Part shown: one piece after another, positions 1-42,560 of the stretch
How the letters are laid out: every line of letters begins with the position of its first letter
Numbering within the stretch: position 1 is the first letter of the stretch
UHGV virus genome: UHGV-0317890
DNA from: a virus
Strand: one strand, 5' to 3'
Length of the DNA stretch: 42,560 nucleotides
Notes under the pieces: generated by a model
The model's database searches: none
Seen by the model: only the letters and a program-made list of their open reading frames with translations
What the model was told of the DNA's origin: nothing
Translations under genes and position numbers: made by a program

Positions 1-958
1 TCTGTCGCGGGTTCTTATGCCCGGAAATTGCTTGCTTCTCTTCCAGGCTGCCTTCCAGATCAGAGATACCTTTTGCTTTCAGATCATGAAATGTGAAGTC
101 TATTTGCAGATGAGGATATTTTTCCTGTGCTGCCGCTTTGACATCACGCCAACGAGAGTTAAAACCATCACGGGTATACTTGCCACCGGTAGTTTGATGA
201 ATCACAAACAGGCTACTGATTCCCGTTTTTAATGGCAGAGAACGAGCCAGAGCTATCGCTTTCTGCAGACGAGGCGACCAGGCTTTGATTTGCTTAACGC
301 CGGTTTTTCCCTGACGAATGTAGATCCCGGAATCGAACAGCTGGTCTTTCTGCAATGAAAGTACATCACTCTGTCTGGCCACGCATAAGTAGGCAATCTC
401 CATTGCTACGCGAACAACATCAGGAGACACTTCATAAACGGCCTGATATTCTTCATCCGTAATATAACGTTCGCGAGCTTTCTCTTTAAACTGTTTAACT
501 CCCTGACAAGGATTCCTCTGAACATAACCTCGTTCATAACCCCAACGGAATACCCGGGACATAAAGCTTTTTTCCCTGTTTGCCTGAGTTCGGCTTGATA
601 AACCGCGTTGATCCATATAGCGCCGAATATGTTCAGGTTTGATTTTATCCGGGTCGATCTTCCCGAAGACAGGCAGAACTTTTCCGGAATATTTTGTGTA
701 GTCTTTCCGGGTTTCGACTGCCAAATCCATAAAATCAGGGGAGGTCATGAATTGTTCCGTGAGCGCCTGAAAAGTATTTCTTTCTTTTTCGTCACCGACC
801 GCTTTTTCATATGCCAGCCATACGGCTGATCGTGGTGCATCCAATGCGCACAGGCGTATCGCTTTGTTATCTTTATTCCTGAATTCGTAGGCCGCTTTGC
901 CCTGGTAAACACGAGGCGGCATCCAGTTATCTGCTGGGTTCTTTCTCTTTCCGGCCAT
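1..958 (-). CDS. int: Tyrosine-type site-specific integrase (C-terminal end runs off the left edge of the window)
   Basis: Absent from ORF track because no stop lies in the window. Minus-strand translation from ATG at ~958 gives MAGKRKNPADNWMPPRVYQGKAAYEF...IDPDKIKPEHIRRYMDQRGL...HDLKAKGISDLEG as one open frame of ~319 codons; integrase-like N-terminal and core regions. Confidence 0.8.
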   Translation of the reverse strand, partial: MAGKRKNPADNWMPPRVYQGKAAYEFRNKDNKAIRLCALDAPRSAVWLAYEKAVGDEKERNTFQALTEQFMTSPDFMDLAVETRKDYTKYSGKVLPVFGKIDPDKIKPEHIRRYMDQRGLSSRTQANREKSFMSRVFRWGYERGYVQRNPCQGVKQFKEKARERYITDEEYQAVYEVSPDVVRVAMEIAYLCVARQSDVLSLQKDQLFDSGIYIRQGKTGVKQIKAWSPRLQKAIALARSLPLKTGISSLFVIHQTTGGKYTRDGFNSRWRDVKAAAQEKYPHLQIDFTFHDLKAKGISDLEGSLEEKQAISGHKNPRQ

Positions 959-1190
959 TAAATATTGCTCCAAAATCAGGTTCATCATCTTTTCGCGTCG
1001 TCACCTCCTGTAAATTGCGAAATTTTATTGGGTTCATGAAATGGCCCCAGGTTGTTTTTGGGTGTCCGTCAGCCCTTTCCATGAAGAAAATTCCAGCCCG
1101 GCGAAGAGCCTCACATTGCTTTGATTTAAGTGGGCTTCCCGTCAGCTCGACCATTTCTTCTCTGGTGATTATGTCGTGATCGCTTTTCAT
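927..1190 (-). CDS. xis: Excisionase-like small DNA-binding protein
   Basis: 87-aa ORF directly upstream of int and overlapping its start; ...ALRRAGIFFMERADGHPKTTW resembles the lambda Xis fold region; position typical of xis. Confidence 0.5.
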   Translation of the reverse strand: MKSDHDIITREEMVELTGSPLKSKQCEALRRAGIFFMERADGHPKTTWGHFMNPIKFRNLQEVTTRKDDEPDFGAIFNGRKEKEPSR

Positions 1191-1380
1191 GGTCTTTCCT
1201 CATTATGTAGCTTATTGCGTCATCTGCCTTCTGGCAGGCACGGGCAATATCAGACTCGGTCAAAGTCTGTTTCCTGACGCTGGCCGACAGTCGACCAATT
1301 TTGATATCAAATGCGGAGAGCAGAGTTGCTCCCGGTTGCCATCGCAGCATTGTGATCCTCCGGTGTCTGGTGAATCGCAA
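1126..1380 (-). CDS. Hypothetical protein (boundaries uncertain; overlaps xis by ~65 nt)
   Basis: 84-aa ORF in the leftward early operon; no recognisable motif. Confidence 0.3.
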   Translation of the reverse strand: MRFTRHRRITMLRWQPGATLLSAFDIKIGRLSASVRKQTLTESDIARACQKADDAISYIMRKDHEKRSRHNHQRRNGRADGKPT

Positions 1381-1399
1381 TGCTAGCGATGGTGAGTTT

Positions 1400-1582
1400 T
1401 TATTTCTGATTAGGCGTAATCAGTTCTTGTGGGGTGAATGCCGATTTCTCCCGAGTGACCTTAATGTTTTCTGGCAGGTGTAGCCCAAGTTCGCAGCGGC
1501 TCCGTGCTTCAATAATGCCATTGGTACCATCGGCAAGTACCAGGTGAACCGCGTCACCACGCTTTAATGTGAGTTTAAGCAT
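1400..1582 (-). CDS. Hypothetical small early protein
   Basis: 60-aa ORF whose ATG overlaps the stop of the upstream gene (TAATG on the minus strand), suggesting translational coupling. Confidence 0.4.
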   Translation of the reverse strand: MLKLTLKRGDAVHLVLADGTNGIIEARSRCELGLHLPENIKVTREKSAFTPQELITPNQK

Positions 1583-2151
1583 TAGCGTATCCTCAGTGAC
1601 CGTTCGCCGCGTTCCAGATGTGCGCCTGGTACCGGGTTTAATAACTCGGCTGGTGGTGTTTCTCCACGCGCCAGTATTTCGGCGGCAACCGCCTCCGCAG
1701 ATTCAATCACTTCTTTAATGGCTCGCTTGTTTGGTGTAATAACCGTTTCTACATCAACAAGTGACACGCCCTCATACTCATCCGGGATCTTATCTTTGCT
1801 ATCGATAATTACCCGGATAGCCCCCTGTGCATCAGTAAATGTGTTTTTTGCGGTTTTCAGTTTATCCAGGCCAGCAGCTTGCAGGCAGGTGAGCATATGC
1901 TTTCGAATTGCTTTTTCCTTGCCTTCAAAGGACGTCTTACGGGTTGCCAGGCGAGACATTTCTTCAGCGCAGGTATTGGCATTGCCCTGTAAATTACGGC
2001 AGATGACCATCATGGCGTCCAGTTTGTCTCCCAGTTCTCCTTCCATGCCTTCAAGCGTGTCGGCGATCATCTCTGGCGTCAGTTCATCGGCGGTTTCTAA
2101 CAGGTCAATCAGACTGGCATATTCTTTTGCAATAGCGATAGCAGTGCTCAT
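1582..2151 (-). CDS. Siphovirus Gp157-like protein (recombination-module accessory)
   Basis: 189 aa; N-terminal ...LIDLLETADELTPEMIADTLEGMEGELGDKLDAMM... and central ...KNTFTDAQGAIRVIIDSKDKIPDEY match the Gp157 family pattern as recalled; start overlaps upstream gene (ATGA). Confidence 0.55.
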   Translation of the reverse strand: MSTAIAIAKEYASLIDLLETADELTPEMIADTLEGMEGELGDKLDAMMVICRNLQGNANTCAEEMSRLATRKTSFEGKEKAIRKHMLTCLQAAGLDKLKTAKNTFTDAQGAIRVIIDSKDKIPDEYEGVSLVDVETVITPNKRAIKEVIESAEAVAAEILARGETPPAELLNPVPGAHLERGERSLRIR

Positions 2152-4364
2152 GCTGTTTGCTCCTGTGCAGCGGTAAGGGCGGCGAGGCGTTCAGTTTTAA
2201 TGTCGGTGATACGGCGCAGACGTGATCCCAGATACGATGAATATTCTTTATCGCCTTTGGTTTCCGCTGCTTTCCTGTGTACATCCACTTCGCGGGCGAT
2301 GAGGCCAAATACCTTGTTTACTTCGTTGGCGGTTACCGCGGCGGCCAGCGTATTGGCAACGTTGATAAGCTTCTCATCCAGTTCCTTACGCAGACGGGTA
2401 GCATCTTCCGCATTCTCGCTGGCATTCTTGATATCAAACTCAGCTTTATTCCTCTGGCGGTATTCCGGATTGTCGTACAGGCCCATGAAAATATCGGCGC
2501 TGAATCCGAGAGGGGATAGCGCTTTCTTAACAGCATCCGTCCAGGATTTCTTCGGTGCTTCGCCGTCGCTTGTTGGTCCGTATTTAGTGTCGTAGATATA
2601 AGGTGTGCATCCGTAAGCCTCGGACTCACCGCGTACCCCATTCAATATGTACCAGACTCTCACTTTCATGGTGTGGTGCATTTCACATAGGTACCCGCCA
2701 ACACCGTCTTGAATCAGATCCCATTCTATTTTTTCACCAACCTGTTTTTTGCGAACTATTGGTGCGCCTTTATCAAAGCGCTCCTCCAGCACCTCTACCC
2801 CCCAGCCAATACCAAATGGCCCAAATTCGCGAGTCGCTTTCATCGCTATATAAGTGCCGTTGATGGATGTGCCGCCGCCATTCTGAGAGAAAGCACTGGT
2901 GAAGCGCTCATCGGTTTTGAATACGTTCTTCCACAATGCCAGGTTATCCGTGTCATCTGAGTCCTTTAACTCCGTTTCGATAGCTGAGATTGCATTCTGC
3001 CGCTTGTGCTCTTCGGCATGGATCCGCTCAACCAGCGCGTCAACGTTCTGCACCAGATCCTTTACCTGCTCGCTAAGTTGTTCTTGTGGAGGAGTCTCTT
3101 CTGCCAGGGTAATAGCTGCAGGTTCCCTCTGTGATACGGCGTTATTTTCAGGTACGTCATACACATGGCGAGGCGTGACAAACTGCTCACGCAACTGCTG
3201 CAAACTACGTTCTCCAGCATTTGCAGCTTCGCTTTTTTCGCCCTGATTTGAGGGTGTTTCTGACATCATCCCATCAATTGAGAATCGTCCGCCGCCGTGG
3301 TTGGTGACTTTTACATCATCCTTGGGTGCTGCTTCCTTTGGCTTCTCTTCAACAGCATTTGCATCACGCTGCCCGTTAGCTTGCAGCCAGTTGTCGATGT
3401 GACTGCGCAGGGATTGTGGGAAGTGGTACGTGTCTTTTGCGGGGGCGCTCTGAATAACACCGAATACTGATGCGCGGTCATAGGCAAGGATCTGATCCGT
3501 TGTGCGCAAGGCCATTGACCAGCGTTTAAAATCTTCCCTGTCCTGACTGATTATTTCGTCTGCCGCTTTCAGGATGCTGGGGGTGATTTTTTCCGGGGCA
3601 ACAGGTAACAGGGCGCAGGCAATTTCACGATCCAGAGTGGCGTGAGTCTGTTTGTAAGGACGTGCGGATGCTGTTTCTGGTTTTACCTCCGGCAGCATTT
3701 CATCTCGTTTACCGGGATTCTCTACCCATTTTTTTATAAATTTGGAGATAGTCCAACTGGTCGGGTTTTGTTCCTGGGTATCGCAACTTGCCAAAATTGC
3801 ATGTACCAGATTATTCAATCCAGCAATATGCATGTACTCGATGGGCTTACACGCCACCATGGCATCAAGAACGATGCGGTTAAACGCGTCAACCTCATCC
3901 TCACTGTCAGTATCACTGTTATCGAGCATCTCCAGGTATTCACGCGTCTGCACAAGCAATTCACTGTCGACTTCGTTGGCGTCGTGGCTGAACAGCAGAA
4001 CGGCGGCGAATCGTTCACGAGCCGGCAGTTTCATCAGGTCGCTAACCTGTGAGATATCTGCTGAACTGCAATCTGAATCAACAGGAGTGTTAACTACCCA
4101 TTTTTCGCCATCAAAACTGTGTTCTGTGGCAAACGTCTCATCAAACTCACCGACGCCTGGGCGCGGTTGGCCCGGGGCATCTTCCCAGATTTTAGGTTTG
4201 AAATAGTTGTCGCCGTGGTCAGGGTAGGCTTCCCACAATTTGCCGATGATGATGTTCTCGGCAACTTTTTTGTTAGGGGCGGCGATGGCGATGGCCAGCG
4301 CCGGGATCGCGCCGTTTTTGAGCGCGCCTTTTTTCGCTTCTAACAAGCCGTTAAAAATGGTCAT
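2148..4364 (-). CDS. Recombination protein: Rad52/Erf-type single-strand annealing domain at C-terminus with a ~500-aa N-terminal extension of unknown function
   Basis: 738 aa; C-terminal ...PKKSWTDAVKKALSPLGFSADIF resembles the conserved annealase motif K-x-A-x-TDA-x-KRAL-x-x-FG of the Rad52/Sak/Erf superfamily; RBS GAGGAAAGACC before ATG. Confidence 0.55.
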   Translation of the reverse strand: MTIFNGLLEAKKGALKNGAIPALAIAIAAPNKKVAENIIIGKLWEAYPDHGDNYFKPKIWEDAPGQPRPGVGEFDETFATEHSFDGEKWVVNTPVDSDCSSADISQVSDLMKLPARERFAAVLLFSHDANEVDSELLVQTREYLEMLDNSDTDSEDEVDAFNRIVLDAMVACKPIEYMHIAGLNNLVHAILASCDTQEQNPTSWTISKFIKKWVENPGKRDEMLPEVKPETASARPYKQTHATLDREIACALLPVAPEKITPSILKAADEIISQDREDFKRWSMALRTTDQILAYDRASVFGVIQSAPAKDTYHFPQSLRSHIDNWLQANGQRDANAVEEKPKEAAPKDDVKVTNHGGGRFSIDGMMSETPSNQGEKSEAANAGERSLQQLREQFVTPRHVYDVPENNAVSQREPAAITLAEETPPQEQLSEQVKDLVQNVDALVERIHAEEHKRQNAISAIETELKDSDDTDNLALWKNVFKTDERFTSAFSQNGGGTSINGTYIAMKATREFGPFGIGWGVEVLEERFDKGAPIVRKKQVGEKIEWDLIQDGVGGYLCEMHHTMKVRVWYILNGVRGESEAYGCTPYIYDTKYGPTSDGEAPKKSWTDAVKKALSPLGFSADIFMGLYDNPEYRQRNKAEFDIKNASENAEDATRLRKELDEKLINVANTLAAAVTANEVNKVFGLIAREVDVHRKAAETKGDKEYSSYLGSRLRRITDIKTERLAALTAAQEQTA

Positions 4365-4394
4365 TGGTCTTTCCTCATTACAGGTCAGTGGTTT

Positions 4395-4715
4395 TTAGTA
4401 GGGGAGCTCATCGGTATCTGGCGTGTATTCGATGCAAAGTAACTGCTGGATTTTGTCATCGATAGCAGCAATACGCTGTTGGGCGTCGGCGACTGTTTTC
4501 TGTTTTTGTTCACGCAGTTGCTCGACCTGTAAACCGATGATGTCGATTGGCTCGGGCTGGTTAACGGTAATTTCAATTTCGCGGCTTTCCAGAAGGATGT
4601 ACCTGTCTGGAAAATTTTTTGACATATCAACAGTCGCAACAAGCAGCTTTTCGTGGCTGAAAGTTGAAGTTGCATAATGAATAAAGAGTGTTACTGGGAT
4701 GGTGCGCGCTTCCAT
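4395..4715 (-). CDS. Hypothetical early protein
   Basis: 106-aa ORF, first gene of the leftward operon; RBS AAGGAG before ATG. Confidence 0.5.
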   Translation of the reverse strand: MEARTIPVTLFIHYATSTFSHEKLLVATVDMSKNFPDRYILLESREIEITVNQPEPIDIIGLQVEQLREQKQKTVADAQQRIAAIDDKIQQLLCIEYTPDTDELPY

Positions 4716-4799
4716 AGCGACTCCTTGGTAATGTATACTCAGAGCCGATCAGCGAATATTGATCAGCTTCCATAGCGTCAGTGTCGTTGGTCTTTCCTC

Positions 4800-4823
4800 A
4801 TCACAAGTTTGGTCACTTGTGAT
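4800..4823. promoter_or_regulatory. 24-bp perfect palindrome ATCACAAGT-N6-ACTTGTGAT upstream of the leftward operon
   Basis: 9-bp inverted arms with 6-bp spacer about 85 bp upstream of the 4715 start; operator or RNA hairpin. Confidence 0.3.
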
Positions 4824-5577
4824 AAATCCGAATGGTTTGGTCGCCGTTCGGGGTAACTGGCCCGCCTTGTGCGGGTCTTTTGCTATCTAAAGGGTGCCGG
4901 TTACGTTTCCGGCGTCGTTATGTTTCCATTACGACCGTACAGGGCTGGTCAGGCCCGGGCTGGTCTTTCCTGTTTTGAGCTGGTCAGGCTCATGGTCAAC
5001 GCTGGTCAGGCGTGGTACTTCCTCCGGTCTTTCCCTGGTGTCACGCTGCGGGTTTGGCCTCTCCTGTTGGGGACTCAGGCACAGCGATAAAACCTGGCTG
5101 TGTGAAAAAATGGCCCATCGTGCGGACTGGGCAAAGACTAAACACAGCAAATTGATGATGGGCGCCCGGAATCGAACCGGGTAACGGGCAGGGAGTTCCC
5201 GTTAAACACCTGTTCACCACAACCGGGAGCGCACTCCGCCATTTCAAAATTTAACGACAAAGCTCAAAGTTGAGTCGATGAAGTGCGCTCTCGTGTTGTA
5301 GCCAGGACTCTTCCCTGGTGGTCACACCGTATCGCCTTGATGGTGAATCAATCGCTCATACCTGGCTGTGGCTTGCACATTCCGGCTACCTGCTATGGAG
5401 ACAACGCGTTAAGGCTCCGCTTCCATCCAGACCGCTTCGACACATGTGCCATATGCCGGTGAAGTCTTTCCCTCTGTCACCGTGTTGGCGCCGACGCGCA
5501 AAATTTGGTGCCGTCTTTCCGGCTGTCAGAACGTGTTTCTGAACAACTGCCGCTGGGTAAGCGTTGTTGATGAAAGT

Positions 5578-5607
5578 GACTTTACAATTTGTATTTGTAA
5601 TGGTCAA
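5578..5607 (-). promoter_or_regulatory. Candidate leftward early promoter (pL-like) with overlapping ACAA-T-TTGT / TTTGTAAT operator-like repeats
   Basis: Minus strand reads TTGACC-N18-TAAAGT; the TTTGTAAT motif recurs in the 6155-6237 operator region. Confidence 0.25.
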
Positions 5608-5725
5608 TGTGTTTTTAAAAAATAATTTGTAGTGAGGGGCAAAAAAATATTCACTGTGTAAAGGTGTTTTTGTGTTAGGGGAAAGTTGCATGCCAGCAGC
5701 GGCTGGCCTGGAAATTTGAACTGAA

Positions 5726-6154
5726 CTATTTTGTCTGGTTTTTGGCTTCAAGTAGTTCTTTTAGCAGTAGATCGAAGTGCTCTCTTTTTTCTTTTAGCTC
5801 ATTGATTAATTTATTTTTTTCGCTCTCAGGCAGTCCTCTGAATAGTTGCAGTAGAGCCTGTTCTTGCGGGGTTAGTTCTTGATTGTAATTACCCGGGTGT
5901 AGTGTGGATTCATCCAAATATTCCCCTTCATTCATGAAGAAAAAATGAACAGGGTATCCGGTCACTTTTGCTAGCTTGTCTAATTTATCTTTTCTTGGAG
6001 TTACCCCATTACACCATGCCTGAACTGATTGAGCCGTAACCCCAATATGGCGAGCTAACTCAGATTGAGACCAGCCTAAGTCTTTTAGAATCCGTTGTAG
6101 TCGGCTAGCAAAAGCCATGTTTTTCGTTTTTGTGTTCATACCGTAAGGATACAA
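5726..6154 (-). CDS. Prophage repressor, HTH_XRE family (CI-like; no LexA-type S24 peptidase domain)
   Basis: 142 aa; ...FASRLQRILKDLGWSQSELARHIGVTAQSVQAWCNG is a classic XRE helix-turn-helix; divergent from a cro-like gene. Confidence 0.7.
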   Translation of the reverse strand: MYPYGMNTKTKNMAFASRLQRILKDLGWSQSELARHIGVTAQSVQAWCNGVTPRKDKLDKLAKVTGYPVHFFFMNEGEYLDESTLHPGNYNQELTPQEQALLQLFRGLPESEKNKLINELKEKREHFDLLLKELLEAKNQTK

Positions 6155-6237
6155 GGTTTAATTGTAGGGAGCATTGCAAATATAATTTGTAATTACAGTT
6201 ATTGTTTGTAATGATGACGCGGACACAAGGAGTCCAT
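6155..6237. promoter_or_regulatory. Divergent promoter/operator region between repressor and cro-like gene
   Basis: 83-bp AT-rich spacer containing palindrome CAAATATAATTTG and repeated TTTGTAAT half-sites (ATTACAG...TTTGTAAT). Confidence 0.45.
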
Positions 6238-6468
6238 ATGGATAAACAACTGCAAGACAAAATTCTTTCCGTAATGAGTCAATCCGAGTTAGGGCGGCGA
6301 TTAGGGAAAAAACCACAAACGGTAAGCCTCTGGTTCAAAGGACGGGTTCCCGGTGAAGAGGTTTTGCGCACATCTGAAGCTCTTGAATGGCGCGTGACCC
6401 CTCATGATCTTAGACCGGATCTTTACCCAAACCCAGATGACAGCTTGCCTAAAACGGAAGCAGCTTAA
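6238..6468 (+). CDS. Cro-like transcriptional regulator (YdaS-like)
   Basis: Start moved to ATG at 6238 behind AAGGAG; 76 aa with ...SQSELGRRLGKKPQTVSLWFKG HTH; immediately divergent from the repressor. Confidence 0.65.
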   Translation: MDKQLQDKILSVMSQSELGRRLGKKPQTVSLWFKGRVPGEEVLRTSEALEWRVTPHDLRPDLYPNPDDSLPKTEAA

Positions 6469-6526
6469 CTGTTGGTGAGCCCCAAATCTGATTAAGCGTA
6501 ATCAATTTTTAGCGACAGGAGACGCT

Positions 6527-7003
6527 ATGGAAAACCAAGAGGAATTACAAAAAGAGATTTTGACCTGGGCGGCAAGGGCAGGGCAGGAACTCGTCACGAT
6601 TGAAATCTGCCGGGCCTGGTTCAGTCAGGGACGCAATGATGAGTTGAGACTACATGAATTTGAGGACGCGGACGGCAACGTGGACTGGAGAGCCATCAAC
6701 AACAATCGGCAGAAAATCTTTCGCTGGTTACGTGGCGAGACAACGGCGGCGCGCCGAAAAACTCAGGTGCTGGCCAGTGTGATGAAAGCCGTGCTACCCG
6801 CAGAACGGCGGGCACGTCTGGAGTCGCCGGGCGATCCCGTTTTGCTGGCAACGCTGGCGGCAAAAGAAGGGGTGGAAGCGATTAACGCTGTACATCTCCA
6901 CTTCGCGCCAGAGTTAACTATTCAGGAAATTGACGAAGCAATAGCGGCGCTGGTAGCGACGCGAGGAGCAGTGATACGCACTGCGCAAGACCACCATGCA
7001 TGA
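6527..7003 (+). CDS. YdaT-like protein (CII-position regulator)
   Basis: 158 aa; segment QKIFRWLRGETTAARRKTQVLASVMKAVLPAERRARL matches the recalled Rac YdaT core (..YHRWLKGETKTQREKIQKL..LPRELRHRL). Confidence 0.55.
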   Translation: MENQEELQKEILTWAARAGQELVTIEICRAWFSQGRNDELRLHEFEDADGNVDWRAINNNRQKIFRWLRGETTAARRKTQVLASVMKAVLPAERRARLESPGDPVLLATLAAKEGVEAINAVHLHFAPELTIQEIDEAIAALVATRGAVIRTAQDHHA

Positions 7004-7042
7004 GCGCCTGACCAGCGTTTAACTTATACCGAGGAAAGACCG

Positions 7043-7267
7043 ATGTTAAGACATATTGACCGCATTACCTGGCGTAACGGCTGGCACCTGAATGGACGCC
7101 CGGCACATGTTGCAGAGATCCGCCCCATATTCGATGGCCGCGTCGCAGCTGCACGTTCTGTATGGGAAAAGTACGAAGAAGAAAAAGCGAAACTGCGTGA
7201 GCAAAATCTCTCTGGCGCTGCCTATGAGGCTGGCTGTCGCGTTCTCTCAGAGGCTTTGGGCATATGA
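7043..7267 (+). CDS. Hypothetical protein
   Basis: 74-aa ORF preceded by the CGCCTGACCAGCGT...GAGGAAAGACC module; overlaps next gene start. Confidence 0.5.
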   Translation: MLRHIDRITWRNGWHLNGRPAHVAEIRPIFDGRVAAARSVWEKYEEEKAKLREQNLSGAAYEAGCRVLSEALGI

Positions 7268-8019
7268 ACATCCTCCCGTTACTTGATAGACCCATAGCCT
7301 TCCAGAGAAGTTTTATCCGTCTTGAAATGGGCGTGACTGCCGCATTGTTTCTGTCGCAGTTGACGTACTGGACAAACAGAACAACTGACGACGGCTGGGT
7401 ATATAAAACCCAGGATGAGTGGGAAGAGGAAACAGGGCTTTCACGATACGAGCAGGAGGGCGCGCGCAAAAAACTACGTGGTCTCGGCGTCTTGCTGGAA
7501 CGTAAACAGGGCTTGCCTGCCAGGCTGTACTACAAAATCGATAATGATGTGTTGTGCCAGCTACTTACGTCCGCATACAAGGATGCGGAAAAACCACATA
7601 CAGGTGAGGGGAAAACCACCAGGCCTGTACGTGGAAAACCAACAAACATTCTTACAGAGAATACTACAGAGATTATTACTGATGGTGAATCGGCTGACGC
7701 CGACACCCAACAACCTGCCGACCAGAGAATAAATTATCAGGTGATACTCGATACCTATCACGAGATTTTGCCAGAGATGCCACCAGTGAAAATCCTCACT
7801 GACGGCAGAAAAAAACACCTTCGCACTTTCTGGAAAAAATTCAATTTCAATGAGTCCCGTTGGCGGGCCTATCTGGAATTTATCGGTGGCAATTGTCGCT
7901 GGATGCTGGAGGACAGGCCAAATGGCAGGGGAGGATTCTGGCGGCGTAAAAATCTTGATTATCTGATTACCGAACGCTGCTATGTTTCGGTCAAGGAAGA
8001 ACGCGCAAATGATAAATAA
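7264..8019 (+). CDS. Replication initiation protein (lambda O-like replisome organizer)
   Basis: 251 aa; N-terminal winged-helix-like region (GVTAALFLSQLTYW...LSRYEQEGARKKLRGLGVLLERKQG) resembles the lambda O N-domain; internal iterons; followed by helicase. Confidence 0.6.
   Translation: MNILPLLDRPIAFQRSFIRLEMGVTAALFLSQLTYWTNRTTDDGWVYKTQDEWEEETGLSRYEQEGARKKLRGLGVLLERKQGLPARLYYKIDNDVLCQLLTSAYKDAEKPHTGEGKTTRPVRGKPTNILTENTTEIITDGESADADTQQPADQRINYQVILDTYHEILPEMPPVKILTDGRKKHLRTFWKKFNFNESRWRAYLEFIGGNCRWMLEDRPNGRGGFWRRKNLDYLITERCYVSVKEERANDK
7585..7660. repeat. Candidate origin iterons inside the O-like gene
   Basis: Three direct repeats GGAAAA(A)CCAC/A... at ~7587, ~7609 and ~7633 (22-24 bp spacing), followed by an AT-rich stretch; lambdoid origins lie inside O. 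Confidence 0.4.
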
Positions 8020-9424
8020 CGCGATTGCACTGTACAGCGTTGACGCAGAACAGGCTGTTCTGGGCTGTCTGATGCTGAATACCGACCACGACAGAACCAA
8101 TGCGGTATTTGCGTTACTGAAACCGGAAACGTTTTATATCAATGCGCATCAGGTTATCTACCGGGAGATCAAAGGATTATTTCAAGCTGATAAACCAACT
8201 GACCTGATAACACTGACCGAACTGATGGAATCGAAGGGGCTGTATGAGCGCGTGGGGGGATTCGCATACCTGGCTGAAATGAGTAAGGCGGCGATTCCGG
8301 CCTCAATGGTCAACTACGCGAAAATTGTACGTGAAAAAGCCATTCTTCGTTATGCCGTGGAAAAGTTGAATTCTTGTCTGGAGATTATGATCCAGCCTGC
8401 AGATATGACTGCTACTGACAGGATCACCGCCGTTCAGCAAGTGATTGGGCAGGTGGCCGAACATTCCCGTACCGGGCATAAGGGCGGTTTGCGTCCGGCA
8501 AGTGAAGTCGTCGATGACTGGATAGATGACCTTGAGCGCCGTTTCAATGATCCAGCACATGCAGCCGGACTAACGCTCGGAATCGAAAGCCTTGATCGCT
8601 TAATGGCACCAAAGCAGGCGTTAAGAGGTTCATTGGTCGTTATTGGTGCCCGGCCAAAAATGGGCAAGACAGCCGCGTTTAATAAAATTGCGGTGCATTT
8701 TGCTCTGAATCATCGTTTGCCGACGCTGGTATTTAGCCTGGAAATGACTGACAGAAGTCTCATTGAACGCATGGTTGCGCAGGAAGCAAAGGTCAATTCG
8801 GAGATTTTTTATCTTGGCCCTAACGATGAATCTGAATTGAGTCTCGCAATAGCAAAGGCGGGGGAGATTGCCGAATCCAACATGATGATTGACAGCACGG
8901 CAGGTGTAACCCTTGCGCATATTGTCGCTGAATGTCGAAAAGTTAAACGGATGCGTGGCTCGGTTGGCCTGGTGGCAATTGACTATTTGACGCTGATGAA
9001 GACCGAATCGGCAGAGCGTAGGGATATTGCGTATGGCGATATCACAACCGGTTTGAAGAACCTGGCAAAAGAGCTGGATTGTGTTGTGGTCCTGCTGACG
9101 CAACTCAACCGAAAGCTTGAAGAACGTGCCGATAAGCGGCCTAACCCGAGCGACAGTAAAGATACCGGGCAGATCGAACAAGATTGCGATGTCTGGATTG
9201 GCCTCTATCGTGATGCTGTTTATAACGAAAATGCCGACCCAAATCTCATGGAAATGTTGCTACGTCTGAACCGCGAAGGACCATCGGGAACAGCCTATGC
9301 CCTGATGAAAAATGGCTCAGTTATTGATATCAGCGATGAGGAGGTTTATCGCCTTACCAACGACCGCTCAGAAAAAAATAAACGTTATTCCCGTAGCGAT
9401 AATTCTCGCACAAATGAATTTTAA
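8009..9424 (+). CDS. DnaB-family replicative DNA helicase (P22 gp12-like)
   Basis: Start set to ATG at ~8009 (MINNAIALYSVDAEQAVLGCLML..., typical DnaB N-terminus); Walker A-like GARPKMGKTA; ~470 aa. Confidence 0.85.
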   Translation: MINNAIALYSVDAEQAVLGCLMLNTDHDRTNAVFALLKPETFYINAHQVIYREIKGLFQADKPTDLITLTELMESKGLYERVGGFAYLAEMSKAAIPASMVNYAKIVREKAILRYAVEKLNSCLEIMIQPADMTATDRITAVQQVIGQVAEHSRTGHKGGLRPASEVVDDWIDDLERRFNDPAHAAGLTLGIESLDRLMAPKQALRGSLVVIGARPKMGKTAAFNKIAVHFALNHRLPTLVFSLEMTDRSLIERMVAQEAKVNSEIFYLGPNDESELSLAIAKAGEIAESNMMIDSTAGVTLAHIVAECRKVKRMRGSVGLVAIDYLTLMKTESAERRDIAYGDITTGLKNLAKELDCVVVLLTQLNRKLEERADKRPNPSDSKDTGQIEQDCDVWIGLYRDAVYNENADPNLMEMLLRLNREGPSGTAYALMKNGSVIDISDEEVYRLTNDRSEKNKRYSRSDNSRTNEF

Positions 9425-9462
9425 CCACGCCTGACCAGCGTGAAATAACCGAGGAAAGACCA

Positions 9463-9873
9463 ATGACCACCACTCCAGGCAAATTAGAGTACCCGTCGGA
9501 CAAAGGACACATAGACGACGGTAAAAACTATCTCGACGTCATTTTGTGGAATATGAACGTCGGGCCACGTGCGCGCACTCGCGCGGTTTTTGTGCCAAGA
9601 CCTAAAGCAGGCAATTTTTCAACCCCTGCTAAGCCTGCCCGTCAGGCATCCGTAGCCGCAGCGCCAGCAGTGAAACGTAAGGGCAAAACGCACACCGGGA
9701 TCGCGATTCGCAGAAATGGTGAGCGGCAAGTGAAACTCCACGAAACAGCGACAACCTGGTGTGCCTCACCGCATGAAACTTACGACAAGATAACCGGGCA
9801 GCGCATTGGCGCGCCTGGTCGCTGCCGCCTGCTGCTGAGTTCCATCACTCCGATAGCAAAGAAAGGGGCGTGA
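9463..9873 (+). CDS. Hypothetical protein
   Basis: 136-aa ORF preceded by CGCCTGACCAGCGT...GAGGAAAGACC-A-ATG module. Confidence 0.5.
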   Translation: MTTTPGKLEYPSDKGHIDDGKNYLDVILWNMNVGPRARTRAVFVPRPKAGNFSTPAKPARQASVAAAPAVKRKGKTHTGIAIRRNGERQVKLHETATTWCASPHETYDKITGQRIGAPGRCRLLLSSITPIAKKGA

Positions 9874-9874
9874 T

Positions 9875-10111
9875 ATGGCCGGGCAATCAGATTACCTGCC
9901 GCCCGGCTTACCACACAACCGCGCCAAATGGCCCCAGGAATACCAGCTTAAAGAGCACTACGACATGCGAGCGGCGGCGCTGATCCGCCAACTCTTTGAG
10001 AAACGTATTCCGAGGGGAAGCGTGATTGAGCAAATCGGAATGACGCCAGATACGTACCGGGAATTTTTCAGAGAGCGTCTGAACTACTGGAGAGGGGTGA
10101 TGGAACAATGA
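9875..10111 (+). CDS. Hypothetical protein
   Basis: 78-aa ORF with RBS AAAGGGG; abuts upstream gene. Confidence 0.45.
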   Translation: MAGQSDYLPPGLPHNRAKWPQEYQLKEHYDMRAAALIRQLFEKRIPRGSVIEQIGMTPDTYREFFRERLNYWRGVMEQ

Positions 10112-10419
10112 AATACAAACGGTGGGTGCGTGCGGAAGTCGTAATCATCAAACAATGTGCGGGCAGCATGACAGTTGAACGTATAGGGCAGCTTATTGGC
10201 AGAACCGGTGCAGCGGTACGCACAAAAGCGCGCGAGCTGAAAATCTGTATGTATCTGCGGGGTAATTATCACCAGTCAGTGAAATACCTCCAGGAAGATA
10301 TCGAGCTGGCAAGGGAATTACATCAGTCGGGTATTAATCGCCAGGATATCGCAGAAAAACTCGAAATGCCGATCGGAGCGGTGAATCAGTTTGTTTATTT
10401 TGAGCGGAGAATTTCATGA
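10108..10419 (+). CDS. Hypothetical protein, possible DNA-binding (two HTH-like segments)
   Basis: 103 aa; ATGA overlap with upstream gene; segments ERIGQLIGRTGAAVRTKAREL and RQDIAEKLEMPIGAVNQFV look like helix-turn-helix. Confidence 0.45.
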   Translation: MKYKRWVRAEVVIIKQCAGSMTVERIGQLIGRTGAAVRTKARELKICMYLRGNYHQSVKYLQEDIELARELHQSGINRQDIAEKLEMPIGAVNQFVYFERRIS

Positions 10420-10640
10420 AAGAACTTTTTCTTGCATTTGTGCCCCGGTTTATTAATGACCAGATCGCACTGACTGATAATGGTGAACAATATGAAATTG
10501 CCTGCAGCATGGTGGATGTGAATCCTGGCGAACGGTATGACGCGATGTGTGACCTGAAAATATTTACCTGGCTGGGTTGGGCTATTCCGTGTGGAGAACC
10601 AACCAATATTCGTCCGTTTGAGAGCAGGGAGGCTGTATGA
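10416..10640 (+). CDS. Hypothetical protein
   Basis: 74-aa ORF, ATGA overlap with upstream gene. Confidence 0.45.
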   Translation: MKELFLAFVPRFINDQIALTDNGEQYEIACSMVDVNPGERYDAMCDLKIFTWLGWAIPCGEPTNIRPFESREAV

Positions 10641-10749
10641 GTGAATTGAAAATACGTCGCAAGGCAATAGCACGCGTTAAAAATCTATTACCAGTGCCTG
10701 TCAAATATCGTTTTTGTGGTGGGAATGTACGGATTGGTACGGATGTATG
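10636..10749 (+). CDS. Small ORF (37 aa), unannotated in track
   Basis: ATG overlaps the upstream stop (ATGA), the same coupling used by the two preceding genes; MSELKIRRKAIARVKNLLPVPVKYRFCGGNVRIGTDVW. Confidence 0.3.
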
Positions 10750-10827
10750 GTGATTGCGGAGTGACGTAAAACGAATCGTTGTGGGTGTAATATCGTCAAT
10801 ATCATTGGTTTCCCGGAGGGAAAGGAC

Positions 10828-11049
10828 ATGTTTGGCGATAAACTGGAGTTACCACGGAACGGGCGGATAGTGCTCTATATTTCAGATTACAAAGTAACCC
10901 GGGCTGAGGTGTTGGAACCGGAAAAACATCTGGTCACGTTACCGGACATTATTGAGTTGTATAAGCGGGTCGGATATGTGGACTTGCATCGCGATGATGT
11001 TCCCGTTGAGTGTATGGAATGTGAACACCGGAGGTTTGAAGTTGATTGA
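10828..11049 (+). CDS. Hypothetical protein
   Basis: 73-aa ORF with RBS GGAGGGAAAGG. Confidence 0.45.
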   Translation: MFGDKLELPRNGRIVLYISDYKVTRAEVLEPEKHLVTLPDIIELYKRVGYVDLHRDDVPVECMECEHRRFEVD

Positions 11050-11050
11050 A

Positions 11051-11079
11051 TTGACTTAGAAAAAGTCCGGGGCTATAGT
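11051..11079 (+). promoter_or_regulatory. Sigma-70 promoter (TTGACT-N17-TATAGT)
   Basis: Near-consensus -35 and -10 hexamers with 17-bp spacer, read directly from sequence, immediately after the stop of the upstream gene. Confidence 0.6.
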
Positions 11080-11139
11080 TTCCGCGCAGCCGCAAAATCG
11101 GTTGCCGGGATTGGCGTCCCGGATATCTAAGTGACGCAT

Positions 11140-11160
11140 AGCCGCGTTAGCGGTTTTTTT
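11140..11160 (+). terminator. Intrinsic terminator-like hairpin plus T7 run, ~75 nt downstream of the 11051 promoter
   Basis: AGCCGCG-TTA-GCGG stem-loop followed by TTTTTTT; preceded by a second stem-loop CCGGGA-TTGGCG-TCCCGG at ~11105-11122. Confidence 0.45.
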
Positions 11161-11291
11161 ATGTGTTAGGCACGGCCACATTCGCATTATGGTGGGCTGT
11201 GTGGGGGCTTCTGTGGAAGCGCCGGGTTCACTTAGCCGGTTACGCCAACCCTGCACAGCTCACCACCAGATGATTGGCGTCGCTGGTGGTG

Positions 11292-12110
11292 ATGAAAAAA
11301 ACACTAAGTGAGGCCACTGCGATGACAGTCCAAATATCTGCGGAATCCCTTTCTCCGCTACATCATAACCAACTTCCCGTCATCACTACTGAATTGCTTG
11401 CCAGTTTGTATGGCACGGAAGTAAATGGTATCCAGCAAAACTTCAAGCGCAACATCGCCAGATTTGTCGTAGGAAAGCATTTTTTTAAGCTGGAAGGTAA
11501 TGAATTACGCGACTTCAAAAACAGACTGACAGATAGTCAGTCAGTTGCTAAACATACCCGATCCCTCATTCTCTGGACAGAACGCGGCGCAGCTCGCCAT
11601 GCCAAAATGCTGGAAACAGAACAGGCCTGGGAAGTTTTCGAAAAGCTGGAAGATTGTTATTTTAGCCAGCGTCCAGAGAGGCGGAGTACAACTACCGATG
11701 ACCGTACTCCCTTGCGTGATGCCGTTAATATACTGGTCGGCAAGAAAGGCATGATGTATCCCGATGCCTACACCATGATTCATCAACGCTTCGCCGTCTC
11801 TCACATAGAACAACTGTCACAGACGCAAATGTTAGAGGCGATTGAATACATCCACTGCCTGCTACTCGATGAAAATCACCCAACCATTCCAGATTTTTCT
11901 TTTATCACCACTATCAAAAATGGAAAAGTGACCGGGATGCGCCATGTTGCCAAAGGCGAACATCTGATGACCTTTGACGCTTTCAAAGAGATCGCTGAGC
12001 GGGCAGGGTATCTGGTGATCCACAGCGACAATCTGCGAAGTATGACACTGGATAAATTGATGGTAATGGGGAAAAAGTCGGCTATATCCGTTGCTAATTC
12101 AGCATTTTGA
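11292..12110 (+). CDS. ant: Phage antirepressor (ORF6N/KilA-N-type N-terminal domain)
   Basis: ~270 aa; N-terminal LPVITTELLASLYGTEVNGIQQNFKRNIARFVVGKHFFKLEGNELRDFK matches the ORF6N antirepressor domain pattern; start uncertain (11292 or 11322). Confidence 0.65.
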   Translation: MKKTLSEATAMTVQISAESLSPLHHNQLPVITTELLASLYGTEVNGIQQNFKRNIARFVVGKHFFKLEGNELRDFKNRLTDSQSVAKHTRSLILWTERGAARHAKMLETEQAWEVFEKLEDCYFSQRPERRSTTTDDRTPLRDAVNILVGKKGMMYPDAYTMIHQRFAVSHIEQLSQTQMLEAIEYIHCLLLDENHPTIPDFSFITTIKNGKVTGMRHVAKGEHLMTFDAFKEIAERAGYLVIHSDNLRSMTLDKLMVMGKKSAISVANSAF

Positions 12111-12138
12111 CAGGTTGTTTGGGGCGGAAATACTCTAT

Positions 12139-12206
12139 TTGCGCTTAAAAAGGTATTTGACCACGACCAGCACGAGACCGAATACCTCTGTCAAAGTACC
12201 GCCCAT
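12139..12206 (-). pseudogene. Remnant 3' end of a membrane-protein gene (diverged copy of the end of the 15558-16163 gene)
   Basis: 68 bp, ~94% identical to 15562-15629; minus-strand translation YMGGTLTEVFGLVLVVVKYLFKRK-stop, with an in-frame stop just upstream, so only the last ~25 codons remain. Confidence 0.7.
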
Positions 12207-12246
12207 ATAAAACAGTTACATATGCACTTGATGACTAAGCTGGCAC

Positions 12247-12278
12247 CAGGTTAACACCTGGCGCCAGCTTGAAGGAGA
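12247..12278. terminator. GC-rich hairpin (13-bp stem with one mismatch) downstream of the lipoprotein gene
   Basis: AGCTGGC-A-CCAGGT-TAAC-ACCTGG-C-GCCAGCT; no U-tract, so terminator function is uncertain. Confidence 0.3.
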
Positions 12279-12284
12279 CTTCAG

Positions 12285-13208
12285 TTATTGGTTTCTGAGG
12301 AAAGCGATTCTTGAAAGGGTCATTTGCGTCTGGCAGTCGACCATTTTCTTGACTTCAGCATCTGTTCCCTGCATTGAAACTTTACCGCACATAGCATCCT
12401 TAGTTTTGATCCACTGACGCTGAGAAGGCAGCAAATCTTTTTTCTTCGCCGGGGTTAACTTGCTCCAGACGGTACTCAAATCAGAGTCGGCATTCGCAAA
12501 TGCCATTCGGGACTGATCAAGGTTGTCAGCTTTTTGCGGCTGAAGTTGTGCCTGTCTCTCTATTTGCTTCTCCGCCTCATACTTAGCCTGTTCTTGCGCC
12601 CTGAGTTGCACCTGTTGTTCCGCTTCAATTTGACTCTGTTGGGCATCCTTAGCCTGCTGGATTTTCTGCTGCTCAACGATCGGGGTGATAATGGAAAGCG
12701 ATGTCAGTAAAGCGGCGCCCACTGATATCGGATTATCAGTAGAGGTTTTTACAAAAACGTTTTTCTGATCGTCGGTCGCCTGCACGGTGTAGGTGATACG
12801 TTTTGAAAAGGCGTTTGCGTTGTTCTCCAAAAACAGGCTTTCCATTTGCTTATCGAGATTACGATTAAAATTCTTTCTGTAAGCATCTGAAAGCTGGACG
12901 TACTCGTTCGCAGATAGAGTCATCGTCACGGTCCCTTCACAAGTTTTCATTGTGCTGCCCGTGTCACTTGATGTTGTGGAGATCTCAGAGATGGCTAGTT
13001 TGATCTTGTCCAGTGTGCTTCGTTTGGTCTGATTAGTGACATCAGGGTATTTATCGACCTGTTCAGAGAGTCCTTCATAAGCAGATTTTTTTAATAAATC
13101 CATGAGAGCTGACTGGGTTATTTCCGAAGAACAACCGATCTCATCTTTTTTGTTATCACAGCCTGTAAGGGCAATGGCGAGTAAGAGTACTGAGTATTTT
13201 AATCTCAT
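12285..13208 (-). CDS. Lipoprotein with Gln-rich coiled-coil linker and C-terminal DUF1311 (LprI-like) domain
   Basis: 307 aa; signal peptide plus lipobox LLLAIALTGC; Q/A/E-rich repeat region; C-terminal ...QRQWIKTKDAMCG...C-containing domain as in DUF1311 proteins. Confidence 0.6.
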   Translation of the reverse strand: MRLKYSVLLLAIALTGCDNKKDEIGCSSEITQSALMDLLKKSAYEGLSEQVDKYPDVTNQTKRSTLDKIKLAISEISTTSSDTGSTMKTCEGTVTMTLSANEYVQLSDAYRKNFNRNLDKQMESLFLENNANAFSKRITYTVQATDDQKNVFVKTSTDNPISVGAALLTSLSIITPIVEQQKIQQAKDAQQSQIEAEQQVQLRAQEQAKYEAEKQIERQAQLQPQKADNLDQSRMAFANADSDLSTVWSKLTPAKKKDLLPSQRQWIKTKDAMCGKVSMQGTDAEVKKMVDCQTQMTLSRIAFLRNQ

Positions 13209-14396
13209 GAATTCCCTTTAGAGTAAGGATTGGTTTTTAAGACGCGGTCTGTAATCAGTCCCGAGAGCTACAGTAAACAACGCTGAGCACTGAACGCATC
13301 ACAGGTAAGGTAAAAGGTGATATCGGCAAAGGCTGTGAAACCTTTAATTCAACAGATGGGAACGGTATGCGCAGGATCCTGTAACGACGCTCCCAAAACC
13401 GGAAACCTGTAAGGCATGTTTTCGCTGCTGAACTTAATATACGAACCTGCACTATCATGAACATATTTTATATCGTTATACCCCGAGTGATTGTGCCCGG
13501 CAATGGATAGTGTCCTGGAGGAACTATTTCTACTGTAAAAGGTAGATATTTAATTTCAGTTTTGAATTATTCCCTGCTGTTAATAACAATGGCTGTATAT
13601 GGCACCGAGTAGGCATTTTTTCGCTTACTGAAGGGCAGCTGTGAGCGAGGAACAGACTTTCCCTACTTCGTTGAGAGTACACCTAGTACAATCAAGGCTA
13701 AATGATAAAAATATACAAAATATCATATTTATGATATATATAATGGCATTAATCTTATTCTTGGATTACGTTGAAAGGGTAATATTATATTTGTGTAACA
13801 TAGTTTAGATAACAATGCCGTTATGGGGGGGGGAAAGACATTTCAACATATTAGCTTTGTATCTAACGCTCATGTAGATCTCGATTTTGAACTTAAAGAA
13901 CAATTATTTTTTAGAGAGCAAGGTATTTTTGGGGAACAAAAACATAAAGTAATGGAGAGAGGAGAATGTATCAAAAAATCATCGATTTAATTTAGATTGT
14001 CCGTATAGTTGGGGGTAAGTCGAATCGCTGGGCTACATGGAATATTGTGTCAAGTAAAAATATATTTCAATCTTGCAATAACCGATTGTTGAAAATAATG
14101 TCAAATCTTAATGGTGAATGGGGAGAATATAATAAACATGAGTCGATATTATGCAAATGGATTTAAATATTTTATACCCGAAGACATAGGGTTTCGAGAG
14201 TTCGATGAGACTACTTTGAATGCTTTCGAATTTGCTGGCTAAAACATATAGGTTATATCTTACATCTGTTTGTAATGGAGCGTAGATGCGACAAGCTACA
14301 CCATAATAATCATATTATGATATATTGTTAAGTTGTTATGGCATTAAATAAAATTATGTCATTTTGTTAACCAAGCAAGAATCAAAGGACTTTTAG

Positions 14397-15095
14397 ATGG
14401 GTACGGCATTAATTTCAAGCTTTATTAGTGGTGCAATAGCTATAATCTCTATTGCTATATCTACTTATAATCAGAATAGAATAAACAAGCTCAATGAATC
14501 ACTGGATGTAAGGAGAAAACATCAGTACTATATTGAACCGTTAATTCGCTCAGCTTCAGACTTACAAAGCCGTATTTATAATATATTAGAATTGGGGTTC
14601 ATTGAAGAGTTTTATCATAATGGGAATAAGCGCCAACAAGATTATGTTATCAACAATACTGTTTTTCTTTTTTCCCAGTTTTTTGCATGGACAGAAGCTG
14701 CCCGCATAGACATTCAATACCTTAGCCTAGAAAAAAATAAAAAAATGAGGGAGTTTATTAGATTACAGAACAATATTAACTCATTAATCCAAACAGACGT
14801 CTTTGGTCAGTATTTTATGTTTTTCATAGGAGAGCAGAGAGCTATTGCAGAAAAGATGCTGATATCAACAGATACTGGATTTGATTGCATAGGTTACGGC
14901 AGTTTCACAAAGGAAAATTGCTTTATCAATGAGCCATTTTTTTTAGATTTAAACAATGAAGTGATAAATATGACAAGAGATATCGGAATTTATAAAGAAA
15001 GGCTAATCAGAATACAGCACGCGTTAATCGATTTAATTAATTTTCTTGATCCTGGCATGATTCGATTTGACGGAAAAAAATATGGAAAAATATAA
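14397..15095 (+). CDS. AT-rich orphan protein with N-terminal transmembrane anchor
   Basis: 232-aa ORF in a low-GC island; N-terminal hydrophobic helix ALISSFISGAIAIISIAISTY; no recognisable catalytic motif. Confidence 0.55.
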   Translation: MGTALISSFISGAIAIISIAISTYNQNRINKLNESLDVRRKHQYYIEPLIRSASDLQSRIYNILELGFIEEFYHNGNKRQQDYVINNTVFLFSQFFAWTEAARIDIQYLSLEKNKKMREFIRLQNNINSLIQTDVFGQYFMFFIGEQRAIAEKMLISTDTGFDCIGYGSFTKENCFINEPFFLDLNNEVINMTRDIGIYKERLIRIQHALIDLINFLDPGMIRFDGKKYGKI

Positions 15096-15287
15096 CCCAG
15101 ATGATTCGTATCAAGGTAAGTTGCTATATGTATCAATTTAATTATGGTTGGGTGAAATTTATGTTAATAGTAGCGGAGGGTTAGTTAAAATATGCTCTCA
15201 GTGATTTTTGGATAGTTCTTTTATTTATCATTGAAAGTAAATATGTATAGCTTCAAGATTTACAAGTGAATCTGTTTATTGACAGTC

Positions 15288-15318
15288 CGCTTATGGCACA
15301 GAGCGGACTGTCATATTA
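15288..15318 (+). terminator. Hairpin (11-bp perfect stem) downstream of the AT-rich gene
   Basis: GACAGTCCGC...GCGGACTGTC with 12-nt loop, followed by an AT-rich tract. Confidence 0.4.
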
Positions 15319-15510
15319 AATTTGGCTCCACGCCATAGATGTGTCAGCTCATATCTTATCTAATACACACAATAACTTTCTCATTCTTGGAGAATTATTT
15401 TTTTAAGGGTAGGTGTTGACGTTAGAGCAAAAGAATGGTGATTTTTTTGATGTGTATTACGTTGGAACTGATGGGAATAACTATCTGTTTTCAACGCACT
15501 GCTAATTTAT

Positions 15511-15532
15511 CAAGGCCCTTTGATCAGGGCCT
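15511..15532 (-). terminator. Hairpin downstream of the membrane-protein gene (minus strand)
   Basis: AAGGCCCT-TTGATC-AGGGCCTT perfect 8-bp stem; weak U-tract. Confidence 0.3.
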
Positions 15533-15557
15533 TCGAAAGACTGTTGGACCGAGAGAG

Positions 15558-16163
15558 TTACTTGCGTTTAAAAAGGTATTTTGTCACGACCAGCACGAGG
15601 CCGAATACCTCTGTCAAAGTACCGCCCATGTACAACTGTAGTGTTAAATCCTCAAATTCCAGCTTACCTGCGCCGTCGGCAATAAATACACCATTCATTA
15701 TCAGAAGTTGGAAAGCAAGGATAATCAGGAACCATTTCCCGTATCGTTTTTTTAGAGCGATTTCTGCTTCAAAATCTTTGTTGTTGAGTTGTTTGCGCTC
15801 ATGCTCGGTATCAAGTGAATTCACCTGTTTCACAGATGTGAACTCGGTCAAGATTTTACTCTCAGTACGGGTGACTTGTTGAGAGGGTGTAGCAGTTGGA
15901 ATTCTTTTGCTAGACGCAGCTACAGCCATTTTGCGAGCTTCGGCAGCTCTTTTTCTGGCTATTCCGCGAATACGGACAGCCGTTTTTTTGGGGGCGTGCG
16001 AAACCTTTGGCTGAGGTGAAGCTTCGTCAGGAGACTGAACCGGAGTTTCATCGTCCTCCGGCTCAACCTCTTCTGCTAACTGACGGTGTAGGTTGAGGGA
16101 ATCCTTCAGTCTGCGTGCTACTTCCTGTTTGAAACGGCTGTTAAAATCGTCATCCGATGGCAT
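15558..16163 (-). CDS. Membrane protein with basic N-terminal region and two C-terminal transmembrane helices (partner of ImmA-like peptidase)
   Basis: 201 aa; C-terminal KWFLIILAFQLLIMNGVFIADGAG and LTEVFGLVLVVTKYLF hydrophobic segments; starts 10 nt after the stop of the peptidase gene; last 68 bp duplicated at 12139-12206. Confidence 0.6.
   Translation of the reverse strand: MPSDDDFNSRFKQEVARRLKDSLNLHRQLAEEVEPEDDETPVQSPDEASPQPKVSHAPKKTAVRIRGIARKRAAEARKMAVAASSKRIPTATPSQQVTRTESKILTEFTSVKQVNSLDTEHERKQLNNKDFEAEIALKKRYGKWFLIILAFQLLIMNGVFIADGAGKLEFEDLTLQLYMGGTLTEVFGLVLVVTKYLFKRK
15562..15629. repeat. Direct repeat copy B (3' end of the membrane-protein gene), paired with 12139-12206
   Basis: TTGCG(T/C)TTAAAAAGGTATTT(T/G)(G/A)(T/C)CACGACCAGCACGAG(G/A)CCGAATACCTCTGTCAAAGTACCGCCCAT shared by both copies. 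Confidence 0.8.
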
Positions 16164-16172
16164 TTTAAAGCG

Positions 16173-16661
16173 TTACCCCAACCTCAAGTTCTTTAAACGA
16201 TAAGTCATCGCATCGTCAGATACGCCAAAATAATGCGCCATTATATAACTTGGTTGACCGTCAGCGTGCAGTTTTCTGACCTCATCTACCGGCATCAGAA
16301 GTTCTGCTGCGAACTTGTTTGCAAAAATTTCATCAGGATGCGTTCCGGCGCTTGCGGTTTCGCCACGTAAATCAACGTACTCATATTCATCGCTATGCGA
16401 TGCTTGCCGGGCGATGTAATGCCCCAACTCATGCCCACATGAAAAACGTTGACGAACTTTGTTGTCATCACTGTTTAGAAAGATCGCTGGATCTTGATCT
16501 TTTTGTTTAATCAGTGCGCCAGAAACTTTCCCAGGAAGATCGGTAATAAAAACATCTAATCCCATGTCGTGAGCAATTTTCGCTGGATCAACAGGGAAAC
16601 CACGCCCGCACCAGAACGTGTCCAGCACTCGCCGGGCGTGCTCTCTTGGGTTGGTAGCCAT
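16173..16661 (-). CDS. ImmA/IrrE-family zinc metallopeptidase (DUF955-like)
   Basis: 162 aa; HExxH motif in the characteristic context FSCGHELGHYI; strong SD GGAGGA; no HTH domain in this protein. Confidence 0.7.
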   Translation of the reverse strand: MATNPREHARRVLDTFWCGRGFPVDPAKIAHDMGLDVFITDLPGKVSGALIKQKDQDPAIFLNSDDNKVRQRFSCGHELGHYIARQASHSDEYEYVDLRGETASAGTHPDEIFANKFAAELLMPVDEVRKLHADGQPSYIMAHYFGVSDDAMTYRLKNLRLG

Positions 16662-16733
16662 AGCTCCTCCAGTTACTGCATTACGATTATTGGTTGAAAT
16701 ATAGACAGCATGTTCCGTACCACATTCCTGTAA

Positions 16734-16752
16734 AAGTGCAAATTCTGCACTT
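16734..16752. promoter_or_regulatory. Operator-like palindrome AAGTGCA-N5-TGCACTT upstream of the ImmA-like operon
   Basis: 7-bp perfect inverted arms ~80 bp upstream of the peptidase start, in a 400-bp AT-rich leader with no ORF over 30 codons. Confidence 0.4.
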
Positions 16753-17037
16753 CTGGTACGATATTAACTGTTAGTAGTAAAGTCTTCCAGATAAATCACT
16801 TTAAAATCTTGTGAATTGCTTGCTTTTTACGCTGTATTGTGGATGGTTCAATGTTTCCAGTAAAAACATACATGATAATCATGAGTTTAGTGTTTTTTTA
16901 GGCGTCTATATGTTTCTGGAAAATACAGGTCTAACCTGATCTTATCGTTGAGATTTTTTGTACTCAGTATGCGTGAACGATTCGACCAGGTGACTGTGTA
17001 CGTGAAGAAGACCGCCCTTAATATTTTAAATGTGCAA

Positions 17038-17053
17038 CCCCTCAGAAGAGGGG
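17038..17053 (-). terminator. Short hairpin just after the stop of the 77-aa gene
   Basis: CCCCTC-AGAA-GAGGGG, 7 nt beyond the stop codon; weak U-tract. Confidence 0.3.
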
Positions 17054-17059
17054 CTACTC

Positions 17060-17293
17060 TCACTTCTGCAGTATCTCGCCAATACCTGCCAGATTCTCGT
17101 CCATCTTGTCACCGTTTTCGATAAGGATGGAGTTGAGCCGATTCAGTTGCATAGCAATTTCAAGTTTGATTAAGGTATCCACCGATACACCAGTTTCTTT
17201 TGCTAACTTAGTAAGAGCCGCAGCTCGATTGGCTAAATTAAAATCATCGAACTCATAACGACTTCTGCACGGCTGGTTGCCTAACGTACCCAT
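17060..17293 (-). CDS. Hypothetical small protein, possible DNA-binding
   Basis: 77 aa; segment LAKETGVSVDTLIKLE resembles an HTH recognition helix. Confidence 0.4.
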   Translation of the reverse strand: MGTLGNQPCRSRYEFDDFNLANRAAALTKLAKETGVSVDTLIKLEIAMQLNRLNSILIENGDKMDENLAGIGEILQK

Positions 17294-17536
17294 AGTGATT
17301 CCTCATGATATAAAGACCCAACAATATAAATTACCAGGCACATCATAAGATAGGGTTCCAGCCCATATTTTCAAATATTTGCAAGTATCACCGTTCAGTC
17401 TAAAAAGTTGGATGATGATTTAACGAGCCATAACAAAACCCTGCCTCGGAGGTTTTTTCTTTTTTATAGAACTCAGCGGCGTGAAAACGAATAATAAATT
17501 GTGCAAATAGTGCAGTTTTTATTATTCGAGGTAATT

Positions 17537-18178
17537 ATGAAAACCTTCTATGAGGACTGGCCTGAAACTTTCGTTAGCCGGTTAGATATGTTACGGGCGT
17601 TGGATGATCGCGGTTCGACCCGGAGGCTCTATCTTGAACGGACCGGGGCAATATTTGACGCTCTGGCAGAAGAGATACGTACAGTCGTTGCCGGGCATCC
17701 TGAAATCGACGTGAGTGAACTTGATATCGGGCCGCTGTATCGCTATTACAAACGTGGAGAAAAGGGGAATCCGCTGGCTGACTTACTTATTGAGTTGGCT
17801 CCACCAACTTGTGAACGGGTTCGTATATCTCCTGAAGTGTACATAATCCCGTATCTGTTTTTTGCACTGTTGATAGCGCAAGGCGCTGACAACGATGCCC
17901 GCGATTTTTTCAATATGATGATGCGACCGTTAATCATCGCCTACCGTTTCAAACAACTGGCGCGATACCTGGGAACAAAGGGCGGAGGACGACCACAGCA
18001 CAGATTAAAAAGCGAAGCCATTGAACTGGCTGATCGTTTTTTTACTGAAAACCCGACAGCGCCATTATCGCGTGGCGTGCAATACATATCCGGTATTTTT
18101 GTGGCGAAATACTCTGACCCACCTGCAGCGTCGACGATTAGAAAATGGTTAATTCCAATTTACAGGAGTGATAAATAA
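17537..18178 (+). CDS. Hypothetical protein
   Basis: ~213 aa from ATG behind GAGG RBS (track start 17501 is an upstream alternative); no recognised motif. Confidence 0.5.
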   Translation: MKTFYEDWPETFVSRLDMLRALDDRGSTRRLYLERTGAIFDALAEEIRTVVAGHPEIDVSELDIGPLYRYYKRGEKGNPLADLLIELAPPTCERVRISPEVYIIPYLFFALLIAQGADNDARDFFNMMMRPLIIAYRFKQLARYLGTKGGGRPQHRLKSEAIELADRFFTENPTAPLSRGVQYISGIFVAKYSDPPAASTIRKWLIPIYRSDK

Positions 18179-18271
18179 TGACCATAAACGGTTTAATCCC
18201 CTATAAAACCGTTTAATAAAATTCACGACGTGAATATAATTGTTCATTATTCCCTCATTGTATTTGGCGTT

Positions 18272-18309
18272 ATGACAAATGCCATAAAATACTGTATAAA
18301 TATACAGGT
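18272..18309 (+). promoter_or_regulatory. SOS promoter: -35 ATGACA, -10 TATAAA, overlapping LexA box TACTGTATAAATATACAGGT
   Basis: CTGT-N8-ACAG with AT-rich centre matches the LexA consensus TACTGTATATATATACAGTA at 17 of 20 positions; 17-bp promoter spacer. Confidence 0.65.
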
Positions 18310-18329
18310 TGTGGCATTGGGGGGAAGAC

Positions 18330-18509
18330 ATGAATATTCAAGAATCTATAGGCGAACTACCGGAAACATGCCGGGCTGTTATCAAGCGTAAGGACGGACA
18401 CATCGTTGGTGTGCGTGTTCTGACCGATGATGAGCGGATTGCCAGCCTGATGGCGTTTCTCGAGTTGGCAGAAATAGCTGGATATACTATTACACCCCCT
18501 GACGCGTAA
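18330..18509 (+). CDS. Small SOS-regulated protein (candidate antirepressor or induction factor)
   Basis: 59 aa from ATG behind GGGGGGAAGAC; sits between the LexA-box promoter and an intrinsic terminator. Confidence 0.5.
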   Translation: MNIQESIGELPETCRAVIKRKDGHIVGVRVLTDDERIASLMAFLELAEIAGYTITPPDA

Positions 18510-18525
18510 AACACGGTATAATATC

Positions 18526-18557
18526 GGTGCTGGATTGAACACCCGGCACCATTTTCT
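18526..18557 (+). terminator. Intrinsic terminator after the SOS-regulated gene
   Basis: GGTGCTGG-ATTGAACAC-CCGGCACC stem (one G-U wobble) followed by ATTTTCT. Confidence 0.55.
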
Positions 18558-18586
18558 GAACACTGCCGCGCCACCTGGAGTTAACC

Positions 18587-19183
18587 ATGGCGCAGCATTC
18601 ATTTATCAGGGTATCCGGCGGTTCGCTAATACCCGCGACACCAGACACGCAACGCTGGTTGACTGAACGAGTCAAACCAGGTGCTGTTGTGTATGCAGAT
18701 TTCAAACAGGCGCGTAATCCCGCGTTTCATCGTAAATTTTTCTCACTTCTCAACCTGGGCTTTGATTACTGGCATCCGTCCGGAGGGGCTATTTCTCCTG
18801 CGGAGCGCGAACTGGTTCACGGCTACGTTAAGTTACTGGCGTATTACGGTGGACACGGTGATGTCATGGCAGAGCTGGCTGATCAGTATCTTCTCGATGA
18901 GTCGGAAAAGCGCGCGGGGAGTATCAGTGCGGTGAAGTCGTTCGAGGCGTTTCGCGCATGGGCGATTATGGAAGCTGGGTTTTATGACGTTCATCAGATG
19001 CCAGACGGCAGTTTGATGCGCGTACCTCGTTCAATCTCGTTTGCAGCGATGGACGATCTTGAGTTCGGTCAACTGTATTCAGCCGTTTTAGATGTGCTGT
19101 GGAATTATATTTTGTTCCGCACATTTGCCTCTCAGGAGGCCGCTGAAAATGCCGCCGCGCAGCTGCTGGATTACACATCATGA
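18587..19183 (+). CDS. Nin-region protein of unknown function (DUF1367-like by recollection)
   Basis: 198-aa ORF just upstream of the YbcO-like gene; family name is recollection only. Confidence 0.45.
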   Translation: MAQHSFIRVSGGSLIPATPDTQRWLTERVKPGAVVYADFKQARNPAFHRKFFSLLNLGFDYWHPSGGAISPAERELVHGYVKLLAYYGGHGDVMAELADQYLLDESEKRAGSISAVKSFEAFRAWAIMEAGFYDVHQMPDGSLMRVPRSISFAAMDDLEFGQLYSAVLDVLWNYILFRTFASQEAAENAAAQLLDYTS

Positions 19184-19473
19184 AAAAAATCGACCTGAGA
19201 AAAGCTGCACGCAGTCGCGCTTGTACTGTGCGTATCCCCGGTGTGTGCAATCACAATCCTGAAACCAGCGTACTGGCTCATTATCGTCTCGCCGGAACGT
19301 GCGGCACAGCCATCAAACCTCACGATATGCAGGGCGCTATCGCCTGCAGTGCGTGTCACGATGCCATCGACGGACGTACAAAAACGGATTACGAGCACGA
19401 CTCATTGTTGTTGATGCACGCTGAGGGAGTTTTCAGAACACTGGCTATCTGGCGCGATGAGGAGTTTATCTGA
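19180..19473 (+). CDS. YbcO-like Cys-rich putative nuclease (DUF1364)
   Basis: 97 aa; ...RKAARSRACTVRIPGVCNHNPETSVLAHYRLAG...IACSACHDAIDGR with conserved Cys/His pattern as in DLP12 YbcO. Confidence 0.55.
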   Translation: MKKIDLRKAARSRACTVRIPGVCNHNPETSVLAHYRLAGTCGTAIKPHDMQGAIACSACHDAIDGRTKTDYEHDSLLLMHAEGVFRTLAIWRDEEFI

Positions 19474-20144
19474 TGAGTAACGAGTATTTATTGGAATATA
19501 CCCGCATAAAACTGCGCGCTGCATTGCGGGATTTGTCTGGTGGTTCTAAGGGGCAACTGGAAGCATTGTGTGAGCACCCACCGGCAGACAAAAACGCATA
19601 CCCACGCAAACATATTCACCGTGTGCAGCTGGAGGACCGGACCGTTGATGCTCTGGTTACGCCAGTTTACGCTCTGGAAAGTTTCAGCAGACGTCGCCCC
19701 GCGCCGCCGATGAGTGATTTTGAATTTGCTGATTCATCCTGGCGGCGTTCTGTGAACTCGCTGGATGCAAGTCAGCAAGCGTGGTTGCGTTATTGCTACG
19801 GTGGTAACCTGGCATTCAAACACCAAACAGCTATTTGTGAGGCTGTCTGGAGTCGCTATAAAGGAAACATCCCCGCGTCAACTCAGAGAAAAGTAGTTAA
19901 GCGCCTGCTTTCGTTGGTGTGGTTGTCCGTGCAGGCGGTCGCAGCAGCAAATAAACGCGAGGATTTTAAGGAGATGGCCGGATCTACCCTAGCAGGAATG
20001 CTGTCGGTTTCTCGTTCCACCTGGTGCGAAACATACTCCCTGCACTGGGTAGGAATGAAAGAGGCGGTGAGAGCACTTGATGAAGTGGCACTTCTTGCAA
20101 CTTTGCATCATTATCAGAACCATTTAGACGACGTTTGCGTATAA
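19473..20144 (+). CDS. Putative late-gene antitermination protein (Q-like, by position)
   Basis: 223-aa ORF immediately upstream of a promoter/hairpin element and the lysis genes; no sequence match to lambda Q recalled. Confidence 0.4.
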   Translation: MSNEYLLEYTRIKLRAALRDLSGGSKGQLEALCEHPPADKNAYPRKHIHRVQLEDRTVDALVTPVYALESFSRRRPAPPMSDFEFADSSWRRSVNSLDASQQAWLRYCYGGNLAFKHQTAICEAVWSRYKGNIPASTQRKVVKRLLSLVWLSVQAVAAANKREDFKEMAGSTLAGMLSVSRSTWCETYSLHWVGMKEAVRALDEVALLATLHHYQNHLDDVCV

Positions 20145-20173
20145 TGCTTGCAAAAACGAACAAAATAGGCCAT

Positions 20174-20202
20174 ATTTGACGCTAATTTGGTATGTTGCCA
20201 AA
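20174..20202 (+). promoter_or_regulatory. Candidate late promoter (pR'-like): TTGACG-N17-CAAATT
   Basis: Hexamers resemble lambda pR' (TTGACT / TAAATT) and lie between the Q-like gene and the first lysis gene. Confidence 0.3.
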
Positions 20203-20211
20203 TTTCTAAGA

Positions 20212-20238
20212 ACCTCGCCACGGCGGGGTTTTGTCGTT
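20212..20238 (+). terminator. Terminator-like hairpin plus U-tract just downstream of the candidate late promoter
   Basis: CCTCGCC-ACG-GCGGGG stem (one G-U) followed by TTTTGTCGTTT. Confidence 0.3.
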
Positions 20239-20256
20239 TCTGAATCAGGAAAAATC

Positions 20257-20640
20257 ATGTCTGAACCTCTAACCGCTGGCGTTGCTGCTGGCTCGGCGGG
20301 GGTGACGTTTGCTGCGTTATTTCCTGAGGCAACACCTGCAGTGATGATCTGTGCGCTGGCAGGCGCAGCTCTCTATGTGTTGTCGTCCGGGCAGCATCGA
20401 TTCTGGAAGCAGGTTATTTTCGCACTCATTTCGTTTGTTGGCGGTGTGTATTGCGCTGAGACAGCGTCAGCCATCATTACCGGTATTCTGAACGCGGTGC
20501 TGAGTCACCTGAACCCTCCCGTAACAGTAAAAGTCTCTCCCGCCATTGGTGCACTGGTTGCATCAGTAATCAGCGTTACATCACTGTTGCGGATCATGTC
20601 ACAAGCTCGTTTATGGAAATCAGATAAGGGGATGAAATAA
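20257..20640 (+). CDS. Holin-like membrane protein
   Basis: Start at ATG 20257 (track start 20176 is an unlikely upstream extension); 128 aa with hydrophobic helices; first gene of lysis cassette. Confidence 0.5.
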   Translation: MSEPLTAGVAAGSAGVTFAALFPEATPAVMICALAGAALYVLSSGQHRFWKQVIFALISFVGGVYCAETASAIITGILNAVLSHLNPPVTVKVSPAIGALVASVISVTSLLRIMSQARLWKSDKGMK

Positions 20641-20912
20641 TGACCCTGCACTCTGTCCTCATCAATGCCAATGCAATTATTTGTCTGATGTTGGCACTAC
20701 GGTTGATGTTTTTTCAAAAAACAGGCCGCTATCGTTTTTTCATCTCACTAACTGCTTACCTCGCGATTCTGTCTGCTGCGTGGATAGCCCTACGAATTTT
20801 TTACGGGAAATATACGCAGGTTGATCCCGCAGAGTTCTTTCTCAACCTCACCATCTGTATTGCTGTCTGGCGGGCACGAGGGAATATTTCAAAAATAACA
20901 GGAGACAGGTAA
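20640..20912 (+). CDS. Second small membrane protein of lysis cassette (holin or antiholin-like)
   Basis: 90 aa, three hydrophobic segments; ATGA overlap with upstream gene. Confidence 0.45.
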   Translation: MTLHSVLINANAIICLMLALRLMFFQKTGRYRFFISLTAYLAILSAAWIALRIFYGKYTQVDPAEFFLNLTICIAVWRARGNISKITGDR

Positions 20913-21391
20913 TGACGGATCCTAAATGGCTAATCGAGGCTCGAAAAAACCTCGGCATTCGGGAAATGAAAGGGAAGCAACATGCTGCAGAAATTGTGCA
21001 GTACTGGAAAGATATCAAACGCGGCGGCATTAAGGATGACGAAACACCGTGGTGCGCTGCTTTCACCGGGGCAATGCTGGAACGTGCGGGTATTCGCTCA
21101 ACGCGTTTTGAGTCTGCGAATTCTTATCTCGATTGGGGTAATGAACTGAAGGAACCCGCCTATGGATGCATTGCTATTCTGTCTCGGTCTGGCGGTGGTC
21201 ACGTCGGCTTTGTTGTCGGGAAAAATGCCGCCGGGGATTTAATGATTTTGGGGGGCAACCAGGCAGATGAAGTAAATATCAAAGCTTTTCCTCGTTCCCG
21301 CGTAACAGGCTACCGCTGGCCAGCAGGTCAAACGGATGTTCCACAATCACTTCCATTGGTGAATGCTGAGAAATCTATCTCAGAAGCGTAG
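20912..21391 (+). CDS. Putative endolysin (CHAP / NlpC-P60-like cysteine peptidase fold)
   Basis: 159 aa; conserved Cys in ETPWCAAFTGAML and His in GGGHVGFVVG, as in CHAP-type peptidoglycan hydrolases; position after holins. Confidence 0.5.
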   Translation: MTDPKWLIEARKNLGIREMKGKQHAAEIVQYWKDIKRGGIKDDETPWCAAFTGAMLERAGIRSTRFESANSYLDWGNELKEPAYGCIAILSRSGGGHVGFVVGKNAAGDLMILGGNQADEVNIKAFPRSRVTGYRWPAGQTDVPQSLPLVNAEKSISEA

Positions 21392-21398
21392 GTAAAAC

Positions 21399-21593
21399 GT
21401 GAAAAAACTTCTCTTAGCTGTCGCGTTCTTCACGCTGGCAGGCTGCACACATTCGACATACACCGAAGCGACTCGCGCTGACGGCAGCAGTATTAAACAC
21501 GTGATGATCGCGCCGGGTACGAAGATTACTACTGCGAACGGTGGTTGTATTGATTCAACCGGGGCAGAGGCTTCATGCCTTGGTGGAAAATAG
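21399..21593 (+). CDS. Small lipoprotein (possible spanin or lysis accessory)
   Basis: 64 aa with signal peptide and lipobox FTLAGC; last gene of lysis cassette. Confidence 0.45.
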   Translation: MKKLLLAVAFFTLAGCTHSTYTEATRADGSSIKHVMIAPGTKITTANGGCIDSTGAEASCLGGK

Positions 21594-21613
21594 GGTAATT
21601 TACTTTAACGAGA

Positions 21614-21638
21614 GGCCGCCTTTTTGTTTTAAGGCGGC
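21614..21638. terminator. Hairpin between convergent lysis genes and a minus-strand ORF
   Basis: GCCGCC-(12 nt T-rich loop)-GGCGGC. Confidence 0.3.
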
Positions 21639-21652
21639 ACACATTCAACAGA

Positions 21653-21913
21653 TTAAGGTAACTGATTTGACCATTTTGTTGCGCGCCAGTTGTTCTGAAC
21701 CATAATCTTCTGAAGTATCTCATCTGAAGGCTCTGCTTCGCCGCTTAGCCATTCTCTTAAAGTTGAACAATTTAGATAAGAGGAGTTCGCACGATAAAAA
21801 GATACGATGGCGTCCTCTGATAACTTCTCAGGAAACTTTTTTGGGTCAGCTTCTTTTAATATTACGCTCATTAAGGCTTCAATTTTTTCTCTGTTCATTT
21901 TTTGCGTTCTCAT
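21653..21913 (-). CDS. Hypothetical protein in AT-rich slot between lysis and packaging genes
   Basis: 86-aa ORF on the opposite strand to its neighbours; no clear RBS. Confidence 0.3.
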   Translation of the reverse strand: MRTQKMNREKIEALMSVILKEADPKKFPEKLSEDAIVSFYRANSSYLNCSTLREWLSGEAEPSDEILQKIMVQNNWRATKWSNQLP

Positions 21914-22266
21914 GGTTGTTGTTTTTCTGTAATGATATCAATAAGTTCAAGATATATACATATATGGAAAACTTGTTCGGTAGTCTATCGATACAGCACA
22001 AAAGGATGGCTCGCTGCCAAAGTGAAAGCTTACGCTGATAATCAGATACACAAAGCTGATGTATGCAAACAAGTACGCCGCGAGGCTACAGTTGAGTTTG
22101 ATGAACCTGATGCGAGCCCCTAATTCCTGTCCTGAAAGGGAGATAGCCCCCTGGTCGCGGGTCCTTTCCGAAATCCAAAACACCGAGGGTCGGTAGACGC
22201 GCAAAAACTCGCTCGTTTTTAGTATTTTTTCATTTTGGGTATTTCCGGTTCCGGTGAGGATTTTTA

Positions 22267-22833
22267 ATGGCAAGTCAGGCTGAGGTTGCAGCACATTTAC
22301 TGCTATCTGATCGTCGTCTGCGCGATCTCGCAAAACTTCCGGGAGCACCAGTCCCACAAGGACGTGGTGATTGGGAGCTAGACGCATGGCGCCATTTTTA
22401 TATTCGTTATCTCCGGAGCAATAGACGCGACACAACTAGTAATGACGAACCGGAAGCGGGGGACAATTCTCCCGAAAAAAATCGCGAGCAGTGGCTGAAA
22501 AATGAGGAACGACAGGAGCGAATCCTGATGGCACGAGTAAAACGCCGCATTCTCGCTAAACGCTACGCGCCAATTGAATTAATTAGCGTCGCTGTATCTC
22601 GCGTCGCCGTTGAATTACGTACCCGCGTCGAGTCGTGGCCACCACGCCTGAAAAAGGTCTGGCCGGAGATGCCGCAAGAGGCGAGCAGTGTATTACGAGA
22701 GGAGCTGGCGATAGCCTTAAATGAGTTGTCAGACATACGAATCGACTTCAGCGATTACGATGTCAGCGATATCGAACGCGATCTCGACAGGGTTGAATCC
22801 CTTGCGCGTGACGATACCGATGACGGGTGTTGA
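22267..22833 (+). CDS. Terminase small subunit (Nu1-like)
   Basis: 188 aa; N-terminal HTH-like MASQAEVAAHLLLSDRRLRDLAKLPGAPV parallels the lambda Nu1 N-terminus; immediately upstream of and overlapping the large terminase. Confidence 0.55.
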   Translation: MASQAEVAAHLLLSDRRLRDLAKLPGAPVPQGRGDWELDAWRHFYIRYLRSNRRDTTSNDEPEAGDNSPEKNREQWLKNEERQERILMARVKRRILAKRYAPIELISVAVSRVAVELRTRVESWPPRLKKVWPEMPQEASSVLREELAIALNELSDIRIDFSDYDVSDIERDLDRVESLARDDTDDGC

Positions 22834-24682
22834 GTGGGCTGATAAATATTTTTATCTCCCTGAGGGCTCCAGCCACATCGCTGGGCACTGGACGACTCAG
22901 CCGGTCCAGGTAGTGATGCTCAATATGATGACGAACGACGCGATAAAAATCGTGTCTGTTCGCAAATCAGCTCGTCTCGGTTATACAAAAATACTCGTCG
23001 CGGCGCTGCTCTATTTCGCTGAGCACAAAAAACGTAGTGCCGTGGTCTATCAGCCTATCGATGACGAATCGGATGGATTTGTCGCCGACGAGGTTGACCC
23101 CGCTATCGCCGAAATGCCAGTGATTCAGAAAATTTTCCCCGACTGGGATAAAAGCAACGAGCGTAACAATCTCCAGCGTAAAGAAATGAGCGGCGCGATT
23201 CTTGATTTTCGCGGCGCGAGTGCACCAGGAAATTTCCGGCGACTAACGAAACAGGTTGTCGAGGGTGACGAAGTTGACGGCTGGCCGCTGGAAGTTGCCA
23301 AAAAAGGCAAAGGCGAGGGCTCGCCCATCGAACTGGCGCTCGTTCGAATTAAAGGGGCAGCGTACCCGAAGGCGATTTTTGGTTCGACGCCGACCGTTAC
23401 CGGCAAAAGTCATATCGAAATGCTCGAAGACGCTGCCGATCTGACGTTTCGTTTTTACCTGACATGTCCGCATTGTGGCGAGGAGCAGGTCCTGGTATTT
23501 GGTTTCGACGGTATCGAATACGGCCTCAAATGGGATAACAGCCTGCAGACCAATGAGGCGAAATCGTCGTCCGCGTATTACCAGTGCTGCCACTGCCCGG
23601 AACATTTTTACTATCGCGATCTCGAAAAAATGGAGTTCGGGGGGCGCTGGATAGCCGAGGACTGCACCTGGACCCGAGACGGCATTCATTTTTTTGATCA
23701 TGACGGTGGCGTCGTTCGCGCGCCGAAACACGCTGCGATCGTGATAAACGCCCTGTATTCACTAAACCTCGATGGATGGGGCGAGATTGTCAGCGAGTGG
23801 CTGAAAGCGAAAGGCGACCCGCTCAAGGAAAAGACGTTTCATAACACGACGCTCGGCGAACTCTGGAGCGACGTGGCCAGCGAGCAGCTGGAGCACGATA
23901 TTCTGGTTAATCGCCGGGAAAAATACGCCAGCCAGGTTCCTGACGGTGTTGTTTATATAACCGGCGGCATCGACTCTCAGACGTCCGGGCGCTACGAGTG
24001 TTATGTGTGGGGCTGGGGAGCCGAGGAGGAGTGCTGGCTGATTGATAAAACAATCGTCCTCGGTCGCTACGACGAGGAGGACACGCTGCAGCGCGTCGAC
24101 GGAGTGATTCGCAAACAATACCGGCGCAGCGACGGGACCACAATCGGCGTCAGTCGCTGGGCGTGGGATACCGGTGGTATAGATGCGCAGGTCGTTTATA
24201 ACCGCTCGCTGAAACTCGGTCCGCTGTGGGTCATTCCAATCAAGGGCGCGAGCTCATACGGCCAGCCGGTCGTAAATATGCCTCGTACCCGTAACGCGAA
24301 TAAAGTGTATTTGTCGTTGATTGGGACAGATACAGCGAAAGACCTGCTCGCAATGCGCCTGCAGCTGGAACCCGACTCCAAATCGGCGACACCAGGTGCG
24401 ATTCATTTTCCCAACGACGACGAAATATTCAGCACGACAGAGGCAAAACAGCTCGTCTCCGAGGTTCTGATCCCGAAACTCATTAACGGTCGCGTCGTTT
24501 ATCGTTGGGACAACCAGGGCCGGCGAAATGAGGCGCTCGACTGCTGGGTGTACGGACTGGCAGCGCTGCGTATCAGTAAAATTCGTTTCCAGCTCAATCT
24601 CGAGACGCTCGCTGAGCAACGGAAAAAATCACAAAACAAACTGTCTCTCGAGGAGATGGCCAGAATGCTCGGAGGGAGCTAA
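22721..24682 (+). CDS. A: Terminase large subunit (lambda gpA-like)
   Basis: Conserved with lambda A: TGVEWADKYFYLPEG, VKSARLGYTK, TCPHCGEEQ, TTLGE, WGWG, IPIKGAS, GAIHFPND; start may be 22721 or ATG at 22820. Confidence 0.85.
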   Translation: MSCQTYESTSAITMSAISNAISTGLNPLRVTIPMTGVEWADKYFYLPEGSSHIAGHWTTQPVQVVMLNMMTNDAIKIVSVRKSARLGYTKILVAALLYFAEHKKRSAVVYQPIDDESDGFVADEVDPAIAEMPVIQKIFPDWDKSNERNNLQRKEMSGAILDFRGASAPGNFRRLTKQVVEGDEVDGWPLEVAKKGKGEGSPIELALVRIKGAAYPKAIFGSTPTVTGKSHIEMLEDAADLTFRFYLTCPHCGEEQVLVFGFDGIEYGLKWDNSLQTNEAKSSSAYYQCCHCPEHFYYRDLEKMEFGGRWIAEDCTWTRDGIHFFDHDGGVVRAPKHAAIVINALYSLNLDGWGEIVSEWLKAKGDPLKEKTFHNTTLGELWSDVASEQLEHDILVNRREKYASQVPDGVVYITGGIDSQTSGRYECYVWGWGAEEECWLIDKTIVLGRYDEEDTLQRVDGVIRKQYRRSDGTTIGVSRWAWDTGGIDAQVVYNRSLKLGPLWVIPIKGASSYGQPVVNMPRTRNANKVYLSLIGTDTAKDLLAMRLQLEPDSKSATPGAIHFPNDDEIFSTTEAKQLVSEVLIPKLINGRVVYRWDNQGRRNEALDCWVYGLAALRISKIRFQLNLETLAEQRKKSQNKLSLEEMARMLGGS

Positions 24683-24915
24683 TGACGTCGCGCGAGGTTT
24701 TAACAGAACGACTGCTGGAAGCGGAAATCGCTCTGCACAAATTATTAACGGGTAAATCGACCGTGTCGCTGTCTCACGGCGATTCAGCAGGAAATAACCG
24801 GAGCTATCAATACTCGCAGGCGAGTATTGAGCAGCTCCGAACGTACATTATCGAGCTGAAATCACAGCTCGGTCTGAGTACGGGACGCCGTCGGCCCGTG
24901 GGAGTTCGATTATGA
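24682..24915 (+). CDS. W: Head-tail joining protein (lambda gpW-like)
   Basis: 77 aa; ...ALHKLLTGK...QLRTYIIELKSQLGLSTGRRRPVGVRL parallels lambda W (..[34 protein letters not shown]). Confidence 0.75.
   Translation: MTSREVLTERLLEAEIALHKLLTGKSTVSLSHGDSAGNNRSYQYSQASIEQLRTYIIELKSQLGLSTGRRRPVGVRL

Positions 24916-42560: not shown

What the first reader, a model, noticed from the sequence alone, without database searches (positions are those of the whole stretch)
1582..4364. Recombination module: Gp157-like protein plus a 738-aa protein with an annealase domain fused to a large unknown N-terminal region
Only the C-terminal ~200 aa of the large protein resemble Rad52/Erf-type single-strand annealing proteins (motif ...TDAVKKALSPLGF...). 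The N-terminal ~500 aa, acidic and Ser/Asp-rich in places, have no assignment. Annealases are usually 200-350 aa, so this is an unusual fusion. The adjacent, translationally coupled Gp157-like gene often accompanies Sak/Erf recombinases.
Basis: partly seen in the sequence, partly recalled or inferred. Interest (0 to 1): 0.45.

Follow-up and report, generated by a model that had tools for sequence, protein, structure and literature searches.

The report
Annealase fused to RecE's non-catalytic N-terminus
An E. coli prophage gene labelled "exonuclease" or "hypothetical" actually encodes a Rad52-type DNA-annealing protein joined to the N-terminal region of RecE, whose function is unknown, and related phages attach that same region to two unrelated exonuclease domains, so it behaves as a swappable module.

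Summary
A 738-aa ORF (2148-4364, minus strand) overlaps the start of a Gp157-family gene (1582-2151) by ATGA.

The "unassigned" N-terminus can be assigned. It is Pfam YdfE_N (PF27430), colinear with the non-catalytic N-terminal region of RecE/ExoVIII, including short motifs in the disordered linker. Its function is still unknown, and the model matches no solved fold.

Related phages join the same N-terminal region to a PD-(D/E)XK exonuclease followed by RecT, or to a DEDD 3'-5' exonuclease. One IMG/VR contig carries a natural chimera: about 490 residues of the Gifsy-2 RecE N-terminus, then this annealase, then Gp157.

The four-gene cassette (106-aa protein, fusion, Gp157, 60-aa protein) is conserved across Enterobacterales prophages. 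It occurs in 71 of 80 IMG/VR loci and in 463 of 5426 complete E. coli genomes.

The protein has no nuclease domain, so "exonuclease" is a misannotation. This is a new variant of a known kind, of moderate interest.

The parts
2148..4364 (-). 738-aa fusion protein: YdfE_N / RecE-N-like region, then a disordered linker, a long helix and a Rad52-type annealase
   Evidence: ORF. Full-length match to phrog_2489. PF27430 YdfE_N on its own 90%-identity cluster and on homologues. Domain layout from local HMMs.
4089..4364 (-). Domain A (aa 1-92), a small alpha/beta domain and the most conserved N-terminal block
   Evidence: Invariant columns in A2. AF2 pLDDT about 70-84. Homologous to the mEp460 823-aa protein N-terminus and weakly to the RecE N-terminus (hhalign E 2.5e-5 to 8e-5 against 0.3-0.7 for shuffles).
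3699..4052 (-). Domain B (aa 105-222), an acidic helical module whose copy number varies among relatives
   Evidence: A2 alignment: absent in P0014 and P0241, where a related second module takes its place; that second module is present in addition in P0006, P0012, P0013 and P0016. Low AF2 confidence.
3348..3686 (-). Domain C (aa 227-339), a helical domain shared with RecE/ExoVIII and with DEDD-exonuclease fusions
   Evidence: NCBIfam exoVIII NF007259 positions 262-370, E 1.9e-12. phmmer E 1e-13 to 1e-19 against RecE of Gifsy-2, HK225 and a Klebsiella phage, and against mEp460. Alignment with the conserved pattern Y.HT..LD.E.A...P....R.A.EI......K.WS..LR.....L...R...F. pLDDT 75-84.
3084..3347 (-). 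Disordered linker (aa 340-427) holding the conserved short motif NHGGGRFSIDGMM (aa 355-367, nt 3264-3302)
   Evidence: pLDDT below 50 for aa 337-430. The pattern N.G.G.F[SD][VI]..[LM]M is also present in Gifsy-2 RecE, Klebsiella RecE and the Salmonella 757-aa fusion.
2964..3083 (-). Long helix (aa 428-467) directly preceding the annealase
   Evidence: AF2 helix 428-467, pLDDT 68-85.
2469..2963 (-). Rad52-fold annealing core (aa 468-632), including the signature helix EAPKKSWTDAVKKALSPLGF (aa 602-621)
2148..2468 (-). Three-helix C-terminal tail of the annealase (aa 633-738), basic (pI 8.5), plus the stop codon
   Evidence: AF2 helices, pLDDT above 90. Also present in stand-alone relatives. Composition.
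1582..2151 (-). Gp157-family protein (189 aa), translationally coupled to the fusion gene
   Evidence: Pfam Sipho_Gp157 E 9e-29. phrog_253 labelled 'Mu Gam-like end protection'. Start overlaps the fusion stop by 1 or 4 nt in 75 of 77 IMG/VR loci. It also follows stand-alone annealases.
4395..4715 (-). 106-aa protein just upstream in the cassette, with an SSB-C-terminus-like acidic tail (…DTDELPY)
   Evidence: phrog_2479. Conserved upstream of the fusion gene in 77 of 80 IMG/VR loci. 73 of 77 homologues end in [DE]-[IVL]-P-[FY].
1400..1582 (-). 60-aa protein downstream of Gp157 in the cassette, faintly CsrA-like
   Evidence: phrog_2482. Weak Pfam CsrA hit, E 0.097. Conserved after Gp157 and also present in the RecE-N::annealase chimera L204.

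Best explanation
The 738-aa protein is the single-strand annealing recombinase of a lambdoid E. coli prophage. It sits in the early-left operon, where lambda carries exo-bet-gam.

Shown:
- Residues 468-738 are a complete Rad52/Sak-type annealase: a Rad52 core plus a helical tail. It is orthologous to stand-alone 240-275-aa phage proteins that are also followed directly by a Gp157 gene.
- Residues 1-~380 are the non-catalytic YdfE_N region that also forms the N-terminus of RecE/ExoVIII, including a short conserved motif in the disordered linker.
- The protein has no nuclease domain, and the prophage early regions encode no 5'-3' exonuclease.
- The same N-terminal region is joined in related phages to a PD-(D/E)XK exonuclease (then followed by RecT), to a DEDD 3'-5' exonuclease, or to this annealase (then followed by Gp157 and the 60-aa gene). 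The junctions lie in the linker.

Inferred:
- The C-terminal part forms Rad52-like rings or filaments that bind ssDNA and anneal complementary strands. The ssDNA would come from host nucleases or from replication.
- Gp157, made in coupled amounts, is its obligate partner.
- The N-terminal region does not depend on which effector it carries. It probably acts as an adaptor or tether, with folded domains and linker peptides that dock the effector onto a host factor or onto DNA ends. This would be the same unknown job it does in full-length RecE, where it boosts linear-linear recombination.
For: Annealase identity:
- Pfam Rad52_Rad22 is hit by 24 of 28 relatives.
- hhalign to RAD52 is colinear and aligns the KK/TD signature helix (E 9e-4).
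- Stand-alone relatives cover the whole of 468-738.

N-terminus equals the RecE N-terminal region:
- NCBIfam exoVIII, E 1.9e-12. tblastn to annotated RecE/ExoVIII proteins.
- BLASTP 6e-20 to mEp460 (aa 14-331) and 4e-16 to Gifsy-2 RecE.
- hhalign over aa 1-216, with shuffle controls.
- Shared linker motifs. The Pfam name YdfE_N.

Modularity:
- Pfam on partner proteins: Rv2179c-like DEDD domain, E 6.7e-67; PDDEXK DUF3799.
- Census of 240 IMG/VR loci.
- Chimera L204: Gifsy-2 RecE aa 8-494 at 82% identity, joined to a Salmonella-type annealase, then Gp157 and s60.
- P0011 has a 97% identical N-terminus but a divergent annealase.

Partnership with Gp157.

No exonuclease in the module or the early-right region.

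RecE N-terminus: function unknown, but it enhances linear-linear recombination (PMC11611040, PMC11610958).
Against: - No biochemical activity was or could be tested.
- The protein itself scores below the Pfam Rad52_Rad22 threshold (13.6 against 20.3 bits), and sequence searches of the PDB find nothing.
- The adaptor role of the N-terminus is pure inference. Its AF2 model is weak (pLDDT 60) and matches no solved or viral predicted fold. No binding partner is identified. The linker motifs do not match any host-factor binding motif I could name.
- Gp157's function is unknown. My profile comparison with Mu Gam was negative.
- An N-terminal extension is the opposite of the usual layout of Rad52-superfamily annealases, in which the annealing domain sits at the N-terminus (PMC9870868). 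How a 470-aa extension affects ring or filament assembly was not examined.
Confidence: 0.65

Rival explanations
1. It is a RecE-type exonuclease, as PHROGs ('exonuclease', phrog_2489) and some NCBI records ('exonuclease family protein') name it.
For: Full-length hit to phrog_2489 'exonuclease', and partial hits to phrog_607 and phrog_2082, both annotated as exonucleases. NCBIfam exoVIII hit, E 1.9e-12. The ZF40 homologue is annotated 'putative exonuclease'.
Against: All similarity to real RecE proteins lies in aa 14-380, upstream of their nuclease domain. Pfam finds no nuclease domain. HMMs built from the RecE PD-(D/E)XK and mEp460 DEDD domains do not hit it, though they hit their own families at E 1e-138 to 1e-204. 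The NCBIfam score is 46 bits against a cut-off of 1269. The C-terminus has the Rad52 fold. The label appears to have been transferred through the shared N-terminus.
Confidence: 0.03
2. The N-terminal region is itself a new DNA-end-processing or end-protecting enzyme. The protein would then be a self-sufficient two-in-one recombinase that resects or protects ends and also anneals, which would explain why the prophage has no exonuclease.
For: No 5'-3' exonuclease gene in the early regions. The N-terminal fold matches nothing known, so a new activity is not excluded. Domain C has invariant D, E and R residues across all three architectures.
Against: In RecE and in the DEDD fusions the same region sits next to a real exonuclease, which would make a nuclease role redundant. 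The RecE nuclease domain alone substitutes genetically for full-length RecE (PMC11611040). No nuclease-like motif or family hit was found. Many phage annealases work without a cognate exonuclease; only 30 of 84 recE-like genomes paired an exonuclease with a recombinase in Lopes et al. (PMC2896510).
Confidence: 0.1
3. The long ORF is an accidental or decaying gene fusion (a frameshift or deletion joined two genes) with no function as a fusion. Only the annealase part would matter.
For: In Citrobacter murliniae the gene is split into a 513-aa N-terminal ORF and a 272-aa annealase ORF, and in Enterobacter sichuanensis it is interrupted. Some E. coli carry an ISEc52 insertion in the module. Stand-alone annealases are far more common.
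Against: The single ORF is kept in at least 9 genera, at identities from 35% to 100% and with conserved domain order. The N-terminal domains hold many invariant residues, which is not what a decaying region shows. The same N-terminal region is kept in frame with two other effector types. There is no Met or plausible internal start at the annealase boundary (sequence).
Confidence: 0.05

Closest known systems
Sak / phage Rad52-like annealases (lactococcal ul36 Sak, staphylococcal 80a Sak; Pfam Rad52_Rad22), and eukaryotic RAD52 and Mgm101
   Different: Known members carry the annealing domain at the N-terminus and are about 200-350 aa in phages (PMC9870868). Here it follows a 467-aa extension. 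Sequence similarity to the Pfam family is below threshold. The invariable downstream partner is Gp157.
RecE / exodeoxyribonuclease VIII (Rac prophage, Gifsy-1/-2, HK225)
   Same: Colinear N-terminal region: domains A to C plus the linker motifs. Same position in the early-left operon next to xis/int. A natural chimera links the two families.
   Different: No PD-(D/E)XK nuclease domain, with an annealase in its place. Followed by Gp157 rather than RecT. NCBIfam score is 46 bits against a cut-off of 1269.
CP-933P / mEp460-type 823-aa 'exonuclease' (E. coli K-12 YdfE is presumably its remnant; that is my reading of the Pfam name YdfE_N)
   Same: Closest N-terminus outside the family (aa 14-331, BLASTP 6e-20; hhalign probability 99.3). 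Same operon position.
   Different: Its C-terminus is a DEDD 3'-5' exonuclease (Pfam Rv2179c-like, E 6.7e-67). There is no Gp157 and no annealase gene beside it.
Lambda Red (Exo-Beta-Gam) and P22 Erf/Abc modules
   Same: A functionally analogous early-left recombination module of a lambdoid phage. An annealase plus accessory proteins made from coupled genes.
   Different: No exonuclease partner, and the accessory proteins are different (Gp157, the 106-aa protein, the 60-aa protein). Red-beta meets its partners through a C-terminal domain (PMC6393309), whereas here a large N-terminal region is added.

Membership tests
Rad52 superfamily annealase (Rad52/Sak class) | Rad52 N-terminal-domain fold (beta-beta-beta-alpha core) | tested here: met
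Rad52 superfamily annealase (Rad52/Sak class) | Passes the Pfam Rad52_Rad22 (PF04098) gathering score | tested here: not met
   13.6 bits against a cut-off of 20.3 (E 0.064). 24 of 28 relatives give hits, best E 1.4e-5. One relative (P0229) carries a precomputed PF04098 hit, and one (P0174) is named a Rad52/Rad22 family protein by NCBI.
Rad52 superfamily annealase (Rad52/Sak class) | Conserved DNA-binding helix with basic residues equivalent to RAD52 K152/R153 | tested here: inconclusive
   hhalign places EAPKKSWTDAVKKALSPLG on [20 protein letters not shown] (KK on K152/R153, TD on T148/D149), E 9e-4, probability 23%. The K, K, T and D columns are invariant or nearly so in the family.
Rad52 superfamily annealase (Rad52/Sak class) | Annealing domain at the N-terminus of the protein | tested here: not met
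   The domain starts at about aa 470 of 738. The general rule is stated in PMC9870868.
Rad52 superfamily annealase (Rad52/Sak class) | ssDNA binding, strand annealing, and ring or filament assembly | not testable with these tools
   Needs biochemistry or EM.
RecE / exodeoxyribonuclease VIII | C-terminal PD-(D/E)XK 5'-3' exonuclease domain | tested here: not met
   No Pfam DUF3799 or other nuclease hit. An HMM of the RecE nuclease domain hits Gifsy-2, HK225 and Klebsiella RecE at E about 1e-203 but not this protein.
RecE / exodeoxyribonuclease VIII | Passes the NCBIfam equivalog NF007259 | tested here: not met
   46.1 bits against a cut-off of 1269. Only positions 262-370 of 877 match.
RecE / exodeoxyribonuclease VIII | Adjacent recT gene | tested here: not met
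   The downstream gene is Gp157. RecT follows genuine RecE genes.
YdfE_N (Pfam PF27430) | Hit to the family model | tested here: met
   Precomputed PF27430 hit on P0001, the representative of this protein's own cluster (100% identical), and on all full-length homologues. The name YdfE_N is given. The model is absent from the local Pfam copy, so I could not rescore it.
Erf family annealase | Pfam ERF domain | tested here: not met
   No ERF hit for the protein or for any of 28 relatives at E up to 1.
Sipho_Gp157 (the 189-aa protein) | Passes the Pfam PF05565 gathering score | tested here: met
   101 bits against 28.6, covering 4-149 of 162 positions.
Mu Gam / Ku-like end-binding proteins (the 189-aa protein) | Detectable homology to Mu Gam | tested here: inconclusive
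   PHROGs labels phrog_253 'Mu Gam-like end protection'. hhalign of 3- and 10-sequence Gp157 profiles against Mu Gam gives E 0.14-0.25. No Pfam Phage_Mu_Gam hit. No PDB hit.

The most novel reading that the evidence does not exclude
YdfE_N, the enigmatic N-terminus of RecE, is a plug-in targeting module of lambdoid phages. Through its folded domains and conserved linker peptides it would dock whichever recombination effector it carries (5'-3' exonuclease, 3'-5' exonuclease or annealase) onto one host target, for example the replisome, SSB or DNA ends. The annealase fusion would then be an exonuclease-independent recombination machine, working with Gp157 and with the 106-aa protein that mimics the SSB tail. 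This would explain why full-length RecE promotes linear-linear recombination, and it would give a portable part for improving recombineering enzymes.
Probability: 0.3. Interest if true: 0.7.

Novelty: new variant of a known kind. Interest (0 to 1): 0.52.

Why it matters
**RecE's N-terminus.** Two recent reviews still call the function of the 560-aa N-terminal part of RecE unknown, although it is what makes RecET direct cloning (linear-linear recombination) work (PMC11611040, PMC11610958). Nature attaches the same region to an annealase and to an unrelated DEDD exonuclease, and swaps it at the linker. So its role does not depend on the nuclease. That gives ready-made natural constructs to test it with.

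**Layout of annealases.** This is a widespread Rad52-type annealase whose annealing domain is not N-terminal and which always comes with Gp157. That widens the known architectures of the superfamily and points to Gp157 as an annealase partner.

**Annotation.** Thousands of E. coli and Salmonella prophage genes labelled "exonuclease" or "hypothetical" should read "Rad52-like annealase with YdfE_N domain".

Tried and rejected
- Pfam, NCBIfam and PDB sequence searches with the whole protein gave no domain call.
- A profile search of PDB sequences with the annealase family found nothing significant. Only the fold comparison worked.
- Megablast against GenBank phages found no match.
- The N-terminal AF2 model (pLDDT 60) was searched against the PDB and BFVD with Foldseek. 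Nothing reached E 1e-3. afdb50 was not available.
- Gp157 against Mu Gam by hhalign, and against the PDB by profile, was negative. I gave up on building a deeper Gam profile because the phage collection offers little diversity.
- Literature searches: YdfE and Gp157 gave no functional data. The first RecE search was spoilt by prefix matching. A Gifsy-1 paper turned out to be irrelevant.
- PADLOC defence models gave no hit for any of the four cassette proteins.
- The search for related loci with a mixed alignment of all three architectures failed for lack of a conserved stretch, so I ran three narrower scans instead.
- The cyanobacterial hits of the genome scan (L019-L024) are short chance matches and were ignored.
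- An internal start that would make a separate annealase was rejected: there is no Met near the domain boundary.
Full report
**1. Observation**

The window is an E. coli lambdoid prophage integrated beside tRNA-Leu, downstream of uvrC-pgsA. On the minus strand, the early-left operon reads in this order:
- 106-aa ORF, 4395-4715
- 738-aa ORF, 2148-4364
- 189-aa ORF, 1582-2151
- 60-aa ORF, 1400-1582
- excisionase-like DUF4224 gene, 927-1190
- integrase (seen only in the homologous annotated locus L001; it lies beyond the window's start)

The 738-aa stop and the 189-aa start overlap as ATGA, behind an AGGAG. The 738-aa ATG has a GAGGA 6 nt upstream. The 189-aa protein is a clear Sipho_Gp157 member (E 9e-29). 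The two-gene stretch is present in 463 of 5426 complete E. coli genomes. It is at least 99% identical in 422 of them, and RefSeq (PGAP annotation) calls the large protein "hypothetical".

**2. The C-terminal part is a complete Rad52-type annealase**

- A search with residues 468-738 finds hundreds of stand-alone proteins of 240-275 aa from Yersinia, Pseudomonas, Providencia, Xenorhabdus and phages. They align from their first residues (M..NL.IW..V.KTD) to their ends with this segment. The fusion point is therefore exactly the N-terminus of an otherwise independent protein.
- Sequence methods barely see Rad52. Pfam Rad52_Rad22 gives 13.6 bits here, below the 20.3 threshold, but is hit by 24 of 28 relatives (best E 1.4e-5). 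PDB sequence searches are empty.
It lays the invariant EAPKKSxTDAxKKALSxLG helix on [20 protein letters not shown], so K152/R153 align with K-K (E 9e-4).
- No Erf signal appears anywhere.
- Conclusion: a Rad52/Sak-class annealase, with a core at about aa 468-632 and a basic helical tail at aa 633-738.

**3. The N-terminal part is the non-catalytic N-terminus of RecE**

- All full-length homologues carry the recent Pfam family PF27430, named YdfE_N. The local Pfam copy lacks this model, which is why one search was empty.
- NCBIfam's exodeoxyribonuclease VIII model matches residues 233-336 at its positions 262-370 (E 1.9e-12, far below the membership cut-off).
- tblastn with residues 1-334 hits annotated RecE/ExoVIII genes of Gifsy-1/-2, HK225, mEp237, SPN3UB and Klebsiella phages, and an 823-aa "exonuclease" of mEp460/CP-933P-type phages.
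- Pairwise BLASTP: residues 14-331 match mEp460 residues 15-339 (6e-20), and residues 142-324 match Gifsy-2 RecE residues 166-375 (4e-16).
- Profile comparison extends the RecE homology back to residue 1 (colinear 1-216 against 1-245, E 2.5e-5 to 8e-5; reversed and shuffled controls give 0.3-0.7).
- I distinguish three folded blocks: A (1-92, alpha/beta), B (105-222, acidic and helical, variable in copy number among relatives) and C (227-339, helical). These are followed by a disordered linker (340-427) and a long helix (428-467).
- The linker also shares short motifs with RecE. N.G.G.F[SD][VI]..[LM]M is present here, in Gifsy-2 RecE, in Klebsiella RecE and in the Salmonella fusion. GE[YF]VEGISDPNDPKW[VI]K is present in Gifsy-2 RecE, mEp460 and the Salmonella fusion, but not in this E. 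coli protein.
- The N-terminal model is only moderately confident (pLDDT 60; domains A and C about 75-84). It matches no solved or viral predicted structure.
- The literature calls the RecE N-terminus a domain of unknown function that nevertheless enhances linear-linear recombination (PMC11611040, PMC11610958). I found nothing on YdfE.

**4. One N-terminus, three effectors**

- In genuine RecE proteins the region is followed by a PD-(D/E)XK domain (Pfam DUF3799), and the next gene is recT.
- In the mEp460-type protein it is followed by a DEDD 3'-5' exonuclease (Pfam Rv2179c-like, E 6.7e-67), with no annealase gene nearby.
- Here it is followed by the annealase.
- I built HMMs for each block and ran them on loci fetched with three domain-C queries:
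  - Fusion-type domain C: 71 of 80 IMG/VR loci have the full cassette 106-aa | A-B-C-annealase | Gp157 | 60-aa. Most of the remaining nine are incomplete versions consistent with a contig end. The fusion stop overlaps the Gp157 start by 1 or 4 nt in 75 of 77 loci.
  - mEp460-type domain C: all DEDD, apart from three loci cut by the contig end.
  - RecE-type domain C: about 44 loci with DEDD, 25 with PD-(D/E)XK followed by RecT, and one (L204) with the annealase followed by Gp157 and the 60-aa gene.
- The L204 protein (814 aa) is 82% identical to Gifsy-2 RecE over residues 8-494. It then continues as the Salmonella-type linker and annealase, and the switch occurs at the shared linker motifs.
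- Conversely, P0011 has a 97% identical N-terminus to ours but a divergent annealase.
- The linker is therefore a recombination joint, and each effector travels with its own downstream partner.

**5. Distribution and partners**

- Fused proteins of 667-814 aa form about 25 clusters at 50% identity, against hundreds of stand-alone annealase clusters.
- The cassette occurs in Escherichia, Salmonella, Citrobacter, Raoultella, Enterobacter, Erwinia and Pantoea, in Pectobacterium phage ZF40 and in a Stenotrophomonas phage.
- Stand-alone annealases of this subfamily in Yersinia and Pseudomonas prophages and in phage PMG1 are also followed at once by Gp157. The annealase-Gp157 pair is therefore the older unit, and YdfE_N is an addition.
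- The function of Gp157 is unknown. PHROGs labels its family "Mu Gam-like end protection", but I could not reproduce any similarity to Mu Gam.
- The prophage has no 5'-3' exonuclease in its early regions. It does carry a NinB/Orf mediator (18587-19183).

**6. Mechanism**

Shown: the architecture, the Rad52 fold, the lack of a nuclease domain, the translational coupling, the conserved cassette, and the modular exchange.

Inferred:
- The C-terminal part oligomerises and anneals ssDNA as RAD52, Mgm101 and Sak do.
- The ssDNA comes from host nucleases or from replication.
- Gp157 is a stoichiometric partner.
- The N-terminus is an effector-independent adaptor or tether, because it serves three unrelated DNA-processing domains and carries conserved peptides in a disordered linker.

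Rivals considered: a true exonuclease, a cryptic enzymatic N-terminus, and an accidental fusion. I judge all three unlikely, for the reasons given in the rival entries.

**7. Comparison and novelty**

The protein works like a Sak/Rad52-type phage annealase and passes the fold test. It fails the Pfam threshold and breaks the "annealing domain at the N-terminus" rule. It is not a RecE: it has no nuclease domain, no recT neighbour, and 46 bits against a 1269-bit cut-off. It shares RecE's N-terminal region.

The domain family exists in Pfam and the protein family exists in PHROGs (mislabelled). I found no paper that describes the architecture or the three-way modularity. I therefore rate it a new variant of a known kind.

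Interest is moderate (0.52). The finding offers a concrete handle on the old question of what RecE's N-terminus does, and it corrects a widespread annotation. No new biochemical principle is demonstrated.

Noticed in passing
window 4395-4715 (-): The 106-aa protein upstream of the fusion gene ends in an acidic tail like the C-terminal tip of E. coli SSB (…DDDIPF, from memory): DTDELPY here, and ESDVPF, ESDIPF or TDEIPY in relatives. 73 of 77 IMG/VR homologues end in [DE]-[IVL]-P-[FY]. It accompanies the fusion-type N-terminus but is absent upstream of stand-alone annealases and of the RecE-N chimera L204. It may be an SSB-tail mimic or a small ssDNA-binding protein.
   Followed up: partly
window 1400-1582 (-): The 60-aa protein after Gp157 resembles CsrA (MLxLTxxxGD…, with invariant R44-E45; Pfam CsrA E 0.097, below threshold). 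It is conserved in the cassette across genera.
   Followed up: partly
window 11073-11270 (+) and 11274-12110 (+): Rfam finds isrK (80 bits), C4 antisense RNA (75 bits) and its a1/b1 target (53 bits) directly upstream of an anti-repressor gene (phrog_4792). This is a P1/P7-type C4-ant immunity element inside the lambdoid prophage.
   Followed up: no
window 4716-5725: About 1 kb between the repressor gene (5726-6154, -) and the first cassette gene has no convincing ORF. It holds three G+C-rich hairpins followed by T runs on the + strand (4859-4967). Terminator-like sites in the scanned stretch (900-6600) are enriched (18 found against 6.4 expected). A gap is also present in the Salmonella and BUCT708 relatives. 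It may hold antitermination sites or a small RNA.
   Followed up: partly
E. coli genomes H31-H36; L013 and L015: The module is sometimes disrupted. Six E. coli genomes have an IS3-family ISEc52 inside the two-gene stretch. In Citrobacter murliniae the fusion gene is split into 513-aa and 272-aa ORFs. In Enterobacter sichuanensis about 1.3 kb is inserted in the annealase domain.
   Followed up: no
relatives P0006, P0012, P0013, P0016, P0014, P0241 (alignment A2): The acidic helical domain B (aa 105-222) has a related second module of about 110 aa (LSAHDRWIYVLLFD…). It is present in addition in the 804-844-aa relatives, and it replaces domain B in P0014 and P0241. The N-terminal region is therefore itself built from repeatable modules.
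   Followed up: partly
L004 (phage mEp460) 3875-6346; IMG/VR loci L110-L189: The very common 823-aa E. coli prophage 'exonuclease' (at least 594 IMG/VR hits) is YdfE_N plus a DEDD 3'-5' exonuclease. No annealase gene lies beside it, so it is a lone end-processing enzyme in the slot where other phages keep a recombination pair.
   Followed up: partly
window 13001-16000: A low-GC island (GC 0.32-0.39, against about 0.48 elsewhere) holds an LprI-family gene on the minus strand and ORFs of unknown function (phrog_5606). It looks like a moron (accessory gene) insertion.
   Followed up: no
window 9875-10111 (+), 18587-19183 (+), 19180-19473 (+): The prophage also encodes a DNA polymerase III theta-like protein, a NinB/Orf recombination mediator and an HNH endonuclease. 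These are further DNA-metabolism genes that could act with the annealase.
   Followed up: no
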